Positions 1-49,305 of a stretch of 49,305 nucleotides of DNA are shown piece by piece. The stretch lies in assembly GCA_035484035.1 (NCBI GenBank), contig DATHPI010000119.1:1-49305 (forward strand), written 5' to 3'. Both the position numbers and the translations under genes were made by a program. Every line of letters begins with the position of its first letter. Position 1 is the first letter of the stretch. This DNA comes from Chthoniobacterales bacterium. Lineage in GTDB: Bacteria > Verrucomicrobiota > Verrucomicrobiia > Chthoniobacterales > JAFAMB01. Under the pieces are notes generated by a model. That model worked only from the letters and a program-made list of their open reading frames with translations. It searched no databases and was not told the DNA's origin.

Positions 1-366
1 AGCAATCGCGCCCTCGATCTCCGACACCTCTTCTGAGTTTAGATCCTTGTTCTCGAGTTCAGCTTTGGCACGGTTAACTGCTTCTTCTGCGGCGGCTTCG
101 TCCACCTCCGTATCGGCCATCGCCATGTCGGTCAGTATTGAAACTTTGGTCGGAGTAACCTCCACAAAGCCCGTCCCAACCACGAGCTCAATCTGCGTTG
201 AACCCTGGGTAATTCGAACCTCGCCAGGCAGAAGCCGAGTCATCAAGGGAACGTGCAGGGGTAATATGCCAAGTTCACCTTCCACACCAGGAAGCACGAC
301 CATATCCACCTCTTCCGAAAAGGTCCTTGCTTCCGGGGTGACTATTTCGAGCTGTAATTTTGCCAT
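1..366 (-). CDS. atpC: F0F1 ATP synthase subunit epsilon (start at 366; 3' end runs off the window)
   Basis: Manual reverse translation from the ATG at 366-364 gives MAKLQLEIVTPEARTFSEEVDMVVLPGVEGELGILPLHVPLMTRLLPGEVRI..., a typical epsilon N-terminal domain. It starts 6 nt after the atpD stop. It is absent from the ORF track because no stop lies inside the window. Confidence 0.9.
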   Translation of the reverse strand, partial: MAKLQLEIVTPEARTFSEEVDMVVLPGVEGELGILPLHVPLMTRLLPGEVRITQGSTQIELVVGTGFVEVTPTKVSILTDMAMADTEVDEAAAEEAVNRAKAELENKDLNSEEVSEIEGAIA

Positions 367-372
367 GGAAAC

Positions 373-1800
<1,428 letters not shown>

Positions 1801-2649
1801 CTATCCAACGGCGAGTTGTGCCGTGGTAATTTCAAGCAATTCTGTGGTAATGTTCGCCTGGCGAACCTTATTGTATTCAAGGGTCAGGTCCTTGATCAAT
1901 TCTTTGGCATTATCCGTCGCATTTTTCATTGCCACCATTCGTGCGCTATGCTCGGATGCTCTGGCATTGAGGGCCATCTGAAAAAGCTGAAACGCGATAT
2001 AGTGAGGCAAGATCGCGTCCAGCACAGCGTTGACATCCGGCTCGAACAAATACTCGCCGCGGTTCGCCTCGCCCTCAACGTCGAGCTCTTCCGCGGGGAC
2101 AGGTAATAGGACACGCATCACCGATTGCTGGGTCAAAGTATTGATAAACTTTGGATACAGCACCCGCACCTGATCGACCTCGCCGGAAACGAACTTGTCG
2201 GAAGCAAACTTTGCTATCGGCCGAATATCAGCAAAATGGACCGCATCCTTGAGAGCGAAGTCGGCCGTCAAGTTTCGCTTGGTGCGAGCAATAAATTGCA
2301 CCGCTTTCCGGCCCATCACGGCAAACTCCGTCTTTTCCCGGTCGATATCGATGAGTTCTCTGAATAGGTTGTTGTTCAAAGGGCCGCACAACCCTTTGTC
2401 AGTGGAAAAAATCAAGATCAACTCCTTCTTTAGCGGACGGACCGCCAAGAGGGCATGGCTGGCCGGTTCTACGCGGCCTTTCACCGCGGCCAAAACCCGC
2501 GTCAACATTTCCTGGTATGGTCTTCCGGCCAGCGCCGCTGCTTGAGCCTTGCGCATCTTGGCAGCCGCTACCATTTGCATGGCTTTGGTGATTTGAGACG
2601 TGTTTTTGACCGACTTAATTCGCCGGCGCAAGTCTAGGGTGCTAGGCAT
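1801..2649 (-). CDS. atpG: F0F1 ATP synthase subunit gamma
   Basis: 282 aa. The N-terminus LRRRIKSVKNTSQITKAMQMVAAAKMRKAQ and C-terminus RQANITTELLEITTAQLAV are the canonical gamma coiled-coil helices. Confidence 0.96.
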   Translation of the reverse strand: MPSTLDLRRRIKSVKNTSQITKAMQMVAAAKMRKAQAAALAGRPYQEMLTRVLAAVKGRVEPASHALLAVRPLKKELILIFSTDKGLCGPLNNNLFRELIDIDREKTEFAVMGRKAVQFIARTKRNLTADFALKDAVHFADIRPIAKFASDKFVSGEVDQVRVLYPKFINTLTQQSVMRVLLPVPAEELDVEGEANRGEYLFEPDVNAVLDAILPHYIAFQLFQMALNARASEHSARMVAMKNATDNAKELIKDLTLEYNKVRQANITTELLEITTAQLAVG

Positions 2650-2654
2650 CGGAA

Positions 2655-4190
2655 TTACGGCCGGTAAAAGCCTTTGAAATCTTTAATCGCGCCGTGGAGC
2701 TTTTCCTCCAACTCCTTGTCGATCGCACGCTTATCGACAATGGAGGTCAGAATGTCTTCTTTTCGGGTCTGGAAGTACTCCACCAGCTTCCCTTGGCAGT
2801 CCTTGACCTTATCGACGGGCACATCATCGAAATAGCCCTTCTGCATCGCGAAAAGAACGGCCACCTCCACTTCCACCGCAAACGGATTATACTGCGCCTG
2901 CTTGAAAAGCTCCACGATCCGCTGTCCGCGCTCTAGCTTTTTCCGAGTGCCGGCATCCACATCGGAACCGAACTGGGCAAACGCTTGCAGATCCCGAAAT
3001 TGCGCAAGGTCCAGTTTCGTCGTTCCGGAAACCTGTTTGATTGCCTTGATTTGCGCAGCAGAACCGACCCGGCTAACCGAAATACCGACCGAAATCGCGG
3101 GTCTCACGCCCTGGTAAAATAAATCCGTCTCGAGGTAAACCTGGCCGTCTGTGATCGAAATGACGTTCGTCGGGATATAGGCAGACACGTCGCCCGCCTG
3201 CGTTTCAATAATCGGCAAGGCGGTCAGCGATCCTCCCCCGTGCTCGTCATTGAGACGTGCGCTCCGCTCCAATAAGCGGGAGTGCAGGTAAAATACGTCT
3301 CCAGGATAGGCCTCACGTCCGGATGGCCGCTTCAGAACCAGCGAAACCTGCCGGTAAGCCGCCGCATGCTTGGTGAGATCGTCATAAACGATCAGGGCGT
3401 CCATTCCGTTCGCCATGAACCATTCCCCCATCGCCGCACCGGCATAGGGTGCAAGATATTGGTTCGTTGCGCTCTCAGAAGCGGGCGCCGACAGGACGAT
3501 CGTGTAGTCAAGTGCTCCGGCTTTTTCCAGAACATCGACCGTTCGGGCGATGCTCATGTTTTTCTGCCCTACTCCGACGTAGATACAATAGAGCGGTTTA
3601 TGGTTTTTGTTTTTCCCTTCTTCGGCGGCTTTGTTCAGGCGAGCCTGGTTGATAATCGTATCAATGGCGATCGTCGTTTTCCCGGTCGCGCGGTCTCCAA
3701 TGATTAATTCCCGCTGCCCGCGTCCAATCGGAATCATGGCGTCGATTGGCAGGATACCGGTCTGGACCGGAACCGAGACGCTTTTCCTCTTGATAATACC
3801 GGGAGCAATCCTTTCGACTGGATAAGTTTCCTCGGATTTGACCGGACCTTTGCCGTCGATCGGCTGGCCCAAAGCGTTGACCACCCGGCCTAGCAATCCC
3901 TTCCCCACCGGAACGGAAAGCAATCTTCCGGTTGTCCTAACCTCGGTACCTTCTTTGACCTCAGTATAGTCGCCGACGATAATGGCACCGACTTCTGTTT
4001 CCTCCAGGTTGAGCGCTATTCCATAAAGGCCGCCCGGAAACTCTATCATTTCGTTGAGCATTACGTCGCTTAGCCCCTCGATTTTCGCGACCCCATCGCC
4101 GATTTCCCGGACTGTCCCGACGTTCGACCGGGTGGTGTCAGTCTTCAGCCCAGAAATAGTTGCTTCCAGTTCCTGCAGAATTGTGCTCAT
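2655..4190 (-). CDS. atpA: F0F1 ATP synthase subunit alpha
   Basis: 511 aa with Walker A GDRATGKT and the [40 protein letters not shown] block typical of alpha subunits. Confidence 0.98.
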
Positions 4191-4200
4191 GATTCGATCA

Positions 4201-4593
4201 CTAAAGTTGTTCTTGAAGCTGATTCAGGCGGTTCCTGACTGAACCGTCCCAGACATCATCTCCTATCTTGATCCGGAGACCACCCAGGAGTTCAGGATTG
4301 GTGCGAAACTCTGTCGTTAAATCTTCCCCATACCTGGCCCTCAAATTCGCGACTATTCGATCCCCCAGAGACCGATTTAGCGGAGTCGCACTTTCGATCA
4401 CCGCGTGCCGTTTCTCCACTTCCAGGTGAATCAAACGTTGGTAGTCTTTCAGCACGTCGACGTAACGACGCGGCTTCGTTGCTAGTACAGTCTGAACCAT
4501 GTTCGAGATCTTCTCCTCATCTAATTTCCCCGAGGTAAAACTGTGTCGAAACATCTGACGGGATACCTTCCGGGCTTCTTTGGTCGATTTCAT
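4201..4593 (-). CDS. atpH: F0F1 ATP synthase subunit delta (OSCP), unusually short
   Basis: 130 aa with a delta-type C-terminus ([27 protein letters not shown]). It lies between atpF and atpA. The start cannot move upstream because the atpF stop is 16 nt away. Confidence 0.85.
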
Positions 4594-4609
4594 TGTCGGT
4601 CAATCAGCG

Positions 4610-5119
4610 TTAGGCAGCGACCTCGCGCGCCGTTTCTTCGCTAATACGTTGATGGTCTTCCGAGGTTAACACCTTGCCGGTCACACGGGTTGTGGTGTCG
4701 ACCACCAGACGGCCAAGTTCCCGCTTCATTTCCGCCATGAGACGATCTCTCTCCAATGCCATCGCTTCCTGCGCCTTCAAAGTGATCTGCTCCGCGGCAG
4801 AAATCGCTTCCTGTCGTTTCTGGTCCGCAAGCCGATCGCCACTTGCACGCACCTCTTCGATCAATCGTTGCGCCTCGGCGTTGGCCTTAGCTAGAATCTC
4901 CTCGTATTTCGTCTGGGCTGCGGCCAGTTGTTTCTTAATGTTTTCAGCGTTCAGCTGGCCTTCTTCAATTCGGCGGCGCCGTTCTTCCAGCATCGCTATA
5001 ACCGGCTTGAATGCGAATCGCTTGAGGACCCAGTAGACGATCGCAAACAGCACCACCTGAGCTATCAGGTTAGGCCAGTAAACGCCAAATTGTTCAGCCA
5101 CTTTACCCGCTGCGTCCAT
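4610..5119 (-). CDS. atpF: F0F1 ATP synthase subunit b
   Basis: 169 aa with one N-terminal TM helix (LIAQVVLFAIVYWVL) followed by a long charged Ala/Glu/Arg-rich helix. Operon position supports the call. Confidence 0.9.
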   Translation of the reverse strand: MDAAGKVAEQFGVYWPNLIAQVVLFAIVYWVLKRFAFKPVIAMLEERRRRIEEGQLNAENIKKQLAAAQTKYEEILAKANAEAQRLIEEVRASGDRLADQKRQEAISAAEQITLKAQEAMALERDRLMAEMKRELGRLVVDTTTRVTGKVLTSEDHQRISEETAREVAA

Positions 5120-5210
5120 AAATCAATTGGTTTGGGAGGGTTTCTTTACTCGGGGCGATTGTGGAAACTGCAAGGACTTTCTGCCTTGCAGCCTCCACAT
5201 TCTTTCGTCG

Positions 5211-5447
5211 TTACTTTGTGAATGCAATAATCAATCCGTAAATTGCAATGGCTTCGGCCAGCGCCATACCGATAATCGCCATCACCAGGATGCTGCCGAA
5301 CGCGCTCGGGTTGCGTCCTACTGCCTCGGCTGCCTTGCCCCCGACTATACCGACTCCGACACCTGCCCCTAGGCCCGCAAAGGCTAATGGCAGAAACGGG
5401 CCGACATTCCCGGCTTCAGCCGCCAGGATTGGAAGAGTTTCTAACAT
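5211..5447 (-). CDS. atpE: F0F1 ATP synthase subunit c
   Basis: 78 aa forming a two-helix hairpin, with Gly-rich helix 1 (GLGAGVGVGIVGG), an RNP loop (GRNPS) and the ion-binding Glu in MALAEAIAIYGL. Confidence 0.95.
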   Translation of the reverse strand: MLETLPILAAEAGNVGPFLPLAFAGLGAGVGVGIVGGKAAEAVGRNPSAFGSILVMAIIGMALAEAIAIYGLIIAFTK

Positions 5448-5521
5448 GCGTATTTCCTTTAGTTTGTTTGTCCTTCTCGTTCCAGCCGCCCACGCGGAGC
5501 ATGGTCTCGGATGGAAAATTT

Positions 5522-6373
5522 TCAGTGCGCTTCACTGCCCCCTTCGTGTTCTGTGGAGAGTTTGATATAGACGGCGCAAAGCATCGCGAAAACGAAGGCT
5601 TGGAGCAGACCCACCAACAGCTCAAGGAAGTAGAATGGAAGCGGAAATAGAATGAGAGAAATCCAGTTCATCGGAGGTGGCAAACTGGCACCCACCGACC
5701 CCATCGTGTGTAAAAGCGTCTCTCCTGCGTAGATATTGCCGAATAACCGAAACGAAAGTGAAACCGGTCGAATGGCTATCGAGATAACTTCGATAATCCC
5801 GACGAAGATGAAAAGCGGCAAAAGAACGTACCAGAGTACGCCTTTCAAATCCCCTTTCGGTGCAAAAATATGCTTGACAAACCCGACTACGCCCACTTCC
5901 TGAATGGTCCAGAACAGCCACCAAGCCATGAAGAACAGGGCCATCCCTAAGGTCATGTTGAGATCGGCATTGGCAGGACGCAAGAGAGGGTGCGTCATTT
6001 CCTTAAGGCCGAGCAGCCCCCCACCCGGTTCTCCAAACCCGATAGTTCCTACGCCGGGAACCAATCCAAACCAGTTGGCCGTGAGGATAAAGACAAATAA
6101 CGTGGCGATCAGGGAAAAAACTTTCGGAATCATGTGCTTACCCACGATACCTTCGAAAGTCACATAGAGGGTTTCGACCACGGCCTCGAACAGATTCTGG
6201 ATGCCGCTGGGGATCAGGCTCATTTTCGCCGTCGATCGGCGCGCCCAAATTACCACCAGAACCGTGACAATCATCGTAGCCAACATCGAGTTCGTGAACC
6301 AACTCGCACCCGAGAAAAGGGGGTTTGCTGTAACCGTGAGCTCTTCCGCCGCCAGTAAATATGTCAGTTCCAT
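5522..6373 (-). CDS. atpB: F0F1 ATP synthase subunit a
   Basis: 283 aa, polytopic, with the conserved Arg motif LSFRLFGNIYAGE. It is the first gene of the operon. Confidence 0.95.
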   Translation of the reverse strand: MELTYLLAAEELTVTANPLFSGASWFTNSMLATMIVTVLVVIWARRSTAKMSLIPSGIQNLFEAVVETLYVTFEGIVGKHMIPKVFSLIATLFVFILTANWFGLVPGVGTIGFGEPGGGLLGLKEMTHPLLRPANADLNMTLGMALFFMAWWLFWTIQEVGVVGFVKHIFAPKGDLKGVLWYVLLPLFIFVGIIEVISIAIRPVSLSFRLFGNIYAGETLLHTMGSVGASLPPPMNWISLILFPLPFYFLELLVGLLQAFVFAMLCAVYIKLSTEHEGGSEAH

Positions 6374-6652
6374 AGGCGTATCACTCTCCGGCGACCGCGA
6401 CGCGCCTCCGGCACTTTAGGCGGATGGTAGGAGCTTGTCAGTACTGGAGGGTGAGAACCCATGAAAGCAATGCCTATAGAGACATGCAAGTCGTTTCGTT
6501 AAATTTTTCATTCCACGCCGTGAGCCTTTTGCCCCCCGGCCACCGTTTCCTCCGGTCGGTTGACTTCGTACTACCGGTTCCTCATCTAAAGCGCGGGAGT
6601 TCTGAACTCCATATTTCTTGCAGACTTCGTCCATGTCGCTTATCGGCTCACC

Positions 6653-7843
6653 GTGGATCGGAAGTTGGGTTACCTCTTTGAACGGTTCCCGGCGTTTACG
6701 CAAACATTTTGCGCCCGGGAGCTGGCAGAACTCTATCGGCAAGGCATCTCGCCCCCGGTTTACTCCATCCGGCGCCCAACCGAGGCCCGGCCGGCAAATA
6801 TTCCGCTGGAAAATATTCCCATCTATTACCTGCCTGACACCAACAGCCTGGAATTCAAAATCAGAACCAAACTCATCCCTCCACGACTTAAAGAGCTCTG
6901 GTCGGGCTCCGGGGATCTTCGAGATAAAGGGCGCTTTCGCGAAGCGGTCTATCTAGGGCGGAAATTAAAGAAATCCCAGGTTTCTCACCTTCACGTCCAT
7001 TTCGCCGGCCTGGCTTCCCGGACCGCATGGTGGATCAAACGCCTTTTCGGGATTACCTATAGTTTCACCGGCCACGCCAACGATATATTTTGCCCCAAGC
7101 CGGAGCAACGTGTCGGACTCGCCGACCTCCTTCGTGAGGCTTCTTTTGTGGTGGTGGTCAGCGATTTCGGTGCCAATTGGCTTCAACGTGGCTTTCCCGA
7201 ATCTGCCCACAAAATCCAGCGAGTCTACAACGGCCTGGATCTCTCAGTTTTCAAGCGGGCGACACCAGGAGCTGAGCCGGTGCGATTGCTGTCGATCGGC
7301 CGTCTAATCGAGAAGAAAGGATTCAAATTCCTGATCGAAGCCTGCCGCCTGCTTCGGTCCTCTGGTTTCTCCTTTGTCTGCCAGATCGTGGGCGAAGGAC
7401 CGGAACATGACCACTTGCAGGAAGCGATCCAGGGGTCCCAACTATCAGATACAGTTCGGCTTAGGGGAGCGTTACCGCAAACTGAGCTCGTGGAGATCCT
7501 TTCCCAGAGCTCCATCTTTGTCTTTCCGGCGGTCCACGACAGCGCCGGGGATACTGACAATCTTCCAACGGTTCTGATCGAGGCCATGGCGAGCAGCCTG
7601 CCGATTATCGCAACGAGAATCGCTGGCATTCCGGAAATCGTGCAACACAATGAAAACGGAATCCTTGTTCCGGAGCAAGATCCGGCCCGATTAGCCGGCG
7701 CGATCCGCGCGATGGCCGGCGATCAAGCTTTACAGGAACGCTTCGGCGGAGCCTCCCGCCGGATTGCCGAAGAGAAGTTTGCTCTAGTCAATACGGTCGG
7801 ACATTTGAAGAAACTATTCGCCCAATTTGGTCTCAATGCCTGA
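6653..7843 (+). CDS. Glycosyltransferase family 4 (GT-B, WcaL-like)
   Basis: 396 aa with a GTG start. The C-terminal GT1/GT4 signature is DNLPTVLIEAMASSLPIIATRIAGIPEIVQHNENGILVPEQDP (EX7E-type). Confidence 0.88.
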   Translation: MDRKLGYLFERFPAFTQTFCARELAELYRQGISPPVYSIRRPTEARPANIPLENIPIYYLPDTNSLEFKIRTKLIPPRLKELWSGSGDLRDKGRFREAVYLGRKLKKSQVSHLHVHFAGLASRTAWWIKRLFGITYSFTGHANDIFCPKPEQRVGLADLLREASFVVVVSDFGANWLQRGFPESAHKIQRVYNGLDLSVFKRATPGAEPVRLLSIGRLIEKKGFKFLIEACRLLRSSGFSFVCQIVGEGPEHDHLQEAIQGSQLSDTVRLRGALPQTELVEILSQSSIFVFPAVHDSAGDTDNLPTVLIEAMASSLPIIATRIAGIPEIVQHNENGILVPEQDPARLAGAIRAMAGDQALQERFGGASRRIAEEKFALVNTVGHLKKLFAQFGLNA

Positions 7844-7954
7844 ACTGAGAGAGGCTGTCGCGAGTTGTCTTCGAGCAAAGCCCGGCCAGGCCAAAGGCTT
7901 TTCCTAGGTAGATTCTGGTTGATTTCCTCGAGAGTCGTTCTTTACTCCCTACCT

Positions 7955-8212
7955 ATGTCGAACGAAAGCAAAGCAAAAAGCGCATTTATGAAACCGGTTC
8001 AGCCCGATGATGCGCTTGCGAAGATTGTTGGTGCAAATCCTCTTCCCAGGACGGAACTGACCAAGAAGCTTTGGGAGTATATCAAACAGAACAAGCTCCA
8101 GGATAAGAAGCTCATCAAGGCCGATGCAGCTCTGGAAACCGTTTTTAACGGCAAGAAAGAGGTCGACATGTTCGAACTCACCCGGCTCGTCAATACGCAT
8201 ATCATCAAATAG
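7955..8212 (+). CDS. SWIB/MDM2 domain-containing protein
   Basis: The sequence LAKIVGANPLPRTELTKKLWEYIKQNKLQDKKLIKADAALETVFNGKKEVDMFELTRLVNTHI matches the SWIB fold pattern. I prefer the ATG at 7955 (85 aa) over the TTG at 7865, whose extension is hydrophobic and low-complexity. Confidence 0.85.
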   Translation: MSNESKAKSAFMKPVQPDDALAKIVGANPLPRTELTKKLWEYIKQNKLQDKKLIKADAALETVFNGKKEVDMFELTRLVNTHIIK

Positions 8213-8287
8213 ATTGAGCTTGGCCACCCGAGCACGATCTTCGCCTCAAGATCGCTCGACGAAACAGGAGGCTTCGCTCAAAAAGGC

Positions 8288-9001
8288 GTGTCCTCGTTAA
8301 CCAATAAGCTGATAGTCGCCTTCGCGCTCCTGATCGGGCTTGCGGCGGCCTCTTATTTTTTTCCGATCGTCCCGGCCCTTCAGCATCTTTGCACTTGGGT
8401 TGGCAGCCTCGGTCTTCTAGGAGTTTTGCTACTGGCCCTGTTTCTGGCAATTGGATCAGTTTTCTTTCTGCCGGCTAGTCCTTTTATCATCGCCGGAGCG
8501 GCGGTTTTCGGGTTTCCGCTGGGCGTTGCTGGAGCGCTTACGGGAATCGCTTTGGGAGCTTCGGGCGGCTTTTGTCTGTCCCGCTGGTTCCTGCGCAAAG
8601 AAATTTCAGCTCAGTTCCGAAAACACGCGACTTTTCGCGCGATCGATATGGCCATCGAAAAAGAGGGATGGAAAATCGTAATTCTATTGCGGCTTTGTCC
8701 CATCCCTTTTGGGCTGGCAAACTATCTCTATGGCTTGAGCGCCGTCCGATTTCGCCCTTATCTGATCGCCAGCCTGATCGGAGGTTTGCCGAGCCTTCTA
8801 CTCTATTGCCAGCTCGGCAGCGCCGGAAAAGCTGGTTTGGACGCGCTTGCCTCAGGTCACTTAGGACGCAGTACAGGAGAGCTGGTGGTACTCGGGACCA
8901 GTATGGTCGCAACGGTCTGCGCGATCGTTTTAGTACCGTTGTTCGCTCGCAGAGCAGTCCAGAAATACGCACACGTTTCCATTCCTTCGATCTCGTCTTA
9001 A
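8288..9001 (+). CDS. TVP38/TMEM64 family (DedA-related, SNARE-associated) membrane protein
   Basis: 237 aa with a GTG start, polytopic. Characteristic segments are FFLPASPFIIAGAAVFG and ILLRLCPIPFGLANYLYGLS. Confidence 0.8.
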   Translation: MSSLTNKLIVAFALLIGLAAASYFFPIVPALQHLCTWVGSLGLLGVLLLALFLAIGSVFFLPASPFIIAGAAVFGFPLGVAGALTGIALGASGGFCLSRWFLRKEISAQFRKHATFRAIDMAIEKEGWKIVILLRLCPIPFGLANYLYGLSAVRFRPYLIASLIGGLPSLLLYCQLGSAGKAGLDALASGHLGRSTGELVVLGTSMVATVCAIVLVPLFARRAVQKYAHVSIPSISS

Positions 9002-9031
9002 ATCGCACGTTTCCATTCCTTCGATCTCGTC
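8972..9031. repeat. 34-bp-period tandem duplication (two perfect 26-bp copies) straddling the stop codon of the TVP38 gene
   Basis: cacgtttccattccttcgatctcgtc occurs at 8972-8997 (coding ...HVSIPSISS*) and again at 9006-9031, just after the stop. Confidence 0.9.
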
Positions 9032-9247
9032 CCAATCGTTCTCGTCTTCGTTTCGTCTTCCCGGATCGACATAAAAACACCACCTGGCTTTGAGGCCAAG
9101 GCGGTAGCGGCACGCGTCGTAACAGGTCGGTTCGACCGGTTTCTGGGGGATGACGTCATGGGAGAGGCGACCTCGGAAGCCCCGGCTCAGGCGGAGCTTC
9201 GCCCTCTACCTGCGCCAAGGCTTCCCTCGAGGCCGATTCTCAACGCA

Positions 9248-10621
9248 TCAAAACTGGTATTCTTTTCCGGGCTCGGGAATCACCGTGGATATCCCGGGCA
9301 ATTCCTTGGCGATCCTGGATTCAAACCAGGAAACCGCCGGTGGATCTCCGTGCACTAAAATCACGATTTTAGGCGAAAGCTTCCGGATGTAATCAAAGAG
9401 GAGTTCTCGCGGCGCGTGGGCGCTGAAATCAAATTCACTGACTTGGCACGCCAAACTCTGGCTTGGCAACCCTTCGTCAAGTTGAACAAGATCATGAGGT
9501 CGAGCCGCTTTCAATCGGCCGCCGGGTGACTCCGGATCAGCATAACCGACAAAGAATACCGATTGCCTCGGATCAGTCAGGAAACGCTCCGCCAACTGGT
9601 TTGACAAAGTTTTCTCCGTCATCATCCCGCTGGAAAGGGCGTAAATCCGTCGCCGGCCAATCTGTGTCGTTTGCACGTCGCGACTGCTCAATACGTGCGG
9701 TCCAAGCGAATCCAGAAGTTGCAACCCTTCATATTGCCGCGAAGTCCGAGATGCCAGCTGATCATGTAAAATCGTAATCTTCGTGCTCAGACCACCGATA
9801 TAAATCGGGACATGCTGAAGCTCGCCTTGACGCTTGAACAGATGAAGCATGGTAAGGATCTCCTGGGTCTTCCCGAGGGCGAAGACCGGGACCAGGATGG
9901 ATCCTCCTTTATCAAAAGCCTCTTCGATTGCGGCCAGGAACCGACGCTCTTCGGCCTTTCGGGAATACCCCACTTCGAGTGAACGATCGCCCCGCGTCGT
10001 TTCAATAATCAGGATATCGATATCATCTTCCGGAAAATCGGCTCCTCGCATCAACGTCTGTTGCAAAAAATTCACATCGCCGGTGTAAAAAACCTTCTTC
10101 CCTTCCGCTCGAAGTAGAATCCCCGCCGATCCGAGGATATGACCAGAATCATACATCTCGAATGTCAAATCGTGATCGGGCTTCGGCACTCGCTCTCCGT
10201 CAAGGGTCCAATACTGCCGGAAACCAACGCTTTGCCAAAGTTCAGAAGCATGGTCCGCCTCCCGATGGGTAAAAAGCGGATAATTCGGAATCCGAAGTTC
10301 GTCTCGCTGTCGCGACATCACGTTCACGGAGTTGTGCAACATGACATCCGACAGCTTCGCAGTTGCGCCGGTCATGAAAACTCTCGCCTGTGGTTGTCTC
10401 CGCATCAGGACCGGTAGCGAACCGATATGATCCTGGTGTGCGTGCGAGATGAGAATCGCGTCGAGCGAGCTATCGGGAATTATTCGATAATGCGGCAGCG
10501 CTGCGTCCCCCTCGTGCTTAGGATGCAACCCCGCGTCAAGCACTAGTTTCTTGCCGTCCAGCTCCAGGAAATAGGAATTCGCACCAATCTCCGTTTGCCG
10601 GGTCAAATTTATAAATCGCAT
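9248..10621 (-). CDS. MBL-fold metallo-hydrolase, beta-CASP (CPSF/RNase J-like) RNA-metabolising nuclease
   Basis: HAHQDHIG (HxHxDH) motif, a downstream D/H motifs pattern and a C-terminal VILVHGD. The ORF opens at TTG 10645, and the first in-frame ATG (MRFINL...) is at 10621. Confidence 0.88.
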   Translation of the reverse strand: MRFINLTRQTEIGANSYFLELDGKKLVLDAGLHPKHEGDAALPHYRIIPDSSLDAILISHAHQDHIGSLPVLMRRQPQARVFMTGATAKLSDVMLHNSVNVMSRQRDELRIPNYPLFTHREADHASELWQSVGFRQYWTLDGERVPKPDHDLTFEMYDSGHILGSAGILLRAEGKKVFYTGDVNFLQQTLMRGADFPEDDIDILIIETTRGDRSLEVGYSRKAEERRFLAAIEEAFDKGGSILVPVFALGKTQEILTMLHLFKRQGELQHVPIYIGGLSTKITILHDQLASRTSRQYEGLQLLDSLGPHVLSSRDVQTTQIGRRRIYALSSGMMTEKTLSNQLAERFLTDPRQSVFFVGYADPESPGGRLKAARPHDLVQLDEGLPSQSLACQVSEFDFSAHAPRELLFDYIRKLSPKIVILVHGDPPAVSWFESRIAKELPGISTVIPEPGKEYQF

Positions 10622-10732
10622 TCTCTTTTTTTTGTGGGCATCCAAATTCGCCGAAACCTTCCGGATGCAATGGCGTCTCCAATTCTAATGAAATCACACG
10701 GGAAACCAAATCCTACCAATTAAGATTTATAG

Positions 10733-12190
10733 ATGCTGTCTCCCCTCACCGCCGGTCGATGGGATTTCGACGCTGCAGCTCACCTGCTGGTGCGCGCCGG
10801 ATTTGGCGGCTCCCCGGAAGAAATTCAAAAGATTTACGCACTGGGCCCGGAAAAGGCGGTGGATTCACTGATCAACGCTCCGCTGGAGAATGATTTGCCG
10901 CCGGCTTGGGCCACACCAGACGATCAGGACGAACTGCACGCCGAGATGCAGGAAGCTGCGACCCCGCAAGAAAAGCAAATGGCGCGCAAGCTCCTTCGGG
11001 AAAAATTCAACGACGAAATGAAGGACCTGACTCTTTGGTGGATTGCGCGGATGGTCAACACCCCCTCGCCCCTCGCTGAAAAGATGACTCTCTTCTGGCA
11101 CGGACATTTTGCCACCAGTGGTCAGAAAGTGAGGCCTGCCTACAAAATGTGGCTCCAGAACGAAACTTTAAGGCAAAACGCGCTTGGCAATTTTCGCGCT
11201 CTCGTTAAAGCCGTTTCGCGCGATCCGGCGATGATGGTCTGGTTGGACCTCGTTCAGAGCAAAAAAGAGAGTCCGAACGAGAATTTCGCCCGCGAAGTCA
11301 TGGAGCTCTTCACTCTCGGGGAAGGGCACTATGCGGAGTCCGACGTCAAGGAAGCAGCGCGCGCCTTTACCGGGTATCGTATCAATCAAGTGGAGCAATC
11401 GTTCCGATTTGCAGAACGACAGTTCGATCCTGGAATAAAGACATTCATGGGAAAAACCGGGCCCTGGAGCGGTGACCAGATTCTCGACATCATCGTCTCG
11501 CAGCCGCCGTGCGCACGTTTTATCGGGGCGAAGATCTGGAAATTCTTCGCTTACGACGATCCCGAACCCAAGTTGGTGGAAGCTCTTGCCAGTGAATTCC
11601 GGAATAGCCACTACGAACTGCGGCCCTTCCTGAAATTCCTTTTTTCATCCGAAGAATTTTATGGCTCGCAGGCTCGCGACTCACAAATCAAGAGCCCGGT
11701 GCAGTTTCTGGTGCAAGCCTTGCGCACCTTGCCGATTCCGTTGCCGACCTCGAACCTGGTAGTGTACGTACTTCGTCAGATGGGTCAGATTCCCTTTTTT
11801 CCTCCCAATGTCAAAGGATGGGATGGCGGGAAGAGTTGGATCAACACCGCAACCCTTACATTCCGTTACAAGCTTGCTCATCAGTTAGTCGATGGCGCTA
11901 ACCCGCAGGAGATTGGACTCCCAAAACCGCCGATCCTGGGAATGACTCTGCCACGGCCGACCTTGACGCCGCCATTGTTAGTCGATCAAATTGTCTCCCC
12001 GGAAGATCGCCAGAAGCCGGACACGCTGATCCGTAAGCTTTTCATTCGCACTTTCCAATGCGTTCCACAAAAAGAACTAACACACCAGTTTCGCGACTTC
12101 CTAGCCACACGCGAGCTACCTCTGGACGACAACTCCATCCGGGAACTACTGCTGCTGATGATGACCAGTCCGAACTATCAAGTCACCTGA
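10733..12190 (+). CDS. DUF1800 domain-containing protein
   Basis: 485 aa with MTLFWHGHFATS and MELFTLGEGHYAESDVKEAARAFTGY blocks typical of DUF1800. It is immediately followed by a DUF1501 gene, which is the usual pairing. Confidence 0.85.
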   Translation: MLSPLTAGRWDFDAAAHLLVRAGFGGSPEEIQKIYALGPEKAVDSLINAPLENDLPPAWATPDDQDELHAEMQEAATPQEKQMARKLLREKFNDEMKDLTLWWIARMVNTPSPLAEKMTLFWHGHFATSGQKVRPAYKMWLQNETLRQNALGNFRALVKAVSRDPAMMVWLDLVQSKKESPNENFAREVMELFTLGEGHYAESDVKEAARAFTGYRINQVEQSFRFAERQFDPGIKTFMGKTGPWSGDQILDIIVSQPPCARFIGAKIWKFFAYDDPEPKLVEALASEFRNSHYELRPFLKFLFSSEEFYGSQARDSQIKSPVQFLVQALRTLPIPLPTSNLVVYVLRQMGQIPFFPPNVKGWDGGKSWINTATLTFRYKLAHQLVDGANPQEIGLPKPPILGMTLPRPTLTPPLLVDQIVSPEDRQKPDTLIRKLFIRTFQCVPQKELTHQFRDFLATRELPLDDNSIRELLLLMMTSPNYQVT

Positions 12191-12197
12191 ATAGTCT

Positions 12198-13499
12198 ATG
12201 GAACACGATCTCGACCTACTAACCAGAAGAGCGTTCTTGCGCACCTCCTTGCTAGGTGCGGCTTTCAGTTGGACGATACCGGTCTTTTTGGAGCGAACCT
12301 TCATGACGTTGAATGCACAAGCCGCCGAATCCTCCATTCAGACGAGAACCGGAAAGGATCATCCCATTTTGGTCGTTCTCCAATTGGCCGGAGGGAACGA
12401 CGGGTTGAACACGATTATACCGCTGGCCGACGATCTCTATTTCAAAGCTCGGCCAACGCTCGCCATCCCGAAAGAACAAGTTTTGTCCCTCGATGGGCTG
12501 GTCGGATTGAACCCGGGTCTTGTTCCGCTCAAGAACCTGTATGAAAGCGGAAATCTGGCCATCATCCAGGGGGTCGGTTATCCAAACCCAAACCGTTCCC
12601 ACTTCAGGTCGAGCGAAATCTGGCAGACCGCGTCTGACGCTCAGCAAGCCCTGACCAAAGGCTGGTTAGGCCGGTACTTTGACAATTGCTGCGCGGGAGA
12701 AGATCCAACGGTTGGTGTTGTCCTTGGTGAACAATTGCCAGAAGCCTTCAATGCAGCAAACCCGACCGGTGTCGCCATTGGCAGGCCGGGCAATATGGGA
12801 TTTGATCGTGCAAGCGACCCAGACGAAGCGCGCTTGTTCGCGGAACTGAACGGCCTGGAGCCAGCCTCGATGTCGGGCGATTCCATTGGGAATTTGTCCG
12901 GGCCGAGCAAGTCAGGCATGTCGGCGCTGGAATACTTGCAACGCACCGCGCTCGACGCGCAGATGAGCACCGACACCATCAAACGGGCCCTCAAAGGCAC
13001 CAAAAACGAAACACCCTTTCCGAAAAACCAACTGGGTAATTCGCTCTCACTTATTTCACGTTTGATCTGCGGCGGTCTCCCGACCCGGGTTTATTACGCC
13101 AGCCAAGGCGGATATGACACCCACGCGGGCCAAATGAATACTCACAAACGATTATTGAATGAACTAGCAGCGTCGGTCGCCGCATTCTGCAACGACTTGA
13201 AAGCCAAAGGAGTTTTTGATCGAGTGCTCATCATGACCTTCAGCGAATTCGGCCGGCGCGTGACCGAAAATGCCAACGGAGGCACCGACCATGGTACCGC
13301 CGCTCCTATGTTCATTTGCGGCGGCCCCGTCAAGCCCGGATTATACGGCAAACAACCGCCCCTCGACCGGCTCGACGCCGGAGACCTTTTCTACAATGTC
13401 GATTTTCGGTCTGTCTATTCGACCATCCTCTCTCATTGGATGCAAGCGCCGGCAACGCAGGTTTTAGGGCGTGATTTCCCGAAATTGAATTTCATCTAA
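12198..13499 (+). CDS. DUF1501 domain-containing protein (Tat-exported, sulfatase/alkaline-phosphatase-like fold)
   Basis: 433 aa with twin-arginine leader LTRRAFLRTSLLGAAF, plus GGYDTHAGQ and FSEFGRRVTENANGGTDHG motifs typical of DUF1501. Confidence 0.88.
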   Translation: MEHDLDLLTRRAFLRTSLLGAAFSWTIPVFLERTFMTLNAQAAESSIQTRTGKDHPILVVLQLAGGNDGLNTIIPLADDLYFKARPTLAIPKEQVLSLDGLVGLNPGLVPLKNLYESGNLAIIQGVGYPNPNRSHFRSSEIWQTASDAQQALTKGWLGRYFDNCCAGEDPTVGVVLGEQLPEAFNAANPTGVAIGRPGNMGFDRASDPDEARLFAELNGLEPASMSGDSIGNLSGPSKSGMSALEYLQRTALDAQMSTDTIKRALKGTKNETPFPKNQLGNSLSLISRLICGGLPTRVYYASQGGYDTHAGQMNTHKRLLNELAASVAAFCNDLKAKGVFDRVLIMTFSEFGRRVTENANGGTDHGTAAPMFICGGPVKPGLYGKQPPLDRLDAGDLFYNVDFRSVYSTILSHWMQAPATQVLGRDFPKLNFI

Positions 13500-13566
13500 G
13501 CCTTTTCTTGGCTTCTTTCCTTTGCTTCTTTGCTGTTCCTGGGTTTCATCTTGACCAGATCCCAAG

Positions 13567-14358
13567 GTGAAGCTCCTCCTCACGGCCGATTTTCATTTCC
13601 GCAAACCATGGTTTGAATGGGTTCTGCGCGTCGCCGATCGGTACGACCTGATTTGCATCGCCGGAGATCTGCTGGACATGTTTCATCCGGAGGGGGTCGT
13701 TCCCCAATTGATCTACGTCTACGAATGGATGCAGATGCTGCTGAAAACGCAGACCCCAATTGCCCTCTGCTCCGGCAATCACGATTTGCCCGGGAACCAG
13801 CCAATCCTGGCTCCTGGCGTCTCCATCCGAAAAGATAAGCTCCCGATCTTGGGCGAATTCGCTAAGCATCGGAGCTGGCTTTCCGCACTTAAAATGAGCC
13901 ATCTGGTCGCGGTCGACGGCGATTCAAAAATCGTCCGTGCCCGTACGGAAGAAGCAATCACAGTTGTCTGCCTGCCCTATGCTGCGGACGGACACGTCCA
14001 CCCGCTGGACCCCGCCGCTCATCCATGCCTGATTCTTCATCACGAACCTCCGGCTCAAACCCTGATCGCCGACCCCAAAGCTGGCAGCCGCGAATTCGCG
14101 TTGGTCATCGCGAAACAGCAACCCACCTGGACATTCAGCGGACACGTCCATTACACCGGGGGCACCGAAAACGCTTTTTCCCAACGGGTAGGACGTTCAT
14201 GGTGCTTCAACTGTCGCCAGACCCCTTTGGCAACTATTCTTCCCCCGGAACCAAACTTCATCGGCTTGGACACTAAAAACCGCGAAGCAACCTGGGTCCA
14301 TTGGGTGTCCGCGGACAAACGCGAACTAATCAAGGTCACCTGCCGGGAAGGAGCGTAA
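13567..14358 (+). CDS. Metallophosphoesterase
   Basis: 263 aa with a GTG start. Calcineurin-like motifs appear in order: LLTADFHF (DxH), IAGDLLD (GD), SGNHD (GNHD), GHVH. Confidence 0.8.
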   Translation: MKLLLTADFHFRKPWFEWVLRVADRYDLICIAGDLLDMFHPEGVVPQLIYVYEWMQMLLKTQTPIALCSGNHDLPGNQPILAPGVSIRKDKLPILGEFAKHRSWLSALKMSHLVAVDGDSKIVRARTEEAITVVCLPYAADGHVHPLDPAAHPCLILHHEPPAQTLIADPKAGSREFALVIAKQQPTWTFSGHVHYTGGTENAFSQRVGRSWCFNCRQTPLATILPPEPNFIGLDTKNREATWVHWVSADKRELIKVTCREGA

Positions 14359-14570
14359 CGGCGTGGGGAGAACCGTGTCGGCGTATCGGCGTAGGCGCGT
14401 ATGGGCGTCTGTCTGTCTTCTATCTTGCTTTCGATTTGACCCGCCATTAATCGGCGGAAACGGAGAAAAAAGGTTGGCGACTAACACGCCGATACGCCCA
14501 CGCCGATACGTTTCCCCCCCCACGCCGACCCGCCGACCCGTTTCCCCTAGCCCGCCGACCCGTCTCCCCT
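14359..14570. repeat. Composite inverted-repeat element built from GTCGGCG / TATCGGCGT / GGGGAAACG short motifs (copy A)
   Basis: The left arm ggcgtggggagaaccgtgtcggcgtatcggcgtaggcgcgtatgggcgt faces a right arm acgccgatacgcccacgccgatacgtttcccccccc acgccgacccgccgacccgtttcccc... . It fills the gap between two convergent genes. A second copy lies at 18197-18446. Confidence 0.85.
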
Positions 14571-15660
14571 ACAGTCCCGGCGTTTCTCCCTTGTACCCCG
14601 TTAACTCCATATACCCGACCCCATCGACAGGTTTCCCATTGCGTCGGCCTTTGACTCTGATGCTCCCCTCCCAATACACCACTGCCAGGTCCAATTCCTG
14701 ACCCTCCACCGCAGGAGTTACTTCCAAATCCAGATTTAATTTCGGAATTGCTAGTTTCCATTCGATCGGATAATTCGCCTTGCTGATCGGGCTCATCCAA
14801 TACTTCTCCGGATTCAACTGAAATTCGTTCACTGCGAGATCGGTAGTTGCAGCATCCGTGGCGATCCATTTACCATTCGAATGCGAATCGATGCCACCAT
14901 GCCGCAGCCGCATCTGGTAAAGCATCAAATCACTGCCGTCTGATAGTTGAATGGCAAACCAATTCCAACCCGACTGCTCAGGTGCCAACTCATTCGTGGC
15001 CCACTCCCGGTCAAACCAGGACCGACCTTCGACCTTACAGATTTCAGCGCCAATCTTTACCGTACCGGAAGTCTTCAGTCGCGGAATTGAATAGTAATAG
15101 GAGGCACGGCCCGCACCGTCCGCCTTTTGGCTCAGTCCGTTCGCACCTTGAAGCACGGCAGGCTTTTCGGGCGTCAACTCCAGGTCGATAGCGTAATCCT
15201 TTGCCGCCGCCTTCAACCGAAAATCGTTGCCGAAATCCAGCTCCCAATCGTCGATCCACGCGAGCCTGTTTCCGTCCGCGAAGCCGGCCTCACCATACGC
15301 GCCGCGACTGACCCGGCTATCAAAATGGAATTTACCCGCGCTCGCCTCGGTCAACGCGAAGTGGGCAAACTTTACATCGTTCATTACGAACCTTGATGCG
15401 ACCGATTGTCCAATCCCTGGCGGCCGGTAACCATGACGAAAAAATGTCAACTGATAGCCAAACACCCGGCCGTCCTCTGCTTGCAGGTTTCCGGTGAAAT
15501 ACCACCATTCGGTCCGGAATTGGTAGTGAGGAAAATGATCCCTGGGCAGCGTAATTTGATAGCCGGGCAGAGCAACCGACCATCCCTGTTTAGGAGAATC
15601 CTCCGCCAAGACTATCGCAGCAACGCAGATAAGCCCCAAACAACTAAATAGACTTTTCAT
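14569..15660 (-). CDS. AttH/CrtC-like lipocalin-domain protein (secreted)
   Basis: 363 aa with a signal peptide (MKSLFSCLGLICVAAIVLA). WWYFTGNL...GYQLTFFR is the hydroxyneurosporene-synthase/AttH family signature. Its ATG overlaps the stop of the upstream permease by 4 nt. Confidence 0.82.
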   Translation of the reverse strand: MKSLFSCLGLICVAAIVLAEDSPKQGWSVALPGYQITLPRDHFPHYQFRTEWWYFTGNLQAEDGRVFGYQLTFFRHGYRPPGIGQSVASRFVMNDVKFAHFALTEASAGKFHFDSRVSRGAYGEAGFADGNRLAWIDDWELDFGNDFRLKAAAKDYAIDLELTPEKPAVLQGANGLSQKADGAGRASYYYSIPRLKTSGTVKIGAEICKVEGRSWFDREWATNELAPEQSGWNWFAIQLSDGSDLMLYQMRLRHGGIDSHSNGKWIATDAATTDLAVNEFQLNPEKYWMSPISKANYPIEWKLAIPKLNLDLEVTPAVEGQELDLAVVYWEGSIRVKGRRNGKPVDGVGYMELTGYKGETPGL

Positions 15661-18179
15661 GCGTCCATTCTGACGGCATCGATAATATTCCGCCGCGCGG
15701 CCTGACTAGCCGGCCACAGACTAGCCAAAACAGCCGCCGGCAACAACCAGACCGGCGTCCAAAGAAGTTGGTCCCAAGGAATTTCCAGGGGAATTGTCCA
15801 ACCAAAAAAGGCCTTGTTGATTACTTCCGTTAAGACTATCGAAAGGGCCACCCCCGTGGCTACTCCGAGCAGAACCGCCATGGTCCCCACTAACAACGAT
15901 TCCCAGAGAATCAGTGCGCGAACCTGTCGCCGTGATACGCCTAGCGCCCGCAAGGTTCCAATTTCTCTTTCGCGCTCTTTAACTAAAACGGTTATATTGA
16001 AAGCGATCCCGATCACGGCCACCAAGAGGGCAATCAACCGAAGAATTTGGGTCACCGCAAACGTCTGATTAAATATTTCAACCACCGCCTCGCGCAGTGC
16101 CTGGTTCGAATAGAGCGAGTAATCACCGGCAGCGGCGTACCTGGTTCGAATACTACCAATCACTTTTTCGACATCTGTTCCCGGCCGCAAATAGAGGGAG
16201 ACTGAATTGACTCGAGAATCGTGCCAGAATTTTTCATAGTTAGCACGTTGCATCAGCATTACGCCGGAGTCCCGGCTGTAATCATAAAAGACGCCGGCCA
16301 CCTGGAACCGGTGCGGACCTGACGGCGTCGCGATGACCACGGTGTCTCCCTGATTTATCCGCAAACGGCGGGAAAGCGGTTCAGAAATTGTCACTCTGTC
16401 CGGCCGCTGAAAGTCCTGGTATTTTTCCGCATTCTCTCCGTCGAGAAAATCCGGTAGATTCCGATTCGTTCCGATGATCACTCCAAGAAAAACCGGGGCA
16501 CTATTCATCGTTACCGTCAGATTCCGGTAGGTATCCAACATTTCGACTTCCGGCAGCGATCGCATCAAGTTGATTAAATCTTCGGACACAAAATTCTCGA
16601 ACCCGACAACCTCGTTGGCACTCGGGGAGACGTAGAGGTCTGCCACCAGCCGCCGGTTCAACCATCGATCAACCGTCTTGCGGAACGAATAAATCATGAT
16701 TGAAACGCTAATCAGCATCGCCAACGCTGAGGCAAGCGCCGCGATCGTCATCGCATGCCGATAAAGTGATCGAACCAGATTCCGAGCGGCGAGCCGCGGG
16801 AAAAGGAGACCACGGAAAATCTGGCCAACCCACGTTCCGAAATGATGGGTCAGGTAAGGCGAAAGGCAACAAAATCCGATCAACGTGAAGAAGGCCGCCG
16901 CAAATCCGGCGATTCGAAAGCCATTCAGCGCGAGTTCACCAGCGGTAAACGCCGCCAGTAGACTTCCACCACTTAGCACAAACCAATACAGCCTTGGTCT
17001 CTCGCTTCGCTCGATAAGGACTCCCATGTTCAAGGCGCGCAAGGGCGGCAGGTTCGCGCCGGCATTTGCCGGTATAAACGCACCTGCCAGGACCGATCCC
17101 ATGCCTGCCAACAGCACCGCCGGAATCTGCCAAAAAGGAAGATAAAAATGATCAATGCTGGTGAGGACGTAGAGATTCGTAACCGTTTTCGAGACTGTCC
17201 CCACCAGAAAATTCGACAACAGCACGCCTCCGACGCAGCCCGCGACGCTGCCTATCATCCCGTACAACGCTGCTTCCCCAAGGAACAACCATCGAACCTT
17301 CGCCCGGCTGGCACCAAGTGCTCTCAAAATTCCGACTTCATTTCTTCTTCGCACCACCGAAGCCGTCACGGTGTTATAAATGAGAAAAACGCCAACCAGC
17401 AGCGAAACCATGCTGAGCGCCGTCAGATTCAGTTCAAATCCAGATAACATGTTCTCAACCTGGCCGCTCCGGGCCCCCGGTTCCTGAACCACCGCATCAG
17501 GGGGAACCAGGTGCCGGATGCGCTCGCTCACTGGCTCAGGATTGGTCGGATTACTGATCTGAAATAGCACGCTGGTCAGCTTTCCCTGCAAACCAAACAA
17601 TTCCTGCGCCCAACCGATATCCATCGCGGCAAAGTGTGAGTCGCCATCCTTCGCCTCGAGAACAAAACTCAACACGAGATTAATTTCGCGGTCTCCGAGT
17701 TTGACCCGGATGGAGTCCCCAGGCTGCAAATTATGGGTGTCGGCGAATTTTTTTGCCACCGCCAGCGCTTTCGGATTTCCAAACCAGGCCTCCGAGTCAA
17801 ATGAATTTCTCCCTGATTTGCTGAGTTTGAAATTTTCGAAAGTTGAATTCGTGAACGGGTCAATTCCCAAAATGTGCAGGTATTCACCTGGGAAATCCGG
17901 CAATGTCACGACACTTTCTACTAACGGGGTGGCGGCTGTCACGCCCGGTACTTTCTGAAGCTTTGGGAACAAACGATCATCCAGAGACCCGCGAACCTCG
18001 ACATTGGCACGCCCTGCGACAACATCAATACCTGCCCGGAATGCAGCCGTGGCGCTCCGATTCGCGATTTGCACAGCCAGGTAGACCGATACTCCAAGAG
18101 CAACACTCAAGATATTGATTATCCCCAGGACTTTGTGCCGCAACGCATAGCGCACGACGTGCTGCAGGAAAAATCTCAC
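15657..18179 (-). CDS. ABC transporter permease with duplicated FtsX domains (YbbP/AttFG-like)
   Basis: 840 aa with two MacB-like periplasmic segments, each followed by an FtsX-type 4-TM bundle (RRRNEVGILRALGASRAKV and REREIGTLRALGVSRRQV). Confidence 0.88.
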   Translation of the reverse strand: MRFFLQHVVRYALRHKVLGIINILSVALGVSVYLAVQIANRSATAAFRAGIDVVAGRANVEVRGSLDDRLFPKLQKVPGVTAATPLVESVVTLPDFPGEYLHILGIDPFTNSTFENFKLSKSGRNSFDSEAWFGNPKALAVAKKFADTHNLQPGDSIRVKLGDREINLVLSFVLEAKDGDSHFAAMDIGWAQELFGLQGKLTSVLFQISNPTNPEPVSERIRHLVPPDAVVQEPGARSGQVENMLSGFELNLTALSMVSLLVGVFLIYNTVTASVVRRRNEVGILRALGASRAKVRWLFLGEAALYGMIGSVAGCVGGVLLSNFLVGTVSKTVTNLYVLTSIDHFYLPFWQIPAVLLAGMGSVLAGAFIPANAGANLPPLRALNMGVLIERSERPRLYWFVLSGGSLLAAFTAGELALNGFRIAGFAAAFFTLIGFCCLSPYLTHHFGTWVGQIFRGLLFPRLAARNLVRSLYRHAMTIAALASALAMLISVSIMIYSFRKTVDRWLNRRLVADLYVSPSANEVVGFENFVSEDLINLMRSLPEVEMLDTYRNLTVTMNSAPVFLGVIIGTNRNLPDFLDGENAEKYQDFQRPDRVTISEPLSRRLRINQGDTVVIATPSGPHRFQVAGVFYDYSRDSGVMLMQRANYEKFWHDSRVNSVSLYLRPGTDVEKVIGSIRTRYAAAGDYSLYSNQALREAVVEIFNQTFAVTQILRLIALLVAVIGIAFNITVLVKEREREIGTLRALGVSRRQVRALILWESLLVGTMAVLLGVATGVALSIVLTEVINKAFFGWTIPLEIPWDQLLWTPVWLLPAAVLASLWPASQAARRNIIDAVRMDA

Positions 18180-18196
18180 CGTTCGACAGCATAACA

Positions 18197-18446
18197 GGAA
18201 AACGTGTCGGCGGTACGGGGAAACGTGTCGGCGGGGGGGAGAAACGTGTCGGCGGGTCGGCGTAGGGCGTGTCGGCGTAGGAGCGTTTCACGCCTTCTTT
18301 GATCGCGCTTTTCAAAGGAATACCGGACCAGACAGAAGAAGCTTCTTGAGGCGAGAAGTACGCCATCACGCCGACACGCCCATACGCCGACCCGGTTCCC
18401 CCCACGCCGACACGCCCCTACGCCGACCCGCCGATACGGTTCCCCT
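18197..18446. repeat. Composite inverted-repeat element, same family as 14359-14570 (copy B)
   Basis: The left arm has three GAAACGTGTCGGCGG units plus gtcggcgtagggcgtgtcggcgtagg. The right arm cacgccgacacgcccatacgccgacccggttccccccacgccgacacgcccctacgccgacccgccgatacggttcccc is its imperfect reverse complement. An ~80-nt centre separates the arms. The element fills the whole intergenic gap. Confidence 0.85.
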
Positions 18447-19565
18447 TCACCCAGTGAATGGAATCGGCCGGTTGGTGGCCCGGAGATAAAGCAAGATAAA
18501 TCCGATCAGCAGGAATATTGCGGCCGGTGTCCAGGCCGCGACCAGTGGCGGGATTCTGGATCCCTGTCCAAGCGCCAGGAAGACGTTGGTAGATGAGAAC
18601 AAGCCTATGAAAAGAAAAAGGCCGCCGGCTATCCCGCCAAGAGCTCCCCGCCGTGAAAAAGCGACACAGAGCGGACATGCCACAAACACGACCACCAAGA
18701 CATTCCATGGCAATGCGAACCGATACCACATTTGGGTCTTGAACTCGGCGAGATTCGATTCCGGAAAATCGCCGTTCTCTTTCAGGTAATGGTCCAGCTG
18801 CGGCACCGTCATGTACTTGCCTCTCAGGATAGCACTGGAGAGACGCCACGGAGTTTCGCTCCAACCGTTCATCTCCTTTTGAGCGAAAAATTCCTCGCTG
18901 GTCACGTTCCCCTGCGGATCGACGTAAGCGATCTTGCCGTTATAAAAGATCCAGGCTTTGCGCGACCCATCGTAACTCGCGGTCCGCCCGTAGATTTTTG
19001 ACGAGATGACACCCTTGCCATCTTGCTGAATCACTTGAACATTCCGGAGCTGTTCGTTCTTGACGTCGAGAAGTTGAATAAACCAGATCCGAAAATCTCT
19101 GCGGTTGGGAAAAACGAGTGCGTCCACGCTGGAGTTCTTGGCCTTTCCCTTGATGATTTCGTCCAGCATGAACGCGCCGGCCCATTGCCCTCTTGGACCT
19201 AGCTCATAGTTCAAAGCCGTGCAGGCCCCTGTTAAGATCAGCCCCACCAGAATCAAGGGAAGCAGCAAACGCGGAACACTGACACCCGCACCCAACATCG
19301 ACACGATCTCATTGCGACGGGACATTCGGGTCAGCACATAAAGGAGACCGAGCAAAACGCTCAATGGCAGCTGATTCACGATCAGAAACGGGATTTGAAC
19401 CAGGTAAAATTGGGCGATCGGTACAAACCCGAGATGCGCCTCCTGCAAATCGTTGGCGTGCTCACCGAGATCATAAACCAGCCAGATGGCAATCGTTCCG
19501 AACAACGAATAAAAAAATGGAACCAGGAAATTCTTGATGAGGTATCGATCAAATATTCGAAACAC
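18447..19565 (-). CDS. LptF/LptG family permease (YjgP/YjgQ)
   Basis: 372 aa. The N-terminus MFRIFDRYLIKNFLVPFFYSLFGTIAIWLVYDL is the family hallmark. The layout is three TM, a periplasmic beta-jellyroll region, then three TM. Confidence 0.85.
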   Translation of the reverse strand: MFRIFDRYLIKNFLVPFFYSLFGTIAIWLVYDLGEHANDLQEAHLGFVPIAQFYLVQIPFLIVNQLPLSVLLGLLYVLTRMSRRNEIVSMLGAGVSVPRLLLPLILVGLILTGACTALNYELGPRGQWAGAFMLDEIIKGKAKNSSVDALVFPNRRDFRIWFIQLLDVKNEQLRNVQVIQQDGKGVISSKIYGRTASYDGSRKAWIFYNGKIAYVDPQGNVTSEEFFAQKEMNGWSETPWRLSSAILRGKYMTVPQLDHYLKENGDFPESNLAEFKTQMWYRFALPWNVLVVVFVACPLCVAFSRRGALGGIAGGLFLFIGLFSSTNVFLALGQGSRIPPLVAAWTPAAIFLLIGFILLYLRATNRPIPFTG

Positions 19566-19787
19566 GGCCTTTTAACTTTGAAGTTTTGTCTTTTGCGACT
19601 TCAGTCCAACCGGTGGGTCGAAAATCGGGCGCGAACGTGCTGCAATTCCTGTGAAGACCACAAAAAGCCACGATGCCAAAATACCATACTGAGAGAGACT
19701 TGCGCCGGAGCGTAGCGCTCTCGATGGTTGTACGCCTCCTGTTTTTAGTGGAAAGACCCGTAGCACGGCTTTGAGCAAAGGACAACG

Positions 19788-21767
19788 GTGATCGCGCTTC
19801 GCAAAGATTTCGACCAAGGGTTCTCCCAGGACATTCAAGAGATGTTTGGGGAAGGAAGCGTCCTGTCGGGTGCAAAGAATTTCGAGTACCGGCCCGAACA
19901 ACAGCAGATGGCAGGAGCAGTGGCGGATGCGCTGGAAGGAAATCATCATCTGGTGGTCGAAGCCGGGACCGGTGTCGGCAAATCATTGGCCTACCTCATA
20001 CCGGCTGCTCTCTTCGCTTTGGAGCACCACCGTAAAGCGATCATTTCGACCCACACCATCAACCTCCAGGAGCAATTGCTCCAAAAAGATATCCCGATTG
20101 TTCGCAAGTTGTTGGATCGGCCATTCGAAGCTGTCTTGCTCAAAGGAAGACAAAATTATCTCTGTCCAAATCGACTCGACCGTGCTTTGCAACTGCAGAA
20201 CGATCTCTTCAACAGCTCTGAGCAACAAGAGTTACTAAGAATCAAGGACTGGAGCCAAAGGACAACCGAGGGGACCCTCAGCGACTTGGACGTCGAGCCG
20301 GATCCATCCGTCTGGGCACAAGTTTGCAGTGAACCGCACATCTGCACTCCGAAAACGTGTGGGGACGGAACCCGCTGTTTTTACCAGGAGGCACGGAAAA
20401 AATTATTGACGGCCGACCTGATCGTGGTCAATCACACCCTTTTTTTCCTGGCCTTGGAAAGCATGGGCGAGGCCGAGAGTCGAAGTTCGGGGTACCTTTT
20501 CCCGAATGACTTTGTCATCTTGGACGAGGCGCACACCGTTGAGTCTGTCGCTGCGCGCCAGGTTGGCCTTGGAATCTCGCAATACGGCCTCAAACAGGCG
20601 CTGTATCGGCTCTACAATCCAAAATCAAAAAAGGGGCTCTTCACCGTTCTTAGAGCTGAGGAAGCGGTCCGGGAGACTGCCGAAACAATCGAAGCGGTGG
20701 ACCGCTTTTTCCAAGCGGTTGAACAAGCCGCGGATTTTCGGAAAGGCCGGGAATGCCGTGTGCGCGAACCGGGCCTGGTACCGGACAGTGTCACACTGGC
20801 TCTGGCGCGGGTTCAGTCGATCGTGGTCGCCCTCATGAAAAAGACCGAGGACGAAAAGCTCAAATCTGAGCTCCAGGATTTGGGTCGCCGCCTCCGTGAA
20901 GCGCGTCGCGGTGTAGCCGACTTTCTGCAGCAAACTCCAGAAAACCATGTTTACTGGGTCGAGCGGACAGGGAAAACGGTGCACCAGCTGACGTTGAACG
21001 CTGCGCCGGTCGATATATCCTCGGTGTTGAACCGGATGCTGTTCCCGGAAGGTCGTACCTGCGTGATGACCAGCGCGACACTTTCGGTCGGTCGCGACGA
21101 TCTGGCTTATTTCCGCGGACGAGTGGGTGCTTTCGAGGTCGATGCTTTGCAGATCGGCAGCCCTTTTGATTACCAAAAGCAGATGCGTCTTTACGTTGCC
21201 AAAAAAATGCCGGATCCGCGCAATCCGGAATATGAGGATGCACTGGAAAAATGGATTACTTACTTTTTGAAAAAAACCAACGGCCGCGCCTTTGTTCTTT
21301 TTACCAGCTACAAAAGCATGATGAGCTTGACCCAGCGCATGGAGCCCGCCTTGGATCGCGCTTACACTTTTCTGGTTCAGGGGAAGGGCTTATCCCGTAC
21401 CCGCATGCTGGAACGTTTTAAAAAATCCAACAACGGTGTCTTGTTCGGGACCGACAGCTTCTGGACCGGTGTCGATGTGCCAGGGGAAGCGCTCTCAAAC
21501 GTTATCATTACCAGACTCCCTTTCGCAGTTCCCGATCATCCATTAATCGAAGCCAAACTCGAATATATTGAGGCCAACGGCGGTGATCCTTTCACCGAAT
21601 ATTCCCTTCCCGAAGCAATCCTGAAATTGCGACAAGGGGTTGGTCGGCTTATTCGGACCAAAACTGATGAGGGCATTATCGTTATTCTGGATAACCGGAT
21701 CTTGAGCAAGAATTACGGCAAGAGCTTTCTGCAAGCGCTTCCTCCCTGCCCGTTGGAGATGGTGTGA
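19788..21767 (+). CDS. dinG: ATP-dependent DNA helicase, DinG/XPD-like (Fe-S type)
   Basis: 659 aa with a GTG start. It has Walker A EAGTGVGKS, DEAH box ILDEAHTVE, a Cys cluster between them (LCPN, VCSEPHICTPKTCGDGTRCF) and C-terminal helicase motifs (FGTDSFWTGVDVPG, QGVGRLIR). Confidence 0.88.
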   Translation: MIALRKDFDQGFSQDIQEMFGEGSVLSGAKNFEYRPEQQQMAGAVADALEGNHHLVVEAGTGVGKSLAYLIPAALFALEHHRKAIISTHTINLQEQLLQKDIPIVRKLLDRPFEAVLLKGRQNYLCPNRLDRALQLQNDLFNSSEQQELLRIKDWSQRTTEGTLSDLDVEPDPSVWAQVCSEPHICTPKTCGDGTRCFYQEARKKLLTADLIVVNHTLFFLALESMGEAESRSSGYLFPNDFVILDEAHTVESVAARQVGLGISQYGLKQALYRLYNPKSKKGLFTVLRAEEAVRETAETIEAVDRFFQAVEQAADFRKGRECRVREPGLVPDSVTLALARVQSIVVALMKKTEDEKLKSELQDLGRRLREARRGVADFLQQTPENHVYWVERTGKTVHQLTLNAAPVDISSVLNRMLFPEGRTCVMTSATLSVGRDDLAYFRGRVGAFEVDALQIGSPFDYQKQMRLYVAKKMPDPRNPEYEDALEKWITYFLKKTNGRAFVLFTSYKSMMSLTQRMEPALDRAYTFLVQGKGLSRTRMLERFKKSNNGVLFGTDSFWTGVDVPGEALSNVIITRLPFAVPDHPLIEAKLEYIEANGGDPFTEYSLPEAILKLRQGVGRLIRTKTDEGIIVILDNRILSKNYGKSFLQALPPCPLEMV

Positions 21768-22942
21768 GTTTGGGTTTTCCTGTGAATCCGATTGACCGGT
21801 TCCTGGCAAATCTCGAAGCGAGCCTGACCAGCAAAACTTTCCGGCGGTTAACACTGGGAAAGTGCCGGGATGAACTGGAAGGCGTCAAACACGTCTACAT
21901 CCGTGCTGTTACCCTGAAGAACGGGATCCACTTGAGTTTTGCCCGCCGCTATCCGGAACGCGATCTGACTCAAAATTATCTTGTCTCCGATGGCATTTCC
22001 TTAGTCCGTGAATGGTTAGGCAAATCCAGCTTGGCCGCGACTCTCTTCACAGTCGATCAGCGCCAACAACTTTTGTTCAACCGGCACGGAAACCCCCGGT
22101 TATTCAATACCTCTGGGGAAACTGTCGAGAATCACCTCCAACATGATCGGGAGAAAGCGCGCCTGTTGGAGGACGACACCTTTCTGAGGCACCTCGGCGT
22201 CCTTGACCCCACCGGAAAACCGAGAAGCCAGATGAGTGATAAATACCGGCAGATTCATCATTTTATTGAATTGCTGGCCCCGGCTCTGCGAAGCCTGCCA
22301 AAAGGAAGGAAGCTCCGAGTGGCCGATATGGGCTCAGGAAAAGGCTACCTGACATTCGCAGCCTATGCTTTTTTAAAACAAGCAGGGTACCAGGCCGAAG
22401 TTTTTGGCATCGAAAGACGTCGTGCGCTGGTCGATCTTTGTAATCGGGTCGCCGCTCAATGCGAATTTCCTGACCTTCGATTTGAGGTCGGCGAAATTTC
22501 AGACGTCGAGCTGGAGGGCGTCGATGTCCTGGTCGCTTTGCATGCCTGCGATACCGCCACGGATGACGCGCTCTACCGCGGGATCGCCGCCAAGGCTCAA
22601 TTAATCTTCCTGGCCCCTTGCTGTCATAAGGAGATCCGGCCTCAGCTGAGGCCACCGAATGAACTCGCCCCTTTGTTCAGGCATGGGATCCAAGCGGAGC
22701 GCATGGCGGAAAACATCACCGACGCACTCAGATGCATGTACCTCGAGGCCTGCGGATACTCGACCACGATTCAGGAGTTCATCGCCTTGGAACATACCCA
22801 AAAGAATCTCTTGATCAGCGCTGCAAAAAACTCCAAGCCCTTCGACCAAGACCTGCTTTTTCGGGAGGCCTCAGAATTCCAGGCCCGGTTCGGGATTGTC
22901 CACCAGCGCCTGGCTGATCTATTGACCTCGGAACAGCGCTAA
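21764..22942 (+). CDS. Class I SAM-dependent methyltransferase with an uncharacterised ~170-aa N-terminal domain
   Basis: 392 aa with motif I VADMGSGKGYLT and acidic motif II-like FGIE. The GTG start overlaps the helicase stop (GTGTGA, 4-nt overlap). Confidence 0.8.
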   Translation: MSLGFPVNPIDRFLANLEASLTSKTFRRLTLGKCRDELEGVKHVYIRAVTLKNGIHLSFARRYPERDLTQNYLVSDGISLVREWLGKSSLAATLFTVDQRQQLLFNRHGNPRLFNTSGETVENHLQHDREKARLLEDDTFLRHLGVLDPTGKPRSQMSDKYRQIHHFIELLAPALRSLPKGRKLRVADMGSGKGYLTFAAYAFLKQAGYQAEVFGIERRRALVDLCNRVAAQCEFPDLRFEVGEISDVELEGVDVLVALHACDTATDDALYRGIAAKAQLIFLAPCCHKEIRPQLRPPNELAPLFRHGIQAERMAENITDALRCMYLEACGYSTTIQEFIALEHTQKNLLISAAKNSKPFDQDLLFREASEFQARFGIVHQRLADLLTSEQR

Positions 22943-23103
22943 CCGAATAAAACCTCTCAGTCTTTCCAGTGCCGCGAGGTATTCCTTAGAAGATCCACAG
23001 TGCTGATTCCCAGCTGCATTGCTCGGACCATAAGTGGTGGTATCACTGCGAACCTTGATTTTTACCGTCGAATGCAGCGAGGAGTTTGGCACTTGGGCCC
23101 ATT

Positions 23104-23141
23104 CTGCAACTCCTGAACTCCTGCAACTCCTGAACTCCTCC
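23104..23141. repeat. AACTCCTG-type short tandem/dispersed repeat (copy 1)
   Basis: ctgcaactcctgaactcctgcaactcctgaactcc lies directly after the stop of the response-regulator gene. The same motif ends the elements at 35408-35497 and 36554-36657. Confidence 0.8.
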
Positions 23142-23142
23142 C

Positions 23143-24462
23143 TTAAAGTTTCTTCTTGCGCCGATACAATGTAGCGGGATCAATTCCAAGGACATTTGCC
23201 GCCTCATCGATCGTCCGTGAATTCGCGATCACTCGTCGGATGTGTTCGTTGTCCAACTCTTCAAGAGTGACACTACCTCCGACCCGAAGCTCGGATCGTG
23301 CCTGCACGATCTCCACGAGATCGACAGCGCCTATCGCATCTCCGCTCCCAAGGATCACGGCGCGCTCGATCAAATTGCGCAGTTCGCGAAGATTGCCGGG
23401 CCAGTTATACGATTGCATCGCTTCCAGAGCGTCTGGGGTAAAGCCGTTGAATTGCCTTCCTGCCCGATGAGCAAAGAAATCGAGATGCCGTTTCGCAATC
23501 CGTTCGAGATCCTGGAGACGCTCGCGTAGCGGCGGCAGACGCAAGGAAATGACGTTGAGACGGTAGTAAAGATCTTCGCGAAATCGTCCTTCACGAACGG
23601 CTTCCGCCAGGTCGCGGTTGGTCGCCGAAATGACCCGTACGTTGGCCCGACGTGGCTTCGCCTCGCCCACCCGCTCGTATTCCCGCTCCTGCAGCAGGCG
23701 CAGCAGCTTCGACTGGATTTCCAAAGGAAGGTCGCCAATTTCATCCAGCAGCAGCGTCCCGCCGTCCGCGGCGGAAACTTTCCCCTGGGTATCCGTCAGA
23801 GCGCCGGTGAACGCCCCTTTGACATGACCGAAAAGTTCGCTCTCCAGAAGTTCACGCGAAAGACTCGGACAACTGACCGTCACAAATGCGCGCGACTTTC
23901 GTGGGCTCCGAGCGTGCATGCCTTTCGCCAAGACGCTTTTGCCGGTGCCGCTCTCTCCCAGAATCAGGACGGTCGCATCACTGTTGGCCGCTCTGAAGGC
24001 CATGTCGATCACCGTTTGCATGGAGGGAGAATCGGTGGTCAAATCGACTTCGGGCGACTCCAGGCTGAGCTGCGACTCGAGTTCGACCACCCGGTTTTCC
24101 AAACGTTTGGTTCGTTCGATCCTGGCCAGTAACTGCCGCACCTGATCCGGAGTGCACGGCTTCGGAAGATAATCGAAAGCACCGCGCCGCATCGCTTCGA
24201 CCGCTGTCTCGATGGAGGCAAAGGCCGTAACGATCACCACCGCGGCCTGGGGTGCAAGTCGTAGGATCTCTCCGAGCACTTCCAGCCCGCTTTCCTGATG
24301 CAATTTCAAGTCAAGAAAGACGACGTCGAAGGTCGCATTCTTTAGTTCCTTAAACGATTCAGCACCTGTGGCCACGCAGACCACCTCATGGTCCATCGAT
24401 TCCAGCGCCATGGCCATCGTGCGTCTAATGTTTTTCTCGTCATCAACCACTAAAATCCGCAT
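23143..24462 (-). CDS. Sigma-54-dependent Fis-family response regulator (NtrC-type enhancer-binding protein)
   Basis: 439 aa. It has a receiver domain (MRILVVDDE..., DVVFLDLKL), AAA+ motifs GESGTGKS and GAFTGA (FGHVKGAFTGA), and a C-terminal HTH (IDEAANVLGIDPATLYRRKKK). Confidence 0.93.
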   Translation of the reverse strand: MRILVVDDEKNIRRTMAMALESMDHEVVCVATGAESFKELKNATFDVVFLDLKLHQESGLEVLGEILRLAPQAAVVIVTAFASIETAVEAMRRGAFDYLPKPCTPDQVRQLLARIERTKRLENRVVELESQLSLESPEVDLTTDSPSMQTVIDMAFRAANSDATVLILGESGTGKSVLAKGMHARSPRKSRAFVTVSCPSLSRELLESELFGHVKGAFTGALTDTQGKVSAADGGTLLLDEIGDLPLEIQSKLLRLLQEREYERVGEAKPRRANVRVISATNRDLAEAVREGRFREDLYYRLNVISLRLPPLRERLQDLERIAKRHLDFFAHRAGRQFNGFTPDALEAMQSYNWPGNLRELRNLIERAVILGSGDAIGAVDLVEIVQARSELRVGGSVTLEELDNEHIRRVIANSRTIDEAANVLGIDPATLYRRKKKL

Positions 24463-24715
24463 ACCCTTGTCCGGCCCTAATCTGACAACTGTTTACCAAA
24501 TCGCAATTCCCCGCGCAAAATGCGAAGGGATTGAGGTCGTTTGCTGATTTTAGCAACTCTCAACGATGGATAGATGATCGGCTCCTCAACGGAAGCTGCC
24601 TAATCGGTGACAGACAACTAGTTAGCTAATAAAAAATCGTTCATTGGCTTGACAGGTAAAACGCGCACCTGCTAGAACTTAGCAAGTTCACCCCATCTGG
24701 AAAGGCCCCCCGCAA

Positions 24716-26008
24716 ATGCTCCTAAAGAAAAGTTTTACTAGACGAAATGTTCTTCACTTAGTTGGCTCAGTTCTCGCTGCTTCCTTGATCGCCCACACCG
24801 GTTTCGGTGCAGGTGTCACCTTACGATTTGCCAGTGATTCAAGTGGTACCGGAGGCGCTTTCATCAAAGCGCTTTGCGATGAGTGGTCGCAGAAGACCGG
24901 CAACAAGGTTGAAATCATTAGCCGTCCGCAGGACGCGACCGCGACCCTGCAGCAGTATCAGCAGTACTGGGCAGCAAAAAGTGGCGACGTGGATGTCTAC
25001 CAGATCGATGTGATCTGGCAAAGCATCGCCGGACCACATGCTGTTGACTTGAAAAAGTATTTCAAAGCAGACGAGATCAGTCAGCATTTCCCGCGCATCA
25101 TCGACAACAACACGGTGAACGGAAAACTGGTCTCCATACCCTGGTTCACCGACGCCGGGACCCTCTATTATCGAACAGACCTGCTGGAAAAGTATGGATA
25201 TAAGGAGCCGCCCAAGACCTGGGAAGAACTCGCCGAAATGGCCAAGAAGATTCAGGACGGCGAACGCAAAGCGGGCAAGCCTGACTTCCAAGGGTTTGTT
25301 TTTCAAGGCAAAGCCAGTGAAAGCGTGACCTGTAACGCTCTCGAATGGGTCTACAGCTATGGCGGAGGGGTCATTATAGAGCCGGATAAGAAGGTCACCA
25401 TCAACAATCCGAATGCCATCAAGGCGCTGGACACCGCCAGGAGTTGGGTAGGAAGTATCTCGCCGGCCGGGGTTGTCACCTACGGAGAAGAAGAAGCTCG
25501 AAATGTCTGGCAGGCCGGGAACGCGGCTTTCATGCGCAATTGGCCTTACGCCTATGCCTTGGGCCAGGACCCGAAAAGCGCGGTCGCGGGCAAGTTTGAT
25601 GTGACCGTCCTCCCGAAAGGCGGCGACAATGGTAAAAATGCAGCCTGTCTCGGTGGCTGGAACCTAATGGTCTCCGGCTATTCAAAAAACCCGGATGCGG
25701 CGGCCGATTTGGTCAAATACCTGGATTCAGCAGACGCTCAGAAAAAGCGCGCCATTGATCTGAGCCTGCTTCCGACGTTGCCGGCTCTCTACGCCGACCC
25801 GGAGGTCCTGGCTAAAAATCCGTGGTTCAAGAACATGGTCGAGGTGTTCAAGAATGCGGTCGCTCGTCCGTCCACGGTCACCGGCGCCGATTACAATCAG
25901 ATCTCCACGGCATTTTTCCAAAATGTGAACAAAGTGCTTACCGGGGGCGAATCAGGCAAGGATGCGGTGCAGCAAGTTGAGAGGGTCGGGAAACGACTGG
26001 TTCGTTAA
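24716..26008 (+). CDS. Sugar ABC transporter substrate-binding protein (family 1; trehalose/maltose-like, specificity uncertain)
   Basis: 430 aa with a signal sequence and an extracellular solute-binding family 1 pattern (IPWFTDAGTLYYRTDLL, GGWNLMVS). Two MalFG-type permease genes follow. Confidence 0.85.
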   Translation: MLLKKSFTRRNVLHLVGSVLAASLIAHTGFGAGVTLRFASDSSGTGGAFIKALCDEWSQKTGNKVEIISRPQDATATLQQYQQYWAAKSGDVDVYQIDVIWQSIAGPHAVDLKKYFKADEISQHFPRIIDNNTVNGKLVSIPWFTDAGTLYYRTDLLEKYGYKEPPKTWEELAEMAKKIQDGERKAGKPDFQGFVFQGKASESVTCNALEWVYSYGGGVIIEPDKKVTINNPNAIKALDTARSWVGSISPAGVVTYGEEEARNVWQAGNAAFMRNWPYAYALGQDPKSAVAGKFDVTVLPKGGDNGKNAACLGGWNLMVSGYSKNPDAAADLVKYLDSADAQKKRAIDLSLLPTLPALYADPEVLAKNPWFKNMVEVFKNAVARPSTVTGADYNQISTAFFQNVNKVLTGGESGKDAVQQVERVGKRLVR

Positions 26009-26034
26009 CTCTTGGACAGAGACGGCACTGCGAT

Positions 26035-26922
26035 ATGGCCAAGCAAATCGACCTGCTGGAGCGCCAAAGACGGTTGGCATGGTTTTTGATCGTGCCGGCC
26101 GTTTTCGTGGTGTTCCTGGTAATCGGATACCCACTCATCCAGGTTCTTCTCTACTCGGTCCTCAAATACAAGCTTGACGGGGTTACCCCCGCAAGCTTTG
26201 TGGGCCTCAGCAATTACCTGTTTATTTTAACGGATCCCGACTTCTGGCTGGCGGTCCAAAATACGCTCATTTTTTCGGTTTGCTCCGTGACGCTCGAATG
26301 CGTTTTGGGTCTGGCCGTTGCCCTGGTCGCCAATTCGAAGTTCAAAGGCCGCTCCATTTTGCGCGTGGCCATTTTGATTCCCTGGGCCATCCCGACGGTC
26401 GTCTCATCCAAGATCTGGGCCTGGATGTTCAACGACATCTATGGAGTGGTCAACGTCCTCCTGATCAATTTTCATCTCATATCACAAAAGATCGCGTTTC
26501 TGGCGACGCCCGCAACAGCGTTGCCGGTCATCATCGCCGTCGATGTCTGGAAGACGACTCCCTTTATGGCGCTCCTTTTGCTCGCCGGCCTCGGATTGAT
26601 TCCCGGCGATCTGTACGAAGCTGCGTCGATTGACGGTGCATCCAAAATCCGCCAATTCTTCTCTCTCACCTTGCCACTGGTCATGCCGACCTTACTGGTG
26701 GCACTTATCTTCCGCACCCTGGACGCGCTGCGCGTCTTTGACATTTTTTATGTCATGGTGGGAGGCCAAGGGAATATGGCTACCATGGCCATCTACAATC
26801 AGCAGTGGCTGGTTTCGTTCCTGGATGCCGGCATCGGCTCCGCCGCTTCGGTCATTATTCTCGTGATCATCATGGTCTTTGTGGTCCTCTACACGCGCTT
26901 TAGCAAAACGAGCTTCGAATGA
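26035..26922 (+). CDS. Carbohydrate ABC transporter permease (MalF/ThuF-type)
   Basis: 295 aa with 6 TM helices and the EAA loop YEAASIDGASKIRQFFSLTLPL. Confidence 0.9.
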   Translation: MAKQIDLLERQRRLAWFLIVPAVFVVFLVIGYPLIQVLLYSVLKYKLDGVTPASFVGLSNYLFILTDPDFWLAVQNTLIFSVCSVTLECVLGLAVALVANSKFKGRSILRVAILIPWAIPTVVSSKIWAWMFNDIYGVVNVLLINFHLISQKIAFLATPATALPVIIAVDVWKTTPFMALLLLAGLGLIPGDLYEAASIDGASKIRQFFSLTLPLVMPTLLVALIFRTLDALRVFDIFYVMVGGQGNMATMAIYNQQWLVSFLDAGIGSAASVIILVIIMVFVVLYTRFSKTSFE

Positions 26923-27764
26923 AAGATCCAGATTCAAAATCATCACCGGTCCTGCGAGCGCTGTTTTACCTTTTGGTGCTCGTCATTCTAGTTTTTAATT
27001 TATTCCCGTTTCTCTATGCGGTGGTCTCGTCGTTTCGGCCCAGCAGTGAACTGTTTTCGACCGATCTGATCCCGAAATCGCTTACGTTCCTCCACTATAG
27101 CGAAATCTTTAGAGATGCCCGATTTGTGGCCAGCCTCATCAACTCGATCATCGTTGCCGGTTGTACCGTCGCGATTGCGCTCGCGTTCGGCAGCCTCTGT
27201 GCCTATGCGCTTGGGAGGTTGCCGTTCCGTTTCAAGGGATTTGTGCTTTACCTGGTGCTGACCATGACAATGTTTCCGCAGATTTCGGTGCTCTCGGGTC
27301 TTTTTGTCATGCTCAAGGCTCTGAACCTGTTTAACACGCGTCAAGGTCTGATCATGACATATTTGATTTTCTCCTTGCCGTTCACCATCTGGGTGATGAC
27401 CCAGTACTTTCGCAGTCTGCCGAGAGAACTCGAGGAAGCCGCCTACGTAGACGGGGCGTCGCCGTTGGCCGTGTTTTGGCAAGTTCTGCTCCCTCTAACG
27501 GTGCCCGGCTTGGTCTCTACCGGGCTATTGGCTTTCATTGCCGCCTGGAACGAATTTTTGTTCGCGCTGACCTTTACCGTCACCGATAACATGAAGACCG
27601 TACCGGTCGTGATCTCCCAGTTTAGCGGTGCAACCTCTTATGAACAGCCCTGGGGCTCGATAATGGCGGCTTCGATGGTGGTGACCATCCCACTGGTCAT
27701 CTTGGTCATGATCTTCCAGTACCGAATCGTGGCAGGCCTCACCGCCGGTGCCGTGAAAGGGTAG
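26919..27764 (+). CDS. Carbohydrate ABC transporter permease (MalG/ThuG-type)
   Basis: 281 aa with the EAA loop EEAAYVDGASPLAVFWQVLLPL. The start overlaps the previous stop by 4 nt. Confidence 0.9.
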   Translation: MKDPDSKSSPVLRALFYLLVLVILVFNLFPFLYAVVSSFRPSSELFSTDLIPKSLTFLHYSEIFRDARFVASLINSIIVAGCTVAIALAFGSLCAYALGRLPFRFKGFVLYLVLTMTMFPQISVLSGLFVMLKALNLFNTRQGLIMTYLIFSLPFTIWVMTQYFRSLPRELEEAAYVDGASPLAVFWQVLLPLTVPGLVSTGLLAFIAAWNEFLFALTFTVTDNMKTVPVVISQFSGATSYEQPWGSIMAASMVVTIPLVILVMIFQYRIVAGLTAGAVKG

Positions 27765-27833
27765 TAACTCTTCGCGGATGCGAAGCGAATCGCTCTCTTT
27801 CATTCGAAGGAGAGCCTGGCGAGGATGTTTCTT

Positions 27834-28140
27834 CTCTGTGCGATGCTTTCCTCTTGGACTTGATTTCTCGCACGACGCCCACGCTGTCGCCGATAGAAAT
27901 TTTGACCACAAACCAAACCTCCCTCTGTGACCTCCGTGACCTCTGTGCGATGCTTTCCCCTTGGACTTGATTTCTCGCCCAGACGCCCACGCTGTCACCG
28001 ATAGAAATTTTGACCACCAAACCCAACTCCCCCTCTGTGACCTCCGTGACCTCTCTGCGACGCTCTCCCAATCCGCATCTTTCTCGCCCGCAACCCAAGC
28101 TGTCCACCAAAGAGCCTCCCGCCACCCGCCCTCCAATGCA
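27834..28140. repeat. Tandem repeat, 107-110-bp unit, about 2.8 copies (two near-identical, third degenerate)
   Basis: Units start with ctctgtgcgatgctttcc at 27834 and 27941, and a degenerate ctctctgcgacgctctcc starts at 28051. Each junction carries a nonamer triplet ctctgtgac-ctccgtgac-ctctgtgcg. Confidence 0.92.
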
Positions 28141-28210
28141 CTCTTCTTTCGTTCGGTTTGCCTTTGATCAGACCTGAGTTTCGTACCATCGTGGGACGGA
28201 AAACTCGGAG

Positions 28211-29269
28211 ATGACATCTAAATTTGACTTCCAGGAGGGATTCCGGCGAGCAATTCCGCGCTTAGCCCGAGAGCGAGTCGATCGTGTGTTAAAGTCACTC
28301 GGTGAAAAACCGCGCCCGGGTGCGGAGTCTATCCATGAAGCACGCAAGACCTTGAAATCCCTTCGTGCCTTGTTGCAGCTGGCACGTGGTTCGATCGATG
28401 CCGACGTCCGGCGGAGGGAGAACATTTGCTTTCGAGATGCTGGCCGTTTGCTTTCACCTCTTCGTGATCCGCAGGCTCTTCTGGAAGCCTTGAACTACTT
28501 TTGCGAAAGACCTGACCACTCCGGCGTCTCCACACGGAAGCAGGAATCGATTCGCAGGTTCATCGAAAGAATCCAGCGAGAAATTGAGAAGCGCCTGGTC
28601 GATGGGCTTCCTCAAAGAGAAGTCAGAAAACTGGCGAGAGAACTCCGCGTCGTCAGAAGCCGTGCCGCTCTCTGGTTCGAAGGCATCCCGGCAGGAACTG
28701 CGAACGAATGGGAGATCTATGTGGGGATCGGGTTGCGGCGGACTTACCGTAAAGCCAAAAACCTGGTTTGGCAGTTTGAGGTGATGGGCCACGAGAGGAG
28801 TGATGATAATACGTGGCACGAGCTGCGGAAATCGGCCAAGGCCCTGGGTTATCAGTTGCGATTACTCAAACCGATCTGGCCCAAAATGATGAACGTCTCG
28901 GTGGACGAGATCGATCAACTGACCGATCGCTTGGGGGATGCAAATGACCTTGCAATCTTGCGCGCAAAAATCTTGAACGAACCCTACGATCCTTCGGAAA
29001 CTCAAGAGTCTGCGGAAATCCGCCGGATTTTCCTGCAAATGCTGGATCGTCGTAAGCAAAAGCTGCAATCGGAGGCCTTCAAACTGGCAAAGTTGGTTTA
29101 CGCAGAAAAGCCGGGCCGATTTGAAAGCCGTCTCGCCACCTATTGGCGGGTCGGGCACGGATCACTCGAAGTGTCTAAGATGACGGTTTCTGGCCATGAC
29201 CAAGAAGAACGCAAAAGGCGTATCGACCGGAAGGCGAAAACAGAAACTTTGGTCTCCATACCTTTATAA
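28211..29269 (+). CDS. CHAD domain-containing protein
   Basis: 352 aa, all-helical with spaced conserved His/Arg repeats (IHEARKTLKSLRALLQLAR, WHELRKSAKALGYQLRLLKP, GDANDLAIL) typical of the CHAD domain. Confidence 0.8.
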   Translation: MTSKFDFQEGFRRAIPRLARERVDRVLKSLGEKPRPGAESIHEARKTLKSLRALLQLARGSIDADVRRRENICFRDAGRLLSPLRDPQALLEALNYFCERPDHSGVSTRKQESIRRFIERIQREIEKRLVDGLPQREVRKLARELRVVRSRAALWFEGIPAGTANEWEIYVGIGLRRTYRKAKNLVWQFEVMGHERSDDNTWHELRKSAKALGYQLRLLKPIWPKMMNVSVDEIDQLTDRLGDANDLAILRAKILNEPYDPSETQESAEIRRIFLQMLDRRKQKLQSEAFKLAKLVYAEKPGRFESRLATYWRVGHGSLEVSKMTVSGHDQEERKRRIDRKAKTETLVSIPL

Positions 29270-29326
29270 CCACCGCCTTCAGCAATCTTAAAATCATGAA
29301 CTCTTGTCGGTTGCTTCGGTCAGCGG

Positions 29327-29788
29327 TTGCGTCCATTGTGGTCAGTGAGCCGAAAAACCCGAACATTTCGCCTACGCCTTCTTGAGGGACAGATCGGCGA
29401 AGTGGCCTACCAGATCACCAAGGTCCATTTCTCTAATTTTCATGATTCCGGGGTGCAGTGGCGTCCTCCGATCAACGTGTTTCAATGCGCTTCCTGCTTT
29501 CGGATTTGCGTCGAAATGGCTGGCGTTGAGCCCGATCAGATTGAATTCGAAGTAGGGTTGGACCGAATCTGGATTCGAGGCTACCGCGAAGCGCCTGAAC
29601 CACTGCAGCAACTGGAGATGCCTTTTTCAACGACGCGCAAGCCGGTCCGAGTCGTTGCCATGGAGATTGACCATGGCCAGTTTGAGCGGGAGGTGGAAGT
29701 TCCCGCTGGCTACGACCCACGAAGAATTACTACCGAGTGGGAAAATGGTCTTTTGTGGATCTTCCTGCCACGAACCGCGCATGCCTGA
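29327..29788 (+). CDS. Hsp20/alpha-crystallin family small heat-shock protein (start uncertain)
   Basis: The alpha-crystallin pattern is WRPPINVFQ..., ICVEMAGVEPDQIEFEV, IWIRGYRE, HGQFEREVEVPAGYDPRRITTEWENGLLWIFLPR. There is no in-frame ATG before the domain, so a TTG/GTG start somewhere in 29327-29400 is needed. Confidence 0.85.
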   Translation: MRPLWSVSRKTRTFRLRLLEGQIGEVAYQITKVHFSNFHDSGVQWRPPINVFQCASCFRICVEMAGVEPDQIEFEVGLDRIWIRGYREAPEPLQQLEMPFSTTRKPVRVVAMEIDHGQFEREVEVPAGYDPRRITTEWENGLLWIFLPRTAHA

Positions 29789-29854
29789 GGCACCGGGGCT
29801 TCTCGCGTCCTTCAGCAGGGCCAATATTCTAACGTATCCCTCCCCTAACATTTC

Positions 29855-32326
29855 ATGAGCTCAGAGCAGCCAGAGCAACAAGATTTACACGACCCCGTTT
29901 TAAGCAAAGCACCGGATAATAGTGCCGCCGTTGATCCGGCTCTCGATACGACGAACTCAAGCCATGCGGACCCCGCCGGGGAGGCTTCACAGAACGAGCC
30001 GAACGAGACACTCGCGATTTTGCCCGTCCGGGGAATTGTTTTGTTTCCCGGAATGGTTGTACCACTCACCATTGGACGCCCGGCCGCGATCAAGCTGGTC
30101 GATTCTGAATTGCCGGAAAATAAGCACCTTGGATTGGTGACCCAGCGAGATGAGAGTTTGGATCGGCCCGAGCCTTCCGATCTTCACCGTATCGGGGTCT
30201 CGGCCCAGGTCCTGAAGCTGATTCGCCAACCGGACGGAGCGATTATCTTGATCGTCCAGGTTCTAAAACGGATCGCTTTGGAGTCGTTCGTGCAAACGGA
30301 GCCCTACCTCCGCGCCATCGTCCAGACCGTCAAAACAGTCATTCCTGAAAAGGAAGACGCTCAATTGCAAGCTTCCTTTAACAATCTCCGACGAGGCGCT
30401 TTGAGGTTGTTAGAACTCTCTCCCGAAATACCGGACCAGGCGCGCGCCGCACTGGTTGGGGTGGAAGACCCCGAGCAGTTGACCGATCTGTTAGCCGGTA
30501 ATCTTGGGATTGACCTGGCGACCAAACAGCGAATTCTAGAAGAGACCGATCTGTTGCGCCGGATGCTTACGGCACAGGAGGCGCTCCAACGCCAGCTTGA
30601 GATTGCGGAGTTACAGCAAAAATTACGAAAAGATGTCGAGGGTCAATTTTCCGACACGCAACGTCGAGCATATCTTCGTGAACAGCTCCGGGCGATCCAA
30701 CGAGAGCTTGGCGAAGAGGAAGCCGAAGGAGAAGAGCAGGCGGATTTGCTCCGCAAGAAGCTTCAAGATTCCGGAGCGAACCAGGACGTTCTCGCCGCTG
30801 CGGATAAGGAGTTGAAGCGTCTGAGCCACATCCCAAGCGCCAGCCCCGAATACTCCGTAATTGTTTCTTACGTCGAGATGTTGGCGGATCTGCCTTGGAA
30901 TAAGTCGACAGACGATAATACCGATCTTGGGCGGGCCCAAGAAATCCTCGATCGCGACCACTACGGCCTGGAAAAAGTAAAGCGTCGCATCGTGGAGTTC
31001 CTTGCCGTGCGGAAGCTGAATCCGAGCGGACGGAGCCCGATCCTTTGTTTTCTCGGCCCGCCAGGAGTCGGTAAGACGAGTCTTGGCCAATCGATCGCGG
31101 ATGCGCTCGGCAGAAAATTCACTCGCATATCTCTCGGAGGAATTCGCGATGAAGCGGAGATACGCGGTCATCGCAGAACCTACATTGGCGCGATGCCGGG
31201 GCGCATCATTCAGGAGATTCGCAGAGCTGGGGTTCGCAATCCGGTGATGATGCTGGACGAGGTTGACAAAATCGGGTCCGACATGCGCGGCGATCCCGCG
31301 AGCGCACTCCTCGAAGTGCTTGATCCACGGCAGAATCACAGTTTCGGAGATCGTTACCTGGATGTGCCATTTGATTTAAGCCATGTAATTTTTATTTGCA
31401 CCGCGAATTACATGGAAGGCATTCCATCTCCACTGCGCGACCGGTTGGAGACGATTGCCGTGTCGGGCTATACCGAGGTGGAAAAACTGAACATCGCAAG
31501 GCGATACCTTGTTCCCAGACAAATCGAGGAACATGGATTGGGGGCCGACCAATGCAAATTCGATGAAGACGCTATCAGGGTGATCATTCAGGAATACACC
31601 TATGAAGCCGGCGTTCGTGACCTTGAACGAAAAATTGCCGCCGTCTGTCGAAGCATCGCTGCCGAGATCGCTCGTGGTGTTCGAGCCGACGTCACAGTCA
31701 CTGCGAACCTGGTGCGAGGAATCCTGGGAAACTCCGCTCGCAGCGAGCATGAGCAGCGTTTATCACAGAGTCTCGTTGGCGTGGTCACCGGCTTGGCCTA
31801 TACCCCAACAGGAGGCGATATCCTGTTCGTCGAGGCAACGAAATATCCGGGTAAAGGGGGATTTTTGTTAACGGGTCAGGTGGGGGACGTGATGCGCGAA
31901 TCGATGCAAGCGGCTTACAGCTTGGTCCGCGCCCGCGCGAAGGATCTCGGCATCAACTCCGAATTGTTCGCGCAAAATGATGTGCATATCCATGTGCCGA
32001 GCGGTGCCATTCAAAAAGACGGCCCGAGCGCCGGTGTGGCAATAACCACTGCACTCGCCAGCCTTTTTGGCGACTGTCCGGTCCGTAACGACGTCGCAAT
32101 GACCGGCGAGATCACGCTTCGCGGGGTGGTGCTTCCGATCGGCGGCCTCAAAGAAAAGAGTCTGGCCGCGCTGAGGGCAGGGATTGCAGAGATCATCATT
32201 CCGAAGGGAAACGTCAAAGATCTCGACGATATCCCTCTGGAGGCGAAGGAGCGGCTTCGCTTTCGGCCGGTTGAAACGATTGATGAAGTGCTCGCCATCG
32301 CGTTGATACGGAACGCCCCTCAATAA
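29855..32326 (+). CDS. lon: ATP-dependent Lon protease (endopeptidase La)
   Basis: 823 aa with the LON N-domain (LAILPVRGIVLFPGMVVPLTIGR), Walker A GPPGVGKTS, catalytic Ser in KDGPSAGVA and Lys in GGLKEKSLAA. Confidence 0.97.
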   Translation: MSSEQPEQQDLHDPVLSKAPDNSAAVDPALDTTNSSHADPAGEASQNEPNETLAILPVRGIVLFPGMVVPLTIGRPAAIKLVDSELPENKHLGLVTQRDESLDRPEPSDLHRIGVSAQVLKLIRQPDGAIILIVQVLKRIALESFVQTEPYLRAIVQTVKTVIPEKEDAQLQASFNNLRRGALRLLELSPEIPDQARAALVGVEDPEQLTDLLAGNLGIDLATKQRILEETDLLRRMLTAQEALQRQLEIAELQQKLRKDVEGQFSDTQRRAYLREQLRAIQRELGEEEAEGEEQADLLRKKLQDSGANQDVLAAADKELKRLSHIPSASPEYSVIVSYVEMLADLPWNKSTDDNTDLGRAQEILDRDHYGLEKVKRRIVEFLAVRKLNPSGRSPILCFLGPPGVGKTSLGQSIADALGRKFTRISLGGIRDEAEIRGHRRTYIGAMPGRIIQEIRRAGVRNPVMMLDEVDKIGSDMRGDPASALLEVLDPRQNHSFGDRYLDVPFDLSHVIFICTANYMEGIPSPLRDRLETIAVSGYTEVEKLNIARRYLVPRQIEEHGLGADQCKFDEDAIRVIIQEYTYEAGVRDLERKIAAVCRSIAAEIARGVRADVTVTANLVRGILGNSARSEHEQRLSQSLVGVVTGLAYTPTGGDILFVEATKYPGKGGFLLTGQVGDVMRESMQAAYSLVRARAKDLGINSELFAQNDVHIHVPSGAIQKDGPSAGVAITTALASLFGDCPVRNDVAMTGEITLRGVVLPIGGLKEKSLAALRAGIAEIIIPKGNVKDLDDIPLEAKERLRFRPVETIDEVLAIALIRNAPQ

Positions 32327-32375
32327 TCCTAACGATAAGGTTTATGGGGTAACGTTATAGAGCGAGGCCAAGCAT

Positions 32376-33209
32376 TCATTCGGACTGCGATGCACAATAT
32401 GACAACGCTTCAACGTCCTCGTTGAAAGGAACTCTAGTGTACGCATCCATACCACCGAGTAATTGTTGTATGCTATCGAAGCCGTTGGCTTGAAGCCAGC
32501 TCGACGCCGCCGCGCTCTGATATCCGTCCTGACAGACAACCACCAGCGGATTAGAGAAAGAGAGCTCCGCTGCACGCGCCGGAAGTTGCACCAACGGGAT
32601 ATTTCGGGAACCCGGGATCCCATTTGATTTCCATTCATCAGGAGATCTGATGTCAAGAATCGCAGGTTTGCCCCCCCGGGACAGCGTCGAATAAAGGTCA
32701 AGGACGTTTAACTGGGTAAGTTGATGCAGCTCCGGAAGATCGCCGGCTGCGATGAATCCCGCGACGTTTTCGAACCCGGCCCGAGCCAGGTCTATTTGAG
32801 CTTTTCTTGCGTCCTCCGGTTTATCCACCACCAGCACAGTCTGACCTTGCTTCGGCACGAACAGGCTGATGCAGGCAACGAAACTGCGACCCCCTAATCC
32901 GACATTTAAACTGCCCGGAAAATGCCCTTTAGCGAACCGCATTCCAAGTCGTACATCGACCACCGCGGCCCCGGAAGCCGACCTTGTTTTCAGTTCCCCT
33001 CCAGTCATTCTTACCAGTTTCGACTCGTCAACCAAACCCTTCAGGCGAAATCGTTTCAAAAACATCTTTCCCAATCTCCTTTGTCCAGACCAGCTGTAGC
33101 ACGGTTCAGCCAGATTGACCACCGTCCCCCTCTTACCCAATCGGGTGAGCTTCGACGCCAGTGCGAGACATTTCACCGGCGAGCGCCAAACGCCGGCCAG
33201 ACTTTTCAT
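32376..33209 (-). CDS. Tandem rhodanese-domain sulfurtransferase-like protein
   Basis: 277 aa with two rhodanese-like halves. The first lacks the catalytic Cys (TVLVVDKPEDARKA). The second has a CQDGYQS active-site loop. The N-terminal ~50 aa are poorly protein-like, so the true start may be internal. Confidence 0.7.
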   Translation of the reverse strand: MKSLAGVWRSPVKCLALASKLTRLGKRGTVVNLAEPCYSWSGQRRLGKMFLKRFRLKGLVDESKLVRMTGGELKTRSASGAAVVDVRLGMRFAKGHFPGSLNVGLGGRSFVACISLFVPKQGQTVLVVDKPEDARKAQIDLARAGFENVAGFIAAGDLPELHQLTQLNVLDLYSTLSRGGKPAILDIRSPDEWKSNGIPGSRNIPLVQLPARAAELSFSNPLVVVCQDGYQSAAASSWLQANGFDSIQQLLGGMDAYTRVPFNEDVEALSYCASQSE

Positions 33210-33227
33210 TCTCCAACTCCCGAACTC

Positions 33228-34013
33228 CTACGCGAAGTGCTCTAGCCGGACCACCAGCATTGGTTCCTGGAAAGCCATCACGCGGCCGGTCGGGTCAAAT
33301 TCCAGCCCGAGCGAATCGCGCACTGACGGAGGCGCCTGCGCTGCATGTTCGACTAAAGCAGATATCACCGAGTCGCTGCAACCCGCCGCTTCCACCCACC
33401 AATCGAACTCAAGTCGATAGGGAACAAGTCGATGCTCGATCCATCTCAGGCGGGCCCGCATCACCTCTTCGCGCCACTGCTCAATCGTTCGCTGCACAAA
33501 GTGCGACGGATCACGCGTGCGTTCCCAGTAATCGACCCATTCAAAAACATCCGCCGATGCCGAAACCTGGTCAGACAAGACAAATCGACCGAGGGGCGCC
33601 ATCACTCGGCGGACCTCCGACAAGAACTGAGGGACATTGTGAAAATGATGAGGAGCATGCCGTGCCGTCACCAGCGAGAATTGCCCGTCCTCCAGAGGCA
33701 TCTTTTCGGCTGAACCTTCGATGAATGCGCAATTGCCGATCCCTTGCTCGGCTGCGAGTCGGCGGGCTTGTTCAAGCATTTTAGGTGCGATGTCAATTCC
33801 GATTGTTTTCGCAACGAGACGGGCGACCGCTAACGCGGTATGTCCTGTTCCAGTGGCGACATCAAGGGACTGATCACTTGGAACCGGCTGGGCGAGTTCC
33901 AATAGAACGGGCAGACTCGGGCCTGCCCGGTGAACGTTGCTGACCGCGTACTTTTCGGCATTGGCGTTGAATTGATCCTTACTGGAACGAGGCGTCATCC
34001 GGAATATCTCCAA
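33228..34013 (-). CDS. Class I SAM-dependent methyltransferase (Methyltransf_11/YcgJ-like)
   Basis: 261 aa with motif I LDVATGTGHTALAVA and a post-I acidic residue in GIDIAPKML. Confidence 0.85.
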   Translation of the reverse strand: MEIFRMTPRSSKDQFNANAEKYAVSNVHRAGPSLPVLLELAQPVPSDQSLDVATGTGHTALAVARLVAKTIGIDIAPKMLEQARRLAAEQGIGNCAFIEGSAEKMPLEDGQFSLVTARHAPHHFHNVPQFLSEVRRVMAPLGRFVLSDQVSASADVFEWVDYWERTRDPSHFVQRTIEQWREEVMRARLRWIEHRLVPYRLEFDWWVEAAGCSDSVISALVEHAAQAPPSVRDSLGLEFDPTGRVMAFQEPMLVVRLEHFA

Positions 34014-34064
34014 ATCGAATTTCGAACAAATCTCCCTCAGTCTGGCTAGAACCGAGGTTAGACA

Positions 34065-34571
34065 CTACGTGTCGAGATGAACCAATTCGACCACAAACTT
34101 TTGTTCTTCGAAGGCCACCTTCGCGAAGGAAACAGGCAAACGAAATCGCCTGGGTCCGATGCTGCCAGGGTTGACGTACAGAACGCCCCGCCTCCGATCG
34201 ATTTTTGGCTGGTGCGAGTGGCCTGAGACCACCATCGCCAGTCCAGCGCTCGCCGGGTCAAGATCCAAAAGACTCAGATCGTGCAGCACATAGATGAATT
34301 GATGGTTCACGGAAATCAATTCGGTCGGAGGCAAAAAGGCCAAGTCGTGATCGACGTTTCCTCGCACCGCGACAACCGGTGCAATCGTTTCCAGGCGTTG
34401 CAGCAGGCTGCGAGGGCCGACGTCGCCGGCATGCACGATCAGATCAAACCGCTCCAGCGCTTCAGCCACCGAATCGCGAAGCAGCCCGTGTGTATCGGAA
34501 ATAAGGGCCAGAGATTTAATCGAGCCAAACTGCCGGGGCTCGCCAGAATTCAAGAAAGCACTTTGCACCAT
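34065..34571 (-). CDS. YfcE/MJ0936-family metallophosphoesterase
   Basis: 168 aa with ordered motifs LISDTHG, HAGDV, RGNVD, SGHSH, which are typical of the small phosphodiesterase family. Confidence 0.85.
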   Translation of the reverse strand: MVQSAFLNSGEPRQFGSIKSLALISDTHGLLRDSVAEALERFDLIVHAGDVGPRSLLQRLETIAPVVAVRGNVDHDLAFLPPTELISVNHQFIYVLHDLSLLDLDPASAGLAMVVSGHSHQPKIDRRRGVLYVNPGSIGPRRFRLPVSFAKVAFEEQKFVVELVHLDT

Positions 34572-34627
34572 GCGCTAAAGCGGATGTTTTCGACCCTCAC
34601 CGAACCGATCGAAAACCAGTTTCTTCC

Positions 34628-35383
<756 letters not shown>

Positions 35384-35407
35384 CTACCTTGTTAGAAAAC
35401 ACGTTGA

Positions 35408-35497
35408 CAGAAGTTCAAGAGTTACAGAATGCATTCAAGCCGTAAACTGGCAACCGTCCAAGTCGGAAAATCCTGAACTCCAAATCCTGAACTTCTG
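35408..35497. repeat. Hairpin-forming dispersed element with conserved core (copy 2 of the AACTCCTG family)
   Basis: The ends cagaagttcaag (35408) and cctgaacttctg (35486) are complementary in 11 of 12 positions. The core gttacagaatgcattcaagccgtaaactggcaaccgtccaagtcggaaaatcctg closely matches the core of the 36554-36644 element. Confidence 0.8.
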
Positions 35498-35505
35498 AAT
35501 TAACG

Positions 35506-36549
35506 ATGACCCCCGACACCGGGACACCCGGCAAGTTATCTTTCAACGCTTCTTCGCGATCCGCGGTTGCATCCTGGATCCTTACCGGCATCGCCCTGTT
35601 TCTCGTGCTGAAACTCCACTTGCTTTCGGCCCTGCTGGCCGGCCTGCTGATTCACGAGCTGGTGCGTCTGCTGGCTCCGCTAGTCGAAAAACGGCTGTCA
35701 AGCAAGGGCGCTCGTCTGGTGGCTTTGGCTACGCTGTCAATCATTACGGTTGCCCTTCTCATGCTGTTCACTTTGGGGATATTCGCCTTCTTCAAAAGTG
35801 ACACCGGAAATCTAGAGGCGCTGCTCGATAAAACAGACCACATCCTCACGGACGCGCGTACCAAGCTCCCCCCCTGGATTGTGGACAGCTTGCCTAGCAA
35901 CGTGGATGCCCTGAAGTCGTTCGCCGGCGATTGGGTTGACGAACATTCCAAAGAGATTCAGCACGCCGGAAAAGAACTCATGCATTTCTTCGTTCGCAGC
36001 CTGGTGGGCATGGTGATCGGAGCATTGATTTCGCTGCACGAGGAGGGCCCGGCCATCAACCAGAGGCTCCCGTTCGCAGCCGCTCTTTCTGCACGCGTCT
36101 TCCGATTCGCCCGTGCTTTCCGGCAGATTATCTTTGCCCAGGTGAAAATCTCCGCCATCAATACCGTTTTTACCGCGATTTTCCTGGCCGGGCTACTACC
36201 CGCTTTCGGGATCCATCTACCGCTGAGCAAGACACTCATTGCCGTCACCTTCCTCGCGGGCTTGCTTCCGGTGATCGGCAACCTGATCTCAAACTCACTT
36301 ATCTTCGTCGCGGGCCTCTCGATCTCAGTCTACGTCGCAATCGTTGCCCTGATTTTTTTAGTGGTCATTCACAAACTGGAATATTTTCTCAACGCGCGCA
36401 TTGTAGGCACCCGAATCCAAGCTAGCGCCTGGGAATTGTTGCTCGCTATGCTCGTCCTGGAGGTGGCCTTCGGTATCGCAGGACTTATTGCTGCGCCGAT
36501 CTACTATGCGTACATCAAGAGCGAACTGTCGGACGCAGGACTGATTTAA
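35506..36549 (+). CDS. AI-2E family transporter (PerM/UPF0118)
   Basis: 347 aa with about 8 TM helices. The C-terminal LPVIGNLISNSLIF...HKLEYFLNARIVG pattern is typical of the family. Confidence 0.82.
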   Translation: MTPDTGTPGKLSFNASSRSAVASWILTGIALFLVLKLHLLSALLAGLLIHELVRLLAPLVEKRLSSKGARLVALATLSIITVALLMLFTLGIFAFFKSDTGNLEALLDKTDHILTDARTKLPPWIVDSLPSNVDALKSFAGDWVDEHSKEIQHAGKELMHFFVRSLVGMVIGALISLHEEGPAINQRLPFAAALSARVFRFARAFRQIIFAQVKISAINTVFTAIFLAGLLPAFGIHLPLSKTLIAVTFLAGLLPVIGNLISNSLIFVAGLSISVYVAIVALIFLVVIHKLEYFLNARIVGTRIQASAWELLLAMLVLEVAFGIAGLIAAPIYYAYIKSELSDAGLI

Positions 36550-36553
36550 AAAA

Positions 36554-36644
36554 GGAGTTCAGGAGTTACAGAATGAGTCAAGCCGTGAGCTGGCAACCGT
36601 CGGAGTCAGAAATCCTGTTCTTCATTCTGTAACTCCTGAACTCC
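36554..36644. repeat. Perfect 23-bp inverted repeat with 45-nt conserved loop (copy 3 of the AACTCCTG family); terminator-like position between convergent genes
   Basis: ggagttcaggagttacagaatga (36554-36576) is the exact reverse complement of tcattctgtaactcctgaactcc (36622-36644). It is followed by tgcaactcctg. No U-tract follows on either strand. Confidence 0.9.
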
Positions 36645-36659
36645 TGCAACTCCTGTCTT

Positions 36660-36824
36660 TCAGTGCCCGAATCTACCGATGCTGAACTGCATGAGGTGGA
36701 CCTTTTCCGCGAGCCAGGTCATCACAAGCAGGTAAACCGTCAGCAACACGGCCGCCATCCCGAACCCTGCCACCGGCACTGCTAAATGTTCCCGATAAAA
36801 CTTCCTAAATTCATCTTTATTCAT
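36660..36824 (-). CDS. Hypothetical small single-pass membrane protein (54 aa from ATG 36824)
   Basis: MNKDEFRKFYREHLAVPVAGFGMAAVLLTVYLLVMTWLAEKVHLMQFSIGRFGH has one clear TM helix. The longer 86-aa ORF (to 36920) has an Arg-rich, implausible N-terminus. There is no family recognition. Confidence 0.35.
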   Translation of the reverse strand: MNKDEFRKFYREHLAVPVAGFGMAAVLLTVYLLVMTWLAEKVHLMQFSIGRFGH

Positions 36825-37019
36825 GAGATCACACCTATGCCGCCTGAAGCGTGTCGTCTGCTCTTTGGAGTACCACGGGCGAATTTTCGATATCGTCCTG
36901 TTCCGGGAAGCTATAGTCAATCATCGAATCTGGATTGTTTCTCTTGGCCGGCTTTTGTAAAGCCCTCACCTGCCTGATGAAAAACTATCCACTTGGAAAC
37001 ATCCCTGATCACCCCTCCT

Positions 37020-37943
37020 ATGAGCCTTAAAGTTGCCGATTCAAAATCGATCGATGCCAAAGCGGTTTGTCTTTTCTGTGCTGTGACCTTCGGTTTGGGT
37101 TTGTCGATGGCTTTACCGCTTTGGCTAAGTGGCCTGGGATTACGGACGCCAACGGCGCGCATTTTTTTAACCTTGATGATGTTTGCGCCGGCAGTCGGAG
37201 TGCTGGTCGTCAGACTTTTTTGTCCAAAATCGGTCATCCCGCTCATCCCGACCACGGGGCTGGGAATCGGCCCCCGGCCGCAGCCTCTCGGATACTGGCT
37301 CTTCGCCTGGTTCGGTTTTACGATCATCGGACTCGCGACACCGTTTATTGGAGTGCTTCTAGGCATGTTCCATCTCGATCTCGAGAGTTTCTCAGGATAC
37401 CGCCATCTCTTGCTGCAACGCCCCGATGGCGCCGCAGCTTTAGCCCGATTTTCAGTGCAAAAAATGGCCCTCATCCAATTGGGAGCGCTCCTCATTGCCC
37501 CCGCATTAAATGCCATCTTTTCGTTTGGTGAAGAATGGGGCTGGCGCGGATTCTTGCTGCCAAAGCTCTTGCCGTTAGGCCAATGGCCGGCACTCCTCTG
37601 GACGGGAACGCTGTCCGGACTCTGGTATTCGCCGGTCATTCTACTAGGATACAATTATCCTTCTCATCCGAAATTCGGCATTGTCCTGATGACCATTTTT
37701 TGCGTCATCTTCGGAGTCCTCTTTGGTTGGCTGCGTTTGGCAACAGGAAGTATCTGGCCGGCAGCGATTGGCCATGGAGCGCTCAACGCCGTCGGAGTGA
37801 TTCCCTACGTGGTGGCGGATGGAAACTACCCTATCGATACCGCGCACGTCACTATTTTGGGTTGGACAGGATGGATTTTGCCTCTGCTCGTTATCCTTCT
37901 CCTGGTCATCTTAAAACGTCTCCCGGTGTCCGAACCTAGATGA
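37020..37943 (+). CDS. CPBP family intramembrane glutamic endopeptidase (CAAX protease/Abi-like)
   Basis: Polytopic. It has motif 1 EEWGWRGFL (EExxxR), FGWLR, and motif 3 AAIGHGALNA (HxxxN). ATG 37020 is preferred over TTG 36993. Confidence 0.85.
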   Translation: MSLKVADSKSIDAKAVCLFCAVTFGLGLSMALPLWLSGLGLRTPTARIFLTLMMFAPAVGVLVVRLFCPKSVIPLIPTTGLGIGPRPQPLGYWLFAWFGFTIIGLATPFIGVLLGMFHLDLESFSGYRHLLLQRPDGAAALARFSVQKMALIQLGALLIAPALNAIFSFGEEWGWRGFLLPKLLPLGQWPALLWTGTLSGLWYSPVILLGYNYPSHPKFGIVLMTIFCVIFGVLFGWLRLATGSIWPAAIGHGALNAVGVIPYVVADGNYPIDTAHVTILGWTGWILPLLVILLLVILKRLPVSEPR

Positions 37944-38035
37944 TGCGACGTCTCCACATAAAATTGCGCCGATCTTACGGCCCGAAAAGTACCCTATCGC
38001 GCTCGTTCTCATCCTCGTCCGTATATCCTGGGTCA

Positions 38036-38710
38036 CTAAGGATAGAATACCATCGGCGGACCGTAAGGCGGAAATTCCGGCCCATACGGAGGCCCATATG
38101 GGTAATCGATGATGATGTACCTTCTGTAATGGTGCTGATAAGAAAGTCTGTGCGATCTGTGATGCTCCTGGCTCGCTGTCCTGTGCACCCTTGAATGATG
38201 AAAGGCAGTTCGCGCGGGCGAACTGTGGGAGCCGGAGACCTCGTGCATTTGTGTTTCCTCATACGTCTCGATTGACGACTTGAGATTCGGATCGAGCTTT
38301 CGCATTTGAGATGCCACCGCAACGTAGTAGGCTCGGAAATAAAGATGGCGAGCGGCGGAATTCGAACTATGTCTCGCACGCTTCAGCAGGTAAGCAGCCC
38401 GGGGACTGTTCATTGCCAAAGACCGAATCTCGTCGAATCGCCCTGAGCTTTTCGACGTAGCCTCGGGCGCCGCTCCCTCCGGCGACAACTTCGATGGTAC
38501 CTCGGGCGGCAGCCGCGCCGGAAGCTCGCCCGATTCCGGCAACAAACCGGTCTCAGGATTCGACTGCCCGGGATCAGGCACTGGAAGAGCAGGCTCTTCC
38601 ATTTCGCTGGTGCTCCCGCTCGGAGAGGGTGATGGCAAGGGCGAATCTTCGGCGCTGACCGTTGCCAAACCAGCCGCTAGAGCGAACGAGATAATTACCT
38701 TCCATTTCAT
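38036..38710 (-). CDS. Hypothetical secreted protein, Pro/Ser-rich N-half and His/Tyr/Pro-rich C-terminus
   Basis: 224 aa with signal peptide MKWKVIISFALAAGLATVSA. The C-terminus is ...HHSRVHRTASQEHHRSHRLSYQHHYRRYIIIDYPYGPPYGPEFPPYGPPMVFYP. No family was recognised. Confidence 0.6.
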   Translation of the reverse strand: MKWKVIISFALAAGLATVSAEDSPLPSPSPSGSTSEMEEPALPVPDPGQSNPETGLLPESGELPARLPPEVPSKLSPEGAAPEATSKSSGRFDEIRSLAMNSPRAAYLLKRARHSSNSAARHLYFRAYYVAVASQMRKLDPNLKSSIETYEETQMHEVSGSHSSPARTAFHHSRVHRTASQEHHRSHRLSYQHHYRRYIIIDYPYGPPYGPEFPPYGPPMVFYP

Positions 38711-38875
38711 GCCTGCGAATCAAATCTTCGATCATCTTGCCGGATTTATCCGCAGACCGCAAGGCGGGGATCGGCATACCTGAAAGGTGTCCTCACCTGG
38801 AAGCCCATCGACGCCATGGGTTGGTTAAGTTAATCTGGCGAAGATTCATCGCCTTACACGCTCAACCCGCCGATC

Positions 38876-39664
38876 ATGATTCCAAAGATATATTCTCGAT
38901 TCGCATCTCTTGTCGTCGCATTTTGTCTAAGCTCCTGGATGCTCGCTCCAAATATCGTCGCCGACGACGTTACCAATGCCGTCGATGCCTTCGATCGGGA
39001 TCTCGGCCTGGAACGCATCGGGCCCGACATCGTTAACACTCAACCGCAAAGCTCTGCCGTCGATGTTCCAGATTCCGCGGCAAGCCAGAAAAAGAATGAG
39101 AACCACAGGAAATCGCCCACTTCTCACGCCGCCCTCCCCGCGGACAGCCTGACGTTCCATTCCAACCAGCGTGTGACCGACAGTCTGCGCGGCTTCATGA
39201 TCGCCAAGGTGACGCAAAACGATATGGCGGCCATCCCGGCCACCGAGAAGAGGTTTGCCAATGATGCCCTCCTGCATCGATTCGATCGCATGTTCGCGCC
39301 ATACGGCTTTTCGAGCCAGAACCTGGGCGACACAATGACCGGTTATTTGATTGCCTCCTGGGAGATCATCAACAACGCCGATGCCTCCGGCAATGCGAAG
39401 GGGATTCGGCGTGTGCGGGAGGCAGTGCGCGACAAATTAAAAGAAAAAGGTAAGGTCGCCGCCTTATCCGAGGTCGAGAAACAGCGGTACTCTGAGATCG
39501 TAAAATATATTACAATCCTTTCGGTCGACCAAATGGCAGAGTTGAAGCTGAAACACAACACCGGCGGGCAACGCCAACTGCAGGAGCTGCTCGCAAAGCC
39601 AGCCTTAAAAGTCGGCCTCGATCTTCGCAGGCTGCGCCTGACCGATCAAGGTTTTGTCAAGTAG
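38876..39664 (+). CDS. Hypothetical secreted protein
   Basis: 262 aa with an ATG start and an N-terminal hydrophobic leader (FASLVVAFCLSSWMLAPNIVA). The helical C-half is non-repetitive with normal composition. No family was recognised with confidence. Confidence 0.6.
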   Translation: MIPKIYSRFASLVVAFCLSSWMLAPNIVADDVTNAVDAFDRDLGLERIGPDIVNTQPQSSAVDVPDSAASQKKNENHRKSPTSHAALPADSLTFHSNQRVTDSLRGFMIAKVTQNDMAAIPATEKRFANDALLHRFDRMFAPYGFSSQNLGDTMTGYLIASWEIINNADASGNAKGIRRVREAVRDKLKEKGKVAALSEVEKQRYSEIVKYITILSVDQMAELKLKHNTGGQRQLQELLAKPALKVGLDLRRLRLTDQGFVK

Positions 39665-39702
39665 GTGGAAGGGTGATCCTTGGTTATTGTCGCGATGGGA
39701 CC

Positions 39703-40713
39703 CTATCGAACCCCGAAACGATAGATCGTCGTCTGCGCATAAATCTCGCCAGCCCGAAGCACTGTAGAGGGGAAGCCCGCATGATTGGGCGAGTCAGGGA
39801 AATGTTGGGCTTCCAAACAAAGGCCAGATCGCGATGGATAAGGATTCCCCCCTTTCCCGCCAAACATGCCGTCCGGCAAATTACCGGAGAAAAACTGAAG
39901 CCCGGGCTCAGTGGTCAACAGTTCCATCAGGCGACCGGAGTTCGAGTCGTACAGAACCGCAGCCGGCGACGATAATTGGCCCGGATTGTTCAACACCCAG
40001 TTATGGTTGTATCCGTTTCCGTGAGCGAGTTGGAGATCCTCCCCGTCAATTCTAGCGCCGATCAGTGTCATTTTCTTGAAGTCGAACGCCGTCCCTTTCA
40101 CGGCTCTGATTTCACCGGTAGGGATCGAGAATTGATCGATGGGCAGGAAATAGTCGGCATCGATCTGCAATTCGTGCCCCAGGATATCGCTCTTGCCCGC
40201 GTCGCGAAGGTTGAAGTACGAATGATGCGTGAGATTAACGATCGTCGTTTTGTCCGCGACGGCGCTGTACTCGATTTTTAACTCGTTGGCATGCGTCAGG
40301 GTATAGGTCACCTGAACGGCCAACTCCCCAGGGTAGCCTTCTTCTCCGTCCCGGCTCAGATATTGAAGATCCAGTGCAGGGCCGTTCGCGCTTTCCCGTT
40401 CTGCGGCGGTCCAGAGAACCTTATCAAAGCCCTTCTGACCGCCATGTATATGGTTTCCCTCGCTGTTTCGGGTGAGTTGATAGGCTCTCCCCTCGAGATG
40501 AAAGAGCCCGGCGGCGATCCGATTTGCGTATCGGCCGATGGTCGCCCCAAAGCACGGGTGCGCTCCCAGGTACTCCACAAGCTGGTCAAACCCGAGGACA
40601 ATGTCACTGAATTTTCCATTGCGATCCGTCACCATCAGCGACACCAGGATACCGCCGTAGTTGGTGATCCTTGCTTCCAAACCCTGAGCATTTCTCAGGG
40701 TGTAGAGTCTCAT
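39703..40713 (-). CDS. galM: Aldose 1-epimerase (galactose mutarotase)
   Basis: Family blocks are NYGGILVSLMV, GATIGRYANRIA, NHIHGGQKGFDKVLW, NLTHHSYFNL and GLCLEAQHFPDSPN. The ORF opens at 40752, but the ATG at 40713 (MRLYTL) has a GGAAGG Shine-Dalgarno about 8 nt upstream. Confidence 0.92.
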   Translation of the reverse strand: MRLYTLRNAQGLEARITNYGGILVSLMVTDRNGKFSDIVLGFDQLVEYLGAHPCFGATIGRYANRIAAGLFHLEGRAYQLTRNSEGNHIHGGQKGFDKVLWTAAERESANGPALDLQYLSRDGEEGYPGELAVQVTYTLTHANELKIEYSAVADKTTIVNLTHHSYFNLRDAGKSDILGHELQIDADYFLPIDQFSIPTGEIRAVKGTAFDFKKMTLIGARIDGEDLQLAHGNGYNHNWVLNNPGQLSSPAAVLYDSNSGRLMELLTTEPGLQFFSGNLPDGMFGGKGGNPYPSRSGLCLEAQHFPDSPNHAGFPSTVLRAGEIYAQTTIYRFGVR

Positions 40714-40883
40714 TTCGGCGCCTTCCGTCGTTGTTCCGACTGATTCTTTCATGCTCTTGAGTGTAACGCCATACCTCTTCCGTGATTGACTTGCGGAGAA
40801 AACTTTCTGAGAAATGGTTTCCTTCCACAGGAACGACTTTCGGGTGGATAGATCAATTACAAGCGCTGATCATTACCGAGAAA

Positions 40884-42182
40884 ATGACTATGAGTGAACA
40901 AGCTGAACTCCATTGGGACGGAAAAAAAGCAGTGTTACCCCTCATTACCGGCACCGCCGGCGAACGTGCGGTCGACATCAGCAAACTGCGCGATCAGACC
41001 GGTCTGATCACCCTCGACAGTGGCTACGGGAACACCGGTTCCTGCAAGAGCGCCATTACATTCATCGATGGGGAAAAGGGCATTCTGCGATATCGCGGCA
41101 TTCCGATCGAGGAACTGGCAGAACAATCAAGCTTCCTTGAGACAGCTTACCTGATCATCTACGAAAGGCTCCCAAGCCGAAGTGAGCTGAGACAATTTTC
41201 AGATCTGCTGGCAGAGCACGAGTTGATGCATGAAGACATGAAGTTTCACTTCGAAGGCTTCCCGCCCAACGCGCACCCGATGGCGATTCTTTCGTCCATG
41301 ATTAATGCCGCTGGATGCTACTATCCGAACTTGCTCGCACCGCAGGAGGCGCAAAACTTCGACCACGCCACGGCCTTTATCATTTCCCAGGTCCGCGCCA
41401 TCGCGGCGTTCGCCTATCGGAAGTCGCGCGGTCTACCGTTTATTTATCCAAAGCCGGAATATAAGTACACCCCCAACTTCCTCCACATGATGTTCTCGGT
41501 GCCCTACGCCGACTACGACCTGAAACCGGAGGTGGTGCGCGCCCTCGATTTGATTTTCTTGCTTCATGCCGACCACGAACAAAATTGTTCGACTTCCACC
41601 GTTCGGATGGTTGCCTCAAGCAAGGCCAACCTTTTTGCGAGTGTGGCTTCCGGCGTTTGCGCGCTCTGGGGACCGTTACATGGTGGTGCTAATCAGGCAG
41701 TGCTCGAAATGCTCGATCAAATCCATCGCGATGGCGACGACGGTTCGCGCTTCATCGTAGCGGCGAAAGACAAAAAAAGCGGGCGACGGTTGATGGGGTT
41801 CGGCCATCGCGTTTACAAGAACCATGATCCTCGTGCCAAGATCGTCAAAAAGCAATGTGACGATCTCCTTGCCGAACTGAAGGTCAGCGACCCCCTCCTG
41901 GATATCGCGATGCGACTCGAACAGGCTGCCTTGAACGATTCCTATTTCGTTGAGCGAAAGCTTTATCCAAACGTGGATTTTTATAGCGGCATCATGATGC
42001 GCGCCATCGGAATCCCGGTGGAGATGTTTACCGTGATCTTCGCCATCGGCCGTATTCCGGGCTGGATCGCCAATTATCGCGAAGTGAGCGCAACAGAAGG
42101 GGGGCGAATTTGCCGTCCTCGACAGATTTACGTCGGCGAGCCGCTCGCATCGTATGTGCCGATCGAAAAAAGGGCGACCTGA
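40884..42182 (+). CDS. gltA: Citrate synthase (type II)
   Basis: Signature [14 protein letters not shown] plus [16 protein letters not shown] and the PNVDFYSG block. The ATG at 40884 ([14 protein letters not shown]...) gives a typical ~432-aa length. The TTG-opened upstream extension is unlikely. Confidence 0.96.
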
Positions 42183-42239
42183 TGGTTGCCGGCTCTCGCG
42201 GTCGAACCGGGAGATTTAGCCTTCTGCGAAGCTGAAGGC

Positions 42240-42647
42240 TCAGTTCCCCGGCTGCGGCAGGGAGAGATCAGTGTCTTCAAAGACGTTCAGAGCATGACTT
42301 TTGGTTGCGAGGTTGTAGAAGCGCTCGTCTTCCAACGCGAATTTGAGGAAAATGTCTCCCGCCCCGAGCCAAAGGAGCAAAGCAATGAGGAAAACAGCCG
42401 GTGCGAAAACGCCCGTAGCCAGGAACATCGGCATGAGATTGAAGCCGCAAATGCCCGCAGCAACTGCGGCAAGCAGAGCGCCGGCCCACTTGAGCAAGAA
42501 CAATTGAAGCCTGGCATCCCGAAGTTTGTGAGCGAGCAGGATACCCAATGCTTTCCGGGTACTGACTAGATAACCGAGAGGCCCGGTTTCGTAAGCGAAT
42601 ATAAACATTTTGTGCGGCATAAAATGGTAGGTGGGTGATGAACTCAA
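42240..42647 (-). CDS. Hypothetical membrane protein
   Basis: 135 aa with two or three hydrophobic helices (WAGALLAAVAAGICGFNLMPMFLATGVFAPAVFLIALLLWLGAG). No family was recognised. Confidence 0.5.
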   Translation of the reverse strand: MSSSPTYHFMPHKMFIFAYETGPLGYLVSTRKALGILLAHKLRDARLQLFLLKWAGALLAAVAAGICGFNLMPMFLATGVFAPAVFLIALLLWLGAGDIFLKFALEDERFYNLATKSHALNVFEDTDLSLPQPGN

Positions 42648-43287
42648 AAAAGGATCATGTTCTCGCTTGACGGGCTTTGCTCAGTGATAATAGTACAGTA
42701 TATTAATAATTACTAGAACTATTAACCCAGGTTCGGGTTTTCTTTAGATCAGCTCGGGTGGGCCAGAGGCCATTGGTGCGAGCTCTTTCAGTCCCGGCCC
42801 GCCAGTGCAAAGTGACAAGACTGAAAGTCCGTACGAGACCAGTCGTAGAGATCTTGAGTGACCTTGCAGGCGCTCCGCGTTGAATTTCGGTTACCGACGG
42901 CATCTCTTGCCAGCAAGCAAGTATCGGGCCACAGATTCCTGATTATTTGCGCGAGGCATCCTCTCCTGTCGCGCGTCCTCTGCGACATAGAAGCGGAATG
43001 AGCCCCACAATTATTCCGTCGACCGGCCACTATGGCCAAAAGAAACCACGCATCAATCCGGACAAGCCCGCTGGCGCGGTATTCCCGAATTGTTTCGAAA
43101 TGCGGCTACCCTGCGGACTGTCACGAGCACCTTGATACCGTGTAGCGCTCGGCGTTCTATTTGACACGCCTTTGGCATGCCAGGTGCTTCAACAAGATGT
43201 TGGTCATCTGAATCTAACTGAACCGCTCGTATCTGGAGATCGACGGTCATCAGTTCTCCAGAAAAAAAAGAGGAATTTATACCTGCC

Positions 43288-44427
43288 ATGTCCACTGATA
43301 CATTACTCGAAGCCCCCGCCGATTCTGAATCTAAGGCCGAGGAGAGCCATGACAACTTCGCTGCCCCGCCTCCGGAAGTCTCCACATCTGAGGAGGCGAT
43401 CATTTCCGATGAACCGAAACGGCTAACGCCTCATGAGGTGACCAAGGCCGAAAAGAAGGCCGAGAAAAAGCGGTTGAAAAAGGAGATGAAGGAACACAAG
43501 GACGCGGGTAAGGCGTTGGCCGGCGCCTTTCCAATGGTCGAGTTGATCGACGAACAAGTGCGCACCAGCATCCCGGCGGACCTTGTGGCGAAAGTGAAAG
43601 GCGCCAAGAGCAAAAAGGATATAATCAGCAGCACCTATCCTTACCCTAAGGTGATGAAGGCAAAGGACTATCTTGAGGAGATCGAGTTGCTCCAGATCGA
43701 ACTGGTCAAGATGCAAGCCTGGGTCAAGGAAGTCGGAGAACGTATCGTCATGCTCTTCGAGGGCCGCGACGCCGCCGGCAAGGGTGGCACCATTCAACGT
43801 TTCACTGAAAATCTCAATCCGCGCGGGGCAAGGGTCGTCGCGCTGGCCAAGCCTTCCGACACCGAGCGCGGACAATGGTATTTCCAGCGCTACATCGAGA
43901 ACCTTCCCACCAAGGGTGAGATCGTTCTCTTCGACCGCTCCTGGTATAACCGTAGCGGGGTTGAACACGTCATGGGCTTCTGCTCGCCCCGAGAATACCT
44001 CGAGTTTATGCGCCAAGCTCCCGAGTTCGAGCGCATGATGGTCCGCAGCGGCATCCGCCTCTTCAAGTTCTGGTTCTCCGTCAGCCGCGAAGAGCAGTTG
44101 CGCCGGTTCCTTGGTCGCGCGCAGGACCCGCTCAAGCAATGGAAGCTCAGCCCCATGGACGTCGAATCGCTTGGGCGCTGGGATTCCTACACCAAAGCCA
44201 AGGAAGCCATGTTCTTTTACACCGACACCGCCGACGCCCCCTGGACCGTGGTCCGCTCCGATGACAAGAATCGCGCCCGCCTTCACGCCATGAGGCACGT
44301 GCTCCATGCCATTCCCTATGCCGGAAAAGACAAGGACGTGGTCAAGCCGCCGGATCGCCTTGTTGTCGGCTCAGCGGAGGCGATCTACGAGCATGGCGAA
44401 GCCAAGCACACCGCCTCGCACCATTAA
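43288..44427 (+). CDS. ppk2: Polyphosphate kinase 2 (PPK2) with ~100-aa acidic/Lys-rich N-terminal extension
   Basis: Blocks FEGRDAAGKGGTIQRFTENLNPRG (Walker A), QWYFQRYIENLPTKGEIVLFDRSWYNR, and WKLSPMD...Y lid region are typical of PPK2. Confidence 0.93.
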   Translation: MSTDTLLEAPADSESKAEESHDNFAAPPPEVSTSEEAIISDEPKRLTPHEVTKAEKKAEKKRLKKEMKEHKDAGKALAGAFPMVELIDEQVRTSIPADLVAKVKGAKSKKDIISSTYPYPKVMKAKDYLEEIELLQIELVKMQAWVKEVGERIVMLFEGRDAAGKGGTIQRFTENLNPRGARVVALAKPSDTERGQWYFQRYIENLPTKGEIVLFDRSWYNRSGVEHVMGFCSPREYLEFMRQAPEFERMMVRSGIRLFKFWFSVSREEQLRRFLGRAQDPLKQWKLSPMDVESLGRWDSYTKAKEAMFFYTDTADAPWTVVRSDDKNRARLHAMRHVLHAIPYAGKDKDVVKPPDRLVVGSAEAIYEHGEAKHTASHH

Positions 44428-44444
44428 ACTGGGCTGCGGAATAT

Positions 44445-44915
44445 TTATTCGACGGGCTGGTCGGAGATTTCTGCCTCGACAAGTTTCGCCAACAGCGTCA
44501 GCGATTCTTGCCAGCCGAGGTAGCAAGCCTCGGTTGGTATGGCCGCGGGCACTCCTTCTTGAGTGATGTTCAATTCGGTTCCGCAGAATACCTGCTTCAA
44601 CGCAATCGTCGTTTGCATTTCTCCGGGCAAGTTCGGATCGTTGAATTTCTCCGTGTAGCGGATGCGCCCGTGGGGCGTCAGTTCTTGATAGGTTCCGCCG
44701 AAAGAGTGGCTCTTGCCGGTGGTGAAATTAGTGAACGACATCTTGTAGGCGCCGCCGACTTTCGCGTCCAGGTGATGAACCTTGCCCGTGAATCCATTTG
44801 GCGGAAGCCACTTGGTCAGCGCATCCGCATCGAGGAACGCCCGATAAATTCTCTCCGGCGTCACCCGGAGCACACGGTGGAGTCGGATGGTGTTTACTTC
44901 GTTTGTCTGCATCAT
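44445..44915 (-). CDS. SRPBCC superfamily protein (Aha1/AHSA1-like domain)
   Basis: IRLHRVLRVTPERIYRAFLDADALTKWLPPNGFTGKVHHLDAKVGGAYKMSF...GTYQELTPHGRIRYTEKF is the PF08327-type pattern. Start candidates are 44915, 44912 and 44939. The 45074 start adds an implausible leader. Confidence 0.82.
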   Translation of the reverse strand: MMQTNEVNTIRLHRVLRVTPERIYRAFLDADALTKWLPPNGFTGKVHHLDAKVGGAYKMSFTNFTTGKSHSFGGTYQELTPHGRIRYTEKFNDPNLPGEMQTTIALKQVFCGTELNITQEGVPAAIPTEACYLGWQESLTLLAKLVEAEISDQPVE

Positions 44916-45265
44916 TTTTCTTGAGTCTTGATTTTTCATTACCACGACGAACGGAGCGGGCGTTCCAGGACATCTCCCACACAGGGATGGCCTAGCTGAG
45001 TGCAGGAAGAAGAAAGAGTCGAGGGATGCAAGGGCGTTGATTCCACGGGTCAACACCCGGTGCGTTGCCTGCATAACTACCTTTTCTTTTCATCGACCCT
45101 CAGAGACTTGTAGCTGCAGGGTGACAGGCTGACCCGATAGAACTCGCAGGGGACTCGTCAGGCCCGGTGAAGTGGATGCCTGATCCCGCCAACCAGACAA
45201 CGGTCCACGACGAAGCGCAATTGGCCTCTAAATTGCGATCAGACCGTGCTCAGACGTTCTATTTA

Positions 45266-45658
45266 TCAATAGCCCGGTACTGGAACTGGAAGAAATGGAA
45301 ATGGAAGTGGGGCAGCCGGAACCGGGATAAAGTCGACAAAAAACGGACTGTCATCGGGGTAGTAACCTGACCTGTAATAGTGGCCGTGATAATAACCGCC
45401 TGCGTAATAACGGCCGCCATGAAAATAAGCACTGTGGTATCCACCCTCATGAACGCCGTGAGACGCACCTTGGTAGGAGCCGTGGTACCCGTTGTGATAG
45501 GCGCCGTGATATCCATTCTGGTAGCTCCCGTGGTACGCATTATGATAAGCCCCGGAATTACTTCCAGCAGAGCGAGTGACATGAGTGTTATTGTTATTGT
45601 TTCCAGCTTGGGCAGAAGCAACTAACGTTACCGTCAAAAGTAAAAGACTTAATTTCAT
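45266..45658 (-). CDS. Secreted Gly/Tyr/His tetrapeptide-repeat protein (hypothetical)
   Basis: 130 aa. The signal peptide MKLSLLLLTVTLVASAQA is followed by an Asn run, then ~15 consecutive [GAS]-Y-[HQ]-[GN]-type tetrads (AYHN AYHG SYQN GYHG AYHN GYHG SYQG ...), then a Pro/Phe/Val tail. Both the antisense ORF (45259..45621) and the second same-strand ORF are repeat artefacts. Confidence 0.6.
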   Translation of the reverse strand: MKLSLLLLTVTLVASAQAGNNNNNTHVTRSAGSNSGAYHNAYHGSYQNGYHGAYHNGYHGSYQGASHGVHEGGYHSAYFHGGRYYAGGYYHGHYYRSGYYPDDSPFFVDFIPVPAAPLPFPFLPVPVPGY

Positions 45659-46006
45659 GGCATTGATCTCAAGGCTCTATCATCCATGATCATTCGGTCC
45701 AGAAGCGCGGCCCACGCCAGCGCGTCGCCGCCTCAAAGGCATGCTTCTAAAAACAGTACCTATTCGCCGGCAAAACGGCAAGCGCAACTTGGCAGAGAAG
45801 TCGAAAAAATCTAGCAATGCCTAATTTTTCGAGGGTTCCTGGCCTGGCAGATCCCGAAATCGAATTTCCTGTATACCTGGCTAGCAAGCCTTTCGTCGTT
45901 CATATTCGATAGTCGACCAACCGTCTCGTCCAAACCAATCGAAATCTCTTTGGAATAAAGGATTTTAATGGATAAAACTCCCTGATTTGGATCTAATAGC
46001 GCGGAG

Positions 46007-46510
46007 ATGAGATTCTTGTGCCTTTTGGCTGTCGTGCTAGTAAGCGGATGCGCTGGCTTAGAACTCAATAGTACTGACCCAAACGCAGTCGCCTCCGGCG
46101 TAACGCGAACGAGTGATCCCTACACTCAAGTCACAAAGATAAGCGCGAGACCTATCCCGATGGTTCTTGATTTCCCGAACACGGCAACCGCATACCTAGT
46201 GGCCTTTGAGGGCAGAAGAAGAGAGGTTGATCTGGTGGTTCAATGTGTTTTTTCTAACGGGACAGGTGGCGGGCGATCCCTTCATCAAACCTTTGATAGC
46301 CAAGGAGCGGAACTGGAAACTAAGGTCGTCTCTCAGGACCAAAACGATTATGCAGTGACCGAGTCAATCGCCATTACTCTGTCAAGAGGTTACCTTGTTT
46401 CTCACGCCCAAAGCGGCCTCGATATGAAGCTTATTGGCGATACCGGCGCTGTGATAATCAAGGTCCCGGCCGCCTACGTGCAGGGTTTTCTAATCGCGTT
46501 AAAATCCTAA
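46007..46510 (+). CDS. Hypothetical lipoprotein
   Basis: 167 aa with lipobox LVSGC after a hydrophobic leader (MRFLCLLAVVLVSGCAG). No family was recognised. Confidence 0.65.
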   Translation: MRFLCLLAVVLVSGCAGLELNSTDPNAVASGVTRTSDPYTQVTKISARPIPMVLDFPNTATAYLVAFEGRRREVDLVVQCVFSNGTGGGRSLHQTFDSQGAELETKVVSQDQNDYAVTESIAITLSRGYLVSHAQSGLDMKLIGDTGAVIIKVPAAYVQGFLIALKS

Positions 46511-46659
46511 CAGCGAATTTCGGCTGGGTCGCCGCCCAGGTAGGAACAGACCTTGAGGAGAGAGCTACTTTAGGGTCAGCCGTGACCGGCTAACCCCTTG
46601 GAGCAGTGTTCAATACGTTGTGTTATTAACGTTATTATTCGAGAAGCGACAAGCGGGGA

Positions 46660-47484
46660 TTATGGATTGCTCGCTTCATGCGATTTTAGATCGCGAAGTT
46701 GAATCTCGCCACGGACTTCCAGGACGAATGGTGCGTTCCGGGGTACGATGAAACAGCGACCGTCTCGCCTTCGAAGTACTTCATCTTCGATCAGCGCTTC
46801 CTGACCTAAAACCCCAGGCAAACCTGCCGGCCTATCCAGGAGCTGAGCCTGGACTTGCAGCTCCGTATCGTCGAAGAATATCGACCATAGTCCATCCGAT
46901 TTGAATCGCCCGTTTTCCAGATCGAGTCGCCCCGAACCAACGACTCTGCTTCCTGCCATAATCAGAATTTTCCCCGCGGACGATACGATTTCTTGGCTAA
47001 CTACGCCGTGGATGGTAACGGTCCTCCCGTCCGCGTTGCTGAATGGCACGCTGGTCCTGCATTGAATGGCTAACGTCTTTGCCATGGTGTTCTGCACTGG
47101 ATCGACACGGATCGACAGCATGGTGATCGAAGGACCACCAGCGATTTTCGCCTTCGGCGAAAACGCCACATTGGTTACGGCTTCCGTAACAGGCTTCTGG
47201 GCGGAGGAATCCGCTTTTTGAAAAACGGAGAAATCAGGATACCAAAAGTGTGATGGACCACCTCCCGCGGCCATCACAAGGTTGCCAGGATACTGCCGAG
47301 GGGTGAAAGAGTCATCATGAGTTTTGGCAGGTGCCGAAACCGAGGACCTTAAAACCATCTTGGTCTGGTGATAGCGAGGACCTTGTTTGAGAAACTCTTG
47401 ATGAGTGCCCCAGATCATTGCGGCAGAGGCAGCCGTCCAGTAAAGCAAAGGCAGCCAAGGGGAAGCCAGGAGTGCCCGGATCAT
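46660..47484 (-). CDS. Membrane-anchored periplasmic protein with VirB10/TrbI-like C-terminal domain (tentative)
   Basis: The ATG at 47484 forms an ATGA overlap with the stop of the upstream Roadblock gene. There is one N-terminal TM helix (LLASPWLPLLYWTAASAAMIWG). The C-terminal segment IQCRTSVPFSNADGRTVTIHGVVSQEIVSSAGKILIMAGSRVVGSGRL...GLW...AGLPGVLGQ parallels, from memory, the VirB10/TrbI core (...IP.GS.LIG.Y...W...G..G). Confidence 0.6.
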   Translation of the reverse strand: MIRALLASPWLPLLYWTAASAAMIWGTHQEFLKQGPRYHQTKMVLRSSVSAPAKTHDDSFTPRQYPGNLVMAAGGGPSHFWYPDFSVFQKADSSAQKPVTEAVTNVAFSPKAKIAGGPSITMLSIRVDPVQNTMAKTLAIQCRTSVPFSNADGRTVTIHGVVSQEIVSSAGKILIMAGSRVVGSGRLDLENGRFKSDGLWSIFFDDTELQVQAQLLDRPAGLPGVLGQEALIEDEVLRRRDGRCFIVPRNAPFVLEVRGEIQLRDLKSHEASNP

Positions 47485-47903
47485 CGTTCCTCCGAGGTTG
47501 GTTGGAGCAAGCAATTGATCATCCGAGGAACGAGGATCCGCGCTTGGTATTCCAAGAGCCCCGTGCCGAAGGACGTTCTGCAAAGCATGACCATAGCGGC
47601 TTTGGGAGTGATGCCCATCACCAGGAGTTGATAGTCAGTTCCAATGGTGAGGCGACTCGAAACCTCCCCGTGCGCGCCGAGTTCGCGGACTAGGATTCGA
47701 GCGGTGGCAAAAATCATGGATGAGAAGACACCCAAAGTATCGATGTCGAGATCTGCAACCGTTGAGACTTTCGCGAGGATTGCGCCGTCGTCCTGCACTA
47801 TCAGAGCGCACACTGCATCGGTATTCCGCTGAAATTCATACAGACAACCCAGCAAAGATCGGGATTCCCACGCCAGCAATTCTCTTTTCTCGCACCCGGC
47901 CAC
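47481..47903 (-). CDS. Roadblock/LC7 domain protein (MglB-like)
   Basis: 140 aa with a GTG start 10 nt after the upstream stop. AVCALIVQDDGAILAKVSTVADLDIDTLGVFSSMIFATARILVRELG...LTIGTDYQLLVMGITPKAAMVMLC follows the Roadblock/MglB alpha-beta-alpha pattern. Confidence 0.7.
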   Translation of the reverse strand: MAGCEKRELLAWESRSLLGCLYEFQRNTDAVCALIVQDDGAILAKVSTVADLDIDTLGVFSSMIFATARILVRELGAHGEVSSRLTIGTDYQLLVMGITPKAAMVMLCRTSFGTGLLEYQARILVPRMINCLLQPTSEER

Positions 47904-47913
47904 AACTTTCTTC

Positions 47914-49002
47914 TCACGACTGTGTGCCGTAGATCATGTTGACCGCCTGAGCTGTTGCAACGAGCCGTTCGCGGAGACCCGGAGGAAGCCTTTTACCCTC
48001 GTGTGCTGACAGAATCAAAACATCCCCGCCAATCGTGACGCAGACCTGGAAAGCGTCACTGGAAATTGTCGCAAAACTCGGCGGGCCTCCTTCAATGTCC
48101 TGCGTGAAGCCCCGCAGATGCCTTACAAAGTCGGGAGTCAAACTAAGCAGTCCCTCACTGAGTCCTCCGCTTAACCCGCCTCCGAGGACAGCGCCGTCTG
48201 ACAGCATAATGACCACTCCCGCAACTCCAGGAAGTTGCAAGATCAGCGATGCGACCTTGGAACCGTCGAGCGGTTCGTCGGTAAGATAGAGCTCCTGAAG
48301 GCGCGCATAACCTTGACGACGCTTCTTTTCGCTCTGAATATTTGGAGCGCCAGCGATAAGAACAGCACCTGCTGAGTCCGGATGGCCCGATTCCAGCACG
48401 GGAAACAATTCCTCAATCACCGGTTTGGGCGGCTCCTCGCGAACCACCTGACTCTCAAGATCATTCTGAGTTCCGTTCGTCGCACTGGGTTGGACGATTT
48501 TTCCAATAGATTTATCGAATGCCGTCGGAATGGCAGTCGTCTCGTATGACCGGATTTTACCCGGGCGATCCGCGCGCCCGTTCTTAAATCTTGCTTCATC
48601 CTCGCGAGCGAGCTGCCCAAAGGGTGTATCAAAATCCTCCAGATCCGCTTCTTCCGGGGAGACGCCCGCAAACACATCCTGTAGCTGCGTCACTACCGCC
48701 CGGAGAGGAATAGTAAACTCGGTACCGGGGTTCGGAGGTTTCTCAAATAAGCCAGGATAAAGCTCGTGCAACACCGCCCCCTTGATCCGGGTTCGTCCCT
48801 CAAGGATGCCCAGAATCTTATCCGCTTTGACGCTGATCGCACCGCCGACTTTGCTCCAAACAACGGAGGCGGGCGATTGTCCGTCGAACAATTCTCCTTC
48901 ACGAACGAGCACATCCCGCTCGTTTAAAATCTCCCTCGTATTATCCCTGGCGACAGGAAGAGCGCCCTCTTCTTTTCGTTTGAACAATCTTTGGAAATCC
49001 AT
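47914..49002 (-). CDS. Hypothetical protein with C-terminal Roadblock/LC7-like domain and unrecognised ~230-aa N-terminal region
   Basis: 362 aa with an ATG start. The C-terminus ASLILQLPGVAGVVIMLSDGAVLGGGL...LTPDFVRHLRGFTQDIEGGPPSFATISSDAFQVCVTIGGDVLILSAHEG repeats the Roadblock pattern. The middle is acidic and low-complexity. Confidence 0.6.
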   Translation of the reverse strand: MDFQRLFKRKEEGALPVARDNTREILNERDVLVREGELFDGQSPASVVWSKVGGAISVKADKILGILEGRTRIKGAVLHELYPGLFEKPPNPGTEFTIPLRAVVTQLQDVFAGVSPEEADLEDFDTPFGQLAREDEARFKNGRADRPGKIRSYETTAIPTAFDKSIGKIVQPSATNGTQNDLESQVVREEPPKPVIEELFPVLESGHPDSAGAVLIAGAPNIQSEKKRRQGYARLQELYLTDEPLDGSKVASLILQLPGVAGVVIMLSDGAVLGGGLSGGLSEGLLSLTPDFVRHLRGFTQDIEGGPPSFATISSDAFQVCVTIGGDVLILSAHEGKRLPPGLRERLVATAQAVNMIYGTQS

Positions 49003-49102
49003 TTCGATAAACTCGGCAGTCTAAACAGCATTTTCGTCCAAAGGCAATTTGTTTCATCGGAGTATTACGTTTTATAATATCAGTTGTCAACGATCCATAA
49101 GT

Positions 49103-49193
49103 CTAGTGCATCGTCTCATATGTAGCTGGCATATGGCCGCGGCCCGGAGGGTTGCATTGAAAATGGCCGGCTACATATGAGACGATGCACTAG
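49103..49193. repeat. Perfect 24-bp inverted repeat (28 bp with one mismatch) around a ~35-43-nt spacer
   Basis: ctagtgcatcgtctcatatgtagc (49103-49126) is the exact reverse complement of gctacatatgagacgatgcactag (49170-49193). The arms extend by tggc/gccg. It lies ~100 bp upstream of the 47914..49002 gene, next to an AT-rich stretch (ttttataatatc). Confidence 0.95.
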
Positions 49194-49305
49194 TCAACGG
49201 TAGAGATGAAGGGCGATCCAAATCCCGCGATGCGGAGGGTATACCGAACCCAGGCTTTCGTAGACATCTCCAGACACCACAGCGCGCAGATCGGTTGACC
49301 CGAAT
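49194..49305 (-). CDS. Possible 3' end of an unidentified gene entering from the right edge
   Basis: The minus-strand frame reads ...FGSTDLRAVVSGDVYESLGSVYPPHRGIWIALHLYR* with the stop at 49196-49194, abutting the inverted repeat. It is too short to classify. Confidence 0.3.
   Translation of the reverse strand, partial: FGSTDLRAVVSGDVYESLGSVYPPHRGIWIALHLYR

Follow-up and report, generated by a model that had tools for sequence, protein, structure and literature searches.

We describe a conserved gene cassette of Chthoniobacterales-type Verrucomicrobiota that usually opens a type IV pilus-like (type IV filament) cluster and that, in some genomes, is instead found right behind a gene for an MglA-type small GTPase. 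It encodes two proteins of Roadblock type and one with a predicted VirB10/TrbI-type beta-barrel, for which we coin the names RblA (362 aa), RblB (140 aa) and B10L (274 aa). The analysis started from a single stretch of DNA (49,305 nucleotides; the window) and was extended to 63 related loci, numbered L001 onwards, all of them from Chthoniobacterales-type Verrucomicrobiota.

All three genes lie on the minus strand of the window and are tightly packed, as the preliminary description had stated. RblA (47914..49002) is followed by RblB (47481..47903), the junction reading TGA, the 10 nt GAAGAAAGTT and the GTG start of RblB, and the ATG of B10L (46660..47484) overlaps the RblB stop as ATGA. The same spacing recurs in relatives (L004, L026), with gene 1 ending at approximately 9572 and gene 2 starting at 9582, and with gene 2 ending at 10004 and gene 3 starting at 10001 (from gene maps; tblastn coordinates agree on the spacing). 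The packing is therefore conserved and not due to chance. The genes also co-occur more widely: a Roadblock gene is found immediately 5' of B10L in 48 of 50 assessable loci among the 63 compared, and RblA is 5' of B10L in 36 of the 39 loci that have at least 900 nt of upstream sequence. The RblB gene is absent from approximately 10 related loci, and the RblA-B10L pair is kept without pilus genes or RblB in L013, L014, L037, L040-L043 and L049. Distant relatives of B10L are paired as well, with L022 reading Robl_LC7, B10L, a pilin-like gene and T2SSF. In one case (P0353 in L020), a Roadblock part, a hydrophobic segment and B10L are fused in frame on a single 2.4-kb metagenome contig, which may be an assembly or frameshift artefact.

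The AlphaFold2 (AF2) model of RblA comprises a conserved N-terminal alpha/beta domain (residues ~20-112, nt ~48667-48945; pLDDT 70-88), a disordered linker (residues 143-220) and a C-terminal Roadblock domain (residues ~222-358, nt ~47929-48339; pLDDT ~90), all on the minus strand. The modelled C-terminal domain is an alpha-beta-alpha sandwich of the Roadblock type, with helix 247-255, strands 260-267 and 272-275, helix 283-300, strands 310-335 and helix 343-358. The best 50 Foldseek matches listed from the PDB are all Roadblock, MglB, LAMTOR or dynein LC7 proteins (E ~1e-5 at the top), and target-normalised TM-scores for this domain are 0.53-0.80. The Roadblock assignment made by eye for the C-terminus of RblA thus agrees with both model and structure search, at a sub-threshold Pfam score: residues 252-330 match Robl_LC7 (PF03259) with 18.2 bits (E 2.1e-3; cut-off 23), and matches at E<=0.1 are found in 7 of 37 family members. 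For the N-terminal domain, the viral Foldseek library gave nothing at E<=0.001 and the PDB list was swamped by Roadblock matches; Pfam scans of the 37 family members gave no consistent match, and the family profile matched PDB sequences only in the low-complexity linker. We collected 154 RblA homologs, every named one of which is from Verrucomicrobia.

RblB is predicted to be a single-domain Roadblock/LC7-type protein, and here the assignment made by eye receives a borderline Pfam match: 22.9 bits (E 7.4e-5) against Robl_LC7, with a gathering cut-off of 23. The match recurs at E<=0.1 in 21 of 32 family members, and the COG-based name that JGI gives to RblB homologs is Roadblock/LC7/MglB family. 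Searched against PDB sequences, the RblB family profile has CvnB5 (3leq) as its best match (E 5.6e-3 over 107 residues, 26-132). A direct hhalign comparison of the RblB and RblA families was uninformative because both alignments are of low diversity.

The C-terminal domain of B10L (residues ~136-260, nt ~46705-47079, minus strand; AF2 pLDDT 75-90 for residues 136-260) is, from sequence and model, a VirB10/TrbI-type barrel with detectable common ancestry. The top 23 Foldseek matches of the modelled barrel in the PDB are C-terminal domains of the VirB10 family (best E 3.9e-5), followed by noise. When the B10L family profile was used in a whole-library HMMER search, all 10 of the tail matches tested passed the Pfam TrbI threshold, and hhalign aligned B10L with a TrbI protein at 93% probability (35% identity over 60 columns). 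True TrbI proteins thus appear to be the sole sequence relatives of B10L outside its own family. The VirB10/TrbI barrel suspected by eye therefore stands, although curated thresholds are not reached: Pfam TrbI (PF03743) matches neither B10L nor any of 38 family members at E<=0.1, B10L reaches only 17.6 bits (E 2.1e-3) against NCBIfam T4SS_VirB10 (NF038091), which has a cut-off of 220, and the family profile found nothing among PDB sequences. What does not hold is that the protein spans the envelope in the manner of VirB10. The antenna region, from the GLPG motif to the last strands, has 16 residues in B10L compared to 71 in the TrbI proteins P0376 and P0378, and no helices are present in the modelled C-terminal domain. 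Because the outer-membrane antenna is missing, B10L is predicted not to be envelope-spanning.

The N-terminus of B10L consists of a conserved peptide and hydrophobic helix (residues 1-28, nt 47401-47484, minus strand; helix 11-28 in the AF2 model), followed by a disordered linker (residues 29-135, 9% Pro). The peptide is near-invariant, with M1, I2, R3, L6, A7, S8, W10, P12 and L13 each conserved at 90% or more. By eye, the N-terminus (MIRxLLASPW) resembles the PilM-binding N-terminus of PilN. A single transmembrane anchor had been proposed earlier; a hydrophobic segment is present, but it is only moderately hydrophobic, with a mean Kyte-Doolittle value of ~1.1 over residues 4-26 (hand calculation) and no 19-residue window above 1.19, the maximum elsewhere in B10L. 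The segment could serve either to anchor the protein in the membrane or as a signal peptide. The N-termini of distant B10L relatives are signal-peptide-like by eye, consistent with a periplasmic barrel.

The window itself is housekeeping chromosome, with genes for ATP synthase, Lon, MacB and citrate synthase. GTPase, type IV secretion system (T4SS) and pilus genes are not detectable across its 49 kb, and the platform protein, secretin, ATPase and pilin cluster is absent around the cassette. Beyond position 49,305, the 10 kb that we read from the close relatives L001 and L007 hold no MglA-like or other GTPase, T4SS or pilus gene either. The preliminary description had presented the cassette as lacking partner genes nearby, which is correct for the window but wrong as a general state. 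In the pilus-linked loci (L002, L004, L005, L009, L010, L016, L019, L026, L029, L032, L033 and L059), the genes downstream of the cassette comprise a pilin-like gene, T2SSF, four small genes, a secretin, N-methyl pilins and T2SSE. A pilin-like gene lies downstream in 20 of 39 assessable loci, and T2SSF follows in 13 of the 27 loci with enough downstream sequence. The top NCBIfam families for the T2SSF, secretin and ATPase proteins are GspF/PilC, GspD/MshL/PilQ and PilT, all below curated cut-offs. The four small genes occupy the PilM/N/O/P positions, labels that are based on size and order only; searches against Pfam and NCBIfam gave nothing for them save a weak GspM/T2SSM match of a 198-aa protein.

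In six loci (L004, L006, L015, L042, L043 and L050), the gene 5' of the cassette encodes a 215-aa protein that matches Myxococcus xanthus MglA (6h17) over its full length (E 3.9e-27). Five of these six loci have no pilus cluster downstream. A PATAN/DUF4388 protein is encoded beside the MglA-like gene; this domain is known to accompany MglA/MglB (PMC4316618). In L004, the surroundings also include a Rep3_C gene and IS fragments.

Among true TrbI relatives whose gene context can be read, the closest is P0376 in L025, which passes the Pfam TrbI threshold and is followed by a protein with weak similarity to T2SSB/T2SSC (secretin-interacting) and then by T2SSF. A protein family encoded next to true TrbI genes, p422/p301, gives a hint of Pfam CagX (E 0.11) and no match among PDB sequences. 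The contigs that carry the nearest true TrbI genes (L024, L025) are 2.5-4 kb long and give partial information. There may be a wider class of type IV filament systems that use VirB10-like, possibly VirB9-like, parts, for which L025 would be an example.

Comparison with L026, a 71%-identical relative, shows how the window came to lack pilus genes. L026 shares the upstream synteny of the window and L001 and retains the full pilus cluster, which is absent in the window, L001 and L007. By blastn, window positions 49087-46607 correspond to L026 8401-10876 at 82% identity, with nothing beyond. Nucleotide homology stops 53 nt after the B10L stop (breakpoint zone 46607..46659, minus strand), where the pilin-like gene and pilus cluster of L026 begin. 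The pilus genes downstream have thus been lost or moved in the lineage of the window, recently, since L026 with the same upstream synteny still has them, and an intact orphan cassette has been left. A 22-aa remnant of the pilin-like gene is seen in L012, L034 and L035.

Upstream of RblA, a consensus scan found a sigma-70-like promoter candidate on the minus strand (49061..49090; TTGACA-18 nt-AATACT, 10 of 12 matches) in a 5' region that is well conserved in L001 and L007; it is a candidate only, because such sites are no commoner than in shuffled sequence. Approximately 12 nt further upstream, a repeat search detected a palindromic MITE-like insertion (49103..49193; 28-nt arms, 35-nt loop), a single copy in the window. 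Compared with L001 and L007, 86 bp have been inserted here between CTAG flanks, and the element is specific to the present genome. On the other side of the cassette, a convergent lipoprotein gene had been thought to recall the VirB7/9/10 arrangement. We dropped the idea of a VirB7-like partner because the gene is not kept even in the closest relatives, reduced as it is to 35 aa in L001 and missing from L007. The lipoprotein also bears a weak likeness to the pilin-like gene (36 aa, E 0.003), which lies on the opposite strand and which we put down to chance.

We lean, by a small margin over an even chance, towards the view that RblA, RblB and B10L are a cassette with regulatory and coupling functions in a type IV pilus machine, with the mechanism inferred. 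RblA and RblB would be cytoplasmic and would pair via their Roadblock domains, like MglB dimers or MglB/MglC, to sense or control which nucleotide an MglA-like GTPase carries. The conserved N-terminal segment would hold B10L in the inner membrane, and the long flexible linker would place the antenna-less barrel in the periplasm, where it may contact periplasmic or secretin parts of the pilus machine. The cassette could thereby connect a GTPase switch in the cytoplasm with how the machine is assembled, placed or gated, in the way that VirB10 joins inner-membrane ATPases to the outer-membrane complex in T4SSs. A more specific version is tentative and, to our minds, rather doubtful: that a type IV pilus machine of soil Verrucomicrobiota has taken in a VirB10-type barrel, which has shed its outer-membrane antenna and become firmly linked to MglB-like Roadblock proteins, and that this barrel reaches across the envelope on behalf of a small-GTPase switch governing where or when pili are made. 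In the present genome, the cassette would have to work in trans, with a pilus system whose genes lie elsewhere, or would be heading for decay. Several points count against coupling. The cytoplasmic part of B10L has at most approximately 10 residues and so offers little surface for a Roadblock dimer; if the N-terminal segment is a cleaved signal peptide, any cytoplasmic contact would be removed; and MglA adjoins the cassette in just six loci, mostly without a pilus cluster.

That small cytoplasmic part also favours an alternative in which the genes share a transcript yet encode pilus accessories of separate function, B10L being a purely structural periplasmic part with a PilP/GspC/TsaP-like role in alignment or secretin support, and RblA and RblB ordinary MglB/MglC-like polarity regulators. 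About half of the loci run on into the pilus cluster, and the order in L025, where TrbI protein P0376 precedes the weakly T2SSB/T2SSC-like protein and T2SSF, would also suit such accessories. However, RblA and B10L stay paired even where RblB and the pilus genes are both missing, conservation extends to the stop/start overlap, one in-frame Roadblock-B10L fusion exists, and the near-invariant N-terminal peptide of B10L would be unusual for a passive anchor; we regard this alternative as somewhat unlikely, but it is the one to be taken most seriously. Less probable still is that the cassette of the window is what remains, without function, of a deleted pilus operon, disabling mutations having yet to accumulate. 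The missing cluster in the window, L001 and L007, next to its presence in the syntenic L026, would fit such a leftover, as would the MITE-like element beside the promoter candidate, the rearrangement of the region downstream of B10L among close relatives and a frameshift in RblB of L001. Moreover, the cassette (dN/dS 0.32-0.39) is evolving faster than its housekeeping neighbours (0.016-0.24), with 0.32-0.45 for RblA and B10L exceeding PPK2 (0.11) and citrate synthase (0.016). The fast evolution, the frameshift and the mobile element at the promoter are compatible with early decay. On the other hand, all three open reading frames are intact in the window and L007, and dN/dS values of the cassette genes against L007 and L001 (0.18-0.45) are well below 1 and near those of pilus-linked pairs (B10L 0.20-0.29, RblA 0.23). 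Many 82-99% identical B10L homologs are full length, sixteen cluster representatives of 268-275 aa being near full length. As the same assemblies have a frameshift in a clearly needed permease gene of L007, the RblB frameshift of L001 may be a sequencing error. As judged from these substitution patterns, the cassette is still under constraint.

The idea closest to the preliminary description, a self-contained signalling module in which a Roadblock pair is wired to an envelope-spanning VirB10-like sensor independently of GTPases, T4SSs and pili, we consider very improbable. It draws on the window, L008, L013 and L014, which have no nearby GTPase or pilus gene, and on the novelty of the combination: the description matched it to no known system, nor did we as far as our literature searches went, and nothing pertinent came up for VirB10/TrbI in combination with pilus, secretin, type IV filament or MglB. 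Yet across the 63 loci the gene context connects the cassette with pilus genes or MglA, B10L has no outer-membrane antenna, and the lipoprotein neighbour is not conserved. The remaining reading, under which the cassette would form the margin of a conventional T4SS or conjugative element, is effectively refuted. The VirB10-like fold and sequence of the B10L barrel and the mobile-element genes of L004 speak for it; against it, VirB4, VirB8, VirB9, VirB11 and VirD4 have no family match in the window or the 63 loci, the window is housekeeping chromosome, and Pfam TrbI matches 0 of 38 B10L family members.

As a rule, T4SSs and type IV pili are regarded as distinct machines, each with its own list of parts, and, to our knowledge, the VirB10-type barrel has so far been known as a core part of the T4SS. 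As a regular member of pilus clusters it would, if true, represent a clear exchange of parts between the two, and B10L would offer a minimal, antenna-less barrel with which to study the non-pore role of the domain. The Roadblock pairing and the recurring MglA and PATAN neighbours would extend MglA/MglB steering of pili to an abundant, poorly studied soil phylum. These features also point to a way in which a GTPase switch in the cytoplasm might be physically connected to the periplasmic face of the machine; we know of no such connection in Myxococcus. Finally, the apparently partner-less module of the window is explained by the recent loss of the pilus genes downstream.

Among known systems, the Streptomyces conservons CvnA-D combine a histidine kinase, the Roadblock protein CvnB, CvnC and the MglA-like GTPase CvnD. 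Like them, the RblA-RblB-B10L cassette is a conserved multi-gene unit of Roadblock and membrane proteins, and the best PDB sequence match of the RblB family is a conservon protein (CvnB5); in contrast, it has neither histidine kinase nor CvnC, has another membrane partner, and belongs to another phylum and to a pilus context. Compared to VirB10/TrbI proteins (TraF of pKM101, 3jqo; TrwE, 8rt6; CagY, 6odi; ComB10, 2bhv), B10L has what looks like the same layout of N-terminal hydrophobic segment, long flexible linker and C-terminal beta-barrel, shares visible sequence motifs, and has a predicted barrel that matches VirB10 C-terminal domains only. It differs in remaining below the Pfam TrbI and NCBIfam VirB10 thresholds, in a shorter barrel (~125 versus ~190 residues) and in lacking the antenna helix pair that forms the outer-membrane pore. 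In the window and the 63 loci it is never beside VirB7, VirB8, VirB9, VirB4, VirB11 or VirD4 genes, VirB7, VirB9 and T4SS ATPase genes being absent alongside it, and occurs instead in type IV pilus-like clusters equipped with a secretin of their own. Judging from this context, the position and role proposed for B10L would resemble those of PilP/GspC, which also have an inner-membrane-tethered periplasmic domain with a secretin in the cluster. The folds, however, are unrelated (VirB10 barrel versus the HR beta-sandwich of PilP/GspC), and the pilus clusters already have a separate 190-aa protein in the PilP position.

The MglA/MglB(/MglC) polarity module controls type IV pili in Myxococcus xanthus (PMC3199381, PMC9481161, PMC10329633; structures 6h5b, 6izw and 6hjm). 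The cassette differs from this module in that the window has no GTPase gene, RblA is extended by a conserved N-terminal domain and contains a long disordered linker, and no RomR/RomX-type partners are seen with it. In addition, translation of its Roadblock genes is coupled to that of a VirB10-like protein of the membrane or periplasm, a partner that the Myxococcus module lacks. What the two have in common are Roadblock folds, with MglB among the top matches of the RblA C-terminal domain model, two different Roadblock proteins together, as in MglB plus MglC, an MglA homolog that adjoins the cassette in six relatives, and a genomic link to type IV pilus genes with a PilT-like ATPase.

Three minus-strand ORFs lie in the window where the preliminary description had placed them: RblA (47914..49002; 362 aa), RblB (47481..47903; 140 aa, with a GTG start) and B10L (46660..47484; 274 aa counted from the ATG, with a longer TTG-initiated ORF also listed). 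Read from the window sequence, the RblA stop codon is followed by ten bases (GAAGAAAGTT) and then by the GTG of RblB, and the RblB stop and B10L start share an ATGA overlap, as had been claimed. Since identical spacing is seen in relatives, this packing is a conserved feature of the cassette.

To place the cassette in a wider context, we mapped 63 non-redundant loci, with all homologs coming from Verrucomicrobiae/Chthoniobacterales metagenome-assembled genomes and soil metagenomes. A Roadblock gene is located directly upstream of B10L in 48 of the 50 loci with at least 450 nt of upstream sequence, and RblA is upstream in 36/39 where at least 900 nt are available. On the other side, B10L is followed by a small pilin-like gene (20/39 loci with at least 500 nt downstream) and by T2SSF (PilC/GspF; 13 of 27 with at least 1800 nt). 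On long contigs, a permease gene precedes RblA, RblB and B10L, which are followed in turn by the pilin-like gene, T2SSF, four small genes placed by position alone as PilM/N/O/P, secretin, N-methyl pilins, a 424-aa protein and T2SSE. The top NCBIfam ranks are GspF/PilC for the platform protein and GspD/MshL/PilQ for the secretin, all below the curated cut-offs. In 6 loci (L004, L006, L015, L042, L043 and L050), a 215-aa GTPase that aligns over its full length with Myxococcus MglA (E 3.9e-27) is encoded upstream of RblA, and the L004 upstream region also contains a PilT-family ATPase gene. The cassette is thus a conserved unit tied to type IV pilus-like clusters and MglA-type GTPases. The earlier suggestion of a module without partners therefore stands for the window, which has no GTPase or T4SS gene, but not for those relatives that show a pilus cluster or an MglA-like GTPase.

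The MglA-like gene is often preceded on its 5' side by genes for a PATAN/DUF4388-FGE-sulfatase protein (L004 2201-3469, L015 4375-5640, L043 257-1522 and L050 5379-6638) and a 422-aa protein (L004 899-2167, L015 3132-4289 and L050 4163-5296). PATAN domains are documented neighbours of mglA and mglB (PMC4316618); the fusion of an FGE-sulfatase to an N-terminal PATAN/DUF4388, found directly upstream of the GTPase in 4 loci, is an unusual pairing for PATAN. The GTPase-linked loci always have, after the MglA-like gene (or PilT) and ahead of RblA, a gene for a 159-aa coiled-coil protein that ends in a hydrophobic tail (L004 5796-6275, L015 6469-6945, L042 1132-1602, L043 2715-3185 and L050 7465-7941); this protein is a possible additional component of the module. 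In L004, RblA itself (6450-9572) is split in two by an insert of approximately 2 kb with three called genes lacking a Pfam match, the first of which looks, by eye, like a transposase fragment; a Rep3_C replication-protein gene is present at the same contig end.

Two of the three cassette proteins are of the Roadblock type. RblB scores 22.9 bits against Pfam Robl_LC7 (cut-off 23), and 21/32 members of its family match at E<=0.1. Searched against the PDB, a profile of the family hits CvnB5, a Roadblock protein of the conservons (E 5.6e-3 over 107 residues), and JGI annotates the homologs as Roadblock/LC7/MglB family. RblA matches Robl_LC7 weakly (E 2.1e-3; 7/37 family members), and its C-terminal domain is modelled confidently by AF2 (pLDDT about 90), with best PDB matches that are all Roadblock, MglB, LAMTOR or dynein LC7. 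These results bear out the Roadblock calls made previously for the 140-aa protein and the C-terminal part of the 362-aa protein. A disordered linker of variable length separates this domain from a conserved and confidently modelled N-terminal alpha/beta domain (aa ~20-112), to which sequence and structure searches matched no known fold.

For B10L, a Pfam scan gave no match, and NCBIfam T4SS_VirB10 matches weakly (E 2.1e-3). In the AF2 model, residues 11-28 form an N-terminal helix, residues 29-135 are disordered, and residues 136-260 (pLDDT 75-90) fold into an all-beta domain. In a Foldseek search of the PDB, the top 23 matches are all VirB10-family C-terminal domains (best E 3.9e-5), among them TrwE, TraF of pKM101, CagY, Xanthomonas VirB10, F-plasmid TraB and ComB10, with noise below them. 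An unfiltered HMMER search with the family profile against 1.84 billion representative proteins returned only 56 matches, the 14 weakest of which begin at E 3.8e-8; all 10 that were tested from this tail exceed the Pfam TrbI threshold, and hhalign of the family against one such TrbI match gives 93% probability. B10L is therefore a remote relative of the VirB10/TrbI barrel, confirming what had been read from its C-terminal segment. It is not a standard member: across 38 proteins of its family, Pfam TrbI gave no match even at a cut-off of E 0.1.

The barrel of B10L is shorter than that of VirB10, and the outer-membrane antenna helix segment is absent, with 16 residues versus 71 in two TrbI relatives and no helix in the modelled C-terminal domain. 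The modelled barrel is thus antenna-less, which speaks against the envelope-spanning VirB10 reading proposed before. Trp, Tyr and Pro are abundant in the N-terminal segment, whose hydrophobicity is only moderate (mean Kyte-Doolittle about 1.1, calculated by hand, with none of its windows above the protein maximum of 1.19). This, together with the signal-peptide-like N-termini seen by eye in some distant relatives, makes the barrel most likely periplasmic; the segment itself may serve as a membrane anchor or be a cleaved signal peptide. Residues 1-10 (MIRxxLASPW; window 47484-47455) are nearly invariant in the family alignment and resemble, by eye, the N-terminal peptide with which PilN binds PilM (M-x-R-I-N-L-L-P-W); no motif of this type is present in the protein at the PilN position of the pilus-like clusters.

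The window is ordinary chromosome, with genes for ATP synthase, Lon, a MacB-type exporter, an NtrC-type regulator, citrate synthase and PPK2, and GTPase, T4SS or pilus genes were not found in its 49,305 nt. Beyond its end, the close relatives L001 and L007 (B10L 86-88% identical) have an amino-acid permease gene and unrelated genes, and the genomic context rules out the edge of a T4SS or conjugative element. Between B10L and the AHSA1 gene, close relatives differ from the window. Here a convergent lipoprotein gene (46007..46510, plus strand; lipobox LVSGC) and a secreted-looking 130-aa ORF (45266..45658, minus strand) rich in Gly, Tyr, His and Asn repeats (GYHGAYHNGYHGSYQ) take up approximately 1.2 kb that L001 has deleted or truncated and L007 lacks, which marks a rearrangement hot spot next to the cassette; the VirB7-like partner role proposed for the lipoprotein was rejected on this ground. 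On the other flank, a CTAG-flanked palindrome (49103-49193; 28-nt arms, 35-nt loop), an 86-bp insertion that looks like a miniature inverted-repeat element, is located ~12 nt upstream of a conserved promoter-like site of the cassette; it is missing at the matching intergenic site in L001 and L007 and is unique to the window genome.

How the window came to lack pilus genes is indicated by L026 (B10L 71% identical). Its genes upstream of the cassette match those of L001 (aldolase, glycosyltransferase, dehydrogenase and permease), and downstream of B10L it retains the full pilus cluster. The window and L026 remain homologous in nucleotide sequence until 53 nt past the B10L stop, which is exactly the start of the L026 pilin-like gene, and in other lineages (L012, L034 and L035) 22 aa of that gene persist as a remnant. 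Judged from these sequence comparisons, the window's lineage has recently lost or relocated the pilus cluster. One of two main rival explanations is that the cassette left behind is a decaying remnant. It is intact in the window, with dN/dS values of 0.18-0.45 against L007 and L001; neighbouring genes have lower values (citrate synthase 0.016, PPK2 0.11, AHSA1 0.24), and those of pilus-linked relative pairs are close to the cassette's (B10L 0.20-0.29, RblA 0.23). Frameshifts are present in RblB of L001 (9581-10001) and in the amino-acid permease gene of L007 (6425-8207); since a clearly needed permease gene is hit too, these are probably sequencing or assembly errors and not true pseudogenes.

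The family-level finding was unexpected, and the window carries an orphaned copy; the working that we infer is as follows. By analogy with Myxococcus MglB and MglC, RblA and RblB would form a cytoplasmic pair that acts on an MglA-like GTPase or is acted on by it. The nearly invariant N-terminal peptide and the helix of B10L would tie this GTPase switch to the membrane, and its barrel would be offered to the part of the pilus machine that lies in the periplasm, much as VirB10 joins inner-membrane ATPases to an outer-membrane complex. Given the presence of a secretin, B10L would form no pore. For the window genome, this working would require a pilus system encoded at another locus. In the other main rival explanation, B10L serves the same machine as the Roadblock proteins, each as an accessory independent of the other. 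RblB is absent in approximately 10 loci in which RblA and B10L stay adjacent, making RblA and B10L the core pair of the cassette, and L022, with a distant B10L relative, retains the order Roadblock, B10L, pilin-like gene, T2SSF. A 389-aa ORF of L020 (749-1918) joins a Roadblock domain, a hydrophobic segment and a B10L barrel in frame; seen on a single 2.4-kb contig, it is either a natural RblB-B10L fusion or an assembly error.

The literature searched contains no account of a VirB10/TrbI-like protein that is part of a pilus or type IV filament cluster or that is paired with a Roadblock protein. Among the related loci, a protein of L025 (P0376) is a TrbI above the Pfam threshold, and its gene has a T2SSB/T2SSC-like gene and T2SSF downstream of it. 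True TrbI genes in L025 and L024 are preceded by a secreted 301-aa protein, p301 (L024 812-1717; TrbI-linked regions L025 250-2502 and L024 812-2700); across 242 aa, it is 33% identical to its homolog in the MglA-linked loci, the 422-aa protein. The resemblance of this family to VirB9/CagX amounts to a faint hint only. There may be a wider class of type IV filament clusters that include parts resembling VirB10 and perhaps also VirB9. Of the systems known, the MglA/MglB/MglC polarity module and the VirB10/TrbI family come closest. With the former, the cassette has the Roadblock fold in common, although in the window it lacks an adjacent GTPase; with the latter, B10L, while devoid of an antenna, a T4SS partner and a threshold match, shares the barrel fold.
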